Positions 1 through 64,000 of a stretch of 64,000 nucleotides of DNA are shown here, piece by piece. Within the stretch, counting starts at the first letter, position 1, and the number at the start of each line of letters is the position of its first letter. The position numbers were made by a program, and so were the translations under genes. Under the pieces are notes generated by a model, which was not told the origin of the DNA, did no database searches, and saw only the letters and a program-made list of their open reading frames with translations. The stretch lies in the NCBI RefSeq assembly GCF_024298765.1, contig NZ_CP101210.1; one strand, given 5' to 3'. This stretch comes from Escherichia coli. Lineage in GTDB: Bacteria > Pseudomonadota > Gammaproteobacteria > Enterobacterales > Enterobacteriaceae.

Positions 1-233
1 AGCAGCGGTTGAAATTAAACCTGTCCGGAAGGCTGGCGATAAAGATTATTGCAGAGCCACCGGATAAGCGCCGTCGTGACCTGGACAATATCCTGAAAGC
101 ACCACTGGATGCGCTGACGCATGCCGGACTACTCATAGACGACGAGCAGTTTGATGAAATCAATATTGTGCGCGGTCAGCTCGTTCCTGGTGGGCGGCTG
201 GGGATAAAAATCACAGAACTGGAGTGCGCATGA
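1..233 (+). CDS. rusA: RusA-family Holliday junction resolvase, C-terminal part (5' end outside window)
   Basis: Translation contains RRRDLDN..L..LDALT motif characteristic of RusA; position upstream of Q-like gene. Confidence 0.75.
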   Translation, partial: QRLKLNLSGRLAIKIIAEPPDKRRRDLDNILKAPLDALTHAGLLIDDEQFDEINIVRGQLVPGGRLGIKITELECA

Positions 234-919
234 ATAACCAGTATTTACAGTTTGTGCGTGAGCAGCTCATTATCGCCACCGCTGATTTGAGTGGGGCAAC
301 AAAAGGTCAGCTTGAAGCCTGGCAGGAGAATGCCATGTTCGATACAGGGCGTTACAGGCGAAAAAAAATCCGGTACCGCGATGAAGTGACTGGAAAAATG
401 ATAACGCGGGATAATCCACCAATCCCGGGAAAACAATCACTGGCGAATGGCTCATCAATTGCCCTGGTCAGCCCGGTTGAGTTTTCGACATCATCATGGC
501 GGCGGGCTTTGCTGTCTCTTGAAGAGCATCATAAAGCCTGGTTGTTGTGGTGTTACGGCGAGAGTATTTGTTGGGAATATCAGATCGCGATAACACAGTG
601 GGCGTGGAATGAATTTAATACTCAATCCGGTACCAGAAAAATTGCAGGGAAAACGCAGGAACGCCTGAAAAAATTAATCTGGCTGGCGGCGCAGGCAGTA
701 AAAGCAGAACTTTTTGGTGGGGAAGGTTATGAATACCAGGAGCTGGCATTACTGGCGGGAGTGACAACTAAAAACTGGTCCAAAACATTTACTCGTCACT
801 GGGTTGCAATGAAACACATTTTTCAACGACTGGATAGTGAGGCTTTATTGTTTGTAATGAGAACACGTTCAAAACAAAAGGCGGCATTTTCAAAGCAAAG
901 TGTTGCAAAAGTAGATTGA
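224..919 (+). CDS. Putative late-gene antiterminator (Q-like), 231 aa
   Basis: Positional: immediately downstream of rusA and upstream of a promoter plus short-transcript terminator; sequence family not recognised, no Cys4 zinc finger seen. Confidence 0.4.
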   Translation: MRMNNQYLQFVREQLIIATADLSGATKGQLEAWQENAMFDTGRYRRKKIRYRDEVTGKMITRDNPPIPGKQSLANGSSIALVSPVEFSTSSWRRALLSLEEHHKAWLLWCYGESICWEYQIAITQWAWNEFNTQSGTRKIAGKTQERLKKLIWLAAQAVKAELFGGEGYEYQELALLAGVTTKNWSKTFTRHWVAMKHIFQRLDSEALLFVMRTRSKQKAAFSKQSVAKVD

Positions 920-931
920 AAGGCATATATT
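903..931 (+). promoter_or_regulatory. Candidate sigma70 late promoter (pR-prime-like): -35 TTGCAA, 17-bp spacer, -10 TATATT
   Basis: Hexamers read directly; located at 3' end of Q-like ORF, about 55-80 nt upstream of a terminator. Confidence 0.4.
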
Positions 932-983
932 TCATGCAAATCTGATATTTTGCCGATTTTGTACGTGATGGCAAAAGCAAACA

Positions 984-1010
984 AAACCCGCCCACAAGCG
1001 GGTTTTTTTG
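984..1010 (+). terminator. Rho-independent terminator (tR-prime-like)
   Basis: Stem AAACCCGC / GCGGGTTT with 6-nt loop followed by T7 run. Confidence 0.6.
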
Positions 1011-1091
1011 TGCCACTTATCTCGGATAGACATGGTGAATGCGCTGGTGGAGGAGCTAAGGGTGATTTTTAACCAGGTGATTTTTGAATGC

Positions 1092-1120
1092 TTGCAACAT
1101 TGATTTCGTAACGTTATTAT
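1092..1120 (+). promoter_or_regulatory. Candidate sigma70 promoter for tRNA array: -35 TTGCAA, 17-bp spacer, -10 TATTAT
   Basis: Near-consensus hexamers ending 10 nt upstream of first tRNA 5' end. Confidence 0.45.
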
Positions 1121-1129
1121 CCTGCGCCC

Positions 1130-1205
1130 GGCCCTTTAGCTCAGTGGTGAGAGCGAGCGACTCATAATCGCCAGGTCGCTGGTTCAAATCCAGCAAGGGC
1201 CACCA
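1130..1205 (+). tRNA. tRNA with anticodon CAU (ileX/ileZ-like; Ile2-lysidine or Met)
   Basis: 76 nt, cloverleaf with CTCATAA anticodon loop, GGTTCAAATCC T-arm, CCA end; close to E. coli ileX from memory. Confidence 0.8.
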
Positions 1206-1206
1206 A

Positions 1207-1283
1207 CCGTCACCAGTTCATCAGGAAAGAGCGTCAACCCTTTAAGTTGAGTGTGCGAGGTTCGAGTCCCCGGTGGCGGTCCA
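1207..1283 (+). tRNA. tRNA-like gene, non-canonical (anticodon loop CCTTTAA, possibly UUU/Lys; C33 instead of U33)
   Basis: Acceptor stem with one G-U, T-arm GTTCGAGTCC with one A-C mismatch, CCA end; may be a degenerate or pseudo tRNA. Confidence 0.4.
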
Positions 1284-1285
1284 GT

Positions 1286-1361
<76 letters not shown>

Positions 1362-1364
1362 TAT

Positions 1365-1439
<75 letters not shown>

Positions 1440-1445
1440 GTTAGA

Positions 1446-1491
1446 GTCTTTCAGTCTGCGATGATGGGAAATCCCGGAGTGACTGAAAGAC
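1446..1491. repeat. Perfect 11-bp inverted repeat (GTCTTTCAGTC ... GACTGAAAGAC) with 24-nt loop containing GGGAAATCCC
   Basis: Read directly from sequence. Confidence 0.7.
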
Positions 1492-1498
1492 GTTTAAG

Positions 1499-1571
1499 TT
1501 ATGAATGATCGCTTTTTTTTGCAAAATTGCTGTGCAGAAATACTAACCTTCGGGCAGGCGATCATTCATAA
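1499..1571. repeat. Perfect 14-bp inverted repeat (TTATGAATGATCGC ... GCGATCATTCATAA) separated by 45 nt; T8 run follows the left arm
   Basis: Read directly from sequence. Confidence 0.7.
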
Positions 1572-1646
1572 GCACTCTGCTTTTATTCCGATTAACTGTG
1601 GGTGGTTTGTTGGATAGAGTGCTTTCCTTACTGTATATATTGTTTC

Positions 1647-1672
1647 GCCCGCTTTTGCGGGCTTTTCTTTTC
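1647..1672 (+). terminator. Rho-independent terminator upstream of holin gene
   Basis: GCCCGC-TTTT-GCGGGC hairpin followed by TTTTCTTTTC. Confidence 0.55.
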
Positions 1673-1731
1673 AAATCCCTTTCATTTCTCAGTGTAAAAC
1701 TACGCCATCCGTTATTTGCGGAGGTGAGGCT

Positions 1732-1947
1732 ATGAAATCCATGGACAAAATTTCAACGGGCATTGCCTATGGCACCTCCGCAGGCAGTGCTGGCTACTGG
1801 TTTTTACAGTGGCTTGATCAGGTCAGTCCGTCACAGTGGGCTGCGATTGGTGTACTGGGGAGTCTGGTTCTGGGCTTCCTGACTTATCTGACAAATCTGT
1901 ACTTCAAAATCAGAGAAGACAAGCGTAAGGCTGCACGGGGAGAGTAA
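1732..1947 (+). CDS. Phage 21-type pinholin S21 (71 aa, dual-start motif MKSM)
   Basis: Translation matches S21 pinholin as recalled; strong RBS GGAGGTGAGG; first gene of lysis cassette. Confidence 0.9.
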
Positions 1948-1951
1948 TTCA

Positions 1952-2302
1952 ATGACTCAAAACTATGAACTGATTGTGAAAGGGATCCGCAATTTTGAGA
2001 ATAAAGTTACGGTAACTTTAGCGTTACGGGACAAAAAACGCTTTGACGGTGAAATTTTTGACCTGGACATCTCGCTGGACCGTGTTGAAGGTGCCGCGCT
2101 GGGGTTTTATGAGGCAGCAGCCAGAAGGAGCATCAGACAGGTCTTCCTGGATGTTGCTGCCGGGTTATGTGAAGGGGATGAGCAGTCGCCGGAAAAGCGC
2201 CCCGTAATTTTAGAGGCGCAGAATGTGTGGATAACCTACAAAGGAAAGCTACCAGGAAGAATTACTGGTTCTCTGAAGACTCCTCCGGAATCACAACCTT
2301 AA
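1952..2302 (+). CDS. Hypothetical protein (116 aa) inserted between holin and endolysin
   Basis: ATG with RBS GGGGAGAG 8 nt upstream; no family recognised. Confidence 0.55.
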   Translation: MTQNYELIVKGIRNFENKVTVTLALRDKKRFDGEIFDLDISLDRVEGAALGFYEAAARRSIRQVFLDVAAGLCEGDEQSPEKRPVILEAQNVWITYKGKLPGRITGSLKTPPESQP

Positions 2303-2365
2303 GTCACTGACCGGAACAGATAAACCTGTCCGTGGGCAGAAACCGATAAATCCTGATAAATATCC

Positions 2366-2899
2366 ATGAACGCAAAAATCAGATACGGCCTGTCGGCTGC
2401 CGTTCTGGCACTGATTGCCGTCGGTGCGCCCGCGCCTGATATTCTCGACCAGTTTCTGGATGAAAAAGAAGGTAACCACACAACGGCATACCGCGATGGT
2501 TCCGGCATCTGGACCATCTGTCGGGGTGCCACGATGGTGGATGGAAAACCCGTTTTTCCCGGTATGAAACTGTCGAAGGAAAAATGCGACCAGGTCAACG
2601 CCATTGAGCGTGATAAGGCGCTGGCATGGGTGGAGCGCAATATTAAAGTACCACTGACCGAACCACAAAAAGCGGGTATCGCGTCATTTTGTCCCTATAA
2701 CATTGGCCCCGGTAAGTGTTTTCCATCGACGTTTTATAAGCGGCTGAATGCTGGTGATCGTAAGGGCGCATGCGAGGCGATTCGCTGGTGGATAAAAGAT
2801 GGTGGGCGCGATTGCCGCATACGTTCAAATAACTGCTATGGACAGGTTATTCGTCGTGACCAAGAAAGCGCATTAGCCTGTTGGGGAATAGATCAGTGA
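2366..2899 (+). CDS. SAR endolysin (T4-lysozyme-like muramidase with N-terminal signal-anchor-release domain)
   Basis: N-terminal hydrophobic Gly/Ala-rich segment [16 protein letters not shown]; catalytic E-x8-D-x5-T motif [16 protein letters not shown]. Confidence 0.9.
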
Positions 2900-3363
2900 G
2901 CAGAGTCGCCGCGATTATTTATGCTCTGGTTATCTGCATCATCGTCTGCCTGTCGTGGGCGGTCAATCATTACCGTGATAACGCCATCACCTACAAAGAA
3001 CAGCGTGATAAAAAAGTCAGTGAGCTGAAGCAGCTGACCGCCACCATCGCTGACATGCAGCAGCGTCAGCGTGATGTTGCTGCGCTCGATGCAAAGTACT
3101 CGAGAGAATTAGCCAATGCGAAAGCTGAAAATGAAACTCTGCGCGCTGATGTTGCCGCTGGTCGTAAGCGCCTGCGGGTCAATGCCAGTTGCTCCGCAGC
3201 CGTGCGTGAAGCCACCGGACCCACCAGCGTGGATAATGCAACCAGCCCCAGACTGGCAGACACCGCTGAACGGGATTATTTCACCCTCAGAGAACGGTTG
3301 ATGACGATGCAGAAGCAACTGGAAGGGGCACAGCTATACATTCGTGAGCAATGTCTCAGATAA
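2896..3363 (+). CDS. Spanin, inner-membrane subunit Rz (GTG start assumed)
   Basis: Strong similarity to lambda Rz as recalled; N-terminal TM helix then coiled coil. Confidence 0.85.
3116..3301 (+). CDS. Spanin, outer-membrane lipoprotein subunit Rz1 (embedded in Rz, +1 frame)
   Basis: Lipobox LVVSAC, proline-rich body, similar to lambda Rz1. Confidence 0.85.
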
Positions 3364-3518
3364 AAACCGGCCAAGGATAATCCGCTAAAGATTCGCCGGT
3401 GGCGAAAGAGAGCCAAGGTGTCAACCTACGCTATTACTTATGATAATGCAACAGACGAAGCGGGACATATTGGCGCATAACAAATCAGTGCAGGCTAACT
3501 GCAGGAAGAACTTAGGGC

Positions 3519-3785
3519 GTGAACGTAGAAAACCTAAGTAACGCACATTACATCTATAACGAGATGAAAGAGCTACAGCGACAGAAAGGTATACTGGAAA
3601 GTGGTGCAGGGCTTGGTGTGACAATCCAGTCTGCCTATCAATATAGTGCTTTTCTTGAGGCCATACGCCCGCATGCAGTTGCTGAACTTAACAGCCGTAT
3701 TGAGGAAAAGAAATCCGCGCTGGTTAATTTGGGTGCTTCCTTCTCTATATACGAGCATAATAAGGCGGGTTGGAAACCCGCCTAA
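3519..3785 (+). CDS. Hypothetical protein (88 aa from GTG; 73 aa from internal ATG)
   Basis: ORF only; weak RBS; convergent with downstream minus-strand gene. Confidence 0.35.
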   Translation: MNVENLSNAHYIYNEMKELQRQKGILESGAGLGVTIQSAYQYSAFLEAIRPHAVAELNSRIEEKKSALVNLGASFSIYEHNKAGWKPA

Positions 3786-3790
3786 AGCAC

Positions 3791-4330
3791 TTAGAAACTG
3801 CGTGGAGCTGTGGAAAGAATGGATGCCAGTTCTTCCTTCGATAAATCCCAGCTTCGATTTACAGCGTCAATTTTCTTAAACTCATCAAGCATTGCGTTAT
3901 AGAGATGTTCTGTACGTGAATGAGTATTGGCAATGGGCTGTTTCTGTTCGGGGAAGCGATCAATTTTCTGATATGCCTCAATGATACTGAAGTAATCGCA
4001 TTCATTATTACCGTCGAAACCTGGGAGCTGAATTGCCCCATCATGTATTTTTAGATGATGGTCACGGACTAATTCTTTTTGCTCGTCATCACTAAGTTTC
4101 CTGAAAGCATTGGAAAGTCCGCGATACATATTCAAGACAGCAGTAACAAAATCACGATCTTCTTTACTTGGTTCGTCAACATCCAAATGTGAATATTCGG
4201 CCTTGATAACCCAATCATTACCAGATGACACAGCATATTTAACAAGCTGTGGATCAATATCAGTTTCGATACCTAGGTGGATGGCAATGTCACATAACAA
4301 AATGGTATTGATTTTATCTTTAATATCCAT
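3791..4330 (-). CDS. Accessory (moron) protein, 179 aa, resembling YfbU/UPF0304 family; reverse strand at the lambda bor position
   Basis: Own RBS AGAGGG and promoter-like upstream region; motif pattern MY..L, GFD, C-terminal region reminiscent of YfbU (from memory, unverified). Confidence 0.5.
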   Translation of the reverse strand: MDIKDKINTILLCDIAIHLGIETDIDPQLVKYAVSSGNDWVIKAEYSHLDVDEPSKEDRDFVTAVLNMYRGLSNAFRKLSDDEQKELVRDHHLKIHDGAIQLPGFDGNNECDYFSIIEAYQKIDRFPEQKQPIANTHSRTEHLYNAMLDEFKKIDAVNRSWDLSKEELASILSTAPRSF

Positions 4331-4468
4331 GAGTTAACCCTCTGAAGTAAAAAGTAATATCTACACCCGTTGGCTCATGAAGTCTATTGATCTGTCTCAT
4401 ATCAGCAGCAAATCTATTCCATGGAGATACTCAATGCAGGTCACCTTTGATTTATATAAGGGCGAAAC

Positions 4469-4819
4469 ATGCCAGCACTAATCCCACGCGCCTGCCGTAA
4501 GCGTGGATGTGCAGGTACAACCACAGACAGTTCTGGTTACTGCGATAAACATCGTGGCGAAGGATGGGTACAGCATCAACGCGGACTGAGCCGCCACCAG
4601 CGTGGCTATGGCTCGAAATGGGATGCCATACGTGCGCGCATACTGAAGCGTGATAATCATCTGTGTCAGAACTGCCTGCGCAATGGGAGAGCCGTTGAAG
4701 CCAGAACTGTGGACCACATCATTCCGAAAGCTCATGGTGGCACGGATGCAGACAGTAACCTGCAGAGTCTGTGCTGGCCCTGTCATAAAGCAAAAACAGC
4801 GCGCGAACGCATCAATTGA
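4469..4819 (+). CDS. HNH endonuclease (terminase-associated)
   Basis: Cys-rich N-terminus and H-N-H signature DHIIPKAHGGTD...N...LCWPCH. Confidence 0.85.
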   Translation: MPALIPRACRKRGCAGTTTDSSGYCDKHRGEGWVQHQRGLSRHQRGYGSKWDAIRARILKRDNHLCQNCLRNGRAVEARTVDHIIPKAHGGTDADSNLQSLCWPCHKAKTARERIN

Positions 4820-4967
4820 TAACAGCTCCCATCTGCAGGGGAGGGGCGGGTCAAATCTCTGCAACCCTGGCTGTTCAGTACCGCCGCCTGACCCTTCCTC
4901 ACATCGCCGCAGGTTCGAAAACTTTTTTTTGGAAATGTGAACAAACGATTGATAGGTAAGACCGATT

Positions 4968-5450
4968 ATGTCAGGACCTCCGAAAACCCCGCCACGCCTG
5001 CATTTGATACGAGGCAACCCCTCAAAGCGCCCCGTTAAAGACCACAAAAAAACCGCTAAAAAGGATGAAAAAGGTCTTCCTAAAATTCCGCAGCATTTAG
5101 GGGCTCAGGGGAAGTACTGGTTCAGGCGAATGGCGGAAGAGCTGAATGCGGAAGGGATCATTTCTCAGCTTGATGCGCGTGCGCTCGAGTTGCTGGTGGA
5201 AGCCTACACCGAATATCGGCATCACTGCGAAACACTCGATGTTGAGGGGTATACCTACCGCACGGAAACGCAGAGCGGTGATGTACTGATTAAGGCGCAC
5301 CCCGCGGCGGCAATGAAAGCGGATGCCTGGAAGCGGATCCGGGCAATGCTTGCAGAGTTTGGTATGTCACCGGCAAGCCGGGCTAAAGTAAATATCGCCG
5401 GACCGGATGATGTTGATCCGCTGGCGGAGCTTTTAAAAGCGAGAGACTGA
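4968..5450 (+). CDS. Terminase small subunit (P27 family-like)
   Basis: Position upstream of and overlapping TerL start; typical basic N-terminus. Confidence 0.8.
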   Translation: MSGPPKTPPRLHLIRGNPSKRPVKDHKKTAKKDEKGLPKIPQHLGAQGKYWFRRMAEELNAEGIISQLDARALELLVEAYTEYRHHCETLDVEGYTYRTETQSGDVLIKAHPAAAMKADAWKRIRAMLAEFGMSPASRAKVNIAGPDDVDPLAELLKARD

Positions 5451-7207
5451 TGGCAAAAGTGGCTGACGGGATCCGCTACGCCGAACGTGTTGTTGCAGGA
5501 GAAATTGTTGCTGGCGAATTTGTCCGCCTGGCCTGCCAGCGTTTTCTTGATGATCTGAAGTACGGCGAAGAGCGGGGGATTTATTTCAGTGAACCCCGTG
5601 CGCAGCACATCCTGAATTTCTACAAATTTGTGCCTCATGTAAAAGGGGCGCTGGCAGGCCAGCCCATTGAGTTGATGGACTGGCATGTATTTATCCTCAT
5701 TAATATTTTTGGTTTTGTCATTCCGCTGGTCAATGAAGAGACCGGGGAAGTTGTCATGCGCAGCGATGGCAGCGGACGTCCGGTGATGGTGCGCCGGTTC
5801 CGGACGGCGTACAACGAAGTCGCCCGTAAAAACGCAAAATCAACTCTGTCATCGGGTATCGGCCTGTATATGACGGGGGCAGATGGTGAAGGCGGAGCTG
5901 AGGTGTATTCAGCCGCAACCACGCGTGACCAGGCCAGAATCGTGTTTGAAGACGCCAAAAATATGGTCAGAAAAGCCCGGTCGACACTCGGGCGGTTGTT
6001 TGATTTCAACAAGCTGGCGATTTACCAGGAGCAGAGCGCATCAAAATTTGAACCGCTTTCTTCGGATGCAAACAACCTAGATGGTCTGAACATCCACTGC
6101 GCCATTATTGATGAGCTGCATGCACATAAAACCCGTGACGTGTGGGACGTTCTGGAAACGGCAACCGGTGCCCGTCTGCAGTCCCTTTTATTTGGTATCA
6201 CCACGGCAGGGTTTAACAAGGAAGGGATTTGTTACGAGCAGCGTGATTACGCCATCAAGGTATTGCGTGGCTATAACAGCGACGTGGAGGGCGCGGTAAA
6301 AGACGACTCCTACTTTGCGATTATTTACACCCTCGATGAGGGAGATGATCCGTTTGATGAAACGGTCTGGCAGAAAGCGAATCCCGGCCTGGGCATCTGT
6401 AAACGCTGGGATGATCTGCGTCGCCTGGCGAAAAAAGCGAAAGAACAGGTCTCTGCGCGGGTGAATTTTTTTACCAAACACATGAATGTGTGGGTAACAG
6501 CAGAGTCTGCCTGGATGGACATGATTAAGTGGGAGAAGTGCGAATACATTGCCCCACGACATGAGCTGAAAACGTATCCCATGTGGGTCGGCGTTGACCT
6601 TGCTCATAAGATTGATATCTGTGCGGCGGCAAAACTCTGGCGAACGGATAACGGGCATGTTCATGCCGATTTTAAATTCTGGCTTCCGGAAGGACGGCTG
6701 GAACGATGCTCGCGGCAGCAGGCAGAACTTTACCGGAAGTGGGCGGAGATGGATAAGCTGATTCTGACGGATGGTGATGTTATCGATCATGCTCAGATAA
6801 AAAGTGACTTACTGGAATGGATTGGTGGTGAAAACCTCAGGGAACTGGGATTTGACCCGTGGAGCGCGATGCAGTTCAGCCTGGCACTGGCTGAAGAAGG
6901 GATACCGCTGGTGGAGGTTCCGCAGACGGTTCGCAATCTGTCAGAGGCCATGAAGGAAACGGAATCACTGGTCTATGCCGGGCGTTTCCATCACAGCAAT
7001 CATCCGGTCATGAACTGGATGATGTCTAACGTTACGGTAAAACCGGACAAAAACGACAATATCTTCCCGAATAAATCCACGCTGGAAGCCAAAATCGACG
7101 GCCCTGTTGCGATGTTTACAGCAATGAGCCGGATGCTGGTCAATGGTGGTGAACCGGAGCTGGATCTGTCTGAACATCTGGTCAGCGTGGGCATCCGCTC
7201 GCTTTAA
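5450..7207 (+). CDS. Terminase large subunit
   Basis: 585 aa, ATPase plus nuclease architecture, positional. Confidence 0.9.
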
Positions 7208-7218
7208 CCGAGGTCATT

Positions 7219-7401
7219 ATGTTTCTGATAATTCTCGCGCCACTGGTGGGCGTGCTGGGTGCGCTTTTGCTGGCGTATGGTGCCTGGCTGATTTATCCCC
7301 CGGCGGGTTTTGTTGTTGCCGGGGTGCTGTGCCTGTTCTGGTCGTGGCTGGTGGCGCGATATCTCGACCGTACACAGCCGTCTGTCGGCGGAGGTAAATA
7401 G
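7219..7401 (+). CDS. Small hydrophobic protein (60 aa, two predicted TM helices)
   Basis: ATG with GAGG RBS; between TerL and portal. Confidence 0.45.
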
Positions 7402-8642
7402 TGTTCTTTTCGGGATTATTTCAACGAAAAAGTGACGCGCCGGTGACCACGCCAGCAGAGCTGGCGGATGCCATCGGGTTGTCTTACGACACCTATACCG
7501 GAAAGCAGATCAGCAGTCAGCGGGCCATGCGACTGACGGCGGTTTTTTCCTGCGTCAGAGTGCTGGCAGAGTCGGTCGGGATGTTGCCCTGCAATCTGTA
7601 TCACCTGAACGGCAGCCTGAAACAGAGGGCCACCGGCGAACGTCTGCATAAGCTGATCTCCACGCATCCCAATGGCTATATGACGCCGCAGGAGTTCTGG
7701 GAGCTGGTGGTCACCTGTCTGTGCCTGAGGGGAAACTTTTACGCCTACAAAGTGAAAGCATTTGGCGAAGTGGCTGAACTGCTGCCCGTCGATCCCGGTT
7801 GTGTGGTACCGAAGCTTAACAGTCGCTGGGAGCCGGTCTATCAGGTCACATTCCCGGACGGTTCCACGGATGTACTGAGCCAGGAAGATATCTGGCATGT
7901 GCGCACGCTGACGCTGGACGGTCTGGTGGGACTGAATCCCATCGCCTATGCCCGCGAGGCAATATCGCTGGCAGCAGCGACCGAAGAGCACGGGGCCAGA
8001 CTGTTCAGCAATGGTGCGGTGACGTCCGGTGTGTTGCGTACAGAACAGACGCTGTCGGATCAGGCTTATGAGCGCCTGAAGAAAGATTTTGAGGAGCGTC
8101 ACACCGGGCTTGGCAATGCTCACCGCCCGATGATCCTTGAGATGGGGCTGGACTGGAAGTCGATGGCGCTGAACGCCGAGGACAGCCAGTTCCTGGAAAC
8201 CCGCAAGTTTCAGCTTGAAGAAATCTGTCGTCTGTTCCGGGTGCCGTTGCACATGGTGCAGAACACCGATCGCGCCACCTTCAACAATATCGAAGAGCTG
8301 GGGCTGGGATTTATCAACTATTCACTGGTGCCGTATCTGACCCGCATCGAACAGCGGATCAACACCGGACTGGTACGAAAAAGTAAGCAGGGCGTTTATT
8401 ACGCCAAATTTAACGCCGGGGCGTTACTGCGCGGGGATATGAAGTCCCGTTTTGAAGCCTACGCCACCGGGATCAACTGGGGAATTTACTCTCCCAATGA
8501 CTGCCGCGACCTGGAAGATATGAATCCGCGTCCCGGTGGTGATGTCTATCTCACACCGATGAACATGACCACGAAACCCTCCGATGGCAGTAAAGCCGGT
8601 AAGCAGAAGGATAACGCCAATGCAGACGAAACAACGTCTTGA
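7401..8642 (+). CDS. Portal protein (HK97 family), GTG start
   Basis: 413 aa; GGAGGT RBS; position and size. Confidence 0.85.
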   Translation: MFFSGLFQRKSDAPVTTPAELADAIGLSYDTYTGKQISSQRAMRLTAVFSCVRVLAESVGMLPCNLYHLNGSLKQRATGERLHKLISTHPNGYMTPQEFWELVVTCLCLRGNFYAYKVKAFGEVAELLPVDPGCVVPKLNSRWEPVYQVTFPDGSTDVLSQEDIWHVRTLTLDGLVGLNPIAYAREAISLAAATEEHGARLFSNGAVTSGVLRTEQTLSDQAYERLKKDFEERHTGLGNAHRPMILEMGLDWKSMALNAEDSQFLETRKFQLEEICRLFRVPLHMVQNTDRATFNNIEELGLGFINYSLVPYLTRIEQRINTGLVRKSKQGVYYAKFNAGALLRGDMKSRFEAYATGINWGIYSPNDCRDLEDMNPRPGGDVYLTPMNMTTKPSDGSKAGKQKDNANADETTS

Positions 8643-9270
8643 TGTACCGCTGAGTCTGAAATCTGTCAGTGACTCCGGTGAGTTTGAAGGGTATGGCTCC
8701 GTCTTTGGTGTAAAGGACAGCCACGATGATGTGGTGATGTCCGGGGCATTTGCTGCTTCCCTGCGGGCGTGGAGTGACAGAAAAGCGTTACCTGCGCTGC
8801 TCTGGCAGCACCGCATGGATGAACCCATCGGTGTTTACACCGAAATGAAGGAAGACGATGTCGGGCTTTACGTCAGGGGACGGTTGCTTATTGATGATGA
8901 TCCCCTCGCAAAACGCGCACATGCACACATGAAGGCCGGTTCGTTAACCGGCCTTTCTATTGGGTACGTCCTGAAAGACTGGGAATACGACCGGAGCAAA
9001 GAAGCCTTTCTGCTGAAAGAAATCGACCTCTGGGAAGTCAGCCTGGTGACGTTCCCGTCTAACGACGAGGCGCGGATCAGCGACGTCAAGAACGCACTGG
9101 CCCGCGGGGAAATCCCCGAACAGAAAAAAATCGAAAGAGTCCTGCGTGATGTCGGACTCTCCCGTACCCAGGCCAAAGCATTCATGGCCGGGGGCTATGG
9201 CGCACTGTCCCTGCGCGACGCTGAGGATGTGGGCTCTGCACTGAATGCACTGAAAAATCTAAACTTCTAA
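8620..9270 (+). CDS. Prohead protease (HK97 family; alternative upstream start at 8584)
   Basis: Positional between portal and capsid; start ambiguous. Confidence 0.8.
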   Translation: MQTKQRLDVPLSLKSVSDSGEFEGYGSVFGVKDSHDDVVMSGAFAASLRAWSDRKALPALLWQHRMDEPIGVYTEMKEDDVGLYVRGRLLIDDDPLAKRAHAHMKAGSLTGLSIGYVLKDWEYDRSKEAFLLKEIDLWEVSLVTFPSNDEARISDVKNALARGEIPEQKKIERVLRDVGLSRTQAKAFMAGGYGALSLRDAEDVGSALNALKNLNF

Positions 9271-9284
9271 TCAGGAGAAATACG

Positions 9285-10490
9285 ATGGCGGTTGATATTA
9301 AAGATGTCGAACAGGTCGCGCAGGAGCTGCAGCAGAAGTTTGACGACTTCAAAGCAAAGAACGACAAGCGCGTGGATGCGATTGAGCAGGAAAAAGGCAA
9401 ACTTGCCGGGCAGGTGGAAACCCTGAACGGGAAACTCAGCGAGCTGGAAAACCTCAAAAGCGATCTTGAAAAAGAGCTGCTTGAGCTGAAACGTCCGGCA
9501 GGTGGTGCGCAAAATAAACTGGCCACCGAGCATAAAGAAGCGTTTGTGGGCTTCCTGCGTAAAGGCCGTGAAGATGGTCTGCGCGATCTGGAGCGCAAGG
9601 CATTACAGGTGGGCACCGATGAAGACGGCGGCTATGCCGTGCCGGAAGCACTGGATCGCAACATTCTCACCCTGCTGAAAGATGAAGTGGTGATGCGCCA
9701 GGAAGCCACGGTGATCAGCGTTGGTGGTTCCGACTACAAAAAACTGGTGAATCTGGGCGGCACGGCTTCCGGATGGGTTGGCGAGACTGACGCGCGCTCC
9801 CAGACTGCCACCTCAAAACTGGGCCTGATTGAACCTTTCATGGGGGAAATCTACGGTAACCCGCAGGCCACCCAGAAAATGCTGGATGATGCCTTTTTCA
9901 ACGTGGAAGCATGGATCAACAGCGAGCTGGCAACCGAATTTGCCGAACAGGAAGAAATTGCCTTTACCACCGGCGATGGTACCAAGAAGCCGAAAGGGTT
10001 CCTGGCGTATGAGTCCACGGATGAAACAGACAAGGTCCGGGCGTTCGGCAAACTTCAGCATATTGTATCCGGCGAAGCGACGGCGGTGACCGCAGATGCC
10101 ATTATCAAACTGATTTACACGCTGCGTAAGGCACACCGCACTGGCGCGAAGTTCATGATGAACAACAACAGTCTGTTTGCCATCCGTCTGCTGAAAGACA
10201 GTGAGGGTAACTATCTGTGGCGTCCGGGGCTGGAGCTGGGGCAGCCGTCCTCTCTGGCGGGTTACGGTATCGCTGAAAACGAACAGATGCCGGATATTGC
10301 CGCTGATGCGAAAGCCATTGCATTTGGTAACTTCAAACGGGGTTACACCATCGTTGACCGTATCGGTACCCGCATTCTGCGTGACCCGTACACCAATAAA
10401 CCGTTTGTCGGTTTTTATACCACCAAGCGCACCGGCGGCATGCTGGTCGATTCGCAGGCCATCAAACTGCTGAAGATTGCAGCGGCGTAA
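9285..10490 (+). CDS. Major capsid protein (HK97 fold) with N-terminal coiled-coil delta domain
   Basis: 401 aa; N-terminal ~100 aa coiled coil then capsid domain. Confidence 0.9.
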   Translation: MAVDIKDVEQVAQELQQKFDDFKAKNDKRVDAIEQEKGKLAGQVETLNGKLSELENLKSDLEKELLELKRPAGGAQNKLATEHKEAFVGFLRKGREDGLRDLERKALQVGTDEDGGYAVPEALDRNILTLLKDEVVMRQEATVISVGGSDYKKLVNLGGTASGWVGETDARSQTATSKLGLIEPFMGEIYGNPQATQKMLDDAFFNVEAWINSELATEFAEQEEIAFTTGDGTKKPKGFLAYESTDETDKVRAFGKLQHIVSGEATAVTADAIIKLIYTLRKAHRTGAKFMMNNNSLFAIRLLKDSEGNYLWRPGLELGQPSSLAGYGIAENEQMPDIAADAKAIAFGNFKRGYTIVDRIGTRILRDPYTNKPFVGFYTTKRTGGMLVDSQAIKLLKIAAA

Positions 10491-10497
10491 TCATTCA

Positions 10498-10526
10498 GGG
10501 GGCGCAGAAGTGCGCCCCCTGTTCTG
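10498..10526 (+). terminator. GC-rich hairpin downstream of capsid gene (terminator/attenuator-like)
   Basis: GGGGGCGCA-GAAG-TGCGCCCCC perfect 9-bp stem; weak U tract. Confidence 0.4.
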
Positions 10527-10541
10527 ACAGGTGAAAGAATC

Positions 10542-10730
10542 ATGATCCTGAAACAAGATCTGAAATGGTCACCGGACGGTATGCGTGTTGAGATTATTCG
10601 GGCCGGTGAGTATGAAGATAAAGAATTACCCGAACGGGTACGCGAAATTGCCACTGCAGCTGGGATTGTCTCTGATAAGAGAACACCTGTTGCGCGGGGG
10701 GCTGATAAGTCTAAAAAACAGCATTCATAG
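10542..10730 (+). CDS. Hypothetical small protein (62 aa)
   Basis: ORF between capsid and connector genes. Confidence 0.4.
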   Translation: MILKQDLKWSPDGMRVEIIRAGEYEDKELPERVREIATAAGIVSDKRTPVARGADKSKKQHS

Positions 10731-10741
10731 AGGTTGCCCAA

Positions 10742-11047
10742 ATGATGCCCACTCTGGAAGAGCTTCGTGTTCAGTGCCGGATTGATGATGACAATGAACA
10801 GGAGAATTCTCTTCTTATGATGTATCTGGCTGCTGCCAGGGAAGAGGCTGAAAAGTTTTTAAACCGGACGCTTTACGATGAAACTGTTTCTGAGCAGGAT
10901 ACAACCGGGCTTGTAATAACACCTCTGATAAAACTGCGTCTTATGCAACTGGTTGGCTACTGGTACGAGAACAGGGAAATGCAGGATGCAGTGCCTGATT
11001 TTTTCTATACCGGACTGCGGATGTATCGATTTCATCCCGGAACATAG
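10742..11047 (+). CDS. Head-tail connector / DNA-packaging protein (gp6-like)
   Basis: Size, position and general similarity. Confidence 0.65.
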   Translation: MMPTLEELRVQCRIDDDNEQENSLLMMYLAAAREEAEKFLNRTLYDETVSEQDTTGLVITPLIKLRLMQLVGYWYENREMQDAVPDFFYTGLRMYRFHPGT

Positions 11048-11055
11048 GAGGATTC

Positions 11056-11394
11056 ATGCAGGCAGGAAGATTACGTGATCGTGTGGTTATTCTGAATGCC
11101 ACCACCGTTCGGTCTCCGTCAGGGCACCCTGTGGAAACAATGACGGAGGGGGCAACCATATGGGCAGAAGTTAAGGGGATCAGTAGCAGGGAGAGAATAT
11201 CCGGAGGCGCAGAAACTGCTCAGGCTACAGTGAGGGTCTGGATGAGATTCCGGCGAGATGTAACAGCAACTTCATGTCTGAAAGTGCTGACTGGTGCATT
11301 CAAAGGCGCGATTCTGAGTATAGACGGTCCGCCGATACCGGATGCTCGTGCCACACGGCTTGAGATACTCTGTTCTCAGAAGGGGAATGTGTGA
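11056..11394 (+). CDS. Head closure / head-tail joining protein
   Basis: Positional and size. Confidence 0.65.
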   Translation: MQAGRLRDRVVILNATTVRSPSGHPVETMTEGATIWAEVKGISSRERISGGAETAQATVRVWMRFRRDVTATSCLKVLTGAFKGAILSIDGPPIPDARATRLEILCSQKGNV

Positions 11395-11840
11395 TGGATT
11401 TCAGTCTTGATTTTTCAGGTCTGGCGGATATTGCACGGGATCTGGAGACGCTCAGCAGGGCAGAAAATAATAAGGTACTGCGCGATGCCACCCGTGCCGG
11501 TGCTGAAGTTATGCGGGATGCAGTTGTTGAACGTGCGCCGGAGCGAACCGGGAAACTGAAGAAAAATGTGGTTGTTCTCACTCAGCGTTCAAAGCGTCGC
11601 GGGGAAATTATCTCGGGTGTCCACATTCGTGGACGGAACCTGCGAACCGGAAACAGTGATAACAGCATGAAAGCCAGTGATCCCCGAAATGCGTTTTACT
11701 GGCGCTTTGTGGAGCTGGGAACGATAAACATGCCCGCGCATCCGTTCATTCGCCCGGCTTTCGATACGACAGAGGAACTGGCAGCACAGATTGCCATACA
11801 GCGAATGAATCAGGCTATTGATGAGGTCTTAAGTAAATGA
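11391..11840 (+). CDS. HK97 gp10-family tail component
   Basis: Positional and general similarity. Confidence 0.6.
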   Translation: MMDFSLDFSGLADIARDLETLSRAENNKVLRDATRAGAEVMRDAVVERAPERTGKLKKNVVVLTQRSKRRGEIISGVHIRGRNLRTGNSDNSMKASDPRNAFYWRFVELGTINMPAHPFIRPAFDTTEELAAQIAIQRMNQAIDEVLSK

Positions 11841-12181
11841 GAGAGACCACACTGTATTCCCTGCTGTCTCAACTGGCCGGAGGACAGGTTTATCCTTATG
11901 TGGTCCCGCTGACGGAGGGAAAGCCTGCGGTATCTCCGCCATGGCTGGTATTTTCTGTGGTGTCTGACACTGCGTCTGATGTGCTTGATGGTCAGGCTGA
12001 ATCCAGAATTACCGTGCAGATCGATGTCTGGGCAACAGTACCTGATGACGCAGATGATATCCGTGAGCAGGCGCTTGATGCGGTAAGGCAACTTGCACCC
12101 TCCGTTATTTCTAAAACTCAGGGTTATGATCCTGATTCCCGTCTGAGCAGAGCCACGCTTGAATTTCAGGTAATAGCCTGA
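11837..12181 (+). CDS. Tail completion protein (gp11/DUF3168-like)
   Basis: Positional. Confidence 0.6.
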   Translation: MRETTLYSLLSQLAGGQVYPYVVPLTEGKPAVSPPWLVFSVVSDTASDVLDGQAESRITVQIDVWATVPDDADDIREQALDAVRQLAPSVISKTQGYDPDSRLSRATLEFQVIA

Positions 12182-12202
12182 GGTCGTTAATGATTTTACC
12201 CA

Positions 12203-12228
12203 CCCGCCGCTGGCGGGTTTTTTATTTT
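12203..12228 (+). terminator. Hairpin plus T-run immediately upstream of major tail gene
   Basis: CCCGCC-GCT-GGCGGG followed by TTTTTTATTTT. Confidence 0.45.
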
Positions 12229-12240
12229 CAGGAGACGAGT

Positions 12241-12945
12241 ATGTCCTCTAATTTTGAGCGTTCGCAACTGACGAAAATTATGATTTCGTCTGCACCGGTA
12301 ACAGCAGAAACCCTGGATTCTGCCAGCTATCTTGGCCTGAGCTGTACAATCAAAGAGGTGCAGTTTACCGCAGGACAAAAGCAGGATATTGATGTCACCA
12401 CGCTGTGTTCTGTTGAGCAGGAAAATATTAACGGCCTTGGTGCCGCGTCAGAGATTTCCATGTCAGGCAACTTTTACCTCAATGCTGCCCAGAACGCGTT
12501 GCGCAGTGCCTATGACAATGCCACCACGTATGGCTTTAAAGTTATTTTTCCGTCAGGCAACGGATTTACCTTTATGGCAGAGGTGCGTCAGCATACCTGG
12601 TCTGCAGGAACTAATGGTGTTGTGGCTGCAACGTTTTCCCTGCGCCTGAAAGGTAAACCTGTGCTGACGACAGAGCCGCTGAAAGTGAAGGTCGATTTAA
12701 ACAGCACGCTGCAGGTTTCTGCCGGAGCGAAACTCGAAATGGTGGTTGAGGCTGCCGGTGGTGTGCCGCCTTATTCTTATGTCTGGAAGAAAGGTAGTTC
12801 TCCTGTTTCCGGACAGACGGCGGCAACATTCAGTAAGGCATCAGCAGCATCAGGTGATGCCGGTGCGTATACCTGCGAGATTTCTGATTCAGCAAGCCCT
12901 GTTAACAAGGTGACCTCCACTTCCTGCACTGTTACCGTCAGTTAA
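12241..12945 (+). CDS. Major tail tube protein with C-terminal Ig-like domain
   Basis: RBS CAGGAGACG; C-terminal beta-rich Ig-like segment; position before G/GT. Confidence 0.85.
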   Translation: MSSNFERSQLTKIMISSAPVTAETLDSASYLGLSCTIKEVQFTAGQKQDIDVTTLCSVEQENINGLGAASEISMSGNFYLNAAQNALRSAYDNATTYGFKVIFPSGNGFTFMAEVRQHTWSAGTNGVVAATFSLRLKGKPVLTTEPLKVKVDLNSTLQVSAGAKLEMVVEAAGGVPPYSYVWKKGSSPVSGQTAATFSKASAASGDAGAYTCEISDSASPVNKVTSTSCTVTVS

Positions 12946-13331
12946 TGAGGATAGATGTGATGACTAAAAATATCCGCAATCTGGCACTGGCAACGATGTC
13001 GGGGTTTCGCCATAAAACTGTTGATGTGCCTGAATGGGAAGGGGCAACGGTTGTATTACGGGAACCTTCTGCAGAAGCCTGGTTGCGCTGGCAGGAGATC
13101 GTTAAAGCAAAAGATGATGAGACACCGTTATCCGTTGCGGAGCGCGCCCGCCGAAATCTGGAGGCAGATGTTGAACTGTTCATTGATGTTCTGTGTGATA
13201 CCGGACTGCAACCTGTATTTTCAGAGGATGATCGTGAACAGGTGATTGCCGTGTATGGCCCGGTGCATGCGCGGCTTCTTCGGCAGTCTCTGGAACTGAT
13301 CAGTGATGCCGGCGAGGTTAAAAAAAAGTAG
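12945..13331 (+). CDS. Tail assembly chaperone G
   Basis: Position before tape measure; ends at slippery heptamer. Confidence 0.8.
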   Translation: MRIDVMTKNIRNLALATMSGFRHKTVDVPEWEGATVVLREPSAEAWLRWQEIVKAKDDETPLSVAERARRNLEADVELFIDVLCDTGLQPVFSEDDREQVIAVYGPVHARLLRQSLELISDAGEVKKK

Positions 13332-13633
13332 AGCTTCCGGGGATGCGTTTTCTGATGATGCTGGCGCTCAGGATGGGGCGCACATTGTCAGAGTTACGCC
13401 GGGAAATGTCCGCATCAGAAATCATGATGTGGGCAGAATTTGACAGGTTCAGCCCGCTGGGTGACGAGCGGGCTGATATCCGGGCTGCCCAGATAGTTTC
13501 TGCGGTTTACGGTGCGCAGGGTGTCAAAGTCCCACTGAATGATGCGCTTCTTCAGTGGGAACAAGAGCAGACAGAAGGCGTCTCAGATCCATTTGCCGGA
13601 CTGGAAAACGCGCTTTTAATAGTGTCTCAGTGA
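13322..13633 (+). CDS. GT extension produced by programmed -1 frameshift at A AAA AAG (13322-13328)
   Basis: Slippery heptamer at end of G; -1 frame open through ORF 13343-13633. Confidence 0.75.
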   Translation, partial: KKVELPGMRFLMMLALRMGRTLSELRREMSASEIMMWAEFDRFSPLGDERADIRAAQIVSAVYGAQGVKVPLNDALLQWEQEQTEGVSDPFAGLENALLIVSQ

Positions 13634-13641
13634 GTCAACAT

Positions 13642-13662
13642 AACCGCTTCGGCGGTTTTTTT
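13642..13662 (+). terminator. Hairpin plus T-run after G/GT
   Basis: AACCGC-TTCG-GCGGTT followed by T7. Confidence 0.5.
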
Positions 13663-13672
13663 CGTCCGGAGA

Positions 13673-16600
13673 ATGAGTGTGGCGACATTACGTGAACTGA
13701 TTATTAAAATCTCGGCAAATTCCCGGTCATTCCAGTCAGAGATCTCCCGGGCTTCGCGTATGGGGCTGGATTACTACCGTACCATGCAGAACGGAGGCCG
13801 GCAGTCCGCTGCTGCATCCCGTGAAATGCGGCGTGCACTGGCAGAAGTGACGGATCAGATAAATACAGCTAAATCTTCGGCACTGAATATGGCGGGGGCA
13901 TTTGCCGGAGCTTTTGCTACCGGTCATCTTATTTCTCTCGCCGATGAGTGGAATTCAGTAAATGCCCGTCTGAAGCAGGCTTCACAGTCCAGTGATGATT
14001 TTCAGGTATCACAACGTGAATTAATGGCAATCAGCCAGAGAACGGGAACGGCGTTTTCTGATAACGCCAGCCTTTTTGCCCGCTCTGCAGCTTCCATGCG
14101 GGAGTATGGCTACAGTTCTGAGGAGGTACTGAAAGTCACCGAGGCGATCTCCACGGGCCTGAAATTATCCGGTGCCAGTACAGCAGAAGCCAGTTCGGTG
14201 ATCACGCAGTTCAGTCAGGCACTGGCGCAGGGAGTGCTGCGCGGTGAAGAATTTAACTCTGTGAATGAGAACGGCGATCGTGTTATTCGTGCGCTGGCTG
14301 CGGGAATGGGTGTTGCCCGTAAGGATCTGAAGGCCATGGCGGATAACGGAAAACTGACCGCCGATAAGGTTGTTCCTGCACTGATTAGTCAGCTTGGGGC
14401 GTTGCGTGATGAATATGCAGCAATGCCTGATACTGTTTCATCCTCTGCAACCAAAGTTGAAAACGCCTTTATGGCCTGGGTTGGTGGTGCGAACGAGGCA
14501 AGCGGAGTGACAAAGACACTCACCGGGGTGTTGAATGGTGTTGCAGACAATATTGATACCGTGGCTGCTGCAGCTGGCGCACTGGTTGCCGTCGGGGTAG
14601 CCCGATATTTTGGCAATATGGCGTCGTCTGCTGGATCTGCAACTGCCGGATTAATTACTGCAGCCAGAAACGAAGTGGCTCTTGCTGAAGCGCAACTTCG
14701 GGGGACACAGATAGCAACCGCCAGGGCGCGTGCGGCGGTTTATCGTGCGCAACAGGCGGTTGTTGCTGCTCGCGGTACCGAAAGGCAGGCCGCAGCAGAA
14801 GCGAAGCTGACAGCTGCCCAGGCGTCACTTACCCGTAATATTGCGGCCAGAACAGCGGCACAGACAACGCTGAATACTGTCACGTCAGTGGGGAGTCGTC
14901 TGTTAAGTGGTGCGCTGGGGTTGGTTGGTGGTGTGCCGGGACTCGTCATGCTGGGGGCGACGGCCTGGTACACGATGTATCAGAATCAGGAGCAGGCCAG
15001 AGAATCTGCACGCCAGTATGCCGCAACAATCGACGAAATTCGCCAGAAAACGTCGGCAATGTCGCTTCCTGAAGCGTCAGATAATGAGGAAAAGACGCGG
15101 CAGGCACTTGATGAGCAAAACAGGTTAATTGACGAGCAGAAAAGTAAGATTAAATCCTTACAGGAAAAAATTGCTGGCTATCAGTATGTGCTGGCAAACC
15201 CGGGCTGGACAACCGATAACGGTTTTATGATTAACCACATGACGTCGGTAAAAACTGTCACAGAAGGGCTTGCAGAAGCAACAAATCAACTGGCAGTTGA
15301 ACAGTCCCGTCTCACACAAATGCAGGGCAAAGCGCAATCCATTCAGGATGTGCTTGCCGGGCTGGAGGAGCGACGGGGGGCGTTGATCCGTCAACAGGCC
15401 GCGGAACAAAACAAAGCGTATCAGTCCCTGTTGATCATGAATGGGCAGCATACCGAGTTTAATCGCCTTCTCGGGCTCGGTAATGAATTACTTCAGCAGC
15501 GACAGGGGCTGGTGAATGTACCGTTACGGCTACCACAGGCAACCCTGGATGATAAACAGCAGACCGCACTGAATAACAGCGAGCGCGAACTGGCTCTGTC
15601 CCGCCTGAAGGGGGAAGCCCGTGAGCGTGCCCGCCTGGGTTATGCTGCGGATGATCTCGGCTTTGTGGGAGAGGCGTATCAGACAGCCAGACAGAATTAT
15701 ATCAATACCTCACTGGATGCCTGGCGAAATAACCAGGTAAATAAACCCAAAGCGCATAAAAAGACCGAAGCGGAAAAAACAGAAGATATTTATAAACGGC
15801 TGATTAAACAGCAAAAAGAACAAATAGCACTGGCAGGGCAGAATACTGAACTGGCTAAGATGAAATATCAGGTCAGTCAGGGCGAATTATCAACCCTGTC
15901 AGAAGCGCAGAAAAAAACGCTTTTGCAGAATGCAGCACTCATCGACCAGAAAAAGGTTCGTGAGCAGCTTGCTGCGTATGAGAGCAGTCTGGCGGACAGT
16001 AATGCCAGTGCCCGGGCATCTGACGAAGCGCAGTTGCTGGGATATGGTGAAGGCTCACGGATGCGTGAACGACTCCAGGAAATGTGGAGTATCCGGCAGG
16101 CGTTTGAGCAGAAAAATAACGAGCTGCTGAGACAGTATCAGGCCGGAGAAATTGAAGAAGCCCTGTGGAAACAGGAGAAAGAACTGAATAAAAAATATCT
16201 GGAAGAGCGTCTCAGTGATCAGCAGGATTATTATGCAAAGGCCGATGCTTTACGTAATAACTGGAATGCCGGACTCCAGGAGGGACTGACCAACTGGGCA
16301 GACAGTGCCACCGATTATGCTTCACAGGCGGCAGATGCTGTCGTTTCCACGATGGACGGGCTGGTATCAAATATTTCCGATGCACTGGCCGGGAATGTTG
16401 TGGACTGGAGGAACTGGGGGAGTTCAGTTCTCCGGGAAGTTTCAAAAATTCTGATGAATGCAGCCATTGTTAACGGACTGAAATCACTCTCCGGTGCCGG
16501 AGGGTGGCTTGGTACGGTCGGCGGATGGATTTCGGGGGCAGTGGCAAACGCAAAAGGTGGTGTTTACACATCGGCAAATCTGAGTGCTTACAGTAACACT

Positions 16601-16906
16601 ATTGTGGATACACCGACGTATTTTGCTTTTGCGAAAGGTGCCGGGTTGATGGGCGAGGCCGGGCCTGAAGCAATCATGCCACTGACACGGGCAGCGGACG
16701 GCTCTCTTGGGGTCAGGGCCATTGGAAATGTGAATGGTGGCGGTGGATTTGTTTATTCTCCCGTGTATCACATCAGCATTCAGAATCAAGGGAGCAATGG
16801 CGAGATAGATGCGCGCTCAGCCAGGGGACTGGTGGATCTGATCGACAGCAGGGTTGTGTCAATTATGCAGTCATCGCGTCGGGATGGAGGATTGTACAGT
16901 GCCTGA
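13673..16906 (+). CDS. Tail tape measure protein
   Basis: 1077 aa, coiled-coil-rich, positional. Confidence 0.9.
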   Translation: MSVATLRELIIKISANSRSFQSEISRASRMGLDYYRTMQNGGRQSAAASREMRRALAEVTDQINTAKSSALNMAGAFAGAFATGHLISLADEWNSVNARLKQASQSSDDFQVSQRELMAISQRTGTAFSDNASLFARSAASMREYGYSSEEVLKVTEAISTGLKLSGASTAEASSVITQFSQALAQGVLRGEEFNSVNENGDRVIRALAAGMGVARKDLKAMADNGKLTADKVVPALISQLGALRDEYAAMPDTVSSSATKVENAFMAWVGGANEASGVTKTLTGVLNGVADNIDTVAAAAGALVAVGVARYFGNMASSAGSATAGLITAARNEVALAEAQLRGTQIATARARAAVYRAQQAVVAARGTERQAAAEAKLTAAQASLTRNIAARTAAQTTLNTVTSVGSRLLSGALGLVGGVPGLVMLGATAWYTMYQNQEQARESARQYAATIDEIRQKTSAMSLPEASDNEEKTRQALDEQNRLIDEQKSKIKSLQEKIAGYQYVLANPGWTTDNGFMINHMTSVKTVTEGLAEATNQLAVEQSRLTQMQGKAQSIQDVLAGLEERRGALIRQQAAEQNKAYQSLLIMNGQHTEFNRLLGLGNELLQQRQGLVNVPLRLPQATLDDKQQTALNNSERELALSRLKGEARERARLGYAADDLGFVGEAYQTARQNYINTSLDAWRNNQVNKPKAHKKTEAEKTEDIYKRLIKQQKEQIALAGQNTELAKMKYQVSQGELSTLSEAQKKTLLQNAALIDQKKVREQLAAYESSLADSNASARASDEAQLLGYGEGSRMRERLQEMWSIRQAFEQKNNELLRQYQAGEIEEALWKQEKELNKKYLEERLSDQQDYYAKADALRNNWNAGLQEGLTNWADSATDYASQAADAVVSTMDGLVSNISDALAGNVVDWRNWGSSVLREVSKILMNAAIVNGLKSLSGAGGWLGTVGGWISGAVANAKGGVYTSANLSAYSNTIVDTPTYFAFAKGAGLMGEAGPEAIMPLTRAADGSLGVRAIGNVNGGGGFVYSPVYHISIQNQGSNGEIDARSARGLVDLIDSRVVSIMQSSRRDGGLYSA

Positions 16907-17240
16907 GCCTGAAGTTTTTAACTGGATCCCCCGTGAGGGGATGGAGACGACACGAAAGCCATCAGTTATTACGGTAAAGTTTGGTGACGGATATGAACAG
17001 CGACGGGCTGGTGGTCTGAATGCGGATCTGAAAACGTTTAAACCGGTATTTCGTGTCACAGATGAATATTCCCGTGCCGCGCTGGACAGTTTTTTATCCC
17101 GTCATGCCGGGATTCGTGCTTTTTTGTGGCGTCCGCCAAAACACAACAGGACTGTCCGGGTTGTCTGCAGGGAGTGGAGCATTTCGGATAATGCCATGTA
17201 TACCGATTTTAACTGTACCTTTGAAGAGGTCACTCACTGA
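16899..17240 (+). CDS. Minor tail protein M (GTG start overlapping tape-measure stop)
   Basis: Similarity to lambda M (KVRFGDGYxQR, GLNA.LKT motifs). Confidence 0.85.
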   Translation: MPEPEVFNWIPREGMETTRKPSVITVKFGDGYEQRRAGGLNADLKTFKPVFRVTDEYSRAALDSFLSRHAGIRAFLWRPPKHNRTVRVVCREWSISDNAMYTDFNCTFEEVTH

Positions 17241-17938
17241 TGCAGGATATACAGCAGGAAACACTCAATGAGTGCACTAAAACGGAGCAATCCGCGCTGG
17301 TCGTGCTCTGGGAAATTGATCTGACAGAGGTCGGCGGAGATCGTTATTTCTTCTGTAATGAGCAGAACGAAAAAGGTGAACCAGTCACCTGGCAGGGGCG
17401 GCAGTATCAGGCTTATCCCATTCAGGGAAGCGGATTTGAGATGAACGGCAAAGGAGCCAGTGCAAGGCCAACGCTTAAAGTCTCTAATCTGTACGGCATG
17501 GTCACCGGGATGGCGGAAGATCTGCAGAGTCTGGTCGGCGGAACGGTGGTCCGGCGTAAGGTTTACGCCCGTTTTCTGGATGCGGTGAACTTCGTCAACG
17601 GAAACAGTGACGCCGATCCGGAGCAGGAGGTGATCAGCCGCTGGCGCATCGAACAGTGCAGCGAACTGAGCGCGGTCAGTGCCTCTTTTGTGCTGTCCAC
17701 ACCGACGGAAACGGATGGCGCTGTTTTTCCGGGGCGCATCATGCTGGCCAACACCTGCACCTGGATCTACCGCGGCGATGAGTGCGGTTATGATGGCCCG
17801 GCGGTCGCGGATGAATATGACCAGCCAACGTCCGATATCACGAAGGATAAGTGCAGCAAATGCCTGAGTGGTTGCAAGTTCCGCAATAACGTCGGCAATT
17901 TTGGCGGCTACCTTTCCATTAACAAACTTTCGCAGTAA
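17240..17938 (+). CDS. Minor tail protein L
   Basis: Similarity to lambda L including C-terminal Cys cluster. Confidence 0.9.
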   Translation: MQDIQQETLNECTKTEQSALVVLWEIDLTEVGGDRYFFCNEQNEKGEPVTWQGRQYQAYPIQGSGFEMNGKGASARPTLKVSNLYGMVTGMAEDLQSLVGGTVVRRKVYARFLDAVNFVNGNSDADPEQEVISRWRIEQCSELSAVSASFVLSTPTETDGAVFPGRIMLANTCTWIYRGDECGYDGPAVADEYDQPTSDITKDKCSKCLSGCKFRNNVGNFGGYLSINKLSQ

Positions 17939-17942
17939 ACCC

Positions 17943-18686
17943 ATGACAGAGACAGAATCAGCGATTCTGGCGCACGCCCGGCGATGTGCGCCAGCGGAGT
18001 CGTGCGGCTTCGTGGTGAGAACGCCGGAGGGGGACAGATATTTTCCCTGCGTGAATATCTCCGGTGAGCCGGAGGCGTATTTCCGGATGTCGCCGGAGGA
18101 CTGGCTGCGGGCAGAGATGCAGGGTGAGATTGTGGCGCTGGTCCACAGCCACCCCGGTGGTCTGCCCTGGCTGAGTGAGGCCGACCGGCGGCTGCAGGTG
18201 CAGAGTGATTTGCCGTGGTGGCTGGTCTGCCGTGGGGAGATTCATAAATTCCGCTGTGTGCCGTATCTCACCGGGCGGCGCTTTGAGCACGGGGTGACGG
18301 ACTGTTACACGCTGTTCCGGGATGCTTACCATCTGGCGGGGATTGAGATGCCGGATTTTCATCGCGAGGATGACTGGTGGCGTCACGGTCAGAATCTCTA
18401 TCTGGATAATCTGGAGGCCACAGGGCTGTATCAGGTGCCGTTGTCAGCGGCGCAGCCGGGCGATGTGCTGCTGTGCTGTTTTGGTTCATCGGTGCCGAAT
18501 CATGCCGCCATTTACTGTGGTGACGGCGAGCTGCTGCACCATATTCCTGAACAACTGAGCAAACGAGAGAGGTATACCGACAAATGGCAGCGACGCACAC
18601 ACTCCCTCTGGCGTCACCGGGCATGGCACGCATCTGCCTTTACGGGGATTTACAACGATTTGTCCGCCGCATCGATCTGCGTGTGA
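17943..18686 (+). CDS. Tail assembly protein K (JAB/MPN plus NlpC/P60 domains)
   Basis: HSHP motif and Cys/His peptidase region; lambda K-like. Confidence 0.9.
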   Translation: MTETESAILAHARRCAPAESCGFVVRTPEGDRYFPCVNISGEPEAYFRMSPEDWLRAEMQGEIVALVHSHPGGLPWLSEADRRLQVQSDLPWWLVCRGEIHKFRCVPYLTGRRFEHGVTDCYTLFRDAYHLAGIEMPDFHREDDWWRHGQNLYLDNLEATGLYQVPLSAAQPGDVLLCCFGSSVPNHAAIYCGDGELLHHIPEQLSKRERYTDKWQRRTHSLWRHRAWHASAFTGIYNDLSAASICV

Positions 18687-19225
18687 AAACGGGGGCCGAA
18701 GCCATCCGGGCGCTGGCCATGCAGATCCCGGCGTTTCGTCAGAAGCTGAGCGACGGCTGGTATCAGGTACGCATTGCCGGGCGTGATACAGGTGAAACGG
18801 AATTATCAGCCCGTCTTAATGAACCGCTGGCAAATGGTGCTGTGATCCATATCGTGCCGCGTCTGGCAGGAGCCAAAAGTGGCGGTGTGTTTCAGGCTGT
18901 GCTGGGGGCGGCTGTTATGGCGGTTGCTATATGGATGCCGGGGGTAGGAATTATGGCGAGTAATCTGCTGTTTTCTCTCGGTGCCAGTATGACGCTTGGC
19001 GGTGTTGCACAGATGCTGGCCCCTAAACCCAAACCCCCCCGCACACAGACAACGGATAACGGCAAACAGAACACCTATTTTTCTTCACTGGATAATATGG
19101 TTGCCCAGGGCAATGTTCTGCCCGTTCTGTACGGTGAAATGCGCGTGGGGTCACGGGTGGTTTCTCAGGAGATCAGCACGGCAGACGAAGGGGATGGTGG
19201 TCAGGTTGTGGTGATTGGTCGCTGA
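18584..19225 (+). CDS. Tail assembly protein I
   Basis: N-terminus MAATHTLPLASPGMARICLYGD matches lambda I; overlaps K. Confidence 0.85.
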   Translation: MAATHTLPLASPGMARICLYGDLQRFVRRIDLRVKTGAEAIRALAMQIPAFRQKLSDGWYQVRIAGRDTGETELSARLNEPLANGAVIHIVPRLAGAKSGGVFQAVLGAAVMAVAIWMPGVGIMASNLLFSLGASMTLGGVAQMLAPKPKPPRTQTTDNGKQNTYFSSLDNMVAQGNVLPVLYGEMRVGSRVVSQEISTADEGDGGQVVVIGR

Positions 19226-19244
19226 TGCAAAACATTTTATGTGA

Positions 19245-19271
19245 AACCGCCTCCGGGCGGTTTTGTCGTTT
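19245..19271 (+). terminator. Hairpin plus T-rich tract between I and J
   Basis: CCGCC-TCCG-GGCGG then TTTTGTCGTTT. Confidence 0.45.
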
Positions 19272-19285
19272 ATGGAGCGTGATGA

Positions 19286-22200
19286 ATGGGTAAAGGCAGC
19301 AGTAAGGGGCATACCCCGCGCGAAGCGAAGGACAACCTGAAATCCACGCAGTTGCTGAGTGTGATTGATGCCATCAGTGAAGGGCCGATTGAAGGTCCGG
19401 TGGATGGATTAAAAAGCGTGCTGCTGAACAGTACGCCGGTGCTGGACAGTGAGGGGAATACCAACATCGTCGGTGTCACGGTGGTGTTCCGGGCTGGTGA
19501 GCAGGAGCAGACTCCGCCGGAGGGATTTGAATCCTCCGGCTCCGAGACGGTGCTGGGTACGGAAGTGAAATACGACACGCCGATCACCCGGACCATCACG
19601 TCGGCAAACATTGACCGACTGCGTTTTACCTTCGGCGTGCAGGCACTGGTGGAAACCACCTCAAAGGGGGACAGGAATCCGTCGGAAGTCCGCCTGCTGG
19701 TTCAGATACAGCGTAATGGTGGCTGGGTGACGGAAAAAGACATCACCATTAAGGGCAAAACCACCTCGCAGTATCTGGCCTCGGTGGTGGTGGATAACCT
19801 GCCGCCGCGCCCGTTTAATATCCGGATGCGCAGGATGACGCCGGACAGCACCACAGACCAGCTGCAGAACAAAACGCTCTGGTCGTCATACACCGAAATC
19901 ATCGATGTGAAACAGTGCTACCCGAACACGGCACTGGTCGGCGTACAGGTGGATTCGGAGCAGTTCGGCAGCCAGCAGGTGAGCCGTAATTATCATCTGC
20001 GCGGGCGTATTCTGCAGGTGCCGTCGAACTATAACCCGCAGACTCGGCAATACAGCGGTATCTGGGACGGAACGTTTAAACCGGCATACAGCAACAACCC
20101 GGCCTGGTGTCTGTGGGATATGCTGACCCATCCGCGCTACGGCATGGGAAAACGTCTTGGTGCGGCGGATGTGGATAAATGGGCGCTGTATGTCATCGGC
20201 CAGTACTGCGACCAGTCAGTGCCGGACGGCTTTGGCGGCACGGAGCCGCGCATCACCTGTAATGCGTACCTGACCACACAGCGCAAGGCGTGGGATGTGC
20301 TCAGTGATTTCTGCTCGGCGATGCGCTGTATGCCGGTATGGAACGGGCAGACGCTAACGTTCGTGCAGGACCGACCGTCGGATAAGGTGTGGACCTATAA
20401 CCGCAGTAATGTGGTGATGCCGGATGATGGTGCGCCGTTCCGCTACAGCTTCAGCGCCCTGAAGGACCGCCATAATGCCGTTGAGGTGAACTGGATTGAC
20501 CCGGATAACGGCTGGGAGACGGCGACAGAGCTTGTGGAGGACACGCAGGCCATTGCCCGTTACGGTCGTAACGTCACGAAGATGGATGCCTTTGGCTGTA
20601 CCAGCCGGGGGCAGGCGCACCGCGCCGGGCTGTGGCTGATTAAAACGGAACTGCTGGAGACGCAGACCGTGGATTTCAGCGTGGGTGCCGAAGGGCTTCG
20701 CCATGTGCCGGGTGATGTCATTGAAATCTGCGATGATGACTATGCGGGGATCAGCACCAGCGGGCGCGTGCTGGCTGTGAACAGCCAGACCCGGACGCTG
20801 ACGCTCGACCGTGAAATCACGCTGCCATCCTCCGGTACCACGCTGATAAGCCTGGTTGACGGAAGTGGCAATCCGGTCAGCGTGGAGGTCCAGTCCGTCA
20901 CCGACGGCGTGAAGGTAAAAGTGAGCCGTGTTCCTGACGGCGTTGCCGGATACAGCGTATGGGGGCTGAAGCTGCCGACGCTGCGCCAGCGCCTGTTCCG
21001 CTGCGTGAGTATCCGTGAGAACGATGACGGCACGTATGCCATCACCGCCGTGCAGCATGTACCGGAAAAAGAGGCCATCGTGGATAACGGGGCGCACTTT
21101 GACGGCGACCAGAGCGGCACGGTGAATGGTGTCACGCCGCCAGCGGTGCAGCACCTGACTGCCGAAGTCACCGCAGACAGCGGGGAATACCAGGTGCTGG
21201 CCCGCTGGGACACGCCGAAGGTGGTGAAGGGCGTGAGCTTCCTGCTCCGTCTGACCGTAACAGCGGATGACGGCAGTGAGCGGCTGGTCAGCACGGCCCG
21301 GACGACGGAAACCACATACCGCTTCACGCAACTGGCGCTGGGGAACTACAGGCTGACTGTCCGGGCTGTAAATGCGTGGGGACAGCAGGGCGAGCCGGCA
21401 TCGGTATCGTTCCGGATTGCCGCACCGGCAGCGCCGTCTCGGATTGAGCTGACACCGGGCTATTTTCAGATAACCGCCACGCCGCATCTTGCGGTTTATG
21501 ATCCGACGGTACAATTTGAGTTCTGGTTCTCGGAAACGCGGATTACCGATATCAGGCAGGTTGAAACCACAGCCCGCTACCTTGGCACGGGGCTGTACTG
21601 GATAGCCGCCAGTATCAATATCAAACCGGGCCATGATTATTACTTTTATATCCGCAGTGTGAACACCGTTGGCAAATCGGCATTCGTGGAGGCCGTCGGT
21701 CGGGCGAGCGATGATGCGGAAGGTTACCTGGATTTTTTCAAAGGCAAGATAACCGAATCCCATCTTGGTAAAGAGCTGCTGGAAAAAGTCGACCTGACGG
21801 AGGATAACGCCAGCAAACTGGAGCAGTTTTCGAAAGAGTGGAAGGATGCCAACGATAAATGGAATGCCATGTGGGCTGTCAAAATTGAGCAGACCAAAGA
21901 CGGCAAACATTATGTCGCGGGTATTGGCCTCAGTATGGAGGACACGGAGGAAGGCAAACTGAGCCAGTTTCTGGTTGCCGCTAACCGTATCGCGTTTATT
22001 GACCCGGCAAACGGGAATGAAACGCCGATGTTTGTGGCGCAGGGCAATCAGATATTCATGAACGACGTGTTCCTGAAACGCCTGACGGCCCCCACCATTA
22101 CCAGTGGTGGAAATCCACCGGCATTTTCCCTGACACCGGATGGGCGGCTGACGGCGAAAAATGCCGATATCAGCGGTAACGTGAATGCGAACTCCGGGAC

Positions 22201-22681
22201 GCTCAACAACGTCACGATTAACGAGAACTGTCGGGTTCTGGGAAAACTGTCCGCGAACCAGATTGAAGGCGATCTCGTTAAAACAGTGGGCAAAGCTTTC
22301 CCCCGGGACTCCCGTGCACCGGAACGGTGGCCATCAGGGACCATTACCGTCAGGGTTTATGACGATCAGCCGTTTGACCGGCAGATTGTTATTCCTGCGG
22401 TGGCATTCAGCGGCGCTAAACATGAGAGAGAGCATACTGATATTTACTCCTCATGCCGTCTGATAGTGCGGAAAAACGGTGCTGAAATTTATAACCGTAC
22501 CGCGCTGGATAATACGCTGATTTACAGTGGCGTTATTGATATGCCTGCCGGTCACGGTCACATGACGCTGGAGTTTTCGGTGTCAGCATGGCTGATAAAT
22601 GACTGGTATCCCACAGCAAGTATCAGCGATTTGCTGGTTGTGGTGATGAAGAAAGCCACCGCAGGCATCAGTATCAGCTGA
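19286..22681 (+). CDS. Tail tip host-specificity protein J
   Basis: 1131 aa; lambda J-like N-terminus. Confidence 0.9.
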
Positions 22682-22700
22682 ATTTTATAACCCATATACG

Positions 22701-22726
22701 GGCGCCAGAAATGGCGCCTTTTTTAT
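22701..22726 (+). terminator. Rho-independent terminator after J
   Basis: GGCGCC-AGAAAT-GGCGCC followed by TTTTTTAT. Confidence 0.6.
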
Positions 22727-22748
22727 TGCAGAAAAGCGAGAGGTAATT

Positions 22749-23348
22749 ATGCGTAAAGTTTGTGCAGCCATTTTGTCCGCAGCCATCTGTCTGTCCGTAT
22801 CCGGTGCGCCTGCATGGGCATCTGAACATCAGTCCACGCTGAGCGCGGGCTATCTTCATGCCTCGACGAACGTTCCCGGCAGCGATGATCTGAACGGGAT
22901 TAACGTGAAATACCGTTATGAGTTTACGGACACACTGGGGCTGGTGACGTCATTCAGCTATGCAGGAGACAAGAATCGCCAGCTTACCCGTTACAGCGAT
23001 ACCCGCTGGCATGAAGATTCCGTGCGTAACCGCTGGTTCAGCGTGATGGCGGGGCCGTCTGTGCGCGTGAATGAATGGTTCAGCGCGTATGCGATGGCGG
23101 GTATGGCTTACAGCCGTGTGTCGACTTTCTCCGGGGATTATCTCCGCGTAACTGACAACAAGGGGAAAACGCACGACGTGCTGACCGGAAGTGATGACGG
23201 TCGCCACAGCAACACGTCTCTGGCGTGGGGAGCTGGCGTGCAGTTTAACCCGACCGAATCCGTGGCCATTGATATTGCTTATGAAGGCTCCGGCAGTGGC
23301 GACTGGCGCACTGACGGTTTCATCGTGGGTGTCGGTTATAAGTTCTGA
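22749..23348 (+). CDS. lom: Lom outer-membrane protein (Ail/Lom family)
   Basis: Signal peptide and beta-barrel pattern; lambda Lom-like. Confidence 0.9.
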
Positions 23349-23375
23349 TTAGCCAGGTAACACAGTGTTATGACA

Positions 23376-23401
23376 GCCCGCCGGTTCAGGCGGGCTTTTT
23401 T
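23376..23401 (+). terminator. Rho-independent terminator after lom
   Basis: GCCCGCC-GGTTCA-GGCGGGC followed by T6. Confidence 0.65.
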
Positions 23402-23412
23402 GTGGGGTGAAT

Positions 23413-26400
23413 ATGGCAGTAAAGATTTCAGGTGTACTGAAAGACGGCACAGGAAAACCGGTACAGAACTGCACAATCCAGCTGAAAGCAAAACGTAACA
23501 GCACCACGGTGGTGGTGAACACGCTGGCCTCAGAAAATCCGGATGAAGCCGGGCGTTACAGCATGGACGTTGAGTACGGGCAGTACAGCGTTATTCTGTT
23601 GGTGGAGGGATTCCCGCCGTCACATGCCGGGACCATCACCGTGTATGAAGATTCCCGACCCGGTACGCTGAATGATTTTCTCGGTGCCATGACGGAGGAT
23701 GATGCCCGTCCTGAGGCACTGCGCCGTTTTGAACTGATGGTGGAAGAGGTGGCGCGTAACGCGTCCGCGGTGGCACAGAACACGGCAGCCGCGAAGAAGT
23801 CAGCCAGCGATGCCAGCACATCAGCCCGTGAGGCGGCAACCCATGCGACTGATGCTGCAGGCTCAGCACGCGCAGCCAGCACGTCAGCCGGACAGGCCGC
23901 GTCGTCGGCTCAGTCAGCATCTTCCAGCGCAGGAACGGCATCAACAAAGGCCAGTGAAGCATCGAAAAGTGCTGCTGCTGCAGAGTCCTCAAAAAGCGCG
24001 GCAGCTACCAGTGCCGCTGCGGCGAAAACGTCAGAAACGAATGCGGCAGCGTCACAACAATCAGCCGCCACTTCTGCATCCGCCGCGACCACGAAGGCGT
24101 CAGAAGCAGCCACCTCAGCCCGGGATGCGGCGGCCTCAAAAGAGGCAGCGAAATCATCAGAAACGAACGCATCATCAAGCGCCAGTAGTGCCGCTTCCTC
24201 GGCAACGGCGGCAGGCAATTCCGCGAAGGCGGCAAAGACGTCTGAGACAAACGCCAGGTCTTCTGAAACGGCAGCGGGACAGAGCGCCTCGGCTGCGGCA
24301 GGCTCAAAAACAGCGGCTGCGTCGTCTGCCAGTGCCGCGTCAACAAGTGCCGGGCAGGCCTCAGCCAGTGCCACCGCCGCCGGAAAATCGGCAGAAAGTG
24401 CCGCATCGTCTGCTTCAACAGCCACAACGAAGGCTGGCGAAGCCACTGAACAGGCCAGCGCAGCAGCGAGGTCTGCTTCCGCAGCGAAGACATCCGAGAC
24501 GAACGCGAAAGCGTCGGAAACCAGCGCAGAATCCTCAAAAACGGCTGCCGCATCGTCCGTCAGTTCGGCGGCGTCATCGGCATCATCGGCGTCTGCTTCA
24601 AAAGATGAGGCGACCAGACAAGCGTCCGCAGCGAAGGGCAGCGCCACGACAGCATCCACGAAGGCGACAGAGGCAGCTGGCAGTGCGACGGCGGCAGCAC
24701 AGAGCAAAAGTACGGCGGAATCCGCGGCAACGCGCGCCGAGACAGCGGCAAAACGGGCAGAGGATATTGCATCCGCCGTGGCGCTTGAGGATGCAAGTAC
24801 GACGAAAAAGGGGATAGTACAGCTCAGCAGTGCGACCAACAGTACGTCTGAAACGCTGGCGGCAACGCCAAAGGCAGTAAAATCAGCCTATGACAATGCA
24901 GAGAAACGTCTGCAGAAAGACCAGAACGGCGCTGATATACCCGATAAGGGACGCTTCCTGAACAACATTAACGCGGTCAGTAAAACAGACTTTGCTGATA
25001 AGCGTGGTATGCGTTATGTGCGGGTTAACGCTCCTGCAGGTGCAACATCTGGAAAATATTACCCTGTTGTTGTTATGCGTTCTGCTGGCTCAGTAAGCGA
25101 ACTGGCATCAAGGGTCATTATCACCACGGCAACGCGAACCGCAGGCGATCCGATGAATAACTGCGAGTTTAACGGATTTGTTATGCCTGGTGGCTGGACT
25201 GACAGGGGGCGTTATGCTTATGGCATGTTCTGGCAATATCAAAACAATGAACGAGCCATCCACTCAATAATGATGAGTAATAAGGGCGATGATTTGCGCT
25301 CTGTGTTCTATGTTGATGGCGCTGCTTTCCCTGTTTTTGCGTTTATTGAAGATGGCCTGTCAATATCCGCACCTGGTGCTGATCTCGTTGTTAATGATAC
25401 GACCTATAAGTTTGGGGCAACAAATCCAGCGACTGAATGTATCGCGGCGGACGTTATCCTTGATTTTAAGAGTGGGCGTGGTTTTTATGAGTCCCATTCG
25501 TTAATCGTTAACGATAACTTGTCGTGCAAAAAACTTTTTGCCACAGACGAAATTGTAGCGCGTGGTGGTAATCAGATTCGAATGATAGGTGGGGAGTATG
25601 GTGCATTATGGCGTAATGATGGCGCTAAAACTTACCTGCTGCTTACCAATCAAGGTGATGTTTATGGTGGCTGGAATACATTAAGACCGTTTGCTATTGA
25701 TAACGCAACCGGCGAACTGATTATTGGAACCAAACTGTCCGCAAGTCTGAACGGTAATGCATTAACAGCAACAAAGCTGCAAACGCCAAGACTGGTTTCT
25801 GGTGTTGAGTTTGATGGTTCCAAAGATATTACTTTAACCGCCGCGCATGTGGCTGCTTTTGCCAGAAGGGCAACGGATACATATGCCGATGCGGATGGTG
25901 GCGTTCCCTGGAATGCCGAATCAGGCGCTTACAATGTCACCCGCTCTGGCGACAGCTATATTCTGGTTAACTTCTATACCGGAGTCGGAAGTTGCCGGAC
26001 CCTGCAGATGAAGGCGCATTACAGAAATGGAGGTCTGTTCTACCGTTCCTCAAGAGATGGCTATGGTTTTGAGGAAGGCTGGGCAGAAGTTTATACCTCG
26101 AAAAATCTTCCACCAGAAAGCTACCCAGTTGGCGCACCAATCCCGTGGCCATCAGATACCGTTCCGTCTGGTTATGCCCTGATGCAGGGGCAGACTTTTG
26201 ACAAATCTGCATACCCGAAACTTGCAATCGCTTACCCATCTGGTGTGATCCCTGATCTGCGTGGATGGACAATTAAGGGCAAACCCGCCAGTGGTCGCGC
26301 TGTATTGTCTCAGGAACAGGACGGTATTAAATCGCATGCCCACAGTGCCAGTGCATCCAGTACGGATTTGGGTACGAAAACCACATCGTCGTTTGATTAC

Positions 26401-26814
26401 GGCACTAAATCCACGAATAACACTGGGGCGCATACCCATAGTGTTAGCGGGACTGCAAATAGTGCCGGTGCGCACCAACACAAGAGTTCCGGTGCGTTTG
26501 GTGGCCCGAACACGAGCATTTTTCCTAATGGTTATACTGCGATTTCAAATCCAAGCCCGTGGATTATGAGCACAACAAGCGGTAGTGGCCAGACTCGTAA
26601 TGCAGGGAAGACATCATCAGATGGTGCTCATACCCACTCGCTGTCCGGCACTGCTGCAAGCGCAGGCGCACATGCACATACTGTCGGTATTGGTGCTCAT
26701 ACGCACTCCGTTACGATTGGTTCACATGGACACACCATCACCGTTAACGCTGCTGGTAACGCGGAAAACACCGTCAAAAACATCGCATTTAACTATATTG
26801 TGAGGCTTGCATAA
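23413..26814 (+). CDS. stf: Side tail fibre protein Stf (about 1130 aa; expanded Ala/Ser/Thr repeat region; His-rich C-terminal fibre domain)
   Basis: N-terminus [26 protein letters not shown] and C-terminus GAHTHS...[11 protein letters not shown] match lambda Stf as recalled. Confidence 0.9.
23760..24800 (+). repeat. In-frame imperfect tandem repeats within stf (recurring AAKTSETNA...SS.SAA units)
   Basis: Repeat units visible in translation; generates long spurious ORFs in other frames. Confidence 0.6.
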
Positions 26815-27395
26815 TGGCATTCAGAATGAGTGAACAACCACGGACCATAAAAATTTATAATCTGCTGGTCGGAACTAATGAATTTATTGGTGAAGGTGAC
26901 GCATATATTCCGCCTCATACAGGTCTGCCAGCAAACAGTACCGATATTGCACCACCAGATATTCCTGCTGGCTTTGTGGCTGTTTTCAACAGTGATGAGG
27001 CATCGTGGCATCTCGTTGAAGACCATCGGGGTAAAACGGTTTATGACGTGGCTTCCGGCGACGCGTTATTTATTTCTGAACTCGGTCCGTTACCGGAAAA
27101 TGTTACCTGGTTGTCGCCGGGAGGGGAATATCAGAAGTGGAACGGCACAGCCTGGGTGAAAGATGCAGAAGCAGAAAAACTGTTCCGGATCCGGGAGGCG
27201 GAAGAAACAAAAAACAGCCTGATGCAGGTAGCCAGTGAGCATATTGCGCCGCTTCAGGATGCTGCAGATCTGGAAATTGCAACGGAGGAAGAAACCTCGT
27301 TGCTGGAAGCCTGGAAAAAGTATCGGGTGTTGCTGAACCGTGTTGATACATCAACTGCACCGGATATTGAATGGCCAGTAGCACCTATAGGGTAA
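26814..27395 (+). CDS. tfa: Tail fibre assembly protein Tfa
   Basis: Positional immediately after stf; size 193 aa. Confidence 0.85.
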
Positions 27396-28254
27396 ATTCG
27401 TAATGATTACCTAAATACGTTATTCTTTTGTTAAAAAAGTGATTTTGCTATAGGTAGGGAGTATGTTCTTGGATTAAGAATAAAAAATCGCCATGAAAGA
27501 GCTTCATGGCGAGTACATAAACGTACAAAATGTGATGAAAGTAGAGTGGCGTAAGCCACTATATTAAGATATGACAATAGCGAAGAAAAGTAAATAACAT
27601 TTCATGGACGTTTAATTGTTAATTATAAAAACTAGAGTGCCCGATATTGTTTATCTTGCTTTAAAATAATGTACTCAAACCAAATTTTTGAGCTAAAAGC
27701 TCAAATAATATAAATGCAATAATAATGTTTAATAAGACAATTAGCTTGCTTTGTATTTTCATTTCGGAATACTGTTAAGTAACTTTGATGACCCTAACAA
27801 TAGATCGGAATTTTCTTAGAGTCAATGGTCACTGTTTTTGCTTGCAAAGCAAATGTTTTGGTGGTTATAAGTTGTCTTAATATAGTCACGCATGCAACTT
27901 GTTCCATGCGGAGATTAAAGATTGGAATATAACGCGAAGATGGAATTAAATTACATTTGCAATAATCAATTTATTATTACTCAATAATTACCGATATTAT
28001 TATTGTAAATTAATCATTAGAGTGCAAAAAGAAATGTAACGGCAAAATAAGAGGACGATAGCTGAGAAAAAAGCGTGCTTTCCCAATCTGGGGCAAATCA
28101 CGTCTGAATGACACCTGAAAACAGGTGGTAGCCTCAAGAAGGCTTGGAATATTCTTCTTTAATGTTATGTAATTCATTGATTTTTCGTGTACGATTTTAA
28201 GACATTTATTCCAAGAAAAATTTTTAACTCTTTGATTTTTCGACTCTGTATCAT

Positions 28255-28316
28255 CGGTCTCGAAAACCGGAGTAGGGGCAACTCTACCGGGGGTTCAAAT
28301 CCCCCTCTCTCCGCCA
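28255..28316 (+). other. serU: Prophage attachment core: 3' 62 nt of tRNA-Ser(CGA) serU ending in CCA, no 5' half
   Basis: Sequence CGGTCTCGAAAACCGG...CCCCCTCTCTCCGCCA matches serU 3' portion as recalled; upstream sequence is not tRNA. Confidence 0.8.
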
Positions 28317-28862
28317 CTTTATCAATGACTTATCTCCTGACTTCCCGCCTTGCTTTTCCTAAACAGAACAATCGTAGAATATTCTTGAAGGGTTAGATCG
28401 TCACTGTTTTCTGTTCGATACTGTGACATTCAGCACTTGATTCGCTATGGAGCTGACAGGAAGGTTTCGAGCGAAAATCTACAGTTATTCAGTCGTTTTC
28501 TTATCGGTCACCATTATTCTTTTAGACATTGATCCTATGAAACTGCCGCAAAGTTGCTGGCGGGAACTGAAGTTGCGTAGAGAAGGGGTCAATAATTGAG
28601 TCAAAAAAGGAACGCGGCCGTCAGATTAAAGCCGCGGGACAAAGTCCATAATTTCCAAGAGTTGTTGAATTTCCCAGCTTTTTTGAAAGCCTTTGTATCA
28701 TACTAACAAGTAAAAAAGGTTTAAACACCAAAATTAACCTATATTTCTGGTTAGCTTTACCATGACAGATGACTTGCTCCTGGAAACATTTGTGCTGCCA
28801 GTCTGTATGGCTGAGTTGTGTATTTATTGTTCGCCTTTTTCGCATTTTTTTTTCTACAGACA

Positions 28863-28898
28863 TAATAAAAAAGACACGACTCAAGTATGAGCGTGTCT
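28863..28898 (-). terminator. Rho-independent terminator downstream of zinT
   Basis: AGACACG ... CGTGTCT hairpin followed by T-run on minus strand. Confidence 0.55.
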
Positions 28899-28986
28899 GA
28901 GTTTGTCTTACTTATTTGTCTTGGCAAATTATTGTTGTTACTACCAGGCACTGTTCTGTTAAATAACTGAAGTCAGCGCAAAAAAA

Positions 28987-29637
28987 TCAATGAGACATCA
29001 TCTCCTCGACCACTTCTTCGCTACTCAACTGATAGGGATAATACGTTGGCCAGTTTTCCATTTCATTCAATAAAGACTGTTGGGAATCATTACCCATAAA
29101 AATGTGAAAATGAGATGATTTTCGTGGTGCAATTATATGATCGCTAAATTGTATATATTTAGGGGCTTTGCTTTCAGGATCTTTACATTCGAATAAGTAA
29201 CGAACGCCTTTCTTGCCTGATTTATAGGTGAGTATTTTGTATCCATCGTAATCATATTTACAGGATGTTGTTTCATTATTTCTATGGAATTCGACAATGC
29301 CGTCCTCAATGCCAATCATCTCGATGTCTGTCACATAACCTTTGCGATAATAATCTTTAATTTCAGCAAATGTTTTGGTTTTATCTGCATCCGCTTTCTT
29401 CTGAAAGACGGGGTCAAGTTTGCCACTTTGCAGTAAAGGATAAACGGATTGCCAGACTCCATCCCAGTCACTGAGCGTTCGGTTTTGTACATTGGCATCA
29501 TCAAAAACACCATTAGCAGCTTTTTGTTCGACCTCTGTTAAGGGTTTGCCGTGTGAGTGATGACCATGCGAAAAGGCAGGAGCGCTAACAATAAAGACAC
29601 CTAAAGCAACAGCCAGTTTATGAAGACGAATCGCCAA
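28987..29637 (-). CDS. zinT: Zinc/cadmium-binding periplasmic protein ZinT
   Basis: Signal peptide plus HGHHSHG metal-binding motif; matches ZinT. Confidence 0.95.
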
Positions 29638-29826
29638 AACAGTTTCCTCCAGAGTTAATGTATATGATGTGTAATGTTATATTGTAACATATAACAAAAT
29701 GCAACAACTCTTAGGAGACAAGAGAATAGTTCTCTCAGGTGTGCTTATCTATCTTATTGAAATAAAATAAATTATGTCGATGATTTGAGGTTGATGACAA
29801 ACGAAACATAACTTGATGTGATCTGC

Positions 29827-29862
29827 GTAGGCCGGATAGGGCGCTCGCGCCGCATCCGGCAG
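29827..29862. repeat. REP (repetitive extragenic palindrome) element
   Basis: GTAGGCCGGATAGGGCGCTCGCGCCGCATCCGGCAG palindromic unit. Confidence 0.8.
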
Positions 29863-29893
29863 GGATAACGCGTACTTTGTCGGCAATATGAAG

Positions 29894-30529
29894 TTATACA
29901 GATAATTTGTTGTGAACCTGCTTGCGTAAACGGTTAAAAAGGGAAAGCAACTTCTTATACCGTAAGGCTAAAAGCAGTACCGCCAGCCCAGCGTAGATGA
30001 GTGGCTGCGGTGAAATAATCTTCACTGACCACAAATAATGTATTGGGGCCAGGATCGCGACAAGATAGACGAAGTTATGCAACTGTTGCCAGTGTTTACC
30101 GAGTTTTCGCTGCATCGCCTGGGTTGAAGTGAACGCTAACGCAAGCAAAATTACCCAGCTGATAATACCTAACGTTAAATAAGGCCGGGTAATTAACTCC
30201 TTACCTAATAACGCCAGATTATTCACGCCCAGCTCCAGCAATGCGTAACTGGTTAAATGCAGTGTCGCCCAGGCAAAGCACCATAAGCCTAACAGGCGGC
30301 GAGTGCGTATCAATAACGGCTGTTTTGCGTAGCGTGCCAGAGGTGTGATTAACAAGGTCGCCAGCAAAAATTTCAGTGCAGTGCGACCAGTAAAATGCTG
30401 AATATCTTTCACCGGATCGGCACCCAATCCACCGTGATTAATCGCCCAGACCAGCCAGAGAAACGGCAACAATCCGGCAAGATGCAGGCAAACTTTCAGC
30501 CATGTCACCTGTTTTGCTGTCAGACGCAT
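29894..30529 (-). CDS. msrQ: Methionine sulfoxide reductase haem-binding subunit MsrQ (YedZ)
   Basis: 211-aa polytopic membrane protein; matches YedZ. Confidence 0.9.
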
Positions 30530-31540
<1,011 letters not shown>

Positions 31541-31642
31541 TCACACTTTTTTGTCTTTAGCCAGCAAGAGCCGTTTACTGTTAATCTGTCAGGGAGTGTC
31601 CTCCCTAACAGTAGCAGAGATCTGCTTTTACATATTTATGCA

Positions 31643-32056
31643 TTAACTGCCACGATAGGTTGAATACCCATATTGGCTAAGTAATAAAGGCACATGATAA
31701 TGCTCGTTCACTTTATTAATATGAAATTCAACGGGGATCTCAGGGAAGAAACTTTCAAGATTTTGTTTCTTGAAATAGTCCCCGGTTTTAAATACGACAC
31801 GGTAATCGCCCGTAGTTGCAGTTTGCTCGGGCCACAGTGCCTTAATTCGTCCATCCTTATCTGTTTTGGCGGTATTAAGTTGTAACCAGCCGTTGTCCGC
31901 TTTCTTTTCAAGAGTGACTGTCACGTCGGCAGCGGGTTTTCCTGTTTGCTGGTTCAAAATGTGCACACTAAGAATGTTTTGTTGTGCAGCATAGACCAAA
32001 GAAGGTAATGAAAATGCAGCCGTTACTACGGAGAGTACTAAATAACGCTTTAACAT
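31643..32056 (-). CDS. hiuH: 5-hydroxyisourate hydrolase (transthyretin-like) HiuH
   Basis: 137 aa with signal peptide; C-terminal YRGS. Confidence 0.9.
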
Positions 32057-32188
32057 GTTTATATCCTTGTCATGTGAATGAGTTTTGAGGATAGCGAAAA
32101 AGCGTCCACGGTAACCTTACAGCAGCATTACAATTTTGTAATGAACCAGGCTGTTTCTATAACATATGATTTATGGCATATTATTTTC

Positions 32189-32860
32189 ATGAAGATTTTA
32201 CTTATTGAAGATAATCAAAGGACCCAGGAGTGGGTAACGCAGGGGCTTTCCGAAGCGGGTTATGTCATTGATGCCGTTTCTGATGGCAGAGATGGGCTTT
32301 ATCTTGCGCTTAAGGATGATTATGCATTGATCATTCTGGATATTATGCTTCCGGGTATGGATGGCTGGCAGATCTTACAAACGTTAAGAACAGCAAAGCA
32401 AACTCCGGTTATTTGCCTTACTGCAAGAGATTCTGTCGATGACAGAGTCAGAGGGCTGGACAGTGGGGCAAATGATTATCTGGTAAAACCTTTTTCATTT
32501 TCTGAGTTGCTGGCAAGGGTTCGGGCACAATTAAGGCAACATCACACTCTGAATTCAACATTAGAAATCAGTGGCTTAAGAATGGACTCTGTTAGTCAAA
32601 GTGTGAGCAGGGACAATATCAGTATTACACTGACGCGCAAGGAGTTTCAGTTACTTTGGCTACTGGCCTCCAGAGCTGGCGAGATTATCCCCAGAACGGT
32701 TATTGCGAGTGAAATTTGGGGAATCAACTTTGATAGTGATACCAATACGGTGGACGTCGCCATTCGCAGGCTCCGCGCAAAAGTTGATGATCCTTTTCCT
32801 GAAAAGCTAATCGCCACAATCCGGGGGATGGGCTATTCATTCGTAGCGGTAAAAAAATAA
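32189..32860 (+). CDS. hprR: Two-component response regulator HprR (YedW)
   Basis: Receiver domain MKILLIEDN... plus winged-helix output domain. Confidence 0.9.
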   Translation: MKILLIEDNQRTQEWVTQGLSEAGYVIDAVSDGRDGLYLALKDDYALIILDIMLPGMDGWQILQTLRTAKQTPVICLTARDSVDDRVRGLDSGANDYLVKPFSFSELLARVRAQLRQHHTLNSTLEISGLRMDSVSQSVSRDNISITLTRKEFQLLWLLASRAGEIIPRTVIASEIWGINFDSDTNTVDVAIRRLRAKVDDPFPEKLIATIRGMGYSFVAVKK

Positions 32861-34218
32861 TGAAAAGATTATCTATAACCGTCCGTTTAACCTTGCTTTT
32901 TATATTGCTGCTGTCTGTTGCTGGCGCTGGAATTGTATGGACTCTCTATAATGGCCTGGCAAGTGAGTTGAAATGGCGCGATGATACAACACTCATTAAC
33001 CGGACAGCGCAGATCAAGCAGTTGTTAATTGATGGGGTAAATCCAGATACGTTACCTGTGTACTTTAACCGGATGATGGATGTTAGTCAGGATATCTTGA
33101 TCATTCATGGTGATAGCATCAACAAAATTGTTAACCGGACGAATGTCAGTGATGACATGTTAAATAACATATCTGCTACTGAGACAATCAGCGCAGCTGG
33201 CATTTACAGAAGCATTATTAATGATACAGAGATAGATGCTTTACGAATTAATATTGATGAAGTTTCGCCATCATTAACGGTTACTGTGGCTAAATTGGCT
33301 TCAGCCAGACATAACATGCTTGAACAGTATAAAATTAATAGCATTATAATTTGCATTGTCGCCATTGTACTTTGCTCAGTATTAAGTCCGCTGTTAATCA
33401 GAACGGGATTACGAGAGATCAAAAAGTTGAGTGGTGTAACGGAAGCGCTGAATTATAACGATAGCCGGGAGCCTGTTGAGGTTAGCGCATTACCGAGAGA
33501 ACTAAAACCTCTTGGGCAGGCGTTGAATAAAATGCATCATGCTTTAGTCAAAGATTTTGAGCGTCTAAGTCAGTTTGCTGACGATCTCGCTCATGAACTT
33601 AGAACGCCCATTAATGCATTACTGGGTCAGAATCAGGTTGCGCTCAGTCAAACCAGAAGTATCGCTGAATATCAAAAAACAATTGCCGGTAACATTGAAG
33701 AGCTGGAAAATATTTCGCGGTTAACAGAGAACATACTGTTTCTTGCCCGGGCAGATAAAAACAATGTTTTGGTGAAACTGGACTCACTTTTTCTCAATAA
33801 GGAAGTCGAAAATTTGTTGGATTATCTTGAATACCTTTCAGACGAGAAAGAGATTTGCTTTAAGGTCGAGTGCAATCAGCAAATCTTTGCGGATAAAATT
33901 TTACTGCAACGAATGTTATCGAATCTTATTGTTAATGCCATTAGATATTCACCAGAAAAATCGCGCATTCATATAACCAGTTTTCTTGATACCAACGGCT
34001 ATCTTAATATTGATATCGCCAGTCCTGGAACGAAAATTAATGAGCCTGAAAAACTCTTCCGTAGATTTTGGCGGGGAGATAATTCGCGTCATTCCGAAGG
34101 TCAGGGACTTGGTCTTTCTTTAGTCAAAGCGATTGCCGAATTGCATGGGGGAAGTGCTACGTATCACTATTTTAATAAGCATAATGTGTTCCGAATTACG
34201 TTACCGCAAAGAAATTAA
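32860..34218 (+). CDS. hprS: Sensor histidine kinase HprS (YedV)
   Basis: TM-periplasmic-TM, HAMP, H-box HELRTP, ATPase domain. Confidence 0.9.
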   Translation: MKRLSITVRLTLLFILLLSVAGAGIVWTLYNGLASELKWRDDTTLINRTAQIKQLLIDGVNPDTLPVYFNRMMDVSQDILIIHGDSINKIVNRTNVSDDMLNNISATETISAAGIYRSIINDTEIDALRINIDEVSPSLTVTVAKLASARHNMLEQYKINSIIICIVAIVLCSVLSPLLIRTGLREIKKLSGVTEALNYNDSREPVEVSALPRELKPLGQALNKMHHALVKDFERLSQFADDLAHELRTPINALLGQNQVALSQTRSIAEYQKTIAGNIEELENISRLTENILFLARADKNNVLVKLDSLFLNKEVENLLDYLEYLSDEKEICFKVECNQQIFADKILLQRMLSNLIVNAIRYSPEKSRIHITSFLDTNGYLNIDIASPGTKINEPEKLFRRFWRGDNSRHSEGQGLGLSLVKAIAELHGGSATYHYFNKHNVFRITLPQRN

Positions 34219-34325
34219 CATAGGGCTTCAGTACGCCATAAATCAACCATGAAAAAACGCAGCCACGTCGTGAGTATTAACGTGGCTGCGATTGATTATG
34301 CGCTTACATTCATACGTAACAGGGA

Positions 34326-35177
34326 TTAACCCGCATAAGCTGCCAGTATTTCCTGCGCCGCCAGTTTACCCAACGCATTCGCTGCGAAAGGACTGTCGCC
34401 GGTGAGAACTTTACGGTCCTTATGTACTCGCCCGGTGATGTCGTCATTAATAATGTTCATGCCCATTTTCTTCAGCTCTTCGCCGAAGTACCAGGTGAGA
34501 TGACCCGGCATATAGCCTATCTCTGGCGTTTGTTTGTCTGCGGCGTCTGGGAATGCGCAAATGGAATAACCATTCAGTGGGTTATCGCCGTGGCGAAGCG
34601 CCAGAAAAGCCGACGGGCCGTGGCAAAGGGAGATAACAAAACGGTCATTTTTGATTGCCCACTGCAAAGCAGCAGCCACGTCCTGGCTTTCTGGTAAACC
34701 AATAAGTGCGCCATGACCACCAGGAACAAAGATTGCTGCATATTCGCTGTCTGCGTTGAGGCTGACGACAACATCCGCGAGTTTTTTCGGATTGCGGAAC
34801 AACGATTTATGCTGCTCAAAGAATGGCATTACTTTTTCATCTTTGTGCGGCATAGCCCAGTATTCAAACTTGGTCATCAGACCGGAAATGGTCGCCACTT
34901 CGAATTCGAAACCTGCAGCATGGAGATGATACAACGGCAGCAACGTTTCAATCGGATGGTTACCGGTCGAGAACAGTTTTCCGTTATCGGTCGGCAAATA
35001 ACGTTCGTCCGCGGCGATCACCAGAATTTTATGTTTACCGCGATACGGTTTTGGATAGTCCACGCCATCAAGATCAGAGACAGGACTGGTATATTGGCTA
35101 AGCGAATATTCTGAAGGGAAGAATGCATTATCTTCAGCAATATCGACCTGCGGATTTTTACTTGTTTGAACAGTCAT
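34326..35177 (-). CDS. hchA: Hsp31 glyoxalase/chaperone HchA
   Basis: 283 aa DJ-1/PfpI family; matches HchA. Confidence 0.95.
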   Translation of the reverse strand: MTVQTSKNPQVDIAEDNAFFPSEYSLSQYTSPVSDLDGVDYPKPYRGKHKILVIAADERYLPTDNGKLFSTGNHPIETLLPLYHLHAAGFEFEVATISGLMTKFEYWAMPHKDEKVMPFFEQHKSLFRNPKKLADVVVSLNADSEYAAIFVPGGHGALIGLPESQDVAAALQWAIKNDRFVISLCHGPSAFLALRHGDNPLNGYSICAFPDAADKQTPEIGYMPGHLTWYFGEELKKMGMNIINDDITGRVHKDRKVLTGDSPFAANALGKLAAQEILAAYAG

Positions 35178-35768
35178 AGTGTATTCCTTATTGTTGCTTA
35201 GTTAGGGTAGTCACTATATTTGCGACTGAGCTGGTCGCTATTTTTAACCAGTCTGGAAAATTGAGTCAATATATCGAAAGCGGTAGTCTGCGGGTGTAAG
35301 TATGTAATGATGATGCTGCACTGGTGTTGAATATTATTCACGCCAAATTTTCCTTATTGAGCAACGTCGTCGCAAGTGGCCTCAATGATTTTAGACCATT
35401 ATCAGAGATGCGGGGCGGAGGGAAGAGATTTAGTGCTGTGGAATATTGTGGTGCTGATCAATATTTATATCCCGGATTGGTAGAGAAAAAGCTTATTTCA
35501 TGCACTATTTTTGCAAATATTTCTATATGGGAGGCGTGTTTGTTGCGGATTAATACATAAAGAAATGTATTTGGAGTGTTGGCTGGAAGAGTAGCTGGTA
35601 GAGATATTGTGCCAGGAGGGGCAGGGTAAGGTGCTGTATCGATATGCTTTGGCAATTGCGTGTGCCGCAGATGGAGATGAAATGCCAATAAAAAAGCCTG
35701 AGTTCGATGAGGGACGAACTCAGGCTAGTGTTATGTTTTACAGTAACACGCCGCGGCGCGTTGGCTGA

Positions 35769-36827
35769 TTAGAACTGGTAGACGATACCAAATGCGAGTT
35801 GGTCGTCGGTGTTCAGTCCATGAGCGAGAACATAATCACTCTTATCAAGCAGGTTGATCTGATAAGCGGTATATACGTTCATGTTCTTATTGAAGTAATA
35901 CCAGGTACCGATTTCAATGTAGTTCAGACGATCAGAATCTTTGTAACCTGCTACGTCCAGTGCTTTAGAATAGGAGTAACCGATGGATGGACGCAGACCG
36001 AAGTCGAACTGATATTGCAGAACAGCTTCGAAGTTTTGTGTTTTGTTCACAACATCACCGTCGTCGGAATTCATGTTGTGAGATTCACCGTACATCACAG
36101 CAGCATAGACGTTGTTGGGATCATATTTTGTTGACAGTGCCCAAACTTCTGCTTTTTCACCTTTACTATCACTAGACTGGAAATCAGTACGGTCAGAGTT
36201 TGCGTAAGCACCAGTAAATGAGAAACCGTCAATAGTGTAAGTTACAGATAAACCATGGCCATCGCCATTTGCTTTGTAGTTGCCTGTACCTTCATTTTTA
36301 CCCTGATATTGCAGAGCAAAATTTAGACCTTCAACCATGCCAAAGAAATCTGTGTTACGATAGGTTGCAACACCGTTGGTACGGTTGGTCATGAACAGGT
36401 CAGTACCAGCCCATGAATCACCGCCCCACTCAACAAACATATCAGTAAATGCTTCTGCATCATACGCGACACCGACATTACGACCATAGTCGAATGAACC
36501 AAAATCTTTGTAACTCAAACCAGCATAAGCCAAACGAGTTTGGTCAGGGTTGTGTCTGTTTGATGCTTCCAGGTCTAGTTCAAACTGACCGTAACCAGTC
36601 AATTCAGGGTTGATCTGAGTTTCACCTTTCACGCCTACACGGGCATAAGAGGTATCTTGAGAATTATCGCCTTTTTCACCATTTTCACGGTCGGTCAGAA
36701 TGCGCTCACCAACCATCTTGCCGTACAGATCCAGTTTATTGCCATCTTTATTATAAATTTCAGCCGCATTTGCTGCGCCAGCAACTAATAACGCCGGGAC
36801 CAGCATTGCCAGAACTTTTCTTTTCAT
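35769..36827 (-). CDS. yedS: OmpC-family general porin (yedS locus), apparently intact 352 aa
   Basis: Signal peptide MKRKVLAMLVPALLVAGAANA; C-terminal F; porin motifs. Confidence 0.85.
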   Translation of the reverse strand: MKRKVLAMLVPALLVAGAANAAEIYNKDGNKLDLYGKMVGERILTDRENGEKGDNSQDTSYARVGVKGETQINPELTGYGQFELDLEASNRHNPDQTRLAYAGLSYKDFGSFDYGRNVGVAYDAEAFTDMFVEWGGDSWAGTDLFMTNRTNGVATYRNTDFFGMVEGLNFALQYQGKNEGTGNYKANGDGHGLSVTYTIDGFSFTGAYANSDRTDFQSSDSKGEKAEVWALSTKYDPNNVYAAVMYGESHNMNSDDGDVVNKTQNFEAVLQYQFDFGLRPSIGYSYSKALDVAGYKDSDRLNYIEIGTWYYFNKNMNVYTAYQINLLDKSDYVLAHGLNTDDQLAFGIVYQF

Positions 36828-37135
36828 TATGTATTCCCTTGTGATTATAATCTTCATGAATATATCAATAAGTGCCGTTATCCAAAAAAAGCACATTTGG
36901 ATACTATTCTATGAAGTTCATTTTATTTTAAAGATTACATGCAACAAATATATTTAAAAGATTTCAAAATGTTTCTAATCTATTTAATATAATTCAGAAT
37001 TATGAATTCTAAACATAAGTATTCATGAAAATTATCAATTCATATCAATATATTATGAGTTTAGCGGAAAGATAGGGGGTATCAATGATTGATGCGCTAA
37101 ACGGCTGGTGTGATCACGCGCACATTAATGAAGGC

Positions 37136-37235
37136 ATAAAAAAGCCGGCATCATGCCGGCCCAAAAAATATAAACAAGACGATAAAAGGCTAATAACGGA
37201 GGCATCATGACACAGAAAAATAAAAAGGTATAATT
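37136..37235 (-). ncRNA. Candidate small RNA in yedS-yedR intergenic region (possibly RseX)
   Basis: Minus-strand hairpin GCCGGCATGATGCCGGC followed by TTTTT; CCUCC anti-SD-like stretch upstream; RseX location recalled, sequence not verified. Confidence 0.3.
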
Positions 37236-37558
37236 GTATTCAGTGCTAATATATTGATTAAATGAATTAATAAAGCCGATATCAAAGATAAATAAAATCG
37301 CTCAAAACGATTTTTCCTGTATTCACTGCCGTTGCGCAAAATTTATCTATTTTTTCAAAAAATGATTGAGTCTTGACTGGCTCATTCAATGTGGAAAAAT
37401 GTGACTTTTATCACATAATAGTACTAAGTCTGAATTTTCCGGGTTATCTCAAAATGGAATACGGTTCGACAAAGATGGAAGAGAGGCTCTCTCGCAGCCC
37501 TGGTGGCAAACTGGCTTTGTGAGCTTTCTATACATGGTGTGGCTATTTCGTCTGGGCA

Positions 37559-37756
37559 ATGGCGCGTTACATCTGGGTGATGAGCCGGATCCCCGATGCC
37601 CCCGTGTCGGGATTTGAAAGCGATTTAGGCTCTACCGCGGGAAAGTGGTTAGGGGCACTGGTCGGATTTTTATTTATGGCTCTGGTCGGGGCATTGTTAG
37701 GCAGCATTGCCTGGTACACCCGACCTCGTCCCGCACGTAGCAGACGCTATGAATAA
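37559..37756 (+). CDS. yedR: Small inner-membrane protein (yedR-like)
   Basis: Hydrophobic helix GALVGFLFMALVGALLGSIAWY; K-12 position; start site uncertain. Confidence 0.6.
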   Translation: MARYIWVMSRIPDAPVSGFESDLGSTAGKWLGALVGFLFMALVGALLGSIAWYTRPRPARSRRYE

Positions 37757-37795
37757 AAACTGCTAAGGTGGCGACTCTTTGGCAACGGAGCGCGT

Positions 37796-38491
37796 ATGGA
37801 CTTACAACACTGGCAGACACAGTTCGAAAACTGGTTGAAAAACCATCATCAGCACCAGGACGCGGCCCATGACGTGTATCATTTTCGCCGCGTCTGGGCT
37901 ACGGCACAGAAGCTGGCGGCAGATGATGACGTCGATATGCTGGTGATTTTAACCGCCTGTTATTTCCACGATATTGTGAGCCTGGCGAAAAATCATCCGC
38001 AACGGCAGCGTTCTTCAATCCTGGCGGCAGAAGAGACGCGTCGCCTGCTCCGTGAAGAGTTCGAGCAATTTCCGGCGGAGAAAATCGAGGCCGTTTGTCA
38101 TGCCATTGCCGCTCACAGTTTCAGCGCGCAAATCGCCCCCTTAACAACGGAAGCTAAAATCGTCCAGGATGCGGATCGGCTGGAAGCCCTGGGGGCGATT
38201 GGCCTGGCGCGCGTGTTTGCCGTTTCAGGGGCATTGGGCGTGGCGCTGTTTGATGGCGAAGATCCGTTCGCACAGTATCGCCCGCTTGATGATAAACGCT
38301 ACGCGCTGGATCATTTCCAGACTAAGTTGCTGAAGCTACCGCAAACCATGCAAACCGTAAGAGGCAAGCAGCTGGCGCAGCACAACGCGCAATTTTTAGT
38401 CGAGTTTATGGCGAAGCTCAGTGCCGAACTGGCGGGGGAGAATGAAGGTGTCGATCACAAGGTGATAGATGCGTTTTCACCTGCGGGCTGA
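37796..38491 (+). CDS. yedJ: HD-domain phosphohydrolase YedJ
   Basis: HD motif (YFHDI) and K-12 synteny. Confidence 0.9.
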
Positions 38492-38557
38492 GCGCGTGGC
38501 CCTAAATGGCTGTAATTATGTTAACCTGTCGGCCATCTCAGATGGCCGGTTAAATCT

Positions 38558-39976
38558 ATGCAGGAAAATATATCAGTAACCGATTCATACAGCACCGGGA
38601 ATGCCGCACAGGCAATGCTGGAGAAACTGCTGCAAATTTATGATGTTAAAACGCTGGTGGCGCAGCTTAATGGTGTGGGTGAGAATCACTGGAGCGCGGC
38701 AATTTTAAAACGTGCGCTGGCGAATGACTCGGCATGGCACCGTTTAAGTGAGAAAGAGTTCGCCCATCTGCAAACGTTGTTACCCAAACCACCGGCACAT
38801 CATCCGCATTATGCGTTTCGCTTTATCGATCTATTTGCCGGAATTGGCGGTATCCGTCGCGGTTTTGAATCGATTGGCGGACAATGCGTGTTTACCAGCG
38901 AATGGAACAAACATGCGGTACGCACTTATAAAGCCAACCATTATTGCGACCCGGCGACGCATCATTTTAATGAAGATATCCGCGACATAACCCTCAGCCA
39001 TAAAGAAGGTGTGAGTGATGAGGCGGCGGCGGAACATATTCGTCAACACATTCCTGAACACGATGTTTTACTGGCCGGTTTCCCTTGTCAGCCATTTTCG
39101 CTGGCTGGCGTATCGAAAAAGAACTCGCTCGGGCGGGCGCACGGTTTTGCCTGCGATACTCAGGGCACGCTGTTCTTTGATGTGGTGCGCATTATCGACG
39201 CGCGTCGTCCGGCGATGTTTGTGCTCGAAAACGTCAAAAACCTGAAAAGCCACGACCAGGGTAAAACGTTCCGCATCATCATGCAGACGCTGGACGAACT
39301 GGGCTATGACGTGGCTGATGCAGAAGATAACGGGCCGGACGATCCGAAAATCATCGATGGTAAACATTTTCTGCCGCAGCACCGTGAACGCATCGTGCTG
39401 GTGGGTTTTCGTCGCGATCTTAATCTGAAAGCCGATTTTACTCTGCGTGATATCAGCGGATGTTTCCCTGCGCAGCGAGTGACGCTGGCGCAGCTGCTGG
39501 ATCCGATGGTCGAGGCGAAATATATCCTGACGCCGGTACTGTGGAAGTACCTCTATCGATATGCGAAAAAACATCAGGCGCGCGGTAACGGCTTCGGTTA
39601 TGGAATGGTTTATCCGAACAATCCGCAAAGCGTCACCCGTACGCTGTCTGCGCGTTATTACAAAGATGGCGCGGAAATTTTAATCGATCGCGGATGGGAT
39701 ATGGCCACGGGTGAAAAAGACTTTGACGATCCGCTGAATCAGCAACATCGTCCACGTCGGTTAACGCCTCGGGAATGCGCGCGCTTAATGGGTTTTGAAG
39801 CGCCGGGAGAAGCGAAATTCCGCATTCCGGTTTCGGACACTCAGGCCTATCGCCAGTTCGGTAACTCGGTGGTCGTGCCGGTCTTTGCCGCGGTGGCAAA
39901 ACTGCTTGAGCCAAAAATCAAACAGGCGGTGGCGTTGCGTCAGCAAGAGGCACAACATGGCCGACGTTCACGATAA
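38558..39976 (+). CDS. dcm: DNA cytosine-5 methyltransferase Dcm
   Basis: Motif I FAGIGG, motif IV PCQPFS, ENV motif; 472 aa. Confidence 0.95.
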
Positions 39977-40427
39977 GGCCACTCGCAGCAAAAATATGCG
40001 CGCGATTGCCACGCGTGATACGGCGATAGAGAAGCGCCTCGCCAGTCTGTTAACCGGGCAGGGCCTGGCATTTCGCGTTCAGGACGCCAGTCTGCCCGGA
40101 CGTCCGGATTTTGTCGTTGATGAATATCGTTGCGTGATATTTACCCACGGCTGCTTCTGGCACCATCATCACTGCTATCTGTTTAAAGTGCCTGCGACTC
40201 GAACTGAGTTCTGGCTGGAGAAGATAGGTAAAAATGTTGAGCGCGATCGCCGCGATATCAGTCGCTTGCAGGAGCTCGGCTGGCGCGTACTGATTGTCTG
40301 GGAGTGTGCGTTACGTGGGCGCGAGAAGCTGACGGATGAAGCGCTTATCGAGCGTCTGGAAGAGTGGATCTGCGGCGAAGGTGCCAGCGCGCAGATCGAC
40401 ACGCAGGGGATTCATTTACTCGCTTGA
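39957..40427 (+). CDS. vsr: Very-short-patch repair endonuclease Vsr
   Basis: Overlaps dcm 3' end; 156 aa matching Vsr. Confidence 0.95.
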
Positions 40428-41336
40428 TGCGTCCTGAATAACTGGCGCAACTACGGGTTTTGCCGGAAAGAGATATTTTCCCAACGTGACCAGTACCACC
40501 GCGAAGACAATTACGCCGAGCGCCAGCCATTCAATCTTCGACAGCGTTTCTCCGCCCAGTCCCGTACCCAGCAAGACCGCGACCACCGGGTTAACGTAGG
40601 CGTAGCTGGTGGCGAGAGCCGGACTGACGTTGCGGATTAAATACATATAAGCGTTAATGGCGATAATCGAACCAAACAGCGCCAGATAGCCGACCGCAAG
40701 GAAGCCTGAAAGGGAAGGGAGTGCCGTCAGTTTTTCACCTGCAATCATCGACGCGATCATTAACACCACGCCTGCCGCCAGCATCTCAATCGCACCCGCC
40801 ATCATCCCTACAGGTAAGGTAATGCGCGAGCCATAAACCGAGCCAAACGCCCAGCTAATCGAGCCGATTAAAATCAGAATCGCGCCCCACGGATTGCCGC
40901 TTAAATTTCCACCGCTATTGAGCATGATGATTCCGGCAAGCCCAATGGCGATACCCACCCATTCCAGTTTGCGCGTTTTAATGCCAAACAGGCGGCTGAA
41001 GCACAGGGTAAAGAGGGGCACGGTTGCAACCACAACGGCGGCGATGCCGGAAGGAACATTTTGATGCTCGGCAACCGTCACCATGCCATTACCGACAGCC
41101 AGCAATAACAGGCCAATCACCGCGGCATTGAGCAGCGGACGTAGCGGGGGGAGTTTGTGTCCGCGCAGTAGCAAAAATGCCAGCAATAAAATACCGGCTG
41201 CCAGGAATCGAACGCCCGCCATCATTAACGGAGGCCAGCTTTCCACGCCAATCCGAATGACAAAATAGGTTGAGCCCCAAATGATATACAACGCAAACAG
41301 CGCGCCAAAAAGCGGTAACAACTGGCGGAAACGCAT
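40416..41336 (-). CDS. yedA: EamA/DMT-family transporter YedA
   Basis: 306 aa, 10 TM helices; synteny. Confidence 0.9.
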   Translation of the reverse strand: MRFRQLLPLFGALFALYIIWGSTYFVIRIGVESWPPLMMAGVRFLAAGILLLAFLLLRGHKLPPLRPLLNAAVIGLLLLAVGNGMVTVAEHQNVPSGIAAVVVATVPLFTLCFSRLFGIKTRKLEWVGIAIGLAGIIMLNSGGNLSGNPWGAILILIGSISWAFGSVYGSRITLPVGMMAGAIEMLAAGVVLMIASMIAGEKLTALPSLSGFLAVGYLALFGSIIAINAYMYLIRNVSPALATSYAYVNPVVAVLLGTGLGGETLSKIEWLALGVIVFAVVLVTLGKYLFPAKPVVAPVIQDASSE

Positions 41337-41508
41337 AATCCCTCACGGTGGAAATAAAAAGGTGGTTCATAGTAAACGTGAAAATCATTCTGCTGGCGAG
41401 AGATATAATTGCACTTGATTGTTAAAAAAATGTTGACCTGTGAAGCAAGTATCAGAGCTGCCGTTTTTGCTTCATACTTACACCCTTCAACAATAAAAAT
41501 GAGAGGGA

Positions 41509-42426
41509 ATGCTTTTGGCCGGGAGTAGTTTACTGACGTTGCTCGATGATATCGCCACACTACTGGACGATATCTCCGTGATGGGCAAACTGGCGGCGAA
41601 GAAAACCGCCGGTGTATTAGGGGATGACTTATCGCTCAATGCGCAACAAGTTTCAGGCGTGCGGGCCAACCGGGAACTTCCCGTGGTCTGGGGCGTGGCG
41701 AAAGGATCGCTGATTAATAAAGTGATTCTGGTGCCGCTGGCGCTGATCATCAGTGCGTTTATCCCGTGGGCGATTACGCCTCTGTTGATGATTGGTGGCG
41801 CGTTTCTCTGCTTTGAAGGAGTAGAGAAAGTGCTGCATATGCTGGAGGCGCGTAAACATAAAGAAGATCCGGCGCAGAGCCAGCAGCGTCTGGAGAAGCT
41901 GGCGGCGCAGGATCCGCTGAAGTTTGAAAAGGACAAAATAAAAGGGGCGATTCGTACCGATTTTATATTGTCTGCCGAAATCGTCGCCATCACGCTGGGG
42001 ATTGTGGCCGAAGCGCCGTTGCTTAATCAGGTGCTGGTGCTTTCAGGCATCGCGCTGGTAGTGACCGTGGGCGTCTACGGTCTGGTAGGGGTTATCGTTA
42101 AGATTGATGACCTGGGGTATTGGCTGGCGGAAAAATCCAGCGCGCTGATGCAGGCATTAGGTAAAGGGTTATTGATCATTGCGCCCTGGTTGATGAAGGC
42201 GTTATCGATTGTCGGCACGCTGGCGATGTTCCTCGTCGGCGGCGGTATTGTGGTACATGGTATTGCGCCGCTGCATCACGCCATTGAACATTTCGCCGGG
42301 CAGCAAAGTGCAGTGGTGGCGATGATATTACCGACTGTTTTAAATCTGATTCTTGGATTTATCATCGGCGGCATCGTGGTGCTGGGAGTGAAAGCCGTAG
42401 CGAAAATGCGCGGTCAGGCACATTAA
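41509..42426 (+). CDS. yedI: Inner-membrane protein YedI (DUF808)
   Basis: 305 aa; synteny. Confidence 0.9.
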
Positions 42427-42504
42427 TACTCGCACAGGCTATTATGCAAAATTCGCCATCTTCAACTAAGGTGAACAAGTTTCACTCGAAAAAAGGAGGC
42501 GAGT

Positions 42505-42687
42505 ATGAGCTTTATGGTTAGTGAGGAAGTTACGGTTAAAGAGGGCGGCCCGCGGATGATTGTCACTGGATACTCCAGCGGTATGGTTGAGTGTCGTTGG
42601 TATGACGGTTACGGGGTCAAGCGGGAAGCTTTTCATGAAACCGAGCTTGTTCCGGGGGAGGGGAGTCGTTCTGCGGAAGAAGTTTGA
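42505..42687 (+). CDS. yodC: Small protein YodC
   Basis: 60 aa; synteny. Confidence 0.85.
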   Translation: MSFMVSEEVTVKEGGPRMIVTGYSSGMVECRWYDGYGVKREAFHETELVPGEGSRSAEEV

Positions 42688-42857
42688 AAGGGTATCATTA
42701 ACACCAGGCCGGATCACTTCCGGCCTGGTGTGCCAATGCCTGCAATGAATGATAGTCGCGTCTTATCATGCCACCATTATAAAATTATCGCTGTTTTGCG
42801 GTACGCTATCGCCAGGTTATGCCAGAATCATAAAAAAGCAGGTGGGGAGTCGTCAGG

Positions 42858-45382
<2,525 letters not shown>

Positions 45383-45562
45383 TTACCAGGATGATTCTCA
45401 AAACAGCACAAATTATCAAAGATGATTTTGTTCGGGAGCGATCCCGCTGACGCCAGAGCCACCAAGGGGTGACGTGCGTCACATTTCTATTCATAAGTAG
45501 CGTTAATCATTCATATAGCGAATATTTTCTTGTCAGCGAAAAAAATTGCGGATAAGGTGATG

Positions 45563-45649
45563 AACACATCAGATTTCCTGGTGTAACGAATTTTTTAAGT
45601 GCTTCTTGCTTAAGCAAGTTTCATCCCGACCCCCTCAGGGTCGGGATTT
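45563..45649 (+). ncRNA. dsrA: DsrA small regulatory RNA
   Basis: Sequence AACACATCAGATTTCCTGGTGTAACG...CCCGACCCCCTCAGGGTCGGGATTT matches DsrA as recalled, including terminator. Confidence 0.9.
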
Positions 45650-45662
45650 TTTTATTGTGCAT

Positions 45663-45890
45663 TCAACGATTCACCTCAGAGACGCTGAAGTCATGAATAT
45701 CCAGTTCGAAGGCATCCGCCAATTCACGCCATGTATGATATTCACGTCCATCGACGCTAACGTGTTCAGAATCGTTCTGGCTGCGATGAACTTCGCTTTC
45801 GCTAATTTCATTGATCGCCGCCAGCAGGGCATCGACATCGACGCTGACCTCACGTTTTGCGGTATCGCTGTACTCTTTTGCGGTTTTCAT
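45663..45890 (-). CDS. yodD: Small protein YodD
   Basis: 75 aa MKTAKEYSDTAK...; synteny. Confidence 0.85.
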   Translation of the reverse strand: MKTAKEYSDTAKREVSVDVDALLAAINEISESEVHRSQNDSEHVSVDGREYHTWRELADAFELDIHDFSVSEVNR

Positions 45891-45962
45891 CATCTTTCCT
45901 CGCAACCGTTACTCTGTTGTTGCCGCCAGTCGTTAAGTCCGCCTGGCATCACTTAAGTATAG

Positions 45963-46241
<279 letters not shown>

Positions 46242-46284
46242 TCTTATTCAGCCTGACTGGTGGGAAACCACCAGTCAGAATGTG

Positions 46285-46908
46285 TTAGCGCATGTTGACA
46301 AAAATACCATTAGTCACATTATCCGTCAGTCGGACGACATGGTAGATAACCTGTTTATTATGCGTTTTGATCTTACGTTTAATATTACCTTTATGCGATG
46401 AAACGGTCTTGGCTTTGATATTCATTTGGTCAGAGATTTGAATGGTTCCCTGACCTGCCATCCACATTCGCAACATACTCGATTCGGTTCGGCTCAATGA
46501 TAACGTCGGCATATTTAAAAACGAGGTTATCGTTGTCTCTTTTTTCAGAATATCGCCAAGGATATCGTCGAGAGATTCCGGTTTAATCGATTTAGAACTT
46601 ATCAATAAATTTTTTCTGACCAATAGATATTCATCAAAATGAACATTGGCAATTGCCATAAAAACGATAAATAACGTATTGGGATGTTGATTAATGATGT
46701 GCTTGATGTGCTGACTGTTAGAAGCATCATGGATGAAACAGTCCTCATTAATAAACACCACTGAAGGGCGCTGTGAATCACAAGCTATGGCAAGGTCATC
46801 AACGGTTTCAATGTCGTTGATTTCTCTTTTTTTAACCCCTCTACTCAACAGATACCCGGTTAAACCTAGTCGGGTGTAACTACATAAATCCATAATAATC
46901 GTTGACAT
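46285..46908 (-). CDS. rcsA: Capsule synthesis co-regulator RcsA (LuxR-type HTH)
   Basis: 207 aa; C-terminal HTH; synteny with dsrA/dsrB. Confidence 0.95.
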
Positions 46909-47197
46909 GGCATACCCTCACTCAATGCGTAACGATAATTCCCCTTACCTGAATATTTCATCATGACTAAACGGAACAACATGGGTCACCTAATGCGCCA
47001 CTCTCGCGATTTTTCAGGCGGACTTACTATCCCGTAAAGTGTTGTATAATTTGCCTGGAATTGTCTTAAAGTAAAGTAAATGTTGCGATATGTGAGTGAG
47101 CTTAAAACAAATATTTCGCTGCAGGAGTATCTTGGAAGATGTTCGTAGGTATTATTTTTCGGATAATCCTTAGGATAACATGATAAACGTTACGGAA

Positions 47198-47983
47198 TTA
47201 TATTAATGGCAATTCACTAATAATATCAGCCAGCAAATTAAAAATTTCACTGAATAAATGTTCGCAAAAAGGCGCAATTAACGGCATTAATGCCGCCATT
47301 AAAGAGATACCGACAGTCAGAGTTAATGGAAATCCAATAACAAAAATGGATAATTGCGGGGCCATACGATTCAGTAAACCTAATGCCAGATTCAGGGTCA
47401 GCAGCAGAGTAATGAGCGGTAACGCCAGCATCAGCCCGTTAAGGAAAATCAAACTCCCTGCTTTGGTGAGTGCCAGAAACGCATTGCTGTTCAACGGTTC
47501 GCCACCAATAGGCAGGGTGTGAAAGGTATCGACCAGCAGTGAAATCAACCATAAATGACCGTTAAATGTCAGGAACAGCAGTAACGCCAGCATATCCATG
47601 ATACGCGCTAAAACGGGCATATTGAGATGGCTGGCCGGATCGACAAACGTCGCAAATGACAGCCCCATTTGCAGACCGATAATTTCGCCAGCGGTTCGCA
47701 CAGCGGCAAAGGCAAATTGCATGGTAAAACCAAGCGCAATGCCGATCAGGATCTGCTGCACGGCCAGCCACAGAGCAAAGAACGAAAAAACAGGAACATC
47801 GTTGGCAGGTAATGATGGGGCAATGGCGAACGTGATCATCATTGCCAGCCCCAGTTTTACCCGTTTCGGCACGCTGCGTTCGCTCAGAATTGGTGCGGTA
47901 GAAATGAGCGCCAGCACGCGCAGTAACGGCCAGAAGTACAGGCTTAACCAGGAAAGCCATTGATCGCTTGTCACCTGCATCAT
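47198..47983 (-). CDS. fliR: Flagellar export apparatus protein FliR
   Basis: 261 aa polytopic; operon position. Confidence 0.95.
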
Positions 47984-47991
47984 TGTACGGC

Positions 47992-48261
47992 CTACCCGAT
48001 GATATACGGCAGGTTAGTGAACAAGGTGCGGACGTAATCCAGCAACAGATTGAGCATCCACGGTCCGGCAATAATAATGGCGATAAATACGGCGATGATT
48101 TTCGGAATAAACGACAGCGTCATTTCGTTAATCTGGGTGGCGGCCTGCAAAATACTGATGATAAGACCCGTGACCAGCGCCACCAGCAACAGCGGGGCAG
48201 CCAGTGCCAGCGCGACTTTCATCGCTTCAGTCCCCATCATCATGACCGATTCAGGTGTCAT
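47992..48261 (-). CDS. fliQ: Flagellar export apparatus protein FliQ
   Basis: 89 aa; operon position. Confidence 0.95.
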
Positions 48262-48270
48262 TTTGCCTCT

Positions 48271-49008
48271 CTAGCTGTAAAAGCTCTGCGCCAGCGAACC
48301 GACCAGCAATTGCCAACCATCCACCAGTACAAACAGCATCAGTTTAAAGGGCAGAGCAATGGTGGCTGGGGGAACCATCATCATCCCCAATGCCATCAAC
48401 ACGCTGGCAATCACCAGGTCGATAATCAAAAAAGGAATGAAAATCGTGAAGCCTATCTGAAATGCGGTTTTCAACTCGCTGGTCACGTAGGCCGGGAGCA
48501 AAATGCGCATCGGCACGGCTTCAGGTCCCTGCAACGGGCCGGTATTCGCCAGTCTGGCAAACAACCCTAAATCCGCCTCGCGGGTCTGACGCAGCATAAA
48601 CTCACGCAGCGGCTGCGCCCCTTTTTCCAGCGCCTCCTGCATTGAGATTTTCTCTTCGCTAAATGGCTGGTACGCATCGACATAAATTTTGTCGATCACC
48701 GGTGACATAATAAAAAAGGTCAAAAACAGTGCCAGCCCCAGCAATACCTGGTTAGGTGGCGCGGAGGGTGTTCCCAGCGCGTTACGCAATAAACCAAAAA
48801 CAATGATGATGCGGGTGAAACTGGTCATCATCAGTAAAATTGCCGGAATAAACGTCAACGAGGTGATGAACACCAGCGTCTGCACCGGGAGCGACCAGCT
48901 TTGTCCACCGCCAGGCAGCGGCTGGCTGGTGATACCCGGCAGTTGCGCGAAGGCGAGGGGCGTAATCAGCCAGAGAAGGACAGGTGCGACAGACAATAAA
49001 CGACGCAT
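48271..49008 (-). CDS. fliP: Flagellar export apparatus protein FliP
   Basis: 245 aa with signal peptide; operon position. Confidence 0.95.
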
Positions 49009-49376
49009 CAGGATCTCCCGCTACGCTTAAGCAAATTTTTCATGACCGACTGAAAATCGGTCTGCGGTATCTCTTCTGTTGGTGCTGAAGGGGGAAGTTT
49101 ATGCAGCAGATTGATTTGCCCTGCGGTAACGCCGAGCACCAGCCGTGCATCTTCCACATCGACCACCACAACCCGTTCACGCGCGCCCAGCGAAGCACTG
49201 GCGCTAATTTTCAGACCGTTAACGCCAGTGCGTTTAGGGGCAAATCCCAGCCGTTTTATCAGCCAGGCAGCAGCGAGGATCAGGGCAATAATGGTGATGA
49301 GTGCGCCGCTCACCTGCAGCAGTGGCGCAGCAGAAACCGGCGCGGAAGATTGCACAGTAGCGTGGTTATTCATCAC
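49008..49376 (-). CDS. fliO: Flagellar protein FliO
   Basis: Single TM; operon position. Confidence 0.9.
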
Positions 49377-49789
49377 TAACGGCTCAGGCGACGCATTCGC
49401 TCAGACGGAGTAATGATATCGGTGATCCGCACGCCATATTTATCGGCAACGACCACCACTTCGCCCTGGGCGATTAAATAACCGTTGATCAGAATATCCA
49501 GTGGTTCGCCCGCCAGACCGTCCAGCGCCACGACGGACCCTTGCGTCAGACGCAACAGCTCTTTGATGGTCATCCGCGTACGGCCCAGTTCGACGGTCAG
49601 CTTGACCGGAATATCCATAATCAGGTCGATATCCTGCAACGTTCCGCTGACATCACCACCGCCAAATTGCTGGAACACCGCGTCGGCAGCGCTTTTGCTG
49701 CTGGTTGATTTTTGTTCGCTCAACGCTTCAGCCCACAGATCGTCCATTGCGCCGTTGTTGTCATCGGCCGGATTATTCATGTCACTCAT
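49376..49789 (-). CDS. fliN: Flagellar motor switch protein FliN
   Basis: 137 aa; operon position. Confidence 0.95.
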   Translation of the reverse strand: MSDMNNPADDNNGAMDDLWAEALSEQKSTSSKSAADAVFQQFGGGDVSGTLQDIDLIMDIPVKLTVELGRTRMTIKELLRLTQGSVVALDGLAGEPLDILINGYLIAQGEVVVVADKYGVRITDIITPSERMRRLSR

Positions 49790-50790
49790 TTGGGCTGTTC
49801 CTCGTTCAGAGAATTTAAAATCGGGTTAATCAAATGTTCTATCCGTAACGCATACTGACCGTTGAGAGTGCCGTACTGACTGGTCAGCACCGGGACGCCG
49901 TCAACATGGGCGATGATGCGGTCGGGTTTTTCTATCGGCAGGACGTCGCCGGGTTTCAGTTTTAAAATCTGCGACAGGCGTAGCGAGATATCGGCAAAGT
50001 TGGCGACCAACTCCAGCTGTGAATGCTGCACCTGGCGCACCAGGTTATCGCGCCAGTTCTGATCTTCATTACGCGAGTTTTCCAGCGGCGGGTTAACCAA
50101 CAATTCCCGTAGCGGCTCGATCATGCTGAATGGCAGGCAGATATTAAATTCGCCGGTCAGGTTGCCAATCTCCACATGGAACGGCGTGTTAACCACAATG
50201 TCGTTCGGCGAGGTGGTGATATTGGTAAATTTCACCTGCATTTCCGAACGCACGTACTCAACTTCCAGCGGATTAATCGCCTTCCAGGCGTCGCTATAGC
50301 CTTCAAGCGCCAGCTTTAACATGCGGTTGATGACGCGCTGTTCGGTATGGGTAAACTCGCGACCTTCCACTTTGGTCGGGAAGCGTCCATCGCCGCCAAA
50401 CAGGTTATCCACGGCGATAAACACCAGACTCGGTGAAAACACCACCAGCCCTGTGCCGCGCAGCGGTTTCAGATGGATAAGGTTCAGGTTGGTCGGCACC
50501 GGCAGGTTGCGGGCAAATTCATGGTACGGCTGAATGCGGATGGCCCCGACGGTTATATCCGGGCTACGACGCAGCAGGTTGAACAGCCCCATACGAAAAT
50601 GGCGGGCAAAGCGCTCATTAATGATTTCCAGCGCCTGCAAACGTTCGCGCACAACCCGTCGTTGGGTATTCGGATCGTACGGACGAATGTCACTTTCGCC
50701 GCTAACACTGGCTGTCGGTTCGTCTTTGACTTCGCTGTCACCATTCAACAGCGCATCAATTTCAGCTTGAGAAAGAATACTATCGCCCAT
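49786..50790 (-). CDS. fliM: Flagellar motor switch protein FliM
   Basis: 334 aa from MGDSILSQAEIDALL; upstream in-frame extension in ORF track not used. Confidence 0.95.
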   Translation of the reverse strand: MGDSILSQAEIDALLNGDSEVKDEPTASVSGESDIRPYDPNTQRRVVRERLQALEIINERFARHFRMGLFNLLRRSPDITVGAIRIQPYHEFARNLPVPTNLNLIHLKPLRGTGLVVFSPSLVFIAVDNLFGGDGRFPTKVEGREFTHTEQRVINRMLKLALEGYSDAWKAINPLEVEYVRSEMQVKFTNITTSPNDIVVNTPFHVEIGNLTGEFNICLPFSMIEPLRELLVNPPLENSRNEDQNWRDNLVRQVQHSQLELVANFADISLRLSQILKLKPGDVLPIEKPDRIIAHVDGVPVLTSQYGTLNGQYALRIEHLINPILNSLNEEQPK

Positions 50791-50794
50791 GTCG

Positions 50795-51259
50795 TTATCG
50801 CAGAATAAAAGCGGTATACAGCACGTCGGTGACATCCTGTTTCGGTTGCCCGGCAACAAGCGGGGTGGAAAGCGTGGTTTTAATCTCGGCAATCAGGTTT
50901 TTCTTGCCTTCTTCTGTCGCCAGTACGGCAGCATCCTGACGCGAAAACAGTAACAGCAAACGGCTACGGACTTCCGGCAAATACTCACTCAGCCGCGAGC
51001 GGGTAGCTTCATCTTTCAGGCGCAGGGTTATGCCGATATAAAGTACGCGATCTGCATCGCCCAGATTGACCGTAAAGGTATCCAGCGCATAGAAGACCGG
51101 GGAGGGCACGACGCGTTGCTGCGCTTTGTCGTCAGCGGCAACCTGATGCGAATGCCAGTAGCTGTAACCTGCGCTGGCACAGGCCGCGAGGGTAATGAAT
51201 ACCAGAATCGGGATCCAAAGCGATCGCTTGCTTTTCTTGCTTATCGCGTAATCAGTCAT
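50795..51259 (-). CDS. fliL: Flagellar basal-body-associated protein FliL
   Basis: 154 aa single TM; operon position. Confidence 0.95.
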
Positions 51260-51363
51260 GTGTTGCGGTCTTCCTGTGTCGCTACTGCTTATCGGCTAAT
51301 TATCCTGCGTCTTGAGCGCAACAAAGCGGGGAAAAGACGCGGATTACGGTGCTACCTCTGACG

Positions 51364-52491
51364 TTAGGCGAAAATATCAACGCCGCTGTTGCCTGTTACA
51401 CGTACTTGTAAAGAGACGGGAACCGGAAGCGTATCGTCGTCTTCCCCCGCCAGAGGTTCATGGTTTGCTGTGCGTTGGCTTTGCTGTTGCTGGGAAGCGG
51501 CCTGCTGCTGACCACTAAAGCTTTCGCCACTGATGTTGCTTTGCCCTAACTGAATGCCACTTTCGGCCAGCTGCGTTCGCAGTACCGGAAGCGCTGCTTC
51601 CAGGGCGGCGCGTACGTGTTGATGCGGTGAAACCATCTGGATTTGCGCCTGGTTATCATCCACTTTGAGGGAGATTTGCACTTCACCTAAATCCTGCGGG
51701 TGCAGACGCAACTCTGCACTTTGTTGCCCCTGGCGGGTGAACAGCGAAATATGCTGGCTTAATGATTGTTGCCATTCGTGAGAACCCAGCGGTGCACTCA
51801 ACACAGGCGCGGCGACGGTGGGCAGTGGCTGTGTCTGGTGTGGAGTGATTAGCGGGCTGGCGGCAGCGGTCACCGGTGAAGGTGTGCTGATGACTTCCGC
51901 TTTACTCTGGGCTTCTGCTACCAGCGGTGTTAATGGCTGAGCTGGCGTGCCGGGGGCATCATCAGGCTGTGCTGTTGTGAGTTGCGCAGAAGTCAGTTTT
52001 GTGAAGAGCGTTGGTTTCTCTGCCGGTAACACGGTTGACGGCACATCAGTCACTTTGGGCGTATTGTCAAAACCCGGCAACATCGCAAAAAGGGCGCTCA
52101 GGCTTGCGGTGACGTCTTCATTCAGATCATCCGCTTTTTCGTCTTTTGCCGTATTGTTGCCAGCCACCGCAGCCAACGTCATCGTTTGAGCGGTGGTTAA
52201 TGGTGTTGATGTGGATTGTTCGTCGTTGATGACAGGCGGTGTTTCATCCACAGGGATCAGTAAATCCGCTTGTTGCGCATCGGCAAGAATCTCGCTGACC
52301 AGCGGCTCGCCTTTTGTCGTGGGCTTATCTGTTGCCACCAGCAACTGGGGGGCCGCTTTGTCGGTAGTTGTCTCGCCTGCTAATGCTTCGCTCAACAACG
52401 CGAGAAAATCTTGTGCAGCATCGCTGGCTTTGCCGCCAGGCAATGTGGTGGTGTCAACGTCGGCGGTAATCAAGGGCGCTAAGCGAATCAT
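51364..52491 (-). CDS. fliK: Flagellar hook-length control protein FliK
   Basis: 375 aa Pro/Gln-rich; operon position. Confidence 0.95.
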
Positions 52492-52931
52492 TCAGGTTTC
52501 CTCATGGCGGCGCGCTGGGCGAACTCATCCATCTTTTTCTGATCGAGGCGGTTTTCTGCAAGCAGTGCCGCCGTGGATTGCCGTTCCTGCAGTGTCTGCC
52601 AGGCCTGCAAACGTTGTTTCTTTTCTCGCCAGCTGTTCAGGGCAATGTCAACTTTCTGCGTCCACTGATTAAGTTGCTGGCGATGCTGAGTAATGGCTTT
52701 TTCCAACGTCTGGATAAACTGCTGATAGTTGATCCAGCGGTTGCTGGTCATCCCGGCACTCATATCGCTATTGAGGTTATTGCGATATTCATTCTGATAA
52801 TCGATCAGCATTTTGAGCTGTTCTTCCGCCTGCTGACATCCGCGACGCATTTCACCCAGCAGGCGCGCGGCATCCTCTACCTCTTTTTCTGCCAGATCTT
52901 TCAGGGTCGCCAGCGCACCATGTTCTGCCAT
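52488..52931 (-). CDS. fliJ: Flagellar export chaperone FliJ
   Basis: 147 aa coiled coil; operon position. Confidence 0.95.
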
Positions 52932-52949
52932 CTGCCGTTATCTCCTGGG

Positions 52950-54322
52950 TTATGACACTGTCGGGAAAATACGCTCCAGCCCCTGGAGAGACGCTTCCCA
53001 GTCCGCGCGTTCAAAAATGCCTTGTTGCAAATAGCCCTCCAGCTGCGGCCACAGGGCGATGGCTTTATCGAGCATCGGATCGCTGCCTTTGGCATACGCG
53101 CCGACGCTAACCAGATCTCGGTTACGCTGAAAACTCGACAACAGCTGTTTGAAGGTGCGCACTCGCGCGTAATGTTGCTCGCTGATCAACGCCGTCATTG
53201 CGCGGCTGATCGACGCTTCAATATCGATAGCCGGATAGTGCCCGGCTTCCGCCAGTCGGCGAGACAGCACAATGTGACCGTCGAGGATTGCCCGCGCGGA
53301 GTCGGCAATGGGGTCCTGCTGGTCATCGCCCTCGGTGAGCACGGTATAAAACGCGGTAATCGATCCGCCGCCGCTAATGCCATTTCCGGCACGCTCGACC
53401 AGTGCAGGTAATTTGGCAAACACCGACGGGGGATAACCTTTGGTGGCGGGTGGTTCGCCAATCGCCAGCGCAATTTCACGCTGGGCCATCGCGTAGCGGG
53501 TGAGGGAGTCCATAATCAGCAACACATGCTGACCACGATCGCGAAAATCTTCGGCAATGCGCGTGGCATAGGCGGCACCTTGCATTCGCAGAAGCGGAGA
53601 GACATCCGCCGGAGCGGCAATCACCACGGAGCGTGCACGCCCTTCGGCACCGAGGATATTCTCAATAAAATCTTTTACTTCGCGCCCACGTTCACCAATC
53701 AAACCCACGACAATGACATCGGCGCGGGTGTAACGTGCCATCATCCCCAGCAGCACACTTTTACCAACGCCGGACCCGGCAAACAGCCCCATACGCTGCC
53801 CGCGCCCAACGGTAAGCAGGGCATTGATTGGGCGCACGCCGGTGTCCAGCACATGTTCAATCGGTGTACGTTGCAACGGGTTAAATGGCGGGGTAATCAG
53901 CGCACCGGTTTCCGTCGTATCGGGGGAGGGCAGGCCATCGAGCGGCTTACCGCTGCCGTCCAGAACGCGACCTAATAACGCCGGACCGAGCGGCAACTGC
54001 TTGCCGCTTTGCAGTCCTTCAGCCGAAATGTTTTTGGCATAAACCCGCGCGCCGGGCAGGACACCTTCCACTTCCTCCAGCGGCATTAAAAACAGCCGTT
54101 GACCGTTAAAGCCAACGACTTCGCTTTCTACTTCGTGCGTTTCGCTGCCGTTCTGGCGTTCAATGACACAGGTTGCGCCGAGCGGCAATTGTAATCCGGT
54201 GGCTTCCAGCACCAGCCCGGTAGCGCGGGTTAATCGCCCATAGCGACGTACCGCAGGCAACTGCGCCATTTTGGCTTCAAAGTTATCCAGCGTGGTTAGC
54301 CAGCGAGTCAGGCGCGTGGTCA

Positions 54323-54323
<1 letters not shown>
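52950..54323 (-). CDS. fliI: Flagellum-specific ATPase FliI
   Basis: Walker A GSGVGKS; 457 aa. Confidence 0.95.
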
Positions 54324-57648
<3,325 letters not shown>

Positions 57649-57862
57649 CGCGCACCTCGTGGCTGATTATGGACGGCGTTATTGGCAAAGTGGAACAAGA
57701 CTCACTCCCGGGTCAGCAAACTCGAAAAATTGACGCTCCCATTATTTGTGCTTTCGTTTTTTTCTATCCGCCAATAAACCCGTTTTTTTGTTGCTATTTA
57801 GCGCCTTTGTCTTATTGACTTACTGGTAGGCTTTGCTACCAGAAATTATCCGGGAGATGAAA

Positions 57863-58177
57863 ATGTCAGCGATACAGGGGATTGAAGGGGTTATCAGCCA
57901 GTTACAGACCACGGCGATGAGTGCGCGTGCGCAGGAATCACTGCCGCAACCGACAATTAGTTTTGCCGGGCAGCTGCACGCCGCGCTCGATCGCATAAGC
58001 GATACACAAACAGCCGCCCGCACGCAGGCAGAAAAATTCACCCTCGGTGAGCCCGGCGTGGCGCTAAACGATGTGATGACCGATATGCAAAAAGCCTCAG
58101 TTTCTATGCAAATGGGGATTCAGGTGCGTAATAAGCTGGTGGCGGCGTATCAGGAAGTGATGTCCATGCAGGTGTAG
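57863..58177 (+). CDS. fliE: Flagellar hook-basal body protein FliE
   Basis: 104 aa from [15 protein letters not shown]; divergent from fliF. Confidence 0.95.
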
Positions 58178-58520
58178 GTTTTGTAACCTGTTGACTATGC
58201 TTGTTTATTATATCCGATCCCACAGCGTGGGGCATGGATGGGGCAAACTCACTCAATTTCTGGTTTAAAATGGATACCTGATCCTGAAAGTTTTCTGCCA
58301 TCCACGATCCGTAAACGCGATAACATGTTTTGTCTTCGCTTTGCTCCCAGGAAGAGTGAACTCATTCGTTAGCCTGGGGTTCCTTCTGATCATTATTGTT
58401 CCTGCCTTTATCTCTTGCCACGCCAGAGCCCCCTGGATACACATACACCAGGATGAAAACGGTGAGTTGTGTTCAAACTGTAGTACAATTCTCTCCAGTA
58501 TGAACAGGAAAGAATATGCT

Positions 58521-58853
58521 ATGAACCCTTATATTTATCTTGGTGGCGCAATACTTGCAGAGGTCATTGGTACAACCTTAATGAAGTTTTCAGAGGGGTT
58601 TACACGGTTATGGCCCTCTGTTGGCACAATTATTTGCTATTGTGCATCATTCTGGTTATTAGCTCAGACGCTGGCTTATATACCTACAGGGATTGCTTAT
58701 GCTATCTGGTCAGGCGTCGGTATCGTTCTGATTAGTTTGCTTTCCTGGGGATTTTTTGGTCAACGACTGGACCTGCCAGCTATCATAGGCATGATGTTGA
58801 TTTGTGCCGGTGTGTTAGTCATTAACTTGTTGTCACGAAGTGCACCGCATTAA
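58521..58853 (+). CDS. emrE: Small multidrug resistance efflux protein EmrE
   Basis: 110 aa, near-identical to K-12 EmrE as recalled (MNPYIYLGGAILAEVIGTTLMKFSEG...). Confidence 0.9.
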   Translation: MNPYIYLGGAILAEVIGTTLMKFSEGFTRLWPSVGTIICYCASFWLLAQTLAYIPTGIAYAIWSGVGIVLISLLSWGFFGQRLDLPAIIGMMLICAGVLVINLLSRSAPH

Positions 58854-59021
58854 AAAATAATTATCCTTGAGATAACAGGAATCTGATTTGTGCATATTAT
58901 GGCTAATGTTCGGGGCACCTTTATAATTATGATTGCATTTGCGCGATCATTGCGCCTTTATGCATAATGAGATCAAGGCACATCAAATAAAATAACGATA
59001 GGTCACAACAATGAGGTTTTT

Positions 59022-59573
59022 ATGAAAAAACTTATCGTTTCAAGTGTATTGGCATTCATAACATTTTCTGCGCAGGCCGCAGCATTTCAGGTCACTAGTA
59101 ATGAAATAAAAACAGGAGAGCAACTTACAACGTCTCATGTATTTTCTGGATTTGGGTGTGAAGGTGGTAATACATCGCCCTCATTAACCTGGTCTGGTGC
59201 TCCTGAAGGCACCAAAAGCTTTGCCGTAACTGTGTATGATCCAGATGCTCCTACAGGCAGTGGATGGTGGCACTGGACTGTTGCTAATATTCCAGCAACT
59301 GTAACATATTTGCCCGCTGATGCAGGAAGACGTGATGGTACAAAACTTCCGACTGGTGCTGTTCAAGGCCGAAATGATTTTGGTTATGCAGGATTTGGTG
59401 GAGCATGTCCTCCCAAAGGAGATAAACCCCATCATTACCAGTTTAAAGTATGGGCTCTAAAAACTGATAAAATTCCTGTGGATTCTAATTCCAGCGGAGC
59501 GTTAGTTGGTTATATGCTTAATGCCAATAAAATTGCAACCGCTGAGATAACACCAGTTTATGAGATAAAGTAG
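59022..59573 (+). CDS. ybcL: PEBP/YbcL-family periplasmic protein
   Basis: Signal peptide; near-identical to DLP12 YbcL as recalled. Confidence 0.85.
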   Translation: MKKLIVSSVLAFITFSAQAAAFQVTSNEIKTGEQLTTSHVFSGFGCEGGNTSPSLTWSGAPEGTKSFAVTVYDPDAPTGSGWWHWTVANIPATVTYLPADAGRRDGTKLPTGAVQGRNDFGYAGFGGACPPKGDKPHHYQFKVWALKTDKIPVDSNSSGALVGYMLNANKIATAEITPVYEIK

Positions 59574-59582
59574 GGTAAGAGT

Positions 59583-60380
59583 ATGCTGGCAAAAGATAAG
59601 ACTAACCTAAAGATTGAAGAAATACGGATGCATAAACATCATGAGATTCACAGGGTTAAGCCTCTTATGCCAGCTTTATGTCGTATCCGTCAGGGAAAAA
59701 AAGTTATCAATTGGGAGACGCATAGTCTAACTGTTGATAATAATCAGATAATATTATTTCCCTGTGGATATGAATTTTATATTGCGAATTATCCAGAAGC
59801 AGGTCTTTATCTTGCAGAAATGCTTTATTATCCCATTGATCTAATTGAAAAGTTTCAAAAATTTTATGCGATAACTGATCAAATTCGTAACACGACAGGT
59901 TTCTGCTTACCTCAGAACCCCGAGTTAATATATTGTTGGGAGCAACTAAAAACATCTATTTCCCGAGGCTTCTCAACGCAAATTCAGGAACACTTAGCAA
60001 TGGGCGTTCTACTTTCATTAGGAGCACATCATGTTAATTGTTTACTTTTATCAGATAGTAAACAATCATTAATAAGTCGTTGTTATAACCTAATGCTATC
60101 CGAACCTGGAACAAAATGGACAGCAAACAAGGTAGCGAGATATCTCTACATTTCTGTTTCCACATTGCATCGCCGTCTGGCAAGCGAGGGAGTAAGTTTT
60201 CAAAGTATATTGGACGACGTGAGGTTAAATAATGCGTTGTCTGCTATACAAACGACAGTAAAACCCATCAGCGAGATTGCCAGGGAAAATGGTTACAAGT
60301 GTCCTTCTCGTTTTACTGAAAGGTTCCATAATCGTTTTAAGATAACACCAAGAGAGCTAAGAAAAGCGTCCAGAGAGTAA
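59583..60380 (+). CDS. ybcM: AraC-family transcriptional regulator (DLP12 YbcM-like)
   Basis: C-terminal AraC-type HTH; position after ybcL. Confidence 0.8.
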
Positions 60381-60536
60381 AAGTATTTTATGAAGGAGCA
60401 ACAGCATCGATTTTTATTTTGGAAAATAAATACGGCATACTCAACCTATTGGAGTCTGAACAATCCGGTGACTTCTGCGCTAATCGGGGACGTTTCTAAG
60501 CACATATAATTGATACTATCTTCCTCCATCACAATT

Positions 60537-60890
60537 TCAGAAATGCACGTGTGATTTTTTTGCATCCGGCGTTTGGACTATGTGGAGCTCAAGAGTGGGA
60601 AAGTTACAAGAGGTTGAGGGGATAATTAAAGGGATGCTTATGACATTAGATATCCGGTTAGGTGCGGATATCGTTGTTATTAAATCTAGTTGATACGTTA
60701 AGATGCAGCTACTGACAAAATAGCCAGGACTCCACAAAACGCCTTTGTCGTAATACCTGACTGCAATATCTGGTCGATCTCGTCGCAGTAACCTACTCGA
60801 TACGCCTTTGAGGCTGTTTACCAGACTGGATATCGCCAGTTTGGGAGGATAGTTAATTAACAAATGGACGTGATCTGGTCCGCCATCCAT
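60537..60890 (-). pseudogene. IS200/IS605-family TnpA (HUH transposase) remnant, 5'-truncated
   Basis: HVHLL HUH motif and KGxSSR segment present; N-terminal ~55 aa missing; divergent C-terminus. Confidence 0.65.
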
Positions 60891-60991
60891 TTCAACCCGT
60901 TCAGCTTCAAAATCAGCACATACATTTGAAAAGTAAGTGCGTAGTTTTTCTGTCGCGTCATGGTCAAAAATCTGACGTCGGTATTTAGAGC

Positions 60992-61797
60992 CTATCCCAA
61001 TAGGGTTTTGTTCCAGACAATGACACCACAGGCAAAATGCAGCATCGCCTCATAATTCTCGACCTTCTTCTCCCAACGAGTCAGGACACGGCGGTAGCGA
61101 TTCATCCAACTGTGTGTTCTCTCTACAACCCAGCGGTGAGCCTTAAAATCCGTGTATTTGATGGCCTCTGACTCATCCTTTCGTGACTGGATATGAGGTT
61201 CATAGCGACGACTTTTCAGATACGATTCCAGCCATTCCGCTTCATACCCTTTGTCCATGCACAACCGGAGCCTCTTGCCCGGTCTGCCCGTCTGGAGGGC
61301 ATCGAGCGTATCCGTAACCAACTTTATGTCGTGCGTATTTGCTCCGGCAACAACCAGTGCAAGCGGTAGCCCGTTCCCGTCAGTCATCAGACTGCGCTTT
61401 ACGCCCTGTTTCCCCCGGTCTGTAGGGTTCTTGCCTGTTTTTTTGAGCCTGCCAGCGGTGATTTGGTTATACAACCATCCATCGACAGCCACGACCAGTC
61501 AATAGAGTCCAACTGTTCGCAAGCAAGCAACCCATTTTACCAGAAGCGTTCAAATACTCCGGCATCTCGCCACTCCTGAAATCGGCGATGAGCAGAGCTT
61601 GACGAGCATATACCGGTGGCATTCAGCGCATTCCATTGGCAGCCCGTCCTGAGTACGAAGAAAATGGCGTTCATTGCAGCGCGATTATCAACCCGCTTGC
61701 GGTGCGTACCCAGCGGGTGTTGAGTTTTATGCTCCGGGATGAGTGGAGCCATTTTCTCCCAGAGTCCATCACTGATCTGCCACTTGTTGCCCGCCAC
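60992..61797 (-). mobile_element. IS5-family insertion sequence transposase, split into two ORFs (61537-61797 N-terminal HTH part; 60992-61492 DDE part)
   Basis: N-terminal ...LRTGCQWNAL...RFQEWRDAGVFERFW and C-terminal HRWVVERTHSWMN motifs typical of IS5 family; the two ORFs are separated by an in-frame stop, not a simple slippery-site overlap. Confidence 0.7.
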
Positions 61798-61943
61798 ACT
61801 TCGCCCTCAGAAATTATCATATTGTATTATCTGACAATTCCTTTTGGGATAGGTTCTTAGTAACGAAGACTAGGTGAACATGCTTCAGGAAAACACAATG
61901 CCTTCCGCGTCGGATATCGGTTTCTTTTTTCATAGGCCAAAGT

Positions 61944-62285
61944 ATGATTTGGCCCATGAAACGACTACAGGCATTCAAATTCCGGTTAAGACCAGGTGGT
62001 CAACAGGAGCGTGAAATGAGGCGCTTCGCAGGCGCATGTCGTTTCGTTTTCAATCGTGCTCTGGCGCTTCAGAATGAGAATCATGAGGCCGGTAATAAAT
62101 ACATCCCTTACGGGAAAATGGCTTCCTGGTTGGTTGAGTGGAAAAATGCCACTGAAACGCAATGGCTTAAAGATTCGCCCTCACAGCCATTGCAACAGTC
62201 ACTGAAAGACCCTGAGCGGGCTTACAAAAACTTCTTCCGGCTTCGTCACCACGCTCAAACGGTGTGCTACCTATCGCGGCTATAA
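61944..62285 (+). pseudogene. IS200/IS605-family TnpB N-terminal fragment (about 98 aa of roughly 400)
   Basis: MKRLQAFKFRLRP...RFVFNRALA...AYKNFF signature then loss of similarity. Confidence 0.65.
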
Positions 62286-62664
62286 AAACAGCTTGTCCAT
62301 CAGCACGATAGATAAAATAAGGCTGCTTTTTGTCGCCTTCTTTTTTCCACTCAAACCAGCCATCGGCAAAACAGATTGCCCGACCATGTTGCCAGAGCGG
62401 TTTAAACATGTGACTGGTTGCGGCAGTTTCTACGCGGGCGTTAATCAGCGGCGGTTTATCCCACCATCCGGGAGCATATCCCCAGAAAACCGGATCCAGA
62501 TGAAGGTGTTCATCACGTTCACTGAGCAGAAGGACTTTGGTTCCCGGCGCGACGTTGTATCTGCCAATAGGTTCGGGATCGTAGGGAATATCGCGTTCAA
62601 TATCTTCCGCGAGAAGCGCAAGGTAATCTTCACGCGTTTGGGATTGGGCAAAGCGTCCACACAT
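62167..62664 (-). pseudogene. yedK: SOS-response-associated peptidase YedK (SRAP/HMCES-like), 3'-truncated at about 62238 by IS remnant
   Basis: N-terminal MCGRFAQ (Cys2 nucleophile) and first ~142 aa YedK-like; ORF then reads into IS sequence and stops at 165 aa (K-12 YedK about 222 aa as recalled). Confidence 0.7.
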
Positions 62665-62772
62665 AGAAACCTCCTGAGGTCACACTGAAAAGAATAGGAG
62701 AGGGGGCGGGTTAAATCTATGTGATAGAGAGGCAACGATATTCCCGCTGTGGGCCACAGCGGGAATGAGGGA

Positions 62773-63006
62773 TTACTTCTGAATTAAATAACGAATGGTC
62801 GGCCCGTCTTGCTGAATATCCAGCACCGTATAGCCGTGATTACGCGCATCCAGTGGAATATTATTGATCGACTGCGGACAGTCGCTCACCACTTCCAGGA
62901 TCTCCCCTTTTTTTAACTGCGGCATCGCCTCAAGGGTTGCGACTGCCGGATAAGGGCAGGGTTCACCCACCATATCAAGACGGTAATCAGGAACGATATT
63001 TTTCAT
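62773..63006 (-). CDS. yedF: TusA-like sulfurtransferase YedF
   Basis: 77 aa with CPxP motif. Confidence 0.9.
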   Translation of the reverse strand: MKNIVPDYRLDMVGEPCPYPAVATLEAMPQLKKGEILEVVSDCPQSINNIPLDARNHGYTVLDIQQDGPTIRYLIQK

Positions 63007-64000
63007 GCGATCTCCTTAGCAGTCTGCGGTGCCGCACGGCGGAAGAAGCGTTTTTCCCAGCCAATAATCAACATTAGAGCAGCAAACAACAGCAAATATG
63101 TCACCAGCAGGCCGCCCATCGGGCCAAAGGTTTTCAGCAGGTTGATTTTGTCCCAGTCGGTGGCCAGCGCCGGAGCGAAATCATCCCAGTAGTACGCCAG
63201 AATCGTTGAGCCGATCACGTTGCCCAGACCGACCCACCAGTAGTGCACCTGGCCTTCTACCGCGCGGTACATCCAGCCGGTTTCGCAGCCGCCTGCCAGC
63301 ACGATGCCAAAACCAAACAGTAAACCACCAATTACCGCGTTTGGTCCCGCCCACATGATTTTGGGTTCAACGCCTAACTGTACGTAACTGAAGATCCCGA
63401 TGGCACTTACCGCCATACCGATAATGATTGCTTTCGCCATATGGGTACGTCCGGTGATCCACATATCGCGGAACGCCGAAGTAAAGCAGATTTGCGCACG
63501 TTCAATCAGTAAACCAAAGCCGACGCCAAACAGCATTGCCAGCCCCAGTTTGGGCTGGTTCATCGCCGTCAGCAGCGCCCAGCCCAGCAGGCCGAAAAAG
63601 ACCAGCATCCCGAGACGAAAACGACGCCGCGCCTGATCCGGTTTTTGCGTCAACGGTGAGGCAGCAGAAACTTTCTGCATTTTCACGGGAATACGGAAGA
63701 TGGGCAGAAGGGTAAAGCGCGCGCCAAACCATGAACCAATGGCAGTGGCGATGGCAAAGAACCAGGCGTGCAGCGAGAACTGTGGAATTCCGGTAAAGAA
63801 CGCCGCCAGGTTACAGCCCATTGCCAGACGTGCGCCAAAACCGGCGATAATACCGCCAATGATGGCCTGCATAATGCGGATACGGCTGCGCGGCATGCGC
63901 AGTTTGACATTGTTGGCCCACAGCGCTGCGGCAAAACAGCCGCCAAACATACCGAGGATCATCATTCCGTCGATGCGGGTTAATGGCGATCCTTCCAGAT
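63003..64000 (-). CDS. yedE: Selenium/sulfur-compound transporter YedE (5' end beyond window)
   Basis: Polytopic membrane protein overlapping yedF start; extends past window end. Confidence 0.85.
   Translation of the reverse strand, partial: LEGSPLTRIDGMMILGMFGGCFAAALWANNVKLRMPRSRIRIMQAIIGGIIAGFGARLAMGCNLAAFFTGIPQFSLHAWFFAIATAIGSWFGARFTLLPIFRIPVKMQKVSAASPLTQKPDQARRRFRLGMLVFFGLLGWALLTAMNQPKLGLAMLFGVGFGLLIERAQICFTSAFRDMWITGRTHMAKAIIIGMAVSAIGIFSYVQLGVEPKIMWAGPNAVIGGLLFGFGIVLAGGCETGWMYRAVEGQVHYWWVGLGNVIGSTILAYYWDDFAPALATDWDKINLLKTFGPMGGLLVTYLLLFAALMLIIGWEKRFFRRAAPQTAKEIA

Follow-up and report, generated by a model that had tools for sequence, protein, structure and literature searches.

Positions 230-1009 of the window, by which we mean the whole 64,000-nucleotide stretch of Escherichia coli DNA that was analysed, very probably make up a late-gene switch of the phage 82 type, belonging to a lambdoid prophage. 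The original prediction had described a Q-type late regulator together with a short-transcript unit resembling pR' and tR', and both the match of the protein to the Pfam family PF06323 and the features of the phage 82 late promoter agree with that description. The module is an ordinary prophage late-gene switch that has been annotated before, a new kind of regulator is ruled out, and none of the evidence we gathered contradicts the reading as a Q82-type switch. Since the protein, the family and the mode of action are all established and RefSeq already names the identical protein correctly, the discovery value is small; the module would govern how a prophage type common in E. coli lyses its host and produces virions.

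The regulator gene closes the nin region, as is typical of the family, after rusA and ahead of the holin, lysozyme and Rz genes (1732-3363). The gene and its upstream neighbours are as follows.

9-233, + strand: 3' part of rusA (Holliday-junction resolvase), truncated by the start of the window (PF05866, E 1e-7; PGAP).
221-224, + strand: Shine-Dalgarno sequence GGAG, 5 nt 5' of ATG 230 (read from the sequence).
230-919, + strand: Q gene, encoding a Q82-family late-gene antiterminator of 229 aa (Pfam, PHROGs, identity to phage 82 Q, PGAP, AF2).

A 231-aa ORF after rusA and before the late promoter had been proposed, and it was recovered on the + strand at 224-919 (231 aa counted from GTG 224; stop codon 917-919), with RusA (PF05866) encoded upstream. 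The proposed start at GTG 224 did not hold up: ATG 230, giving 229 aa, is the most likely start codon, because phage 82 Q aligns with the protein residue 1 to residue 1 and PGAP calls the gene at 230-919. This ATG shares bases with the TGA stop codon of rusA (ATGA, 230-233). At the identical locus in the PGAP annotation, rusA is carried as a full-length gene. Phages 82, 434 and Gifsy-1 have a ylcG/orf45 gene between rusA and Q, which the window lacks.

The protein is a member of the Q82 family. It matched PF06323 (Phage_antiter_Q) with an E-value of 2.3e-91 (305.9 bits, with a cut-off of 25, over positions 1-217 of the 220 in the profile), and at E <= 1 the Pfam scan returned no other family, the lambda-Q (PF03589) and Q21 (PF06530) families included; with Q82 (PF06323), these two make up the three described Q families (Yin et al., 2022; PMC9388147). 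In PHROGs it matched phrog_304, 'anti-termination protein Q-like' (E 1e-107). Pairwise BLASTP aligned it with phage 82 Q over 229 residues, 176 of them identical, with 0 gaps (E 8e-132), and tblastn against phage records gave 76.9% identity to the phage 82 Q gene (X92588) across 100% of the query, 73.8% to the curated 'Q82-like' protein of phage 434 and 66% to the Q of Gifsy-1 (AntQ), an antiterminator whose activity has been established by experiment (PMC4825925). A word-indexed protein search yielded 2,727 relatives. An identical protein, WP_001064896.1, is present in many E. coli genomes under the NCBI name 'bacteriophage antitermination protein Q'.

The original prediction could not place the protein in any Q family and suggested that it might be an antiterminator of a novel or divergent kind, outside the three known families. 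What speaks for such a type is that the protein has two cysteines only and no zinc finger, that no NCBIfam model matched it, and that a sequence search of the PDB found no relative (the best E-value, 0.04, is noise). The PDB result says nothing about novelty, as it mirrors the lack of a solved structure for the Q82 family, and the zinc finger is normally missing in that family. With PF06323 matched end to end and about 77% identity to the Q protein of phage 82, the founding member, the idea of a novel type is refuted and we give it practically no chance; the protein is assigned to Q82.

The cysteine count itself was correct, yet it is the usual condition of the family. Exactly two cysteines are present, C107 and C114, and no Cys4 zinc finger can be formed from them; in the pairwise alignment phage 82 Q has S and V at these places and no cysteine anywhere. 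A zinc finger is found as an insertion peculiar to lambda Q (PMC9371919), and its absence is the normal state of the Q82 family. An AlphaFold model of 82 Q has been published (Wen et al., 2022; PMC9371919). For the window protein, AF2 was run with an alignment of 64 sequences drawn from 50%-identity cluster representatives (166 representatives at E <= 0.001) and gave a model with a pLDDT of 87.1 and a pTM of 0.75, mainly helical from residue 82 on and less ordered in the N-terminal 80 residues. The best two fold matches in the PDB are antiterminators, Q-lambda and AlpA, which Foldseek ranked first and second (7ubn_Q and 7xya_G; probabilities 0.98 and 0.92) with weak E-values of 0.15-0.2; the likeness in fold to lambda Q is a distant one. 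A C-terminal helix-turn-helix is predicted at about residues 169-195, and this segment is nearly identical between the window Q and 82 Q.

We then examined the DNA around the 3' end of the Q gene, where a promoter TTGCAA-17-TATATT had been proposed at 903-931. Its coordinates were confirmed, and its conservation among relatives lends it support. Ten Q82-type phages were aligned and their mean identity to the window was scored by segment; the elements, with these identities where they apply, are listed here.

903-908, + strand: -35 hexamer of pR', TTGCAA, within the last Q codons (93% mean identity, 9 other Q82-type phages).
909-925, + strand: 17-bp spacer, the probable site of the Q-binding element (65% conserved, in part through coding constraint).
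926-931, + strand: -10 hexamer of pR', TATATT (83% mean identity across relatives).
938-940, + strand: putative transcription start AAA, with A938 as +1, 7 nt past the -10 hexamer (82 pR' likewise starts at AAA).
+1 to +8, AAATCTGA: first transcribed bases (88% mean identity).
943-951, + strand: sigma70-dependent pause element, TG at 943-944 (+6/+7) and TATTTT at 946-951 (+9 to +14), matching the description of 82 pR' (pause hexamer, 69% mean identity).
952-954, + strand: GCC at +15 to +17, a discriminator-like or elemental-pause segment (same bases in 82 pR'; PMC5001585).
962-963, + strand: predicted promoter-proximal pause site, with U at +25, and +26 (T at 962; position taken from 82 pR').
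955-983: transcribed spacer (32% mean identity).
983-1009, + strand: tR' intrinsic terminator, with a CCCGC/GCGGG stem, a 6-nt loop and T7 (sequence and fold; 45% mean identity, with a hairpin and U-tract still found in most members).
938-1009, + strand: predicted short terminated RNA of about 72 nt, 6S-like and IsrJ/IsrK-like (fold; sub-threshold Rfam matches).

By itself the promoter match is at chance level, as a scan of 2.4 kb found 7 sites matching at 9 of 12 positions where 2.8 were expected; it is made credible by the conservation and by the match to 82 pR'. The latter promoter has been described as having an AAA start, a -10-like pause element nearer to consensus than that of lambda and including an extended -10 (Bird et al., 2016; PMC5001585), GCC at +15-17, and a pause at +25/+26 with a terminal U (PMC5001585). 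When A938 is taken as +1, every described feature sits at the described position in the window, a comparison made with text descriptions (PMC5001585), as the phage 82 record X92588 ends at the Q stop codon. Within that record, the last 20 bases of the Q gene, ATATTGCAAAACTGGATTAA, contain TTGCAA too, spaced from the stop codon exactly as in the window, and between the -35 hexamer and the stop codon (903-919) 3 of 17 bases differ from phage 82.

The contrast between these segments and the spacer, at 32%, argues that the cis elements are under selection and move with the Q82-type gene. The motif TGATAT is kept in 8 of the 10 phages. A blastn search with 860-1030 gave similarity to phages of Klebsiella, Enterobacter and Salmonella that runs beyond the Q stop codon to about 948-954, just after the pause element.

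Q-binding elements are reported to lie between the -35 and -10 hexamers, and that of 82 within -31 to +30 (PMC4914094). With 23% of the residues and 3 of those 17 bases differing from phage 82, a DNA specificity of the window protein identical to that of phage 82 Q is an assumption. An antisense promoter of the CII type was also sought in the window (as in paQ of phage 434, TTGYN6TTGY), and none with a convincing -10 was found. The - strand carries TTGCAACACTTTGC, a site of this pattern, at 895-908; with 5.8 occurrences expected in the window and 4 found, the site is not claimed.

The terminator had been placed at 984-1010, ending an RNA of about 70 nt, which is close to what we find (983-1009 and a predicted 72 nt or so). 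Its stem pairs 987-991 with 998-1002 and can be extended by pairing A983-986 with U1003-1006, and the T7 tract occupies 1003-1009, so that the hairpin is symmetric (A-tract, stem, T-tract). A consensus scanner gave the hairpin on the - strand only; its greedy stem had absorbed part of the T-tract. The RNA from 938-1010 folds at -22 kcal/mol, whereas shuffled sequences fold at -13.5 ± 2.8 (z = -3.1). At the equivalent position a hairpin with a U-tract is present in 434, phiES15, Gifsy-1 and others, and in phage 434 it is an annotated terminator. The analogy to lambda 6S RNA that the original prediction had drawn for the short transcript, and with it the pR'/tR'-like nature of the unit, was judged right. 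Sub-threshold Rfam matches at 911-1012 to the Phe, Trp and Leu leaders and to OrzO-P were discarded, as they reflect a generic hairpin and U-tract only.

Beyond the terminator lie the genes that a late transcript would reach.

1130-1439, + strand: tRNA cluster 3' of tR', at the start of the putative Q-controlled late transcript (ARAGORN, 4; Rfam, 3; PGAP, 2 tRNAs).
1732-3363, + strand: late lysis cassette, the first lysis genes that Q-modified polymerase would reach (ORFs; PGAP names).
1732-1947, + strand: holin.
1952-2302, + strand: YdfR-family protein.
2366-2899, + strand: lysozyme.
Ending at 3363, + strand: Rz-like lysis protein.

A second promoter-like sequence, TTGCAA-17-TATTAT at 1092-1120, stands directly ahead of the tRNA cluster with the same 9/12 score. 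Late transcription could in principle start there, in which case 903-1010 would do no more than terminate the early operon containing Q; the transcript that carries Q could as well end at the 983-1009 hairpin. This site, however, has neither a pause element nor a terminator after it, and it lies in a tRNA-associated segment (1065-1283, 89% identity) that is common to Stx phages with unrelated Q genes, whereas the 903-954 block accompanies Q82-type genes across genera, together with each described feature of 82 pR'. We consider a late start at 1092-1120 extremely unlikely, and retain 903-931 as pR'.

By analogy to phage 82, we infer promoter activity, pausing, Q loading and read-through at 903-1009, in the following order. 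Host sigma70 RNA polymerase would initiate constitutively at pR' (-35 at 903-908, -10 at 926-931, +1 at A938), and the sigma70 kept by the polymerase would rebind, through its region 2, the pause element with its extended -10-like sequence (+6 to +14, 943-951). The complex would scrunch and then pause at about +25 (T962). Without Q, the polymerase would stop at tR' (983-1009) and free the RNA of about 72 nt. Q would come from the early rightward operon, and the 229-aa protein would act as a Q82-family antiterminator. It would bind a DNA element in the promoter region through its C-terminal helix-turn-helix, touch the paused complex at the beta flap (flap tip) with the assistance of NusA, and remain on the polymerase thereafter; the help of NusA would apply when the nascent RNA is short. 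Polymerase modified in this way would pass tR' and later terminators and reach the tRNAs, the lysis cassette and the morphogenetic genes.

An identical DNA segment is widespread. Many E. coli chromosomes carry a 1,700-bp segment with 100% identity, and 287 of 5,426 complete genomes cover at least 80% of it. In vB_EcoM-606R7, vB_EcoS-689R5 and the PPompW phages, the last being prophages of Shiga-toxin strains, this segment is 96-98% identical and the module 97-99%, and the gene is annotated there as 'phage late gene regulator Q'. As cryptic prophages are frequent in E. coli, the gene and promoter might be inert relics of a defective prophage, with a short unit that has no regulatory role; the window opens inside rusA, with the immunity and replication regions beyond it. 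Against such decay, the Q ORF is unbroken and of full length and aligns colinearly with 82 Q (no gaps or frameshifts), the cis elements are all intact and are followed by an intact lysis cassette, and the near-identical modules just named belong to deposited phage genomes. A relic is thus very unlikely, and we keep the reading as a late-gene switch.

The short RNA has counterparts among described small RNAs. In the window, Rfam models for isrJ (RF01393) and isrK (RF01394) matched 935-1008 below threshold, at 24.5 bits (threshold 37) and 22.7 bits (threshold 50). In the Klebsiella and Enterobacter phages CobraSix, KO-TP1 and ST11-VIM1phi8.2, isrJ is found immediately 3' of Q and scores about 63 bits in each, above threshold, and in Gifsy-1 isrK begins 33 nt past the Q stop codon (79 bits, also above threshold). 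The isrK gene has been described directly downstream of antQ, with its terminator read through into orf45-anrP (Hershko-Shalev et al., 2016; PMC4825925), and IsrK has been grouped with lambda 6S RNA and StxS as antitermination-regulated products of late promoters (Sy et al., 2020; PMC7547250); short RNAs from phages 21, phi80, 82 and P22 are also cited there (PMC7547250). From its sequence, the window RNA appears as a positional and 5'-leader counterpart of IsrJ and IsrK, and it is not a member of either Rfam family.

The Gifsy-1 isrJ gene scores 100 bits with the Rfam model. Upstream of it stands ATTGCAAAACTGGATTAA, the same 18 bases with which the Q gene of phage 82 ends; the isrJ promoter is TTGCAA-17-TATATT, and the isrJ RNA starts with TGTAAATCTGATATC, the same leader as at 935-949 of the window. 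The window RNA and IsrJ thus have the promoter and the first 15 nt or so in common and differ in the body of the RNA. Given this promoter, the 17-bp spacing and the matching 5' start, IsrJ may be the terminated leader of an 82-type pR' that was split from the Gifsy-1 Q gene by insertion of a c4-antisense/antirepressor module. This tie of Q82-type pR' leaders to IsrJ and IsrK at the sequence level is the sole mildly new and modestly useful point of the analysis.

An addition compatible with the switch is that the RNA of about 72 nt also acts as a regulatory sRNA in lysogens, in cis or in trans. Lambdoid pR' promoters are constitutive and give abundant short RNAs in lysogens, of which StxS and IsrK are functional (PMC7547250, PMC4825925); isrJ and isrK occur above threshold at the equivalent position in relatives and match weakly in the window; and the RNA forms two hairpins and a U-tail (z -3.1). 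The opposing points are that the window RNA falls under both Rfam thresholds, that it resembles IsrJ only in the 5' 15 nt, where the DNA-level pause element lies, and in having a generic terminator, and that its middle part, conserved at 32%, speaks against a conserved seed. We regard a regulatory role in lysogens as unlikely. The wider proposal, that the RNA is a working Hfq-bound sRNA in lysogens and that IsrJ and IsrK are in general leaders of Q82-type late promoters, is in our view similarly doubtful; if true, Q82-type leaders would form a widespread, fast-diversifying class of sRNAs in Enterobacteriaceae prophages. The Q82-type late-gene switch is the reading with which we compare known systems below.

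The closest known system is that of phage 82, whose Q protein (82Q, REGQ_BP82, X92588) has 229 aa as in the window and is 77% identical without gaps. TTGCAA and the stop codon are equally far apart in both, and the AAA start, the extended -10-like element, GCC and the U at +25 are alike by description; Q follows rus in both, and a terminator yields a short RNA, as predicted for the window. The two differ by 53 substitutions in Q, C107 and C114 of the window among them, by the ylcG/orf45 gene that phage 82 has between rus and Q and the window lacks, and by the downstream cargo, which unlike that of phage 82 is a tRNA cluster. 82 Q exerts antitermination and antipausing on RNA polymerase, stimulated by NusA (PMC4914094), and the window Q would be expected to do the same. 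As a natural variant with 77% identity and a near-identical promoter, it is at most a convenient comparison allele for work on Q82.

Gifsy-1 AntQ is likewise a Q82-family protein, 66% identical to the window Q, and there read-through of the isrK terminator gives a longer mRNA. In Gifsy-1 a c4-antisense/antirepressor module separates Q from the isrJ leader copy, whereas the unit in the window is single and uninterrupted. The RNA body and the terminator sequence differ from those of IsrJ and IsrK in Gifsy-1, and for this reason the Rfam scores of the window RNA are sub-threshold.

Phage lambda has the same logic and gene position, with a constitutive late promoter, a sigma70 pause, a Q-binding element, a terminator and a short RNA. 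Lambda Q, however, belongs to another family (PF03589), has no detectable sequence similarity to the window Q and carries a zinc finger; the lambda pause is at +16/17, compared with +25 for the 82 type (PMC5001585), and the terminated RNA, with termination at +193 (PMC4914094), is much longer than 72 nt. AlpA of Pseudomonas aeruginosa and Q21 represent different families, again with no sequence similarity to the window Q. Q21, lambda Q and AlpA form a closed nozzle (PMC9388147), a mechanism that may or may not extend to the proteins of Q82. Among the three Q families this one alone has no solved structure (PMC9388147), and it is the family to which the late regulator of the window belongs.

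We found that the Salmonella sRNA gene isrJ, in Gifsy-1, is associated with sequence elements of the Q82-type late promoter:

1907-2013 of the Gifsy-1 locus (NC_010392.1 31500-35200), minus strand: isrJ, Rfam match at 100 bits

Upstream of this gene lies ATTGCAAAACTGGATTAA, the same 18 bases with which the phage 82 Q gene ends; TATATT comes next, and the 5' start of the IsrJ RNA is the 82-type pause element (TGTAAATCTGATATC). Because of these shared elements, IsrJ looks, on sequence grounds, to be a Q82-type late promoter's terminated leader, the counterpart of the isrJ promoter/leader region in the window being 895-1009. In Gifsy-1, insertion of a c4-antisense/antirepressor module bearing isrK appears to have separated this leader from Q.

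Another sRNA family, STnc100 (Rfam RF02076), occurs in the late leader region of several Q82-type phages, farther from Q on its downstream side:

633-828 of L006, a Q82-type phage locus: STnc100
1452-1638 of L010, likewise: STnc100
633-827 of L005, likewise: STnc100
3373-3577 of the phage 434 locus: STnc100, score below threshold

The match lies ~100-260 nt past the tR'-equivalent terminator in the Klebsiella phages among these and ~1.1 kb past it in phage 434; the window holds no STnc100 match.

On the minus strand, TTGCAACACTTTGC (window 895-908) matches the CII-binding consensus TTGCN6TTGC and shares bases with the pR' -35 hexamer, and the phage 434 record annotates the antisense promoter paQ at the equivalent place. 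The consensus pattern shows no enrichment over chance in the window (4 occurrences versus 5.8 expected), and no clear -10 was found after this minus-strand match.

In phages 82, 434 and Gifsy-1 a small gene, ylcG/orf45, separates Q from the upstream rus (or ninG):

1496-1636 of the phage 82 locus: ylcG/orf45
1364-1486 of the phage 434 locus: ylcG/orf45
364-504 of the Gifsy-1 locus L008: ylcG/orf45

In the window (224-233), unlike these phages, rusA adjoins Q directly through an ATGA stop/start overlap.

Three Rfam matches, all above threshold, bear on the extent of the prophage:

27157-27355: IS009
37137-37226, minus strand: RseX
45563-45649: DsrA

These matches place the right-hand part of the window in the E. 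coli chromosome, in the neighbourhood of dsrA/rseX, with the prophage ending at some point short of about 37 kb.

Downstream of tR', the tRNA count at 1130-1439 differs between annotators:

1130-1439, ARAGORN: four tRNAs (Met-CAT, Lys, Thr, Gly)
1130-1439, Rfam: three tRNAs, 1207-1283 not picked up
1130-1439, PGAP: two tRNAs only
1092-1120: promoter-like site TTGCAA-17-TATTAT, its 3' edge 10 bp upstream of the first tRNA

This candidate promoter could provide Q-independent expression of the prophage tRNAs in lysogens. The CAT-anticodon gene is tRNA-Ile according to PGAP versus Met according to ARAGORN; the former call corresponds to the lysidine type, as in ileZ of Stx phages, and the ileZ-argN region of Stx2 phages shares 89% identity with window 1065-1283.

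Follow-up and report, generated by a model that had tools for sequence, protein, structure and literature searches.

The intergenic stretch between the tRNA genes and the holin gene of this lambdoid prophage of Escherichia coli was found to specify, on the + strand, a conserved structured RNA whose helices are kept by compensatory and G·U changes across divergent lambdoid phages. The element is best described as a prophage late-leader small or structured RNA, so far unannotated, in tRNA-operon-trailer form. In the reading that we prefer, to which we give a probability of about 0.5, positions 1440–1672 of the window (the whole stretch of DNA analysed, 64,000 nt) are the 3' trailer of the prophage tRNA operon, which would yield a stable structured small RNA and would also shield the lysis genes from read-through. 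The RNA, which trails the tRNA genes of many lambda-like prophages just ahead of the lysis genes, is most probably a small, stable species produced in lysogens.

The start of the window is the late-regulatory region of the prophage, in which the following features were assigned:

9–233: RusA, 3' end
224–919: antiterminator Q (PF06323)
903–931: pR'-like promoter
980–1009: tR' hairpin
1092–1120, + strand: predicted sigma-70 promoter of the phage tRNA operon (TTGCAA, 17 nt, TATTAT; promoter scan)
1130–1439, + strand: phage tRNA array of four tRNA-type genes, namely tRNA(CAT), an aberrant tRNA-like gene (1207–1283), tRNA-Thr(TGT) and tRNA-Gly(TCC) (ARAGORN, Rfam, RefSeq)
1440–1731: the stretch under study, 292 nt
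1446–1491, + strand: HP1, an optional hairpin with an 11-bp stem (1446–1456/1481–1491)
1499–1571, + strand: HP2, the 5' domain of module M, with outer stem 1499–1514/1556–1571
1570–1624, + strand: HP3, the 3' domain of module M, with outer stem 1570/72–1579 paired to 1615–1622/24
1625–1646, + strand: unstructured A/U-rich linker (unpaired probability >0.8)
1647–1672, + strand: intrinsic terminator, hairpin GCCCGC-UUUU-GCGGGC (1647–1662) followed by UUUUCUUUUC
1673–1731, + strand: holin leader, with Shine-Dalgarno (SD) sequence GGAGGTGA at 1720–1727
1732–1947, + strand: holin of the phage 21 S type with dual start MKSM (Pfam PF04971, E = 1.4e-35)
after the holin gene: DUF1327/YdfR gene
after the DUF1327/YdfR gene: lysozyme-family endolysin (PF00959)
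after the endolysin gene: Rz

The hydrophobic N-terminus of the endolysin, judged by eye, suggests that this protein is of the SAR (signal-anchor-release) type. Positions 1440–1731 are intergenic, between Q and the holin-lysozyme genes, as are the Pas sRNAs, the analogy with these being one of position only. The moron slot downstream of pR' is the site of stx in Stx phages (PMC4104026), and the original prediction, made from the sequence alone, had correctly placed the stretch at this locus.

The tRNA array gave Rfam tRNA matches of 72.5, 73 and 51.4 bits, and RefSeq names the tRNA(CAT) Ile in the annotation of the identical locus of E. coli 042. The array appears to have its own sigma-70 promoter, distinct from pR', since the promoter hexamers are conserved while their 5' flanks diverge. 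In 18 of 19 divergent loci (the exception being L020), both hexamers and their spacing are kept right before tRNA-Met(CAT), in the form TTGCNN, a 17-nt spacer and TATCAT or TATTAT followed by a G+C-rich stretch, and the sequences 5' of the hexamers are unrelated among these 19 loci. In the window, the G+C-rich stretch likewise follows the hexamers and precedes the first tRNA at 1130. This conserved promoter had been overlooked in the original prediction. At the other end of the array, the last position of tRNA-Gly is 1439, and HP1 follows from 1446.

Direct reading and a repeat search located both of the perfect inverted repeats that had been predicted. The arms of the first, GTCTTTCAGTC (1446–1456) and GACTGAAAGAC (1481–1491), are 11 nt long, 100% complementary and 24 nt apart; those of the second, TTATGAATGATCGC (1499–1512) and GCGATCATTCATAA (1558–1571), are 14 nt long, 100% complementary and separated by a 45-nt spacer that opens with T8 (1513–1520). 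When the longest perfect inverted repeat with a gap of 3–60 was recorded in 2000 dinucleotide-preserving shuffles of 1440–1731, arms of at least 11 nt occurred in 0.15% of the shuffles and arms of at least 14 nt in none (0/2000); the real stretch holds both repeats, which bears out the view that they are unlikely by chance. The RNA of the + strand (1440–1680) has a predicted folding energy of -83.1 kcal/mol (z = -5.7), equalled by none of 200 shuffles, versus -65 kcal/mol for the - strand.

The terminator was also found at 1647–1672 (hairpin GCCCGC-TTTT-GCGGGC, then TTTTCTTTTC). It had been described as lying directly before the holin ribosome-binding site, but the SD (1720–1727) is 48 nt past the U-tract. 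Similarly, GGGAAATCCC, taken for a mini-palindrome within the first repeat, is no true palindrome but a mini-stem of 3–4 bp (GGG/CCC) with a variable loop. As to the statement that the stretch has no ORF, it holds for credible ORFs. Mechanical ORFs of 27–45 aa are present, none of which is conserved; one of them, on the - strand, is annotated as 'hypothetical protein' in two phage records. A conserved small ORF was considered and rejected: on reading of the alignment, the 38-aa + strand ORF (1501–1617) is down to a few codons in HK639, and the 43-aa - strand ORF was judged incapable of conservation because its start falls in the lineage-specific terminator.

The region consists of three units, HP1 (1446–1491), module M (1499–1624, about 125 nt, with domains HP2 and HP3) and the intrinsic terminator (1647–1672). 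The 11-bp stem of HP1 encloses a G·U plus C-G pair (1458–59/1479–80) and the mini-stem (1465–68/1473–76). HP1 is present in many lineages and missing where M abuts tRNA-Gly directly. Its sequence seems to resemble the variable loop and T-arm (3' half) of tRNA-Gly (GAUGAUG-(C)GGG...CCCG), and it may be a tRNA-derived relic. HP2 contains an inner hairpin, P2a (1516–1523/1533–1540), with the loop AAAUUGCUG (1524–1532), as well as a small CC-UUCG-GG hairpin at 1547–1554. Two loci, L185 and L143, retain the outer stem of HP2 around a different interior, and HP2 occurs without HP3 in Fels-1 and in L016, L024 and L076.

In HP3, two inner helices, P3b (1587–1591/1610–1614) and P3c (1594–1597/1604–1607), lead to the apical loop GUGGGU (1598–1603). 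The G/U-rich strand GGGUGGUUUGUUGG (1600–1613) is essentially invariant, also in loci retrieved via the HP2 16-mer alone. Likewise, GGGTGGTTTGTTGG is nearly invariant in loci retrieved via another part of M and is also kept in stand-alone HP3 modules with wholly different closing stems. The HP3 core can be written as UCCGAY-U-AACY-NGGGU-GGUU-U-GUUGGR inside a freely covarying closing stem. HP3-only copies were found in other phage contexts (L139, L157, L161, L164, L174, L177 and L181). In the predicted fold, most of the conserved G/U-rich segment is paired; of the conserved positions, those exposed are GGGU and the HP2 loop alone. The original prediction had overlooked that HP1 is optional, that the conserved unit reaches 1624 and that there is a third, strongly covarying hairpin (helix 1570–1578/1616–1624) with this invariant G/U-rich strand.

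The linker (1625–1646) is not conserved, its sequence varying by lineage. By a strict rule, 47 of 72 distinct 3' contexts have a terminator behind M or HP3, about 10–25 nt past M, and about one third of the contexts have none. At least 6 unrelated terminator sequences follow M or HP3, and the terminator stems are weakened (GCGGTT, GCGTTT) in some E. coli alleles of the window type.

Covariation was analysed in an alignment of 29 distinct M sequences with 41 predicted pairs, the control being the same alignment with the 3' partners slid. The proportion of paired cells was 96.3%, versus 32–50% in the slid controls. Compensatory double changes were found at 9 pairs (53 cells in total, a count reached in 0 of 500 shuffles); as the M sequences fall into few lineages, the independent events are fewer than the cells counted. 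The outer stem of HP2 has compensatory changes at 4 pairs, and that of HP3 was seen in at least 9 sequence versions, every one of them paired, e.g. GCACUCU/AGAGUGC, GCAUCUC/GAGGUGC, GCACCCC/GGGGUGC, GCACAUUAC/GUAGUGUGC and GCAUGCACA/UGUGCAUGC. For HP1, 96% of the cells in 22 distinct versions are paired (40–49% when slid), with 3 compensatory pairs and many G·U pairs. HK639, 77% identical to the window, shows compensatory changes in all three stems in addition to G·U pairs. The covariation check across related prophages that had been proposed (HK639, the 29 M sequences and the 22 HP1 versions) therefore argues for a structured RNA over chance repeats. The M alignment contains 148 G·U cells, and pairing drops from 96.3% when read on the + strand to 84.8% on the - strand, which indicates that the RNA is of the + strand, like the tRNAs and late genes.

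The region is present in 529–535 of 5426 complete E. coli genomes (~10%), most of the 292-nt copies being >95% identical and that of strain 042 (NZ_CP042934.2, 1637631–1637922) 100% identical; APEC O1 also carries the identical locus. No annotation lies beneath the region in any E. coli copy, and M in HK639 is likewise unannotated. Matches in the phage collection were to four near-identical E. coli phages and to the distant HK639. Two IMG/VR pattern scans, one seeded with HP2 and one with HP3, gave more than 100 further loci, which were sorted by a covariance model of M (R1) built from the 29 distinct sequences. In most of the 32 loci examined, M is 3' of, and on the same strand as, tRNA-Met(CAT), the odd tRNA, a Thr or Arg tRNA and tRNA-Gly(UCC), and in 8 lineages it begins right after the CCA end of tRNA-Gly. 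Some copies of M or HP3 have no tRNA upstream (L012, L039, L101, L118 and L181), and in L139, L161 and L164 M or HP3 is a 5' leader directly before genes.

M usually lies just 5' of the lysis cassette, the first lysis gene commonly being ~60–100 nt past the terminator. Since the holins 3' of M belong to at least 5 families and the Q proteins 5' of M also differ, M appears to travel with the tRNA array and not with a protein gene; it forms a conserved island between unalignable flanks. The HK639 copy (44572–44711; model R1, filters off) is separated from the holin by ~450 nt, in which an STnc100 homolog and another two terminators are found, and only half of the tRNA-Gly is retained beside its HP1 region. 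The leader of Fels-1 from Salmonella has three STnc100 copies together with HP1 and HP2 fragments. A scan of species-representative genomes with GGGTGGTTTGTTGGNNNRGTGC gave two chance matches, in Kapaibacterium and Elusimicrobiales MAGs, neither of which was recognised by R1. The suggestion that the element is a riboregulator of lysis is not supported in its original form: the link is to the tRNA array and not to any one family of holins, different lineages have terminators of unrelated sequence behind the element, and ~450 nt intervene in HK639.

No known RNA family accounted for the element. A covariance scan of 850–2000 against Rfam 15 (permissive filters, E up to 10) gave nothing within 1440–1646, whether AgvB (RF02702), AsxR (RF02703), Esr41 (RF02676), STnc100 (RF02076), rtT, GcvB or C4/IsrK; weak, chance-level matches to RyhB, anti-hemB, a CRISPR repeat and STnc540 were confined to 1625–1731. 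At the Rfam gathering score, the whole window contains only tRNAs, IS009, DsrA and rseX. When 900–1960 of the window was compared by blastn (word size 7) with the PasA, PasC and PasD1 loci of E2348/69, only the holin coding sequence aligned, and R1 had no match at these loci or in the late region of K-12 DLP12, in which we take IpeX to lie. With filters off, R1 found nothing in the whole of HK022 and only the late-leader copy in HK639, matching neither the putL-like RNA (126 nt) nor the M3-like RNA annotated in the HK639 record. A full-text literature search for the conserved strings and for the element returned no relevant description.

Within the window, no other site complementary to the G/U-rich strand was found, and the complement of the HP2 loop occurs at 5 sites versus ~1 expected, a number reached in 2 of 100 shuffles; no meaning is attached to this excess. 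Two other resemblances were rejected: the HP3 5' strand matches boxA/nut at only ~8 of 13 positions, which covary as a helix, and GTGGGTGG differs at two core positions from GCTGGTGG, which we take to be the Chi sequence.

The Q-holin neighbourhood of M is shared with the Pas RNAs of EPEC (PasA, PasC and PasD), AgvB and AsxR of EHEC, STnc100 of Fels-1 and StxS/IsrK-type pR'-tR' RNAs. Prophage sRNAs of the pR'/moron region are small, non-coding, ended by intrinsic terminators and restricted to the accessory genome (PMC4104026, PMC8550237, bioRxiv 10.64898/2026.05.13.724894). STnc100 is found directly after M and its terminator in HK639 and beside the HP1 and HP2 fragments in Fels-1. PasA lies on the opposite strand, unlike M, and the anti-sRNAs are 51–60 nt long versus ~125 nt for M.

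RNAs released from the ends of stable-RNA operons offer a second comparison. In E. coli, 3'ETS-leuZ is a sponge RNA cut from the glyW-cysT-leuZ tRNA operon, and rtT RNA comes from the tyrT operon. Small RNAs from the ends of rRNA operons, rrA, rrB and rrF, have also been described (PMC8144298). Like the present RNA, these lie directly 3' of the last stable-RNA gene on the same strand, end at the intrinsic terminator of the operon and need no promoter of their own. The stretch in the window directly follows the last tRNA on the same strand, has a predicted promoter 5' of the array from which it would be co-transcribed, and has an intrinsic terminator with a U-tail at 1647–1672. It shares no sequence or structure similarity with those RNAs, however (no Rfam match to rtT at E up to 10), and differs from them in being phage-borne, far more structured and also a late-operon leader. 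The tRNA cluster of T4, an unrelated virulent phage, encodes small stable RNAs (species 1 and 2, rnaC/rnaD), processed from the cluster transcript.

If the region is a tRNA-operon trailer, the tRNA promoter would transcribe the tRNAs, HP1 and M in lysogens, and polymerase would halt at the terminator, keeping transcription that is not Q-modified out of the lethal holin-endolysin genes. Processing of the tRNA 3' end would then free the trailer as a discrete RNA of ~180–230 nt, by the route through which 3'ETS-leuZ or rtT RNA is released from host tRNA operons, with the long terminal stems guarding its 5' end and the terminator hairpin its 3' end. To act, the freed RNA would make sequence-specific contacts through two invariant parts, namely the G/U-rich core of HP3 (GGGUGGUUUGUUGG, together with the GGG apical loop) and the loop of HP2 (AAAUUGCUG); Hfq, ProQ or another protein is a candidate partner, as is an RNA rich in C and A. 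In lytic growth, polymerase that comes from pR' with the Q modification would pass the terminator, and the late (lysis) mRNA would then have these structures as its processed 5' end. Several observations weigh against the trailer reading: a conserved G/U-rich segment that is mostly paired is unusual for a seed, terminator stems are weakened in some E. coli alleles and about one third of the contexts lack a strict terminator, and the copies without tRNAs or in 5' leaders are explained by a role in cis no less well than by one in trans. A target was sought within the window and none was found.

More tentatively, M, and above all its HP3 core, may represent an undescribed mobile phage RNA module with a sequence-specific partner, a proposal that we consider possible but doubtful. 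Such a module could be a regulator that acts in trans and that some 1 in 10 E. coli strains produce constitutively, through the tRNA promoter of the prophage, and could reprogram host mRNAs or sRNAs via its G/U-rich face, much as GcvB reads C/A-rich sites. Alternatively, it may be a site recognised by a protein, of the host or of a phage, through which the expression of late or lysis genes is controlled.

The main rival, which seems rather unlikely, is an element with no trans function that works in cis alone: its hairpins would mark where the tRNA array gives way to the late mRNA and would serve in processing, stability and insulation. It would provide a block to 3' exonucleases or RNase III/E sites for tRNA maturation, place a protective hairpin at the 5' end of the lysis transcript and, with the terminator, insulate the holin. 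Consistent with this, the HP2 stem begins 0–4 nt from the tRNA CCA end in several lineages, the HP3-only copies are 5' leaders 10–100 nt before genes, the elements are always in the untranslated late leader ahead of lysis genes, and the long irregular helices of ~17–22 bp resemble RNase III substrates such as those of T7 and lambda. What matters in a stabiliser or a site for RNase III is the shape, yet GGGUGGUUUGUUGG and the HP2 loop are near-invariant while their partner strands and closing stems vary; HP1, moreover, is dispensable, and the interior of HP2 can be swapped.

The put antiterminator RNAs of HK022 and HK639 are, like M, two-stem-loop phage RNAs located 5' of terminators, and M might by analogy act as a processive antiterminator, with the nascent RNA binding RNA polymerase and allowing read-through before the lysis genes. 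M does have two adjacent stem-loop domains 5' of one to four terminators, occurs in HK639, a user of put-like RNA, and is close in size to the 126-nt putL-like RNA. Nevertheless, this is very unlikely: R1 matches neither the annotated HK639 RNAs nor anything in HK022, HP2 and HP3 are also found apart, and whereas put RNAs are located just downstream of PL or PR, the position of M is past Q and pR'. The late operon already has Q (PF06323), and antitermination from a constitutive tRNA promoter would express holin in lysogens, which would be lethal.

Still less support can be given to a riboswitch or attenuator leader, in which M would sense a ligand or factor and thereby set formation of the terminator at 1647–1672. 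A structured conserved domain is indeed followed by a terminator and, within ~60 nt, by a gene, a riboswitch-like arrangement that recurs before several holin families. However, M stays constant from lineage to lineage and the linkers and terminators behind it do not, being unrelated in sequence, so that M is implausible as a conserved alternative pairing partner of the terminator. In HK639, the STnc100 homolog and two further terminators stand between M and the holin, and intrinsic terminators of this kind are ignored by Q-modified polymerase.

The least probable of the readings is a DNA-level element, such as a protein-binding palindrome or recombination site, or functionless decaying tRNA-derived relics. 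In its favour are the perfect arms in the window, the likeness of HP1 to the 3' half of tRNA-Gly, half of which HK639 keeps alongside, and the position of the region at a mosaic boundary. Against it, compensatory changes recur in several independent lineages and M is a conserved island amid unalignable flanks; moreover, G·U pairs are tolerated on the + strand only and the arms are 24–45 nt apart, two observations that disfavour the protein-binding palindrome offered in the original prediction.

Examples of prophage small RNAs that rewire the regulation of their host in pathogenic E. coli are AgvB, AsxR, the Pas RNAs and StxS. The present element looks like a further family, and its covariation support is, for such an RNA, comparatively good. 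An unusual feature of its architecture is that it is carried on a phage tRNA operon with a predicted stringent-type promoter of its own, and because of this promoter the RNA would be expected to be abundant in lysogens even without induction. More broadly, the lambdoid late leader appears to be a string of self-terminating non-coding modules (the pR'-tR' RNA, tRNAs, M and, in HK639 and Fels-1, STnc100) that together appear to insulate the lysis cassette. If the element functions in trans, it would link the carriage of rare-codon tRNAs to host regulation; if it functions in cis only, it would be a new signal governing how late transcripts of phages are processed and kept stable.

The near-invariant core of HP3, the 3' domain of the two-domain RNA module that follows the phage tRNA array, was found without the 5' domain HP2 and without tRNAs in L161, L164, L174 and L177 (HP3-only loci), as well as in L139, L157 and L181. 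The stand-alone core lies 10–13 nt upstream of a small gene whose product starts with MKV(F/Y)IAGPMTN in some loci and, in others, upstream of a gene for a 221–254-aa protein that itself precedes holin; the L181 copy has a terminator next, immediately ahead of holin. In these sequences the HP3 core behaves as a mobile RNA module.

Homologs of STnc100 (RF02076) share late leaders with the HP2-HP3 module and are located 3' of it and its terminator:

L001 (phage HK639), 3254-3459: one copy
L130 (Fels-1), 1273-1486, 1687-1809 and 2810-3028: three copies

STnc100 is absent from the window itself. In many IMG/VR loci, spurious "ORFs" lie 3' of the module and show motifs like NPPERRG and REAPGT; they are probably conceptual translations of STnc100.

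The terminator (window 1647-1662) is polymorphic in its 3' arm between otherwise near-identical prophages (IMG/VR loci, e.g. L028, L038 and L041). The alleles GCGGGC, GCGGGT, GCGGTT and GCGTTT form a series in which the stem weakens step by step as the T run lengthens. The holin start region also contains a potential secondary structure:

1717-1726 / 1773-1782: perfect 10-bp inverted repeat, holin Shine-Dalgarno region and early holin codons

Through this repeat the Shine-Dalgarno region (TGCGGAGGTG) pairs with holin codons ~14–17. Taken with the dual start MKSM, the repeat resembles a device that sets the holin/antiholin ratio at the level of translation.

Other RNA features of the window are as follows:

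903-1012: pR'-like promoter and tR' hairpin, 3' of Q
27157-27355: IS009 RNA, Rfam match at gathering score (226 bits)
37137-37226, minus strand: rseX, Rfam match at gathering score
45563-45649: DsrA, Rfam match at gathering score

The short transcript bounded by the pR'-like promoter and the tR' hairpin gave sub-threshold Rfam matches to isrJ (24.5 bits) and isrK (22.7 bits), and occupies the same position as lambda 6S, StxS and IsrK-type RNAs. Since rseX and DsrA are core-genome sRNAs, the window's second half probably belongs to the chromosome and not to the prophage.

Two elements of the tRNA array region are worth noting:

1092-1120: predicted sigma-70 promoter and G+C-rich stretch, conserved, immediately 5' of the array
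1207-1283: aberrant tRNA-like gene, second slot of the array

The aberrant gene also fills the second slot in L016, L037, L054, L055, L077, L079 and L095. Its acceptor, D and T arms are strongly conserved and its anticodon loop is hypervariable, in many cases too short; ARAGORN labelled it Lys(ttt), Phe(aaa/gaa), Leu(taa), "Stop"(tta) or undetermined. It was rejected by the Rfam tRNA model and lacks RefSeq annotation in E. coli 042. At the other end of the array, HK639 (L001, 2912-2995) has lost the 5' half of tRNA-Gly(UCC); the remaining 3' half matches the window copy exactly and directly precedes the optional hairpin HP1. ARAGORN found no tRNA there, and the truncated gene marks where recombination or deletion has left a scar between tRNA and trailer. 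The predicted sigma-70 promoter was retained in 18 of 19 divergent loci amid unrelated upstream flanks; by implication, both the tRNAs and the trailer (HP1, the module and the terminator) would be expressed independently of Q and of induction.

Follow-up and report, generated by a model that had tools for sequence, protein, structure and literature searches.

A YfbU-family gene antisense to the late operon of a lambdoid Escherichia coli prophage: a moron cassette with a possible anti-phage role

The structure of YfbU, whose crystals contain 16 chains, was solved in 2004 and, to our knowledge, the function of the YfbU fold is still unknown. The chromosomal E. coli gene has been called a "death gene", acting only under DNA damage, and is reported to be needed for mazEF-dependent death triggered by such damage (PMC2646832). 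Besides this chromosomal form, the Pfam family PF03887 includes proteins of a mobile type, of which the only tested one is Kamadhenu (pUCCL624_130; BioProject PRJNA1086404), a protein of 180 aa that acts as a single-gene abortive-infection system and is encoded on Lactococcus plasmids (PMC11381338). Phage mutants that escape Kamadhenu map to a Sak-like single-strand annealing protein (SSAP) of the phage (PMC12184496). In searches of the literature on YfbU, PF03887 and UPF0304, we found no paper dealing with the enterobacterial clade carried by prophages that is considered here. By location, the closest described genes are the morons bor and iss of lambda and related prophages, which encode outer-membrane lipoproteins that confer serum resistance.

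We analysed a 64,000-nucleotide stretch of E. coli DNA (hereafter the window), in which the host element of the genes of interest is a lambdoid prophage with HK97-type head genes. Its lysozyme gene R (2366-2899) is followed on the plus strand by the i-spanin gene Rz, delimited by ORF calling (2881-3363; in phage vB_EcoS-611R1, which is 98.9% identical, its annotation reads "endopeptidase Rz"), with Rz1 embedded in it (3116-3301, plus strand). An HNH endonuclease gene (4469-4819, plus strand) precedes the terminase genes TerS (4968-5450) and TerL (5450-7207). Rz and the HNH gene form the left and right borders of a cargo slot, and the slot holds two convergent ORFs: one of 88 aa with a GTG start (3519-3785, plus strand) and a cargo gene of 179 aa with an ATG start (3791-4330, minus strand). 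The original prediction had placed such a pair between Rz/Rz1 and the HNH-terminase genes, and we could confirm its coordinates, including the 5-bp gap (3786-3790).

The same prediction had pointed to a resemblance of the 179-aa protein to YfbU, which turned out to be real. The protein matches PF03887 over residues 46-172 (E 9.2e-12), an identical protein, WP_000351660.1, is named "YfbU family protein" in RefSeq, and a profile built from 23 homologues matched the PDB entries 1WPB and 4LR3 over residues 53-173 (E 2.2e-9). The two-domain, all-helical YfbU fold extends over the full length of the protein, with TM scores of 0.67-0.74 to chromosomal E. coli YfbU (UPF0304; 1WPB, 4LR3) and a common GFD...E motif, whereas identity to the latter amounts to just 15-16%. 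In the NCBIfam equivalog test NF003936 the protein scored 34.8 bits, under the 90-bit cut-off. On sequence grounds, we class it as a member of the YfbU family but not as a YfbU orthologue. No enzymatic domain could be recognised in it.

When grouped at 50% identity, homologues of the 179-aa protein fall into 2158 clusters, whose members mostly have a length of 175-190 aa and are matched from end to end. This branch of PF03887, with proteins of about 180 aa, occurs in prophages, on plasmids and beside integrases in many phyla, and is distinct from chromosomal YfbU. In particular, chromosomal YfbU has GFDAATE and NAQ where the mobile branch has near-invariant GFDGNxE and NxH (GFDGNNE in the prophage protein). 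Furthermore, yfbU is a core chromosomal gene, while the 179-aa gene is polymorphic prophage cargo with 39% GC. Of the 150 best-ranking representatives of the family, about 20 have the YfbU domain fused to an N-terminal ribbon-helix-helix (RHH, CopG-type) DNA-binding domain; an 81-aa gene found upstream of YfbU on Acinetobacter plasmids was checked as a possible split RHH partner and proved not to be one. As for gene neighbourhoods, three single cases point towards defence, as anecdotes and not as statistics: at one related locus (L043) the gene adjoins a TIR protein matching the PADLOC candidate PDC-S66 (E 1e-113), an RHH-fused relative adjoins BrxL, and a plasmid relative adjoins an "Abi family protein".

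Around the YfbU-like gene, the sequence from about 3763 to 4410 (minus strand) forms an autonomous cassette, consisting of an upstream region, a Shine-Dalgarno sequence, the ORF and a terminator hairpin. Its orientation opposite to the late operon and its apparent self-containment had both been anticipated, and so had the ribosome-binding site: the minus strand reads AGAGGG at 4343-4338, with a spacing of 7 nt to the ATG, and the form AGAG(G/A)G is kept in homologues of 58% to 100% identity. The 80 nt preceding the ATG (4331-4410), taken to hold the 5'UTR and a presumed promoter, are as conserved across homologues as the coding sequence (0.61-0.92), and beyond this block identity falls to 0.39-0.60 (loci L042, L043 and L046). 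An AT-rich, promoter-like region had been proposed at 4331-4468. The AT-richness stood (61% A+T, versus 47-48% in the flanking phage genes), but a consensus promoter did not: a strict scan for minus-strand sigma-70 promoters in 3300-4600 gave none, and the best candidate of a relaxed scan was weak (-35 TAGACT at 4386-4381, a 19-nt spacer and -10 GATATT at 4361-4356; 8/12 matches). We therefore retain the term "promoter-like" because of conservation, not consensus.

At the other end of the cassette lies a terminator-like hairpin (3763-3783, minus strand) with a 9-bp GC-rich stem and a 3-nt loop, whose RNA is predicted to fold with -15 to -16 kcal/mol (z -3.2). On the minus strand the hairpin is followed by UUAUUAUG, and only there by a U-rich tail; what follows on the plus strand is UAAAGCAC, without a U-tract, implying that late transcription should not be stopped at this point. 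We looked at 14 homologous loci, and most of them likewise have a GC-rich stem-loop 7-25 nt past the stop codon of the yfbU-like gene. The stem sequences of these hairpins differ between loci, and T-tracts accompany them in L042, L053 and L056.

The cassette is compositionally foreign, with a GC content of about 39% as compared to about 52% in the flanks and a trough of 0.37-0.40 across 3900-4500. Its ORF shows a dN/dS of 0.07-0.13, which rules out that it is non-coding or decayed; the gene is under strong purifying selection.

Comparison of the same junction in related phages bore out the view of this site as a cargo hotspot with presence/absence polymorphism, since the slot may be empty or may contain bor or iss, a GNAT gene or yet other genes. 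In phage vB_EcoM-606R7 the site is empty, with HNH only 42 bp after Rz, while phage 716R1 carries bor there and phage PhiR49_2 another cargo. Among 5426 E. coli genomes, 207-223 (about 4% of complete genomes) have the YfbU gene at the Rz|HNH junction; others have GNAT, iss or nothing at the same place. The yfbU-like gene was antisense to late genes in 40 out of 40 IMG/VR loci. The antisense placement extends to Klebsiella homologues and to 50-58%-identical homologues in other Enterobacterales, including Providencia and Enterobacter, that are associated with lambda-type terminases. Homologues down to an identity of about 35% are antisense in the late operon, nearly all of them directly after the lysis genes, and the phages concerned belong to several genera.

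By its polymorphic junction, its own terminator hairpin and its distinct composition, the cassette (about 3763-4410) is a moron, with a lysogen-active promoter that is only putative. It resembles the bor/iss morons in occupying the slot after Rz/Rz1 and before the packaging genes, in being antisense to the late operon and in being present or absent among related phages. The product is of another kind: unlike the bor and iss lipoproteins, the 179-aa protein is cytoplasmic and helical, without a signal peptide or lipobox. As the slot also holds non-defence cargo such as bor and iss, location alone does not imply a defence function.

The 179-aa protein and Kamadhenu both belong to PF03887 and have about 180 aa, and both are encoded by stand-alone genes on mobile elements, the 179-aa gene having its own signals and no conserved neighbour. 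The likeness is drawn at the Pfam and fold level only, and the carriers differ, Kamadhenu residing on a Gram-positive plasmid and the 179-aa gene in enterobacterial lambdoid prophages. A tblastn search of PLSDB with the 179-aa protein and with a distant relative (P0096) yielded no Lactococcus match, and there was no lactococcal entry among the top AFDB50 matches. In PADLOC-DB v2.0.0 (2023), which predates Kamadhenu, neither the 179-aa nor the 88-aa protein found a match at E <= 0.1. It is only for Kamadhenu that an anti-phage phenotype, an abortive mode of action and escape by way of the SSAP have been demonstrated. Still, the Kamadhenu precedent lends support to the phage-exclusion role that had been suggested for this locus, and our best inference is that the YfbU-like gene is probably a one-gene anti-phage defence. 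Taken as a whole, the reading that we favour, at somewhat better than even chances, is that the cassette is a self-contained moron of the slot, expressed in the lysogen and conferring Kamadhenu-like protection, with the 88-aa ORF outside the system.

According to this defence reading, the YfbU-like gene would be transcribed in the lysogen and its product would, by analogy with Kamadhenu, protect the cell. The appearance of the replication or recombination machinery of an incoming phage would be the trigger, upon which the cell or the infection would be halted. The conserved W40, GFDGNxE and NxH residues are the candidate functional site. When the prophage itself enters lytic growth, late transcription antiterminated by Q would cross the yfbU-like gene in antisense and may shut it off.

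A function directed at the host and not at phages, in which the gene would serve lysogenic conversion by altering how the lysogen survives stress or responds with cell death, seems unlikely to us, although the anatomy of the cassette would suit any lysogen-expressed moron and the slot carries bor and iss as well. The natural analogue for such a role is the DNA-damage-triggered, mazEF-dependent death function of chromosomal YfbU, but the 179-aa protein falls well below the YfbU equivalog score and carries family-specific residues that YfbU lacks. Moreover, its relatives are spread across phages, plasmids, integrase-adjacent sites and many phyla, a distribution that suits a role in mobile-element conflict better than a host-specific trait, and the single tested protein of the type is anti-phage.

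Less likely again is that the gene serves the phage itself, be it as a regulator, as an antitoxin-like or counter-defence protein, or as an antisense unit that tunes read-through from lysis to packaging. The strictly conserved position in the late operon would agree with such a role, but the gene is missing from otherwise near-identical, evidently viable phages, implying that the lytic cycle can do without it; the antisense orientation and the separate terminator, for their part, argue for expression while the late operon is silent. The RHH-YfbU fusions have an architecture typical of antitoxins and autoregulators, and some plasmid relatives adjoin RelE/ParE or other toxin-antitoxin genes; against this, no adjacent toxin partner is conserved.

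The second ORF of the slot has a different history. It had been described as matching nothing recognisable, but its residues 1-76 cover the whole profile of phrog_5415 (E 2e-38), a 76-aa family of unknown function that closes the lysis cassettes of enterobacterial phages, and 276 protein clusters were matched as well. Members of phrog_5415 share the position and strand of the ORF, directly after the spanin genes. As its homologues are 76 aa long and end in SFS followed by a stop codon, the 88-aa ORF is a local stop-loss variant of this conserved late-operon gene, composed of a core (3519-3746) and a 12-codon extension (3747-3785) that runs across the yfbU terminator hairpin. Other differences from phrog_5415 are a D42Y substitution at a near-invariant position and the want of an intact upstream o-spanin gene, which the 76-aa gene normally overlaps. 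The dN/dS values are 0.12-0.18 for the 76-aa family and 0.19-0.27 for the window copy. The protein, modelled by AF2 as a two-helix (helix-loop-helix) hairpin (pLDDT 83), had no match in Pfam, NCBIfam or PADLOC and no significant sequence match in the PDB. The 88-aa ORF is a decaying, partly degenerate late gene.

Where the lysis cassette is of the GH19/GH108 type, an intact 68-aa o-spanin-like gene reaches into the beginning of the 76-aa gene. A tblastn search with the 68-aa protein of one such locus (L005) revealed a non-functional 3' remnant of it, of about 35 codons, at 3434-3541 on the plus strand of the window (72% identity over 36 aa, E 8e-18). In DNA alignments, positions 3340-3448 follow the lambda-type Rz context (L008), and from about 3449 the sequence follows L005, L007 and L062. 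The left mosaic junction of the imported block lies at about 3434-3449, marked by the o-spanin remnant. The 76-aa gene copy and the remnant came in together, on a block acquired by recombination from a phage whose lysis cassette was of another kind.

The proposal that the convergent genes form one two-component system (toxin-antitoxin or sensor-effector) accounts for two observations: the genes are neighbours at most loci of E. coli and Klebsiella, including those flanked by unlike lysis cassettes, and the 5'-truncated 76-aa copy in L037 suggests joint movement. We nevertheless consider it highly improbable, because the genes are convergent and not co-transcribed and because each is found without the other, the 76-aa gene in L005, L006 and L066/67 and homologues of yfbU at 18 loci of greater divergence. 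Moreover, beside an intact yfbU the small gene is decayed, with premature stops in L007, L019, L020, L036 and L044 and the lost stop codon and D42Y in the window. The 76-aa gene is also a pseudogene in L048, but there yfbU is split by IS5. The "module" or "pair" of the original prediction does not survive these comparisons, which largely refute a type II toxin-antitoxin or other two-gene system, with its obligate co-occurrence and co-transcription. Across loci, identity is 70-77% for the 76-aa protein versus 93-94% for yfbU, and this faster divergence is indicative of recombination between the two genes. To judge from these patterns, the 88-aa ORF does not appear to be a partner of the YfbU-like gene, even if the very frequent adjacency in E. 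coli and Klebsiella leaves room for a facultative interaction of the 76-aa gene with yfbU.

A bolder extension of the defence reading, which we put forward tentatively and regard as rather doubtful, is that the mobile YfbU-like proteins are anti-phage effectors encoded by single genes and make up a large family that has all but escaped recognition, with over 2000 clusters (at 50% identity) and with RHH-fused, probably autoregulated versions. Their activity would lie in a conserved W/GFDGNxE/NxH pocket that chromosomal YfbU lacks. The enterobacterial prophage clade would reside in the bor slot of many Klebsiella and of about 4% of the complete E. coli genomes, and its antisense placement could serve as an off-switch once the prophage itself turns lytic.

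The locus offers a worked example of a moron cassette and a neighbouring lysis-cassette fragment moving jointly by recombination. If the defence reading is true, the bor/iss slot of widespread Klebsiella prophages and of about 4% of the complete E. coli genomes harbours a common but hitherto overlooked anti-phage system that consists of a single gene and is missed by PADLOC v2.0.0 (2023), the sole defence-model library searched. Such a system would affect the host range of phages used for therapy against clinical E. coli and Klebsiella, and the enigmatic YfbU fold would gain a conserved candidate functional site that is open to mutation.

Between the lysis and the packaging genes, we found a plus-strand ORF encoding 88 aa (3519-3785, GTG start) and a minus-strand ORF encoding 179 aa (3791-4330, ATG start), which converge on a gap of 5 bp. 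Upstream of the pair lie the genes for a holin (1732-1947), a YdfR-like protein (1952-2302), a lysozyme (2366-2899) and Rz (2881-3363, with Rz1 embedded at 3116-3301); downstream are the HNH (4469-4819), TerS (4968-5450) and TerL (5450-7207) genes. Both ORFs, with their coordinates, convergence and location, matched the original prediction exactly, and the ribosome binding site assigned to the 179-aa gene (the yfbU-like gene) was also there: AGAGGG at 4343-4338, 7 nt from the ATG. This gene and its upstream stretch contain 61% A+T, as against 47-48% in the flanking phage genes, and a GC trough (0.37-0.40) spans 3900-4500.

Directly after the stop codon of the yfbU-like gene, the sequence folds into a hairpin with a 9-bp GC-rich stem (3763-3783; -15 to -16 kcal/mol, z -3.2), and what comes after it reads UUAUUAUG on the minus strand and UAAAGCAC on the plus strand. 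Given these differing tails, the hairpin is terminator-like for the minus-strand gene only, and late transcription should pass through it. Most homologous loci that we checked carry a GC-rich stem-loop at the same place, with differing stem sequences, and in some of them (L042, L053, L056) it precedes a clear T-tract. On the other side of the gene, the ~80 nt before the ATG show identities of 0.61-0.92, where the coding sequences of the homologues show 0.61-0.94; beyond that point, the more diverged loci (L042, L043 and L046) retain an identity of only 0.39-0.60, which puts the cassette's right-hand limit near 4410. The promoter-like region that had been proposed here is indeed AT-rich and conserved over ~80 nt, but a strict sigma-70 scan returned no minus-strand promoter, and the best site in a relaxed scan was TAGACT-19 nt-GATATT (4386-4356), with only 8/12 matches. 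The promoter of the yfbU-like gene is thus suggested by the conservation of the upstream stretch. Anatomically, there is little doubt that the gene forms an autonomous antisense cassette of foreign composition.

The proposed kinship of the 179-aa protein with YfbU held up: it matches the Pfam YfbU domain (PF03887, E 9.2e-12), and the identical RefSeq protein, WP_000351660.1, is named 'YfbU family protein'. A second match, to phrog_6084 (annotated as unknown function), came at E 8e-83. The NCBIfam equivalog model of chromosomal YfbU gives it 34.8 bits, below the cut-off of 90, meaning that it is a family member and not a YfbU orthologue. A confident AlphaFold2 model (pLDDT 90), built from 23 homologues, retrieved by Foldseek from the PDB solely the E. 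coli YfbU structures 4LR3 and 1WPB (TM 0.67-0.74 over ~177 columns, 15% identity). Purifying selection on the gene is strong (dN/dS 0.07-0.13 with respect to homologues 82-94% identical).

An exhaustive profile search yielded 2158 clusters (50% identity) at E <= 1e-3 and 872 at E <= 1e-10, mostly of 175-190 aa and matching the profile end to end. Among 147 representatives, W40 is kept in 100%, G104-F105-D106-G107-N108-x-E110 in 89-100%, N135 in 90%, H137 in 98% and Y144 in 84%. At the positions matching GFDGNxE and NxH, chromosomal YfbU has instead GFDAATE and NAQ, so the polar N108/H137 signature is specific to the branch of the 179-aa protein. This protein has the YfbU fold, and its branch is borne on mobile elements and set apart by a conserved polar motif. 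The protein has no required partner. About 20 of the best 150 representatives are longer (~230 aa), with an N-terminal ribbon-helix-helix (RHH, CopG-type) domain fused to the YfbU domain; examples, with the motif KTERFELRLD...PSRSEAIRRL, are the family representatives P0074, P0078, P0097, P0101, P0104, P0112, P0114 and P0117, and the product of 4737-5459 in L061.

Among phages with near-identical flanks, vB_EcoS-611R1 and 689R5 carry the yfbU block (98-99% identical), while the slot is empty in vB_EcoM-606R7 (42 bp from Rz to HNH). Five others have a 'virulence determinant' gene at the junction, which in the one examined, 716R1, is bor on the opposite strand. In PhiR49_2 (L004) the Rz|HNH junction is empty and another antisense gene lies between HNH and TerS, which indicates that cargo can also insert some hundreds of bases further downstream; that gene (3090-3605, 171 aa) differs from the yfbU-like gene and has no PADLOC or NCBIfam match. 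The full block occurs in 207-223 of 5426 complete E. coli genomes (~4%), chromosomally in every case; in other E. coli genomes the junction holds an antisense GNAT acetyltransferase gene, iss, two hypothetical genes, or nothing. A cargo hotspot with presence/absence polymorphism, as had been anticipated, is thus borne out by relatives in which the slot is empty or holds bor, iss, GNAT or the yfbU-like gene.

Cargo is also found elsewhere in these prophages. Four tRNA genes (Met-CAT, Lys-TTT, Thr-TGT, Gly-TCC) lie at 1130-1439, between the Q antiterminator and the holin, where 611R1 has Arg/Arg, 606R7 Met/Thr/Gly, strain 789 Ile/Thr and L008 Ile/Lys/Thr/Gly; given these differing sets, the Q-holin site is a second polymorphic cargo slot. 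The strain 789 prophage (L075), a close relative with the same yfbU block, carries in its early region (12094-14025 of that locus, outside the range of the window) an 'AAA family ATPase' and 'RloB family protein' pair, another defence-like cargo. Rfam matches at gathering score were IS009 (27157-27355), rseX (37137-37226, minus strand) and DsrA (45563-45649); to the right, the window probably runs past the prophage end into the E. coli chromosome.

The orientation of the yfbU-like gene is constant. In 40/40 IMG/VR loci, some with terminases just 35-72% identical, it lies on the strand opposite to the late genes around it (lysozyme, Rz, HNH, TerS, TerL, wherever within the locus), and Klebsiella pneumoniae prophages show the same arrangement. 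So do homologues 50-58% identical in other Enterobacterales, including Providencia and Enterobacter, each being the lone antisense gene in the position of lambda bor, with a different type of lysis cassette on one side and lambda-type terminase genes (Nu1-like or DUF1441 small subunit, GpA-type large subunit) on the other. Even a ~35%-identical relative is antisense, flanked by spanin-like genes and a small terminase fragment. Antisense placement, the polymorphic slot and the PF03887 match all support the core of the original prediction, a YfbU-like antisense moron in a cargo hotspot.

Other relatives occupy further settings. On two metagenome contigs (L071, ~5018-8387; L072, ~2539-5908), the Q-holin slot of a prophage holds an antisense YfbU-like gene for 185 aa, again ~35% identical; its neighbours encode a DNA methylase and a 661-aa HATPase_c_3 (GHKL) protein and are possibly a further defence-like cargo pair. 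One relative adjoins a phage-type integrase gene; others are on Xanthomonas, Raoultella, Kosakonia and Rhizobium plasmids, some beside toxin-antitoxin modules, and on small plasmids of Acinetobacter, in one case with an 'Abi family protein' as neighbour. A Xanthomonas citri plasmid encodes an RHH-fused protein whose gene adjoins that of a RelE/ParE toxin. On two small Acinetobacter plasmids (L059, 1791-2036; L077, 2081-2326), a gene for a conserved 81-aa protein (MKHPEIKPYDWIRV...), which on checking was not an RHH protein, precedes a 165-aa YfbU-family gene by ~87 nt in the same orientation; this may be a clade-specific two-gene arrangement.

As for function, chromosomal yfbU has been called a 'death gene', being required for the mazEF-dependent death that follows DNA damage (PMC2646832). 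Kamadhenu, a 180-aa single-gene PF03887 abortive-infection system of a Lactococcus plasmid (PMC11381338), resembles the 179-aa protein in Pfam family, size, fold and genetic autonomy; every Kamadhenu escape mutant maps to G22 in a Sak-like single-strand annealing protein (PMC12184496). The yfbU-like gene would be a new member of this recently described kind rather than a kind of its own. PADLOC v2.0.0 has no model for the 179-aa protein, and a full-text literature search on YfbU gave no report on the enterobacterial prophage clade. In L043 (IMGVR_UViG_3300048929_000364), the yfbU-like gene adjoins a TIR gene (578-1456) in the same slot and orientation, whose 292-aa product matches the PADLOC candidate PDC-S66 over its full length (E 1e-113) as well as ThsB-like TIR models, and an RHH-fused relative (L074) adjoins BrxL; we regard these cases as anecdotes in support. 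We give a defence function about an even chance. The gene would be expressed in the lysogen, its product acting as a single-gene anti-phage protein, abortive or exclusionary, possibly triggered, as for Kamadhenu, by recombination or replication proteins of the incoming phage; antisense late transcription may silence it in the prophage's own lytic cycle. A host-directed lysogenic-conversion function appears unlikely, and a role for the phage itself, for example as a regulator or antitoxin, as the RHH fusions suggest, is less probable still.

The 88-aa ORF, for which no match had been recognised at first, matches phrog_5415 (76-position profile) through residues 1-76, and 276 protein clusters from Citrobacter, Salmonella, Klebsiella and E. 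coli, nearly all of 76 aa. This highly conserved family (dN/dS 0.12-0.18, purifying selection) is predicted to form a two-helix hairpin. GH19- or GH108-type lysis cassettes are its usual setting; it lies at their end and overlaps the tail of a 68-aa lipobox-bearing (o-spanin-like) gene. Loci that have it but lack yfbU are L005, L006 and Salmonella L066/67, in the last of which a different antisense gene (146 aa) comes next; conversely, a family HMM detected no 76-aa gene beside the yfbU homologues of L042, L043, L046/47, L050-58, L068 and L071/72. Next to an intact yfbU, it has a premature stop at codon 41 (L007, L019, L020, L044) or 18 (L036). L048 (IMGVR_UViG_2711768076_000009) has the same codon-41 stop, but there yfbU is split by a ~1.2-kb insertion (3804-5000) encoding a 326-aa transposase, which we take to be of IS5 type. 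In L037, yfbU adjoins a 5'-truncated copy, with an intact one 1.5 kb beyond it (5585-5725 and 7107-7349), consistent with joint movement of the yfbU cassette and the small gene's 3' part. The copy in the window has lost its stop codon, so that 12 extra codons are translated through the yfbU terminator, carries D42Y at a near-invariant position, and has a somewhat raised dN/dS (0.19-0.27). With each gene occurring without the other and the small one often damaged beside an intact yfbU, the proposed pairing is not supported: a true two-gene system is highly improbable, and the 88-aa ORF, on comparative grounds, is not a partner.

The left end of the block points to its origin. Window positions 3340-3448 follow the sequence downstream of lambda-type Rz, in common with the GNAT-carrying allele; from ~3434-3449, the match is to the other cassette type, at the 3' end of its 68-aa o-spanin-like gene (72% identity over 36 codons, E 8e-18), followed by the 76-aa gene and then the yfbU cassette. 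This truncated GH19/GH108-type remnant (3434-3541), just after a complete lambda-type Rz/Rz1 pair, is a recombination scar at the left end of the block. With foreign-cassette sequence from ~3434 on, the whole block (~3434-4468) was imported by recombination; the donor was a phage with a different lysis cassette, and the small ORF arrived as a passenger.

Overall, an autonomous cassette with a defence function is the explanation we favor, by a slight tilt. As a candidate defence gene, the yfbU-like gene is common in prophages of clinical E. coli and Klebsiella and cheap to test, and through it the function of the YfbU fold could be approached.

Follow-up and report, generated by a model that had tools for sequence, protein, structure and literature searches.

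The locus raises the question of what function, if any, is served by the 148 bp (4820-4967) that separate the end of an HNH-endonuclease open reading frame, at 4819, from the ATG of the small-terminase gene terS, at 4968, in a prophage of Escherichia coli. An earlier note had placed a possible cos, or packaging, site there, and the interval that it had named proved to be exactly the HNH–terS intergenic gap, in its entirety. The window that we analysed—by which we mean the whole 64-kb stretch of DNA—opens inside a lambdoid prophage and contains the late half of that element only, whose genes up to and around the gap are the following:

224-919: the gene of the Q antiterminator.
1130-1439, plus strand: a tight cluster of four genes for tRNAs (Met-CAT, Lys-TTT, Thr-TGT, Gly-TCC), between the Q gene and the lysis genes.
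3791-4330, minus strand: a YfbU-domain gene (PF03887, E 6.5e-12), between the lysis cassette and the HNH gene.
4469-4819, plus strand: the HNH endonuclease gene (116 aa), a packaging accessory nuclease (Pfam HNH PF01844, E 1.9e-16).
4968-5450, plus strand: the gene of the small terminase TerS, of the P27 family (160 aa; Pfam Terminase_4 PF05119, E 2.3e-25).
5450-7207, plus strand: the gene of the large terminase TerL, of the HK97 type (585 aa; Pfam TerL_ATPase and TerL_nuclease).

Between the tRNAs and the YfbU-domain gene, which looks like an inserted accessory ('moron') gene, lie genes for a DUF1327 protein, a lysozyme and Rz, while the HNH, TerS and TerL genes are followed by those of the portal, an S78 protease, a capsid protein of the HK97 fold and the tail, up to about 27.4 kb.

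Within the gap, the GC-rich motif TACCGCCGCCTGACCC is present at 4879-4894, as the earlier note had reported. The T-run that was said to flank this motif is also real, in the form of eight T residues at 4923-4930, but is situated 29 nt downstream instead of directly alongside. The 7-mer CGCCGCC, on which the comparison of the motif with the lambda cosN had been based, occurs 29 times in the window against an expectation of 13.6 ± 3.9, and taken alone is uninformative. What does exceed chance is a degenerate composite signature, consisting of the G-rich box/TCAAATC, 22 nt and ACYGCC, for which 0.08 occurrences would be expected in the window and of which there is one, at 4849-4885.

If the gap were an ordinary spacer with expression signals—a promoter, a terminator, an RNA element or a small ORF—and the cos lay elsewhere, one would look for such signals within it. 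Small hypothetical ORFs have in fact been annotated across the gap in records such as PV340540, PQ351753 and ON470608, and ORFs of 47 and 96 aa (4816-4959 and 4650-4940) overlap it in the window; small ORFs overlap the cos gap at the loci L006 (736-888), L094 (736-825) and L093 (712-849). The scan of 4820-4967, however, returned neither promoter-like nor terminator-like sites, an Rfam search of the gap matched no family, and the folding of its RNA was nothing unusual (z = 0.36), for which reasons the reading as a regulatory RNA or a terminator was dropped. In addition, the conservation among relatives that we describe below is not codon-like, combining as it does a fixed spacing and an invariant AC/CGCC (the slash marking the cut) with a variable spacer, and the composite signature is unique in the window. 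We accordingly regard the ordinary-spacer explanation as very unlikely, and the small ORFs, in view of that non-coding pattern, as probably spurious. Since the gap is devoid of competing signals and the 7-mer by itself is not telling, the case for a cos site rests on the comparison with relatives.

A search of phage records returned close relatives that were 92-98% identical (e.g., vB_EcoM-606R7 and phi467, deposited as phage genomes) along with phiP27, for which the identity was 82% over the HNH gene and the left portion of the gap; and a search of higher sensitivity brought in mEp235, SfV, SfI, Fraca and several Klebsiella and Morganella phages. All of these, and HK97 with them, share, without gaps, a common geometry: a G-rich run plus TCAAATC, exactly 31 nt from the T of the latter to an invariant AC, and then the 10-nt overhang, whose sequence begins with CGCC—or with TGCC in SfV and SfI. 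The earlier note had recommended a comparison with the cos sites of HK97 relatives, and that comparison, as carried out here, thus yields a gapless alignment with the same geometry. The position of the cut within this alignment is anchored by the following records:

HK97: the right end of the record reads ...GAC CGCCGCCAAA and the sequence restarts with GTTTGAATT..., record position 1 being the published +1.
phiP27: a 10-nt 'cos-site', CGCCCGCCCC, is annotated in the record.
Proteus phage Pm34 (TerS 63% identical): the deposited linear record opens exactly at GGAC/CGCCCCCTTA.
Pantoea phage AH07: the deposited linear record has ...CCTGAC as its last bases, again at the 31-nt spacing, and begins anew at the position homologous to +1.
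Fraca: the predicted +1 is the breakpoint of an assembly chimera, where a 131-nt TerL fragment is joined via a 4-nt overlap, CCTC.

Three features (T16, a C:G pair at position 21 and an A:T run over 24-29) agree with position 1 of the HK97 record being the published +1, and the ends of HK97 DNA are stated to be 10-nt 3' overhangs (PMC9410871, PMC11331095). For SfI, a gap of 10 nt, TGCCCGCCCC, remained when virion DNA was sequenced by run-off (PMC3636060), and this sequence is identical to the last 10 nt of the SfI record. AH07, whose gene layout has the HNH gene at the right end and a P27-type TerS, lacks the 10 overhang nucleotides in its record, as would be expected if library preparation trims 3' overhangs. 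The junction of the Fraca chimera, for its part, suggests a physical end at the homologue of +1. In that record (LR597645.1, our locus L010; also L095), positions 1-131 are an internal fragment of the phage's own TerL gene fused to the right flank of cos, and the end of the record duplicates 60 nt of its start region, so that the record would seem to have been chimerically assembled at the end of the genome. A related peculiarity is seen in the Providencia phage PSTRCR_117lys (MW358929.1, L098/L099), a record labelled circular that is devoid of about 39 nt of the cos core in comparison with Pm34, and in which, at the end–start junction, ...CTCGCC runs straight into GGTTAGAAAAC..., which arrangement suggests a false circularisation across physical ends. 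Viral contigs were also searched for ends at cos: one, from a metagenome (L213), stops 5 nt short of the predicted bottom-strand nick on its left side, and others have their ends in other places; this group was set aside as evidence. The Klebsiella phage KLB28, whose TerS starts near the start of the record, has neither an HNH gene nor a cos-like end and was uninformative. Headful (pac) packaging, which the earlier note had named as the contrary outcome, does not describe these relatives, in that they have defined ends at the homologous position.

The transfer of these cuts to the window by homology leads to the following predicted features:

4838-4850 and 4851-4857, plus strand: the G-rich box and TCAAATC, respectively, with 31 nt (T4851 to C4881) to the bottom-strand nick.
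4880-4883, strand not applicable: the ACCG context of the predicted bottom-strand nick, which falls between 4881 and 4882.
4881/4882, bottom strand: the predicted nick, transferred from relatives by homology.
4891/4892, top strand: the predicted nick, likewise transferred.
4882-4891, plus strand: the predicted 10-nt 3' cohesive end CGCCGCCTGA, in gapless alignment with CGCCGCCAAA of HK97, CGCCCGCCCC of phiP27, TGCCCGCCCC of SfI and CGCCCCCTTA of Pm34.

The predicted cohesive end lies within the GC-rich motif. From the nucleotide-level homology and the preserved spacing with respect to the cos sites of relatives, we conclude that 4820-4967 is very probably the cos site of an HK97/phiP27-like prophage, in support of the proposal of the earlier note; and, with somewhat less assurance, we consider the nick positions likely to be exact to within 1 nt.

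The extent of this conservation was assessed in 143 distinct cos regions, obtained by pooling the results of an IMG/VR scan for the right-flank block with the loci found through TerS; the 80 IMG/VR loci of the latter kind are nearly all prophages of isolate genomes, with TerS 98-100% identical, and are informative on alleles, not on physical ends. AC/CGCC was present at the fixed offset in 142 of the 143 unique relatives, as well as in HK97, phiP27 and Pm34, and the mean frequency of the most common base was 0.999 over those six positions, 0.85 in the G-rich box, 0.62 in the 22-nt spacer and 0.41 further to the left. Since the search pattern lay to the right of the cut, the conservation of AC/CGCC was not forced by the search. 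What varied across the 143 relatives were the spacer and the last three bases of the overhang, the alleles of which were CGCCGCCTAA (60 sequences), CGCCGCCTGA (38; the allele of the window, and the second commonest), CGCCGCCTAG (11), CGCCCGCCAA (9), CGCCGCCTTA (8) and CGCCCCCTTA (7), plus rarer ones. Of the two nick contexts, then, one is fixed (AC/CG), while the bases at the other are free. A literature search with the exact overhang alleles and their complements returned unrelated primer and plasmid matches only.

The likeness to lambda that the earlier note had drawn raises the alternative of a lambda-type cos, in which a symmetric cosN is cut to give a 5' overhang. The cos of lambda has a 12-nt 5' overhang, and the complement of its cohesive end, GGGCGGCGACCT, does share CGCCGCC with the window, which in addition contains one match to the IHF consensus, at 4942-4954; the 7-mer, however, is the common one counted above, and that IHF match is not conserved among the relatives. 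The overhangs of the mapped relatives are, moreover, of 10 nt and 3', and we see by inspection of the sequence no two-fold symmetry around the nicks, in 4881-4892. As to the proteins, Pfam assigns only Terminase_4 to TerS and only TerL_ATPase and TerL_nuclease to TerL, with no other family; and the window has the HNH partner that lambda is missing (PMC9410871). The Discussion of the same paper gives lambda a 10-nt 5' and HK97 a 12-nt 3' overhang, which contradicts both the legend of its Figure 1 and PMC11331095, where HK97 has 10-nt 3' overhangs; the two numbers have seemingly been swapped. We thus give a lambda-type cos next to no credence, the least of all the explanations considered here. 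What the window does share with lambda is the general logic—a nicking site, a binding region for the small terminase on the terS side and an upstream element on the side where the motor arrives—together with the 7-mer and the place of cos on the map of the prophage, after the lysis genes and before terS; whereas the polarity and length of the overhang, the absence of a Nu1/gpA-type terminase, the requirement for an HNH partner in the window's family and the lack of a symmetric cosN all set the window apart. The resemblance to the lambda cosN is, in consequence, superficial.

With the reading as an HK97/phiP27-like cos thus preferred, the region to the left of the cut can be considered together with the HNH protein. 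The G-rich box plus TCAAATC recurs at identical spacing in HK97, phiP27, SfV/SfI, mEp235, Fraca, the Klebsiella and Morganella phages, Pm34 and AH07, even though the 22-nt spacer between it and the nick diverges among those relatives; this pair of elements, placed much as a cosQ would be, is a putative recognition element upstream of the cut. Along its whole length, the HNH protein is matched by the HNH endonuclease of GVE2 (5H0M, E 1.3e-14), and it is 37% identical to HK97 gp74 over 70 aa (E 7e-12). The HNH enzymes of the Gram-positive phages GVE2 and phiGamma have been reported to nick at CG^GT, which is AC^CG on the other strand (Xu and Gupta, PMC3592412), and the invariant AC/CG context of the bottom-strand nick matches that reported specificity; in SfV and SfI, the nick context is ACTG, which the same paper lists among tolerated variants (PMC3592412). 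A link between the nicking specificity of the HNH enzymes and the AC/CG context may be drawn from this agreement, but the HNH proteins of HK97 and sk1 have been reported as non-specific when alone (PMC3592412, PMC12967558), which circumstance weakens the assignment of a strand to HNH.

To the right of the cut, two features call for comment:

4905-4930 (+14 to +39 from the cut), plus strand: the conserved block CGCCGCAGGTTCGAAAACTTTTTTTT, a putative TerS site (cosB-like), which contains the T-run.
4942-4954, minus strand: a match (TATCAATCGTTTG) to the IHF consensus WATCAANNNNTTR, a weak candidate that overlaps the conserved block adjoining the ribosome-binding region.

The block at 4905-4930 consists of a GC-rich element, CGCCGCAGG in the region of the putative TerS site, followed by an A/T tract. 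In the form CGCCGCAGGTT[A/C]GAAAACTTTTTT, the block is nearly invariant in the window's clade, which comprises phages of E. coli, Klebsiella, Morganella and Proteus with TerS 57-100% identical; the variation is limited to the one A/C position and to the first C, which is an A in Pm34. Where the type of TerS differs, as in phiP27/SfV and HK97, the block is replaced by other sequences: CTAACCCGATTTTTT in HK97, with its gp1-type TerS, and ACCCGCGAAA followed by an A/T tract in phiP27 and SfV. In HK97, the TerS site has been mapped to +15 to +29, where gp1 recognises the DNA through an Arg128/Arg7 clamp, and requires a specific C:G pair and a flexible A-tract (PMC11331095). Because the position and layout of the block parallel those of the HK97 site, we read 4905-4930, by analogy, as the likely TerS site. 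Short direct repeats (CGAAAAC twice and CRWTTGATA three times) were considered as candidate TerS repeats but, being short families of two or three copies, could be due to chance.

The earlier note had spoken of an HK97-type terminase, a description that holds for TerL, which matches the HK97 TerL structure 6Z6D (phmmer E 1.2e-35, residues 122-559), and also for the HNH protein, but does not extend to TerS. The latter, named 'phage terminase small subunit P27 family' in RefSeq, gave no BLASTP alignment with HK97 gp1 at E <= 100 and is 20-21% identical to the TerS of phiP27 and SfV; and its AlphaFold2 model (from a 37-sequence alignment; mean pLDDT 68.3) had no Foldseek match in the PDB at E <= 0.001. 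For the TerS of the window, the binding mode of the HK97 protein is therefore to be taken as an analogy only.

The IHF consensus has 7 matches in the window against 2.8 expected, and the one at 4942-4954 is kept in close E. coli variants and absent from mEp235 and from the Klebsiella, Pm34 and Morganella relatives. As an IHF site within cosB, the match is a weak candidate, in that it is present here but is not conserved in relatives that have the same right-flank block. As a separate observation, mEp235, Fraca and the Klebsiella, Pm34 and Morganella phages have a short GC palindrome after the T-run, at +40 to +52 counted from the cut; its sequence changes from phage to phage (GGGGTCCCC, GGGGAACCCC, CCGGGATACCCGG) while the palindromy is kept. 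The window and its close E. coli relatives do not have this palindrome and carry GGAAATGTGAAC in its place.

The comparison of the two flanks with individual phages can now be drawn more closely. HK97 resembles the window in having its cos between the HNH gene and terS, in its homologous TerL and HNH proteins, in the G-rich box and TCAAATC 31 nt before the AC, and, 15-40 bp in from the left end, in a GC element with an A/T tract behind it, although the A/T tract of the window lies about 4-8 bp further from the cut. The overhangs CGCCGCCAAA and CGCCGCCTGA both start with CGCCGCC and differ in the last three bases; the family of the TerS is another, and the sequence to the right of the cut is unrelated. 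The window is, in short, HK97-like in its cosN, TerL and HNH, but not in its TerS or cosB. The phages phiP27, SfV, SfI and SfIV share with the window the Pfam family of the TerS (Terminase_4, named for P27), the spacing and the 10-nt length of the overhang, and their left half, taken from the HNH gene as far as ...GACCGCC, has a DNA identity of 81-82% to that of the window. Their overhang, however, is [C/T]GCCCGCCCC, the window having the core CGCCGCCTGA instead of CGCCCGCCCC and so standing outside that overhang type; and their right flank is of the type ACCCGCGAAA..., ...TTTTTAYACCCGCGAAA, whereas that of the window reads CGCCGCAGGTTCGAAAAC... The third group, that of mEp235, Fraca and Pm34 (Hendrixvirinae with a P27-type TerS), is close to the window in the TerS (63-74% identical by tblastn), in the AC/CGCC nick context and in the right-flank block, which in mEp235 and Fraca is the window's own and in Pm34 differs in the first base (ACCGCAGG); the differences reside in the last bases of the overhang alleles (TAG, TAA and, in Pm34, CCCCTTA) and in the GC palindrome (GGGGTCCCC or GGGGAACCCC) that the window is without.

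These comparisons have in common that the DNA to the left of the cut follows the HNH gene, while the DNA to the right of it follows the type of TerS. The phiP27/SfV type and that of the window are, furthermore, linked by natural hybrids, such as L055, which combines a phiP27-type left half with a window-type right half as GGGAC CGCCCGCCAA CCCTTC. In that sequence (IMGVR_UViG_638341082_000007, about 1109-1130), the left part reads GGGAC CGCCCGCC and the right part AA CCCTTC..., and the TerS is the same as in the window; about nine other unique IMG/VR sequences have hybrid cos alleles like it, with the junction inside the 10-nt overhang. Since the hybrids join within the overhang, the boundary between the modules lies at the cut.

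From the homology with the mapped relatives we infer the following course of events at this site. During lytic growth, the terminase would act on concatemeric DNA, with the P27-family TerS binding the block of GC element plus A/T tract to the right of the cut, at about 4905-4930, and the G-rich box possibly acting as the upstream element. TerL and the HNH nuclease would then make two staggered nicks, the bottom strand being cut at 4881/4882, within the invariant AC/CG, and the top strand 10 nt rightwards, at 4891/4892. The product would be genomes with 10-nt 3' cohesive ends, with CGCCGCCTGA belonging to the top strand of the right end, and packaging would run rightwards from the terS side and stop at the next cos.

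How the two nicks are shared between the two nucleases is a question that the work on HK97 leaves open, in that gp74 and TerL may or may not each cut one strand (PMC11331095). A fixed sequence at one nick and a free one at the other would fit a division of labour between HNH and TerL. We tentatively suggest, as a possibility about which we are more doubtful than confident, a cos of two halves, in which the HNH protein nicks the bottom strand at AC^CG in the left half, and the TerS-linked right half sets the cut of the top strand by TerL, measured at 10 nt and blind to sequence. With the same reserve, the left half would comprise the G-rich box, the fixed 31-nt spacer and AC^CG, travelling with the HNH gene, and the right half would travel with TerS.

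A site that is a cos by descent might still be out of use, if the prophage were defective and never packaged DNA. Many E. coli prophages are cryptic, and the window contains only the late half of this one, the early genes, the integrase and the other attachment site being outside. Nevertheless, the late genes in the window are all intact ORFs with full-length family matches; the cos region, with its invariant positions kept, is present in identical or nearly identical form in at least 500 of 5,426 complete E. coli genomes, for which the RefSeq entries listed annotate only the two flanking genes; and the region recurs, as stated above for vB_EcoM-606R7 and phi467, at 92-98% identity in deposited phage genomes. 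Disuse of the site is therefore improbable, though less so than the other alternatives that we have weighed.

At the far end of the late genes, past the tail-fibre assembly gene, the region from about 27400 to 28400 is AT-rich (GC 0.38-0.40) and is probably the attachment-site end of the prophage. A tRNA-like 3' fragment ending in ...GGGGGTTCAAATCCCCCTCTCTCCGCCA is located there, at 28262-28320, in which ARAGORN calls no tRNA, and four IHF-consensus matches are clustered at 27964-28332. The region adjoins the host zinT, the gene of a ferric-reductase-like membrane protein and a molybdopterin-oxidoreductase gene (msrQ/msrP-like). Two more IHF-consensus matches, on opposite strands and about 200 bp apart, occur at 37043-37259, in an AT-rich intergenic region of the host.

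What is new here are the predicted base-level coordinates of the cos, which is an ordinary site of the known and well-studied HK97/phiP27 kind. Their practical value is modest, consisting in coordinates for a packaging site where RefSeq annotates nothing in the gap; but knowledge of the cos allows phage assemblies to be oriented and opened correctly, some public records being chimeric or truncated exactly here, flags the small ORFs called across the site as probably spurious, helps to foresee which plasmids or satellites lend themselves to packaging by such phages, and may serve the design of cosmid-like tools. For the biology of the family, the invariant AC/CG at one nick, the variable sequence at the other and the exchange of modules at the cut provide a cheap means of testing how the two nicks are divided between HNH and TerL; and the two-half reading, if true, would settle which of the two models that still stand for the 3' overhang of HK97 (PMC11331095) is right and would also account for the natural hybrid cos alleles.

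Follow-up and report, generated by a model that had tools for sequence, protein, structure and literature searches.

The open reading frame (ORF) at positions 7219–7401 of the window, which is the whole 64,000-nucleotide stretch of Escherichia coli DNA analyzed here (contig NZ_CP101210.1), encodes a helical-hairpin protein of the inner membrane and, as judged by sequence, is an orthologue of YmfR of the E. coli K-12 prophage e14. Comparative analysis of related loci revealed that ymfR and the portal gene are inherited as one block, and YmfR is very probably a portal-linked component of the head module. The gene is already known, being catalogued as ymfR in K-12, as phrog_502, and as a "membrane protein" in several phage records, so the object itself is not new. 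In the literature searched, no functional study of any family member was found and mentions of YmfR were incidental only. Likewise absent from that literature are the almost constant coupling of ymfR to the portal gene through a one-base stop/start overlap in Alpha- and Gammaproteobacteria, and the architecturally similar hairpins ahead of portals in actinobacterial and Bacillus phages.

Gene organization and expression signals

The features of the window that concern the ymfR gene are as follows.

Near 1732–1947, holin homologue, which together with lysozyme and Rz (2881–3363) forms the lysis cassette of the window
5450–7207, + strand, terminase large subunit (TerL; Pfam), the usual but separable upstream neighbor
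7210–7213, + strand, Shine–Dalgarno sequence GAGG of the YmfR ORF, read from the sequence
7219–7401, + strand, YmfR-family ORF, 60 codons plus TAG, identical to RefSeq WP_000478567.1
7390–7394, + strand, Shine–Dalgarno sequence GGAGG of the portal gene, embedded in YmfR codons Gly58–Gly59
7399–7403, + strand, TAGTG junction, the YmfR stop and the portal GTG start with one base in common (translational coupling)
7401–8642, + strand, portal gene (Phage_portal, PF04860; Pfam E=5e-108), the invariable downstream partner

The ORF had been described in an earlier note on this DNA as a strongly hydrophobic frame of 60 aa with a GAGG ribosome-binding site, and both its position on the + strand and its hydrophobicity (GRAVY +1.26) were confirmed. 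GAGG lies 3 bases past the TerL stop codon (7205–7207) and 5 bases ahead of the ATG at 7219. At the other end, G7401 belongs both to the TAG of the YmfR ORF (7399–7401) and to the GTG start of the portal gene, and the sequence reads without an intergenic spacer on either side of the ORF. As the stop/start overlap is combined with a portal ribosome-binding site inside the last YmfR codons, translation of the portal gene is coupled to that of YmfR. The conserved C-terminal GG(E/D/K) of YmfR is explained by the portal Shine–Dalgarno sequence embedded there.

Other readings of the same DNA were rejected. An overlapping 84-aa ORF (7143–7397, + strand) is not a gene, since the third codon position of the YmfR frame is the most variable, and neither is a 52-aa antisense ORF (7217–7375, − strand), the antisense frame being closed in 19 of 49 variants. 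A stop-codon test of the alternative + strand frames was uninformative, as the stop of the 84-aa ORF itself lies inside the tested span. Programmed frameshifting into the portal gene was dismissed as well, inspection of the junctions having revealed no conserved slippery sequence.

The YmfR ORF lacks expression signals of its own; the late head-gene message serves for it as well, and it is read there directly after TerL. This arrangement bears on the suggestion of the earlier note that the ORF is a small moron. A classical moron would be independently acquired and transcribed, as might be a superinfection-exclusion peptide that, like HK97 gp15, is expressed from the prophage. Several features are compatible with such a gene: YmfR is small, membrane-embedded and absent from HK97 itself, phrog_502 carries the corresponding category label in PHROGs, and ymfR is intact in the cryptic prophage e14 though both of its neighbors are truncated. 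However, neither a promoter nor a terminator of its own was found. A consensus scan gave three promoter-like sites, where shuffled sequences lead one to expect 4.4 ± 1.7, the sole + strand site (7204–7232) spans the YmfR start codon, and no + strand terminator-like site follows 7401. The GC content of the ORF (0.59) resembles that of its flanks (TerL 0.52, portal 0.56), and its GC3 (0.63) falls between those of TerL (0.57) and portal (0.68). Besides the missing spacers and the stop that overlaps the portal start, the locus lacks presence/absence polymorphism, the ORF occurring in 80 of 80 close relatives and being absent only from distant modules (e.g., HK97). Transcript data on e14 are an indirect indication against a moron, as ymfR mRNA rose together with other genes of the prophage under SOS-inducing stress (log2 fold change 4.5) and was not constitutive alone (PMC10012262). 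HK97 gp15 itself is likewise a small membrane protein (62 aa) inside the morphogenesis operon of an HK97-type phage, but it has one N-terminal helix and a polar tail, a GC content of 0.33 against 0.51–0.56 in its flanks, spacers and its own terminator, none of which marks the window ORF; no homology between the two was detected (hhalign probability 0.15%). An independently acquired moron is thus a very improbable explanation, and the "moron" category label of the family is unsupported in the loci examined. A genuine moron is found elsewhere in the window, namely a YfbU-like gene (3791–4330, − strand; GC 0.39), instead of which strain C8 carries a GNAT gene.

The earlier note had also pointed out that the ORF occupies the slot in which lambda has gene W, and this slot between TerL and portal was verified. 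Lambda gpW shares with the window ORF a similar size (68 aa) and overlapping gene ends. In contrast, gpW is soluble, with a GRAVY of −0.49 versus +1.26, and BLASTP returned no alignment between them at E<=100. The label "head-tail joining protein W" on the YmfR ORF in some GenBank phage records is a positional mis-annotation.

Architecture and conservation of YmfR

The segments of the protein, in window coordinates, are as follows.

7222–7293, + strand, helix 1 (residues 2–25; hydropathy, AlphaFold2), with small residues G11, G14 and G21 and the invariant W23
7294–7308, + strand, tight turn YPPAG (residues 26–30; alignments), centre of the most conserved motif of the family
7309–7356, + strand, hydrophobic core of helix 2 (residues 31–46; hydropathy, AlphaFold2 helix 29–52)
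7357–7398, + strand, charged and poorly conserved C-terminal tail (dN/dS 0.73; pLDDT about 60), putatively cytoplasmic

Hydropathy, the AlphaFold2 model and the Pfam matches of the flanking genes all agree with the earlier description of a small two-helix membrane protein encoded between TerL and portal. Two uncharged segments, residues 2–25 and 31–46, each with a GRAVY of about 2.3–2.4, are linked by YPPAG and followed by the charged tail, and the model (mean pLDDT 76.8) consists of a helix at 2–25, a turn and a helix at 29–52. The turn motif G-x-W-x2-Y-x-P-A-G-[FY], which joins the two hydrophobic helices, is present in alignments A1, A3 and A4. In alignment A1, composed of 20 sequences (enterobacterial members plus phiKO2, PY54 and Marinobacter AS1), G35, C38, L39, W41 and S42 are invariant. 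A Pro-Pro translational stall was considered as a conserved feature and discarded, as only P-A-G is kept and the first Pro is replaced by Q, E, K, R, A or H in remote members. The positive-inside rule and the charge distribution predict a topology with both the N and C ends in the cytoplasm and the very short turn in the periplasm.

The ORF is real and not a product of chance. In a set of 49 distinct homologous DNA sequences, the entropies at the three codon positions of the YmfR frame are 0.58/0.43/0.98. The median dN/dS is 0.27 for the whole frame and falls to 0.18 for the membrane core, which is under purifying selection. Conservation in related prophages, proposed earlier as a check, was found in 80 of 80 loci whose portal is 72–100% identical. 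Disruption of the frame in near-identical prophages had been named as a refuting observation, and the ORF withstood this check, as the frame proved intact in 79 of these 80 loci, with a frameshift in the remaining one (L047).

These data also bear on the idea that the ORF is a coupling leader only, which would bring ribosomes to the portal start and determine how much portal is made while the peptide itself is functionless. The conserved stop/start overlap and the portal Shine–Dalgarno sequence inside the ORF are what such a leader predicts. The purifying selection on the membrane core and the retention of a specific motif between Alpha- and Gammaproteobacteria are nevertheless difficult to reconcile with a functionless peptide; moreover, in HK97, the portal gene is coupled directly to TerL with no leader between them. 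This explanation is scarcely credible.

Size and topology raise the further question of whether YmfR is a holin-like or antiholin-like lysis regulator of class II topology, which has two membrane helices and both ends inside. Class II holins and pinholins (e.g., S21) are about 60–70 aa long and have a charged C-terminus, two membrane helices and cytoplasmic ends. YmfR resembles them in size, in its two helices, in its predicted N-in/C-in topology and in its charged C-terminal tail, and it may be likened to pinholins in size, topology and its glycine-rich helices. On the other hand, YmfR is encoded outside the lysis cassette of the window, which lies >3.8 kb upstream, and it never adjoins an endolysin gene in the loci examined. 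There is no homology to the class II holin of the window itself (hhalign probability 1.2%) and no Pfam holin family above threshold. In addition, an induced ASKA ymfR clone grew well enough for scoring (PMC10299036). A role in lysis is accordingly most improbable.

Searches for characterized relatives were negative within their scopes. Pfam and NCBIfam scans assigned the ORF to no family, with only sub-threshold generic two-helix hits such as DUF1206 and DUF2244. The PADLOC models for defence and anti-defence gave no match, and a profile search of PDB sequences gave nothing below E=1, hence no solved relative. Foldseek comparison of the AlphaFold2 hairpin with viral models returned uncharacterized small proteins only, none at E<=0.001, a two-helix model being too simple for fold matching.

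The YmfR family

The window ORF is a member of phrog_502 (E=1.6e-27; residues 1–55 on profile positions 3–57 of 58). The e14 YmfR (WP_000605606) is identical at 55 of 60 residues (92%), equal in length, and encoded in the same TerL–portal slot with the same TAG/GTG overlap. It differs by five substitutions (F2I, L3M, I4L, V36A and P54S), and both neighbors of e14 ymfR are truncated pseudogenes, whereas the module of the window is intact. The family occurs in P27, ST64B, SfI/SfII/SfIV, phiKO2, PY54 and Marinobacter phage AS1. Among these, the "putative integral membrane protein" of phiP27 and SfII, phiKO2 Gp3 and Marinobacter phage AS1 Gp3 share the position and the stop/portal-start overlap, at 45–95% identity. 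The homologous ORF of PY54 has been left unannotated. A profile search yielded 478 clusters (50% identity) at E<=0.001; of the 150 clusters listed, almost all are 45–80 aa long. Contrary to the view in the earlier note that a membrane peptide within the head module is atypical, the ORF thus belongs to a catalogued family, and a comparable hairpin ORF is present in about half of the distant HK97-type portal modules sampled.

Linkage to the portal gene

The association between ymfR and the portal gene was analyzed in both directions. Starting from the portal gene (72–100% identical), the hairpin ORF was found in all 80 loci, and its stop overlaps the portal start by one base in 79 of them. Starting from the hairpin, with a degenerate DNA motif inside it as the sole criterion for selecting loci, a portal ORF was found immediately downstream in 78/78 viral contigs with room for it and in 19/19 bacterial genome contigs. 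Remote members (profile E about 1e-7 to 1e-8) lie in HNH–TerS–TerL–[small ORF]–portal–protease–capsid arrays. At 53 of 58 remote non-redundant junctions the two genes overlap (49 by one base and 4 by four bases), and the one-base stop/start overlap is kept across Alpha- and Gammaproteobacteria. A tandem-duplicated version of the hairpin remains coupled to the portal gene as well. The exception is an unclassified contig pair (L230/L231), a lineage that has a double hairpin with no recognizable portal beside it. Since ymfR is joined to the portal start in all related phages examined but this pair, it counts as a fixed constituent of that head-gene block, not a stray add-on.

The upstream boundary behaves differently. 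Among 51 loci discordant with the window, the recombination joint falls between TerL and the small gene in 49 and between the small gene and the portal gene in 2. Matches to E. coli genomes break at window positions 7146–7189, approximately where the mosaic joint lies. Extra genes have been inserted between TerL and the hairpin gene, and none between hairpin and portal, in the loci examined. In one prophage (L003), TerL is similar and the portal is only 28% identical; its divergent hairpin belongs to phrog_7105, with a weak phrog_502 match. Similar hairpin ORFs, by likeness of architecture, precede PF04860 portals in Vibrio K324, Streptomyces Chymera, Mycobacterium Klein and Bacillus phiCM3. 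As some of these phages infect Gram-positive bacteria, the role of the hairpin cannot depend on the Gram-negative envelope. No such hairpin gene was found in HK97, Pseudomonas pAN, RcapNL, Xanthomonas NP1 or Geobacillus E2, which build their heads with homologous portals.

The main rival to a role at the portal is that YmfR is a late accessory protein directed to the host membrane, which would borrow the translation signals of the portal gene and never touch the portal. Examples of such a role are late exclusion of superinfecting DNA, adjustment of lysis timing, and a change in membrane permeability or energetics. In accordance with this explanation, the most conserved residues of YmfR cluster at the periplasm-proximal helix ends and the turn while the cytoplasmic tails drift, the PHROGs category of phrog_502 is "moron, auxiliary metabolic gene and host takeover", and the hairpin's patchy occurrence in HK97-type modules is in keeping with an accessory gene. 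Furthermore, in the first round of a bioassay, D-alanine was released by an ASKA ymfR clone after induction with 0.1 mM IPTG, for which the authors suggest possible leakage or lysis from membrane-protein overproduction (PMC10299036). A gene of this kind should, however, change its place or be swapped, in the manner of the genuine insertions at the TerL boundary. Instead, portal adjacency is 100% in about 177 loci (the L230/L231 exception aside) with the one-base overlap retained in both proteobacterial classes, and the hairpin co-diverges with the portal type, not with TerL. Similar hairpin ORFs ahead of portals in Gram-positive phages, the lack of a PADLOC match to any defence or anti-defence model, and the lack of lysogen-type expression signals also count against it. 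On balance, a function confined to the host membrane seems rather unlikely, but only slightly less probable than a role at the portal.

Possible role in portal assembly

The best available proposal, though still less likely than not, is that YmfR cooperates with the portal at the inner membrane at the onset of head assembly, in loose analogy to T4 gp40. The hairpin would be synthesized in step with the portal subunits and then inserted into the inner membrane, where it would probably self-associate via the glycine/small-residue stripes on both helices. Such a membrane hairpin would help portal subunits to gather into the ring that starts head assembly. A more specific form of the proposal, in which the hairpin is made one-for-one with the portal by the same ribosomes and oligomerizes in the inner membrane via its glycine-rich helices, possibly as a ring, into a platform for the portal dodecamer and the start of the head, is more speculative and somewhat doubtful. 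In either form, YmfR would be accessory rather than universally required, as the hairpin is missing from HK97 and other phages with the same portal family.

T4 gp40 acts at the inner membrane when the gp20 portal vertex forms, and its annotation reads "membrane-associated initiator of head vertex assembly". The proposed likeness is that of a small phage protein acting at the inner membrane as the portal vertex forms, so that YmfR would be a functional analogue of this initiator of the gp20 portal vertex and not a relative. The differences are considerable, as gp40 is an acidic protein of 114 aa with no hydrophobic helix in its sequence, its gene lies between 41 and uvsX in a replication/recombination region with no head gene adjoining, and there is no homology to YmfR (hhalign probability 0.3%).

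Some observations argue against portal assembly as the function of YmfR. The cytoplasmic parts that the portal could reach are tiny and variable, the N-terminus being a single residue and the tail having a dN/dS of 0.73. The best-conserved stretch, at the turn on the periplasmic side, is more in keeping with self-association, or with a partner in the membrane or periplasm, than with binding of the portal. Heads are also assembled without the gene by HK97 and the other hairpin-less phages named above, one lineage (L230/L231) has its double hairpin apart from any recognizable portal, and the tight linkage of ymfR to the portal gene could reflect shared expression alone. The hydrophobic N-terminus of the portal (MFFSGLF, MxGLFGxL) was considered as a hairpin-specific docking motif, and this idea was rejected because similar N-termini occur in portals that have no hairpin gene beside them.

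An alternative that also places YmfR near the portal is a virion-associated pilot or ejection peptide, which would insert into the inner membrane of the next host for DNA entry. The position of the gene in the head module beside the portal and the roughly equimolar synthesis implied by coupling would suit a virion component, and a hydrophobic hairpin would be capable of membrane insertion. In virion gels, small hydrophobic proteins easily escape notice. Nevertheless, a hairpin that is hydrophobic throughout and has hardly any soluble portion would be hard to keep in a lipid-free capsid, and the hairpin-bearing head module combines with different tail types. According to annotation, the e14 tail includes baseplate-J and P2-like fibre genes, and the near-identical C8 prophage (L001) has a lambda-like tail assembly chaperone and protein T. 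Tail and tape-measure genes are the usual companions of DNA-entry factors. A virion peptide is therefore improbable.

Significance

The proposal that YmfR works with the portal at the inner membrane touches the question of how HK97-type heads secure a single portal vertex, for which YmfR would be a cheap and directly testable candidate. If the more specific form with a membrane platform is true, initiation of head assembly at the membrane, for which T4 has been the main example, would be widespread in HK97-type phages infecting Gram-negative and Gram-positive bacteria, and YmfR would provide an answer to how capsids without a separate scaffolding protein acquire exactly one portal.

Identity and Neighborhood of the Small ORF

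The earlier note had described a hydrophobic 60-residue ORF with a GAGG ribosome-binding site between the genes for the terminase large subunit (TerL) and the portal. Such an ORF is indeed present at 7219-7401 (+ strand), starting with ATG at 7219 and ending with TAG at 7399-7401, and its product has a GRAVY of +1.26. It lies within the following array.

4469-4819, HNH endonuclease (Pfam)
4968-5450, P27-family small terminase (Pfam)
5450-7207, + strand, TerL (Pfam)
7205-7207, + strand, TerL stop codon (sequence)
7210-7213, + strand, Shine-Dalgarno GAGG of the small ORF, five bases upstream of its ATG
7401-8642, + strand, Phage_portal (Pfam)
8584-9270, S78 prohead protease (Pfam)
9285-10490, HK97-type capsid protein (Pfam)

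The last base of the small-ORF stop codon is the first base of the GTG start of the portal gene, whose GGAGG (7390-7394) falls within codons Gly58-Gly59 of the small ORF. The C-terminal Gly-Gly conserved in enterobacterial members is the in-frame translation of this portal Shine-Dalgarno sequence. A second small ORF (62 aa, 10542-10730, + strand), flanked by the capsid and head-tail connector genes, has no Pfam match and is labeled 'hypothetical protein' in strain C8.

The protein matches phrog_502 ('membrane protein') over its full length (E=1.6e-27) and contains two uncharged helical segments. The earlier reading as a membrane protein was right. It has no family in Pfam, NCBIfam or PADLOC and no relative with a solved structure. 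As a sequence family, YmfR had been catalogued before (ymfR, phrog_502). The window copy is identical to RefSeq WP_000478567.1, labeled 'hypothetical protein' in E. coli C8, and 55 of its 60 residues are shared with the ORF annotated as ymfR in cryptic prophage e14 of K-12-like strains. Megablast detected the region 6900-7700 in 1946 of 5426 complete E. coli genomes. No published function, structure or description of portal coupling was found in the literature searched (weak evidence, as most subscription journals lay outside it). In e14 of a K-12-like strain (L002:2882-4619), TerL and portal are truncated pseudogenes and the ymfR between them is intact, which may reflect chance, the target being small, or selection in the host.

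A YmfR homolog carries the label 'head-tail joining protein W' in GenBank ON470580, ON470603, ON470584 and PQ793804 and in locus L094:3001-3183. Identity with lambda gpW was rejected; the name is a positional mis-annotation, because the homolog, a membrane hairpin, shows no resemblance in sequence to lambda W. The C-terminal end of lambda W (L093:2633-2839; ...RRGPAGFYV) resembles the hairpin turn (window 7294-7317), which is taken as a five-residue coincidence because the comparison gives no similarity.

Conservation and Selection

Close relatives were represented by 80 IMG/VR loci picked by portal similarity (72-100% identity). A YmfR-profile match lies directly upstream of the portal in all 80, and the frame is conserved rather than disrupted in these related prophages, being intact in 79/80 (L047 is frameshifted). 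Across 49 distinct DNA versions, the codon-position entropy in the YmfR frame is 0.58/0.43/0.98, and the median dN/dS (Nei-Gojobori), 0.27 for the whole ORF, falls to 0.18 in residues 2-46 and rises to 0.73 in the tail. Therefore, overlapping ORFs in other frames were rejected as by-products. Judged by its codons, the hairpin core is under selection.

The suggestion that the ORF is a moron, an independently acquired and expressed insert such as a superinfection-exclusion gene, lacks support, and a classical moron or exclusion gene is very improbable. A consensus scan of 4300-10600 found three promoter-like sites, against 4.4 +/- 1.7 in shuffles, the sole + strand site straddling the small-ORF start codon; it found no terminator-like site on the + strand downstream of the ORF. 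There is no GC shift (ORF 0.59, TerL 0.52, portal 0.56), and GC3 (0.63) lies between that of TerL (0.57) and the portal (0.68). No spacer flanks the ORF on either side, and presence/absence polymorphism was not seen among the 80 close relatives. In contrast, HK97 gp15, a true moron that served as a positive control and is not a relative of YmfR, has one helix, a GC content of 0.33 versus 0.51-0.56, a spacer of 57 nt upstream and a terminator of its own. The second positive control was a YfbU-domain gene (PF03887, E=6.5e-12; 179 aa; 3791-4330, - strand; GC 0.39 versus about 0.53 around it), which lies on the opposite strand, with the Rz gene on one side and the HNH/terminase genes on the other. 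This slot, which holds a GNAT acetyltransferase in the otherwise similar E. coli C8 prophage, is a genuine moron-like cargo site.

Linkage to the Portal

The small gene is shown to belong with the portal, with no such tie to the terminase, and the two genes are passed on together. E. coli matches of e14/SfV type start at window 7188-7189 and cover ymfR and portal, their TerL being unrelated; other E. coli matches cover TerL only and end at 7146-7149. Scored against the window, the TerL 3' end is unrelated in 43/80 loci in which ymfR is at least 90% and the portal at least 94% identical. TerL is at least 94% identical in 6/80, but ymfR is 83-87% and the portal 76-77% identical. A joint between ymfR and portal occurs in only 2/80. 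The 80 loci are not independent events, although the joints are of two or more distinct kinds. In prophage L003, which combines a similar TerL with a portal only 28% identical, the slot is filled by another hairpin of 53 aa (phrog_7105, E=1.9e-19; phrog_502 weakly, E=1.7e-6); therefore, the hairpin type tracks the portal type.

TerL normally adjoins the hairpin gene. In about 15 loci, 400-1300 nt separate the two and hold extra ORFs, mostly on the opposite strand; insertions therefore happen at the TerL boundary, which appears to be an insertion hot spot. Alphaproteobacterial relatives with such insertions include L131, L118, L133, L143, L173 and L120 (IMG/VR) and L200, L203 and L209 (genomes). 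By eye, the inserted ORFs resemble a SAM methyltransferase, a hot-dog thioesterase, an M50 membrane protease and a ParB-like protein. No insertion between hairpin and portal was found in the loci examined, and a tandem-duplicated hairpin (P0264) retains portal coupling. The only exception to portal adjacency met is the double hairpin P0147 (102 aa, four-helix; L230:1500-1808 and L231:1476-1784), which has no recognizable portal nearby; it is flanked by a 320-aa ORF without Pfam or PHROG match on one side and a 100-aa ORF and S78 protease on the other. A highly divergent portal is one possible identity for the 320-aa protein.

Breadth of the Family

A search of 1.84 billion representative proteins with a 20-member profile matched 478 clusters at E<=0.001. 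Of the best 150 of these 478, nearly all are 45-80 aa long and have the core motif [YF]-G-A-W-L-[IV]-Y-x-P-A-G-[FY]-I-[VT]-x-G in common. Two remote members that were looked up both lie in HNH-TerS-TerL-[small ORF]-portal-protease-capsid arrays. As a guard against circularity, loci were then chosen solely for a degenerate DNA motif that falls within the hairpin. A portal-profile ORF directly follows the small ORF in 78/78 such IMG/VR loci with room downstream and in 19/19 matches in GTDB genomes (Bradyrhizobium, Reyranella, Azospirillum, Sulfitobacter, Rhizobium, Sphingopyxis, Mangrovibacter, Lysobacterales and others). The overlap is one base (TGATG/TAATG) in 49 of 58 non-redundant junctions and four bases (ATGA/GTGA) in four. 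Among cultured phages, examples with the gene are phiP27, ST64B, SfI, SfII, SfIV, phi467, phiKO2 (Gp3), Marinobacter phage AS1 and Yersinia phage PY54, whose hairpin ORF (L005:2296-2493) is missing from the annotation of the record.

In a sample of distant phages with PF04860 portals, two-helix ORFs of like architecture precede the portal in Vibrio K324 (weak phrog_7105 and phrog_502 matches), Streptomyces Chymera, Mycobacterium Klein (annotated 'membrane protein', four-base overlap) and Bacillus phiCM3 (L223 about 1020-1180; unannotated, phrog_1142). The Chymera and Klein ORFs have no statistically significant homology to YmfR, sharing architecture and position alone. No hairpin ORF precedes the portal in HK97, Pseudomonas pAN, RcapNL, Xanthomonas NP1, Geobacillus E2, Streptococcus Javan320 or Campylobacter CJIE4-3, where a MazF gene occupies the TerL-portal gap. 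Thus, the hairpin protein is common yet dispensable for HK97-type heads, and its role cannot hinge on the Gram-negative envelope. The annotated portal start of phiCM3 (1378) looks too far downstream, as a tblastn match and an MKFLIFRQLF... start lie directly after the hairpin ORF. At their N-terminus, PF04860 portals carry a short motif, hydrophobic or amphipathic, and then basic residues (MFFSGLFQRK, MxGLFGxLAxxLRR, MGFLSSL; window 7401-7430 and L096-L175); this motif is a general feature, because the hairpin-less portals of Geobacillus E2, RcapNL and Campylobacter CJIE4-3 share it.

Predicted Structure and Possible Role

Hydropathy places uncharged segments at residues 2-25 and 31-46, linked by YPPAG and followed by a tail. 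The AlphaFold2 model, built from a 90-sequence alignment (mean pLDDT 76.8), has a helix at 2-25, a three-residue turn, a helix at 29-52 and a floppy end. The N-terminus is one residue only in enterobacterial members; remote members have a basic extension with a conserved Asp at its end before helix 1. Basic residues on both sides suggest, by the positive-inside rule, that both termini are cytoplasmic and that the YPPAG turn is at the periplasmic face. Small residues recur at a spacing of three to four in helix 1 (G11, G14/A15, G21/A22) and from the turn through helix 2 (G30, A34/G35, C38, S42, A46), which would fit tight helix-helix packing inside the hairpin and perhaps also between hairpins.

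The gene arrangement shows the protein to be a product of the late head-gene message and translation of the portal to be coupled to the hairpin ORF; that the ORF is a pure coupling leader is the least probable reading of all. With an SOS-inducing antibiotic, e14 ymfR mRNA rises 2^4.5-fold alongside other e14 genes (PMC10012262), which fits lytic-programme expression. Tentatively, the hairpin may insert into the inner membrane as the portal is synthesized and help portal subunits assemble there. It would then be comparable in function to T4 gp40, annotated as a membrane-associated initiator of head vertex assembly; the two share no homology, and gp40 lacks a hydrophobic helix. Against this proposal, very little of the protein is cytoplasmic and what there is varies, conservation is highest near the periplasmic side, and many related phages do without the protein.

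The conservation pattern agrees with the main rival, a late function directed at the host membrane that merely uses the portal's expression signals. Also in line with it, the ASKA ymfR clone was positive in the first round of a screen for D-alanine release, a result that the authors suspect reflects leakage (PMC10299036). The unbroken portal linkage is a poor fit, and this rival is itself doubtful. A virion or ejection peptide is unlikely, and a holin-like regulator is very unlikely, the phage's own class II holin being no relative of the hairpin protein. Roughly a quarter of the probability lies with explanations outside all these readings. Compared with these rivals, portal assembly at the inner membrane remains the preferred, if tentative, role. 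YmfR, common and catalogued as it is, is a strongly conserved companion of the portal gene.

Follow-up and report, generated by a model that had tools for sequence, protein, structure and literature searches.

A probable programmed -1 ribosomal frameshift in an HK97-type tail assembly chaperone gene pair of an Escherichia coli prophage

Described relatives of the G/T gene pair

In phage lambda the tail chaperone genes G and T are located between the genes for the major tail protein and the tape-measure protein, and they are joined into GT by a -1 shift on the heptamer G GGA AAG, close to where G ends. PMC5009743, which summarises Levin, Hendrix & Casjens 1993 and Xu, Hendrix & Duda 2004, 2013 and 2014, gives a G:GT ratio of about 30:1, describes the chaperones as absent from the virion and presents a model in which the G moiety, whether free or within GT, binds the tape measure and T binds the major tail protein. 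The two genes studied here, situated in a 64,000-nucleotide stretch of the E. coli chromosome (the window, by which the whole analysed stretch is meant), occupy the same place, and the -1 shift predicted for them likewise falls just before the first gene ends, but on the heptamer A AAA AAG. The T domains of lambda and of the window share the Pfam family PF06223, whereas G of lambda belongs to PF06894 (Phage_TAC_2) and G of the window matches PF06222 only. When compared pairwise by BLASTP, neither G nor T of the window showed similarity to its lambda counterpart (G: E = 4.9), and it is the Pfam profile alone that links the T domains.

The gp13/gp14 pair of phage HK97 carries PF06222 together with PF06223, as in the window (gp13 itself matches PF06222), and the fused GT of the window is 64% identical to HK97 GT (gp14). 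The GenBank record of HK97 contains, over the homologous pair, a joined CDS "translated due to a -1 frameshift", and the record of HK106 is annotated with the same join. The gene order in HK97 is that of the window, including an HK97-type tape-measure gene downstream, except that HK97 has an additional gene, gp15 ("moron product"), between T and the tape measure where the window has only a terminator-like hairpin. Read from the sequence only, the HK97 site is CGG GAA AAG (G GAA AAG), a sequence that departs from the strict X XXY YYZ pattern, and it is placed five codons before the stop of G within an overlap of 49 nt, compared to 7 nt in the window.

Experimental data are available for a further relative. 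Antonov et al. 2013 (PMC3711429) tested members of a "Phage_TAC" cluster similar to HK97, and a 75-nt cassette containing A AAA AAG TAG gave 7% frameshifting in an E. coli reporter (PMC3711429, Table S2) while a relative with G GGA AAG gave 6%. The tested cassette was found verbatim in Sakai Sp9 (ECs_1801/1802), YYZ-2008 and BP-4795, and ECs1801 is listed as "A_AAA_AAG_25, tail assembly chaperone; [true]" by Sharma et al. 2014 (PMC4066793, Table S4). The pair ECs1801/ECs1802 of E. coli O157:H7 Sakai is of the same family as the pair in the window (ECs_1801 is 68% identical to its G) and shares with it the A AAA AAG abutting TAG, the -1 frame of T and the pattern of the linker, and the GT of Stx-phage YYZ-2008 is 66% identical to the GT of the window. 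The two types differ in the length of the A run (six in the ECs1801 type, eight in the window) and of the overlap (22 nt versus 7 nt), and since the window and the tested cassette are identical at 50 of 75 nt the figure of 7% is that of the cassette and not of the site in the window. A site of this kind, with this heptamer directly followed by TAG, is in other words already described, and has been measured in a homologue.

Genes and sequence anatomy of the junction

Of 5426 complete E. coli genomes, 901 contain this region, which is prophage DNA. All genes discussed are on the plus strand. The gene of the major tail protein (12241–12945) was recognised by weak tail-tube Pfam matches and Ig domains, the Ig-like domain being C-terminal, and the gene of the HK97-type tape-measure protein (13673–16906) by matches to PF06120, PF20155 and PF09718. 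Between them lie the two open reading frames of G and T. Gene G (12960–13331, stop codon TAG included) encodes a tail assembly chaperone of 123 aa and 13.9 kDa that matches PF06222, Phage_TAC_1 (E 2.8e-58, 195.7 bits, cut-off 25) as well as PDB entry 2OB9 ("tail assembly chaperone", HK97 gp13; E 2.6e-49). The T segment (13328–13633; 101 aa, VELPGMRFLMM...IVSQ, followed by TGA at 13631–13633) lies in the -1 frame and matches PF06223, Phage_tail_T (E 3.6e-19, 69.4 bits, cut-off 25.9). When G is joined to the T segment a GT of 224 aa and 25.2 kDa results, with the sequence ...EVKKK-VELPGMRFLMM... at the junction. Gene order and the two Pfam families agree, which supports the assignment to a tail module made in the first-pass annotation.

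That annotation let gene G begin at 12945, which is only the start of the longest open reading frame and has to be replaced; the functional start is most likely the ATG at 12960. The PF06222 match begins at residue 6 of the longer frame, a GAGG is found 9 nt upstream of ATG 12960, and the same ATG is used in homologues and by PGAP (in a 100%-identical genome the CDS corresponds to 12960–13331). The PGAP CDS of the major tail gene, 705 nt long, ends at the equivalent of 12945.

The 0 frame of G ends ...ISDAGEVKKK*, with the last codons GTT (13317–13319), AAA (13320–13322), AAA (13323–13325) and AAG (13326–13328) followed by the stop codon TAG (13329–13331). A run of eight A (13320–13327) holds the slippery codons and is at the same time a possible tract for slippage of RNA polymerase. 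The heptamer A AAA AAG (13322–13328) was found, exactly to the base as had been proposed, directly before the stop of G and in the X XXY YYZ phase of this gene, and constitutes the putative -1 shift site. The -1 frame translates as ...CRRG*KKVELPGMRFLMM...IVSQ*. Its last upstream stop, TAA at 13319–13321, is situated immediately 5' of the heptamer, shuts the -1 frame upstream and bars any earlier shift, and from 13322 the frame is open, through the downstream reading frame as had been claimed, until TGA at 13631–13633, with ATG 13343 in the same frame. The stretch in which both the 0 and the -1 frame are open is thereby exactly 7 nt and identical to the heptamer, so a change of frame is possible only within the heptamer. 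The abutting TAG terminates G and may in addition act as a "shifty stop" context.

Taken together with the described relatives, the locus is very probably an HK97 gp13/gp14-type prophage chaperone pair expressed via programmed -1 ribosomal frameshifting, and the proposal of one G and one GT product is supported by the gene order, the Pfam matches, the identity to HK97, the conservation described below and the 7% measured for the homologue in the reporter. The majority of the ribosomes would translate G (12960–13328) and halt at TAG 13329, giving the chaperone of 123 aa, while a few percent would slip back one base on A AAA AAG (13322–13328), because the single tRNA-Lys of E. coli pairs with AAA at least as well as with AAG. 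The shifted ribosomes would then read GTA GAG CTT CCG GGG ATG... in the -1 frame until TGA 13631, giving the GT of 224 aa. By analogy with lambda, many copies of G together with the G part of GT would coat the tape-measure protein, which is the presumed binding partner of both, and the T domain would bring in the major tail protein, with neither G nor GT remaining in the virion. The anatomy of the sequence, its homology, the conservation of the signal and the activity of a homologous signal in a reporter are shown; we infer the efficiency at this exact site and the G:GT ratio, as well as, from homology, the role in assembly.

The public annotations speak against such a fusion in so far as they treat T as a separate CDS. 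In the RefSeq annotation (PGAP, four records opened of the 901) G and T are two CDSs; T begins at either 13343 or 13355, and its product name is "phage tail assembly protein T" or "DUF4035".

The position of the motif as proof of its significance was considered and dropped. The window contains the string AAAAAAG 29 times where 14.6 would be expected, and the long open reading frames of the window contain 101 in-phase X XXY YYZ heptamers, several of which are located near the end of a reading frame and lead into a downstream gene in the -1 frame. At the terS/terL junction there is a T TTA AAA with the next gene in the -1 frame, which is coincidental, and in hprR, a host response-regulator gene, an A AAA AAA directly before the stop leads to hprS, in this case an ordinary TAATG start/stop overlap. 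Since such heptamers near the ends of reading frames recur without meaning, the position of the motif is weak evidence, and it is the comparative and the published experimental evidence that carries the frameshift finding beyond chance.

Conservation of the shift site and the linker

The comparison comprised 172 loci that could be analysed, taken from phage GenBank records, E. coli genomes and IMG/VR contigs, which reduced to 58 distinct junction sequences. The least similar of their fused GT products is 36% identical to the GT of the window, and the most similar ones are nearly identical to it. A first wide search for loci returned mostly near-identical relatives, and a second one, seeded with a Halomonas phage, added diversity. 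Of the 58 unique junctions, 56 place T in the -1 frame, and the shift site and the linker following it are kept throughout the family, which bears out the earlier claim of a conserved tail-chaperone site. The two exceptions are obvious indels, an A run of seven in locus L049 and a 2-nt deletion within G in L054.

Such lesions in relatives, and the fact that the window is an E. coli chromosome carrying a prophage, would fit a site that is a relic in a defective prophage, with the arrangement inherited but expression and selection lost. However, the long open reading frames of the whole head-tail module are intact, near-identical phage genome records exist (Evi, phi467 and others, 96–99% identical across the region) and the junction is retained in all fetched loci of the close clade but one, and a relic is regarded as scarcely credible. 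A programmed frameshift agrees also with the details of the junctions. In every junction read the homologous lysine codon is kept and is preceded by a codon ending in A (AAA, GGA, GAA or GCA), so that each of those read among the 56 unique -1-frame junctions shows A_AAG, A_AAC or A_AAA, in frame, at the junction lysine. The residue before this lysine varies (K, G, E or A) and yet its wobble base is always A, which indicates a constraint at the nucleotide level that preserves A_AAG. In E. coli A_AAG is the most shift-prone tetramer, and A AAA AAG is among the most shift-prone heptamers.

When sorting the unique junctions by type, A AAA AAG followed by the stop codon was found in 15 and A AAA AAG whose stop follows only after 30 nt in two; A AAA AAC plus stop (four), A AAA AAA plus stop (two) and G GGA AAG (two) also occur. 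Another 30 unique junctions are without a strict in-phase heptamer, being either G GAA AAG sites, as in HK97 and many more, or GCA AAG followed by TAA. A stop codon directly after the shift codon is seen in 21 unique junctions with a canonical heptamer and in addition in the GCA AAG TAA junctions. Within the close clade the run of eight A is retained in all fetched loci except L049, two loci having nine through a change of G to A. The only substitution in the run, AAG to AAA, leaves the site slippery, while flanking synonymous sites vary (GGC/GGA/GGT, GAG/GAA).

A run of this length also allows for another explanation, in which GT arises mainly through RNA polymerase adding one A on the run at 13320–13327, giving an mRNA with nine A and with G and T in frame. 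Runs of more than seven A are listed as transcriptional-realignment motifs (PMC3711429), polymerase slippage is efficient at runs of nine A or nine T, some relatives (L069, L073 and the Halomonas phage) do carry nine A, and the product of slippage, ...VKKKVELPG..., is the same as that of the frameshift. Both mechanisms thus give ...EVKKKVELPG..., and mass spectrometry is unable to separate ribosomal from transcriptional slippage. What is conserved throughout the family, though, is the in-phase A_AAG and not the length of the run; many relatives have only three to four A (GTG GAA AAG, GCA AAG), others six or seven, and the homologue measured at 7% has six, too few for the polymerase to slip appreciably. 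How the run is phased against the codons is conserved as well, which matters for the ribosome but not for the polymerase. With most relatives having three to seven A and the measured homologue six, polymerase slippage is unlikely to be the selected mechanism; it probably contributes a minor share at most, and as the main source of GT it is considered improbable.

After the shift the -1 frame encodes a conserved linker, V/A-x-x-P-G-x-x-F-L-M, located upstream of ATG 13343 and of every other usable start of T. Its proline (residue 127 of GT), also encoded 5' of this ATG, is invariant in the alignments examined. The ATG itself is not conserved as a start and is replaced by ATT or ATA in L065-67, L052 and L069. 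The conserved linker upstream of ATG 13343, together with the loss of the ATG in relatives, speaks for a -1 frame whose translation continues from the heptamer rather than starting at an internal codon, as far as can be judged from the aligned sequences.

The same observations bear on the possibility of no recoding at all, with T made separately from ATG 13343 or ATG 13355, whether ribosomes initiate there independently or reinitiate after terminating on G. The first of these is situated only 12 nt past the stop of G, the second follows shortly, and PGAP lets the CDS of T begin at one or the other. But ATG 13343 has no proper Shine-Dalgarno sequence (a GGGG abuts it), it is replaced by ATT or ATA in relatives, the starts that annotators give T are inconsistent, and the stretch from the heptamer to the ATG is conserved at the protein level in the -1 frame, including the invariant proline. 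In addition the homologous cassette yields a fusion product in the reporter, and the HK97 and HK106 records annotate the G-T join. Separate synthesis of T is for these reasons very improbable, and the real second product is almost certainly the 224-aa GT fusion joined at 13328.

Local context of the site and its meaning for the prophage family

The first-pass annotation had called the heptamer dnaX-type, which holds for the heptamer itself but not for its surroundings. The A AAA AAG of the window is identical to that of dnaX, is in phase and is decoded by the same single tRNA-Lys. The dnaX site has, however, a Shine-Dalgarno-like stimulator some 10 nt before the heptamer and a hairpin shortly after it (about 6 nt; 5–9 nt), reaches about 50% shifting and leads to a shorter product, whereas no such stimulators were found in the window and the shifted product is the longer one.

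A downstream stimulatory structure, to be looked for according to the same annotation, was searched for by folding, by a fold of the alignment and in Rfam, and none was found. A 100-nt fold was no better than those of shuffled sequences (MFE z = -1.1), with the predicted stem beginning 16 nt downstream, and an Rfam scan of 13100–13800 at E <= 10 gave sub-threshold noise only and no frameshift element. The alignment fold, based on eight diverse homologues, showed one conserved hairpin of 7 bp about 34 nt downstream, with 0 compensatory pairs and encoding the invariant LALRMGR. Lacking covariation and encoding this peptide, the hairpin was rejected as a stimulator. The GAGG at 13314–13317 was likewise rejected as a Shine-Dalgarno stimulator, being only 4 nt from the heptamer and not conserved (it is GAAG in L064 and L065-67 and is missing in the YYZ-2008 type).

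The absence of a conserved stimulator in the window speaks against the frameshift, as does the value of only 0.29% given by A_AAA_AAG without stimulators in a neutral reporter. With the stimulators of IS911 the heptamer reaches 4.3% and with the IS3 pseudoknot 39%. The 7% of the ECs1801 cassette set against the 0.29% of the bare heptamer implies that there is some effect of local context, for which the abutting stop codon is a candidate. Such a context is the "shifty stop" of Weiss et al. 1987.

An A8 run abutting TAG could also be a site with three routes to the same fusion, a possibility that is put forward tentatively and appears rather unlikely. The first route would be tandem slippage of tRNA-Lys on A AAA AAG, the second a slip of the P-site tRNA-Lys while the ribosome pauses at TAG (a "shifty stop", sensitive to the level of RF1) and the third slippage of RNA polymerase from A8 to A9. 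Two observations hint in this direction. The A AAA AAG TAG cassette has no recognisable stimulator and still exceeds the bare heptamer (7% vs 0.29%), and relatives such as Klebsiella phage Kp4872-1 have only GCA AAG TAA with an overlap of 7 nt for the shift, where seemingly nothing but a slip of a single tRNA beside the stop could occur. If true, the prophages of this clade, widespread in E. coli, would make G and GT in a proportion that is not fixed but depends on the physiology of the host.

The practical value of the finding lies in annotation and not in new biology. The second product should be annotated as GT = join(12960..13328,13328..13633). The site confirms a functional-looking HK97-like tail module in this part of the window, and adds one more clade, with a run of eight A followed by TAG and an overlap of 7 nt, to a well-documented recoding family.

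Annotation and surroundings of the G/T unit

In the PGAP annotation of loci L002-L004 (RefSeq E. coli genomes) the T ORF, the -1-frame segment downstream of G, which codes for the tail assembly chaperone, is given as a stand-alone CDS, the equivalent of 13343-13633 in the window. Its start is placed inconsistently, at the equivalent of either 13343 or 13355, and it goes under the name of either "phage tail assembly protein T" or "DUF4035 domain-containing protein". The PGAP records of these three loci are without a ribosomal-slippage join, whereas such a join is present in the records of HK97 and HK106.

The unit formed by the major tail gene, G and T is flanked on both sides by strong terminator-like hairpins with T runs. 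The first (12202-12228) is situated directly 5' of the true major-tail start at 12241 and falls within the mechanical ORF 12190-12945, while the second (13642-13663) falls within the 39 nt that separate the T stop from the start of the tape-measure gene. Putative terminators at comparable positions are annotated in the HK97 record. In HK97, T and the tape measure are separated by gp15, a small gene whose annotation reads "moron product"; the window has only the hairpin there.

Other heptamers in the window

Two further in-phase slippery heptamers were found near ORF ends: T TTA AAA (5432-5438), 9 nt upstream of the stop of a terS-like ORF with a terL-like ORF downstream in the -1 frame, and T TTT TTC (10999-11005), within the head-tail connector ORF 10742-11047, which is followed in the -1 frame by ORF 11056-11394. 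Both are probably coincidences arising from compact gene packing. A third heptamer, A AAA AAA (32851-32857, in the region 32078-34218), stands immediately 5' of the stop of a host response-regulator gene (hprR/yedW-like), relative to which the sensor-kinase gene is in the -1 frame. Despite its resemblance to a frameshift site, the junction is an ordinary TAATG start/stop overlap, which makes it a negative control for frameshift calls based on the motif. It also identifies the right-hand portion of the window as E. coli chromosome, where hchA comes next.

Junction variants among the relatives

An in-frame G-T fusion created by an extra A was found in none of the 172 loci. In L049 (IMG/VR UViG_2531839448_000005), which is closely related to the window's clade, A7 replaces A8 and puts G in the third frame; the cause is either an error in sequencing the homopolymer or an indel that inactivates.

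Members of the HK97 type, namely HK97 (L016), L005, L007 and ~25 unique IMG/VR junctions, use G GAA AAG, in the form CGG GAA AAG or GTG GAA AAG. It does not fit the strict X XXY YYZ pattern, and these junctions were overlooked by the strict-heptamer script; here the P-site tRNA-Glu would re-pair on GGA via a G:U pair.

Klebsiella phage Kp4872-1 (L008) and L102-L128 instead have the junction GCA AAG TAA, with an overlap window that is 7 nt or short and without a tandem-slippery heptamer. The sole option at these junctions seems to be a single tRNA-Lys slip on A_AAG beside the stop, and this suggests that P-site "shifty stop" slippage is at work in part of the G/GT chaperone family.
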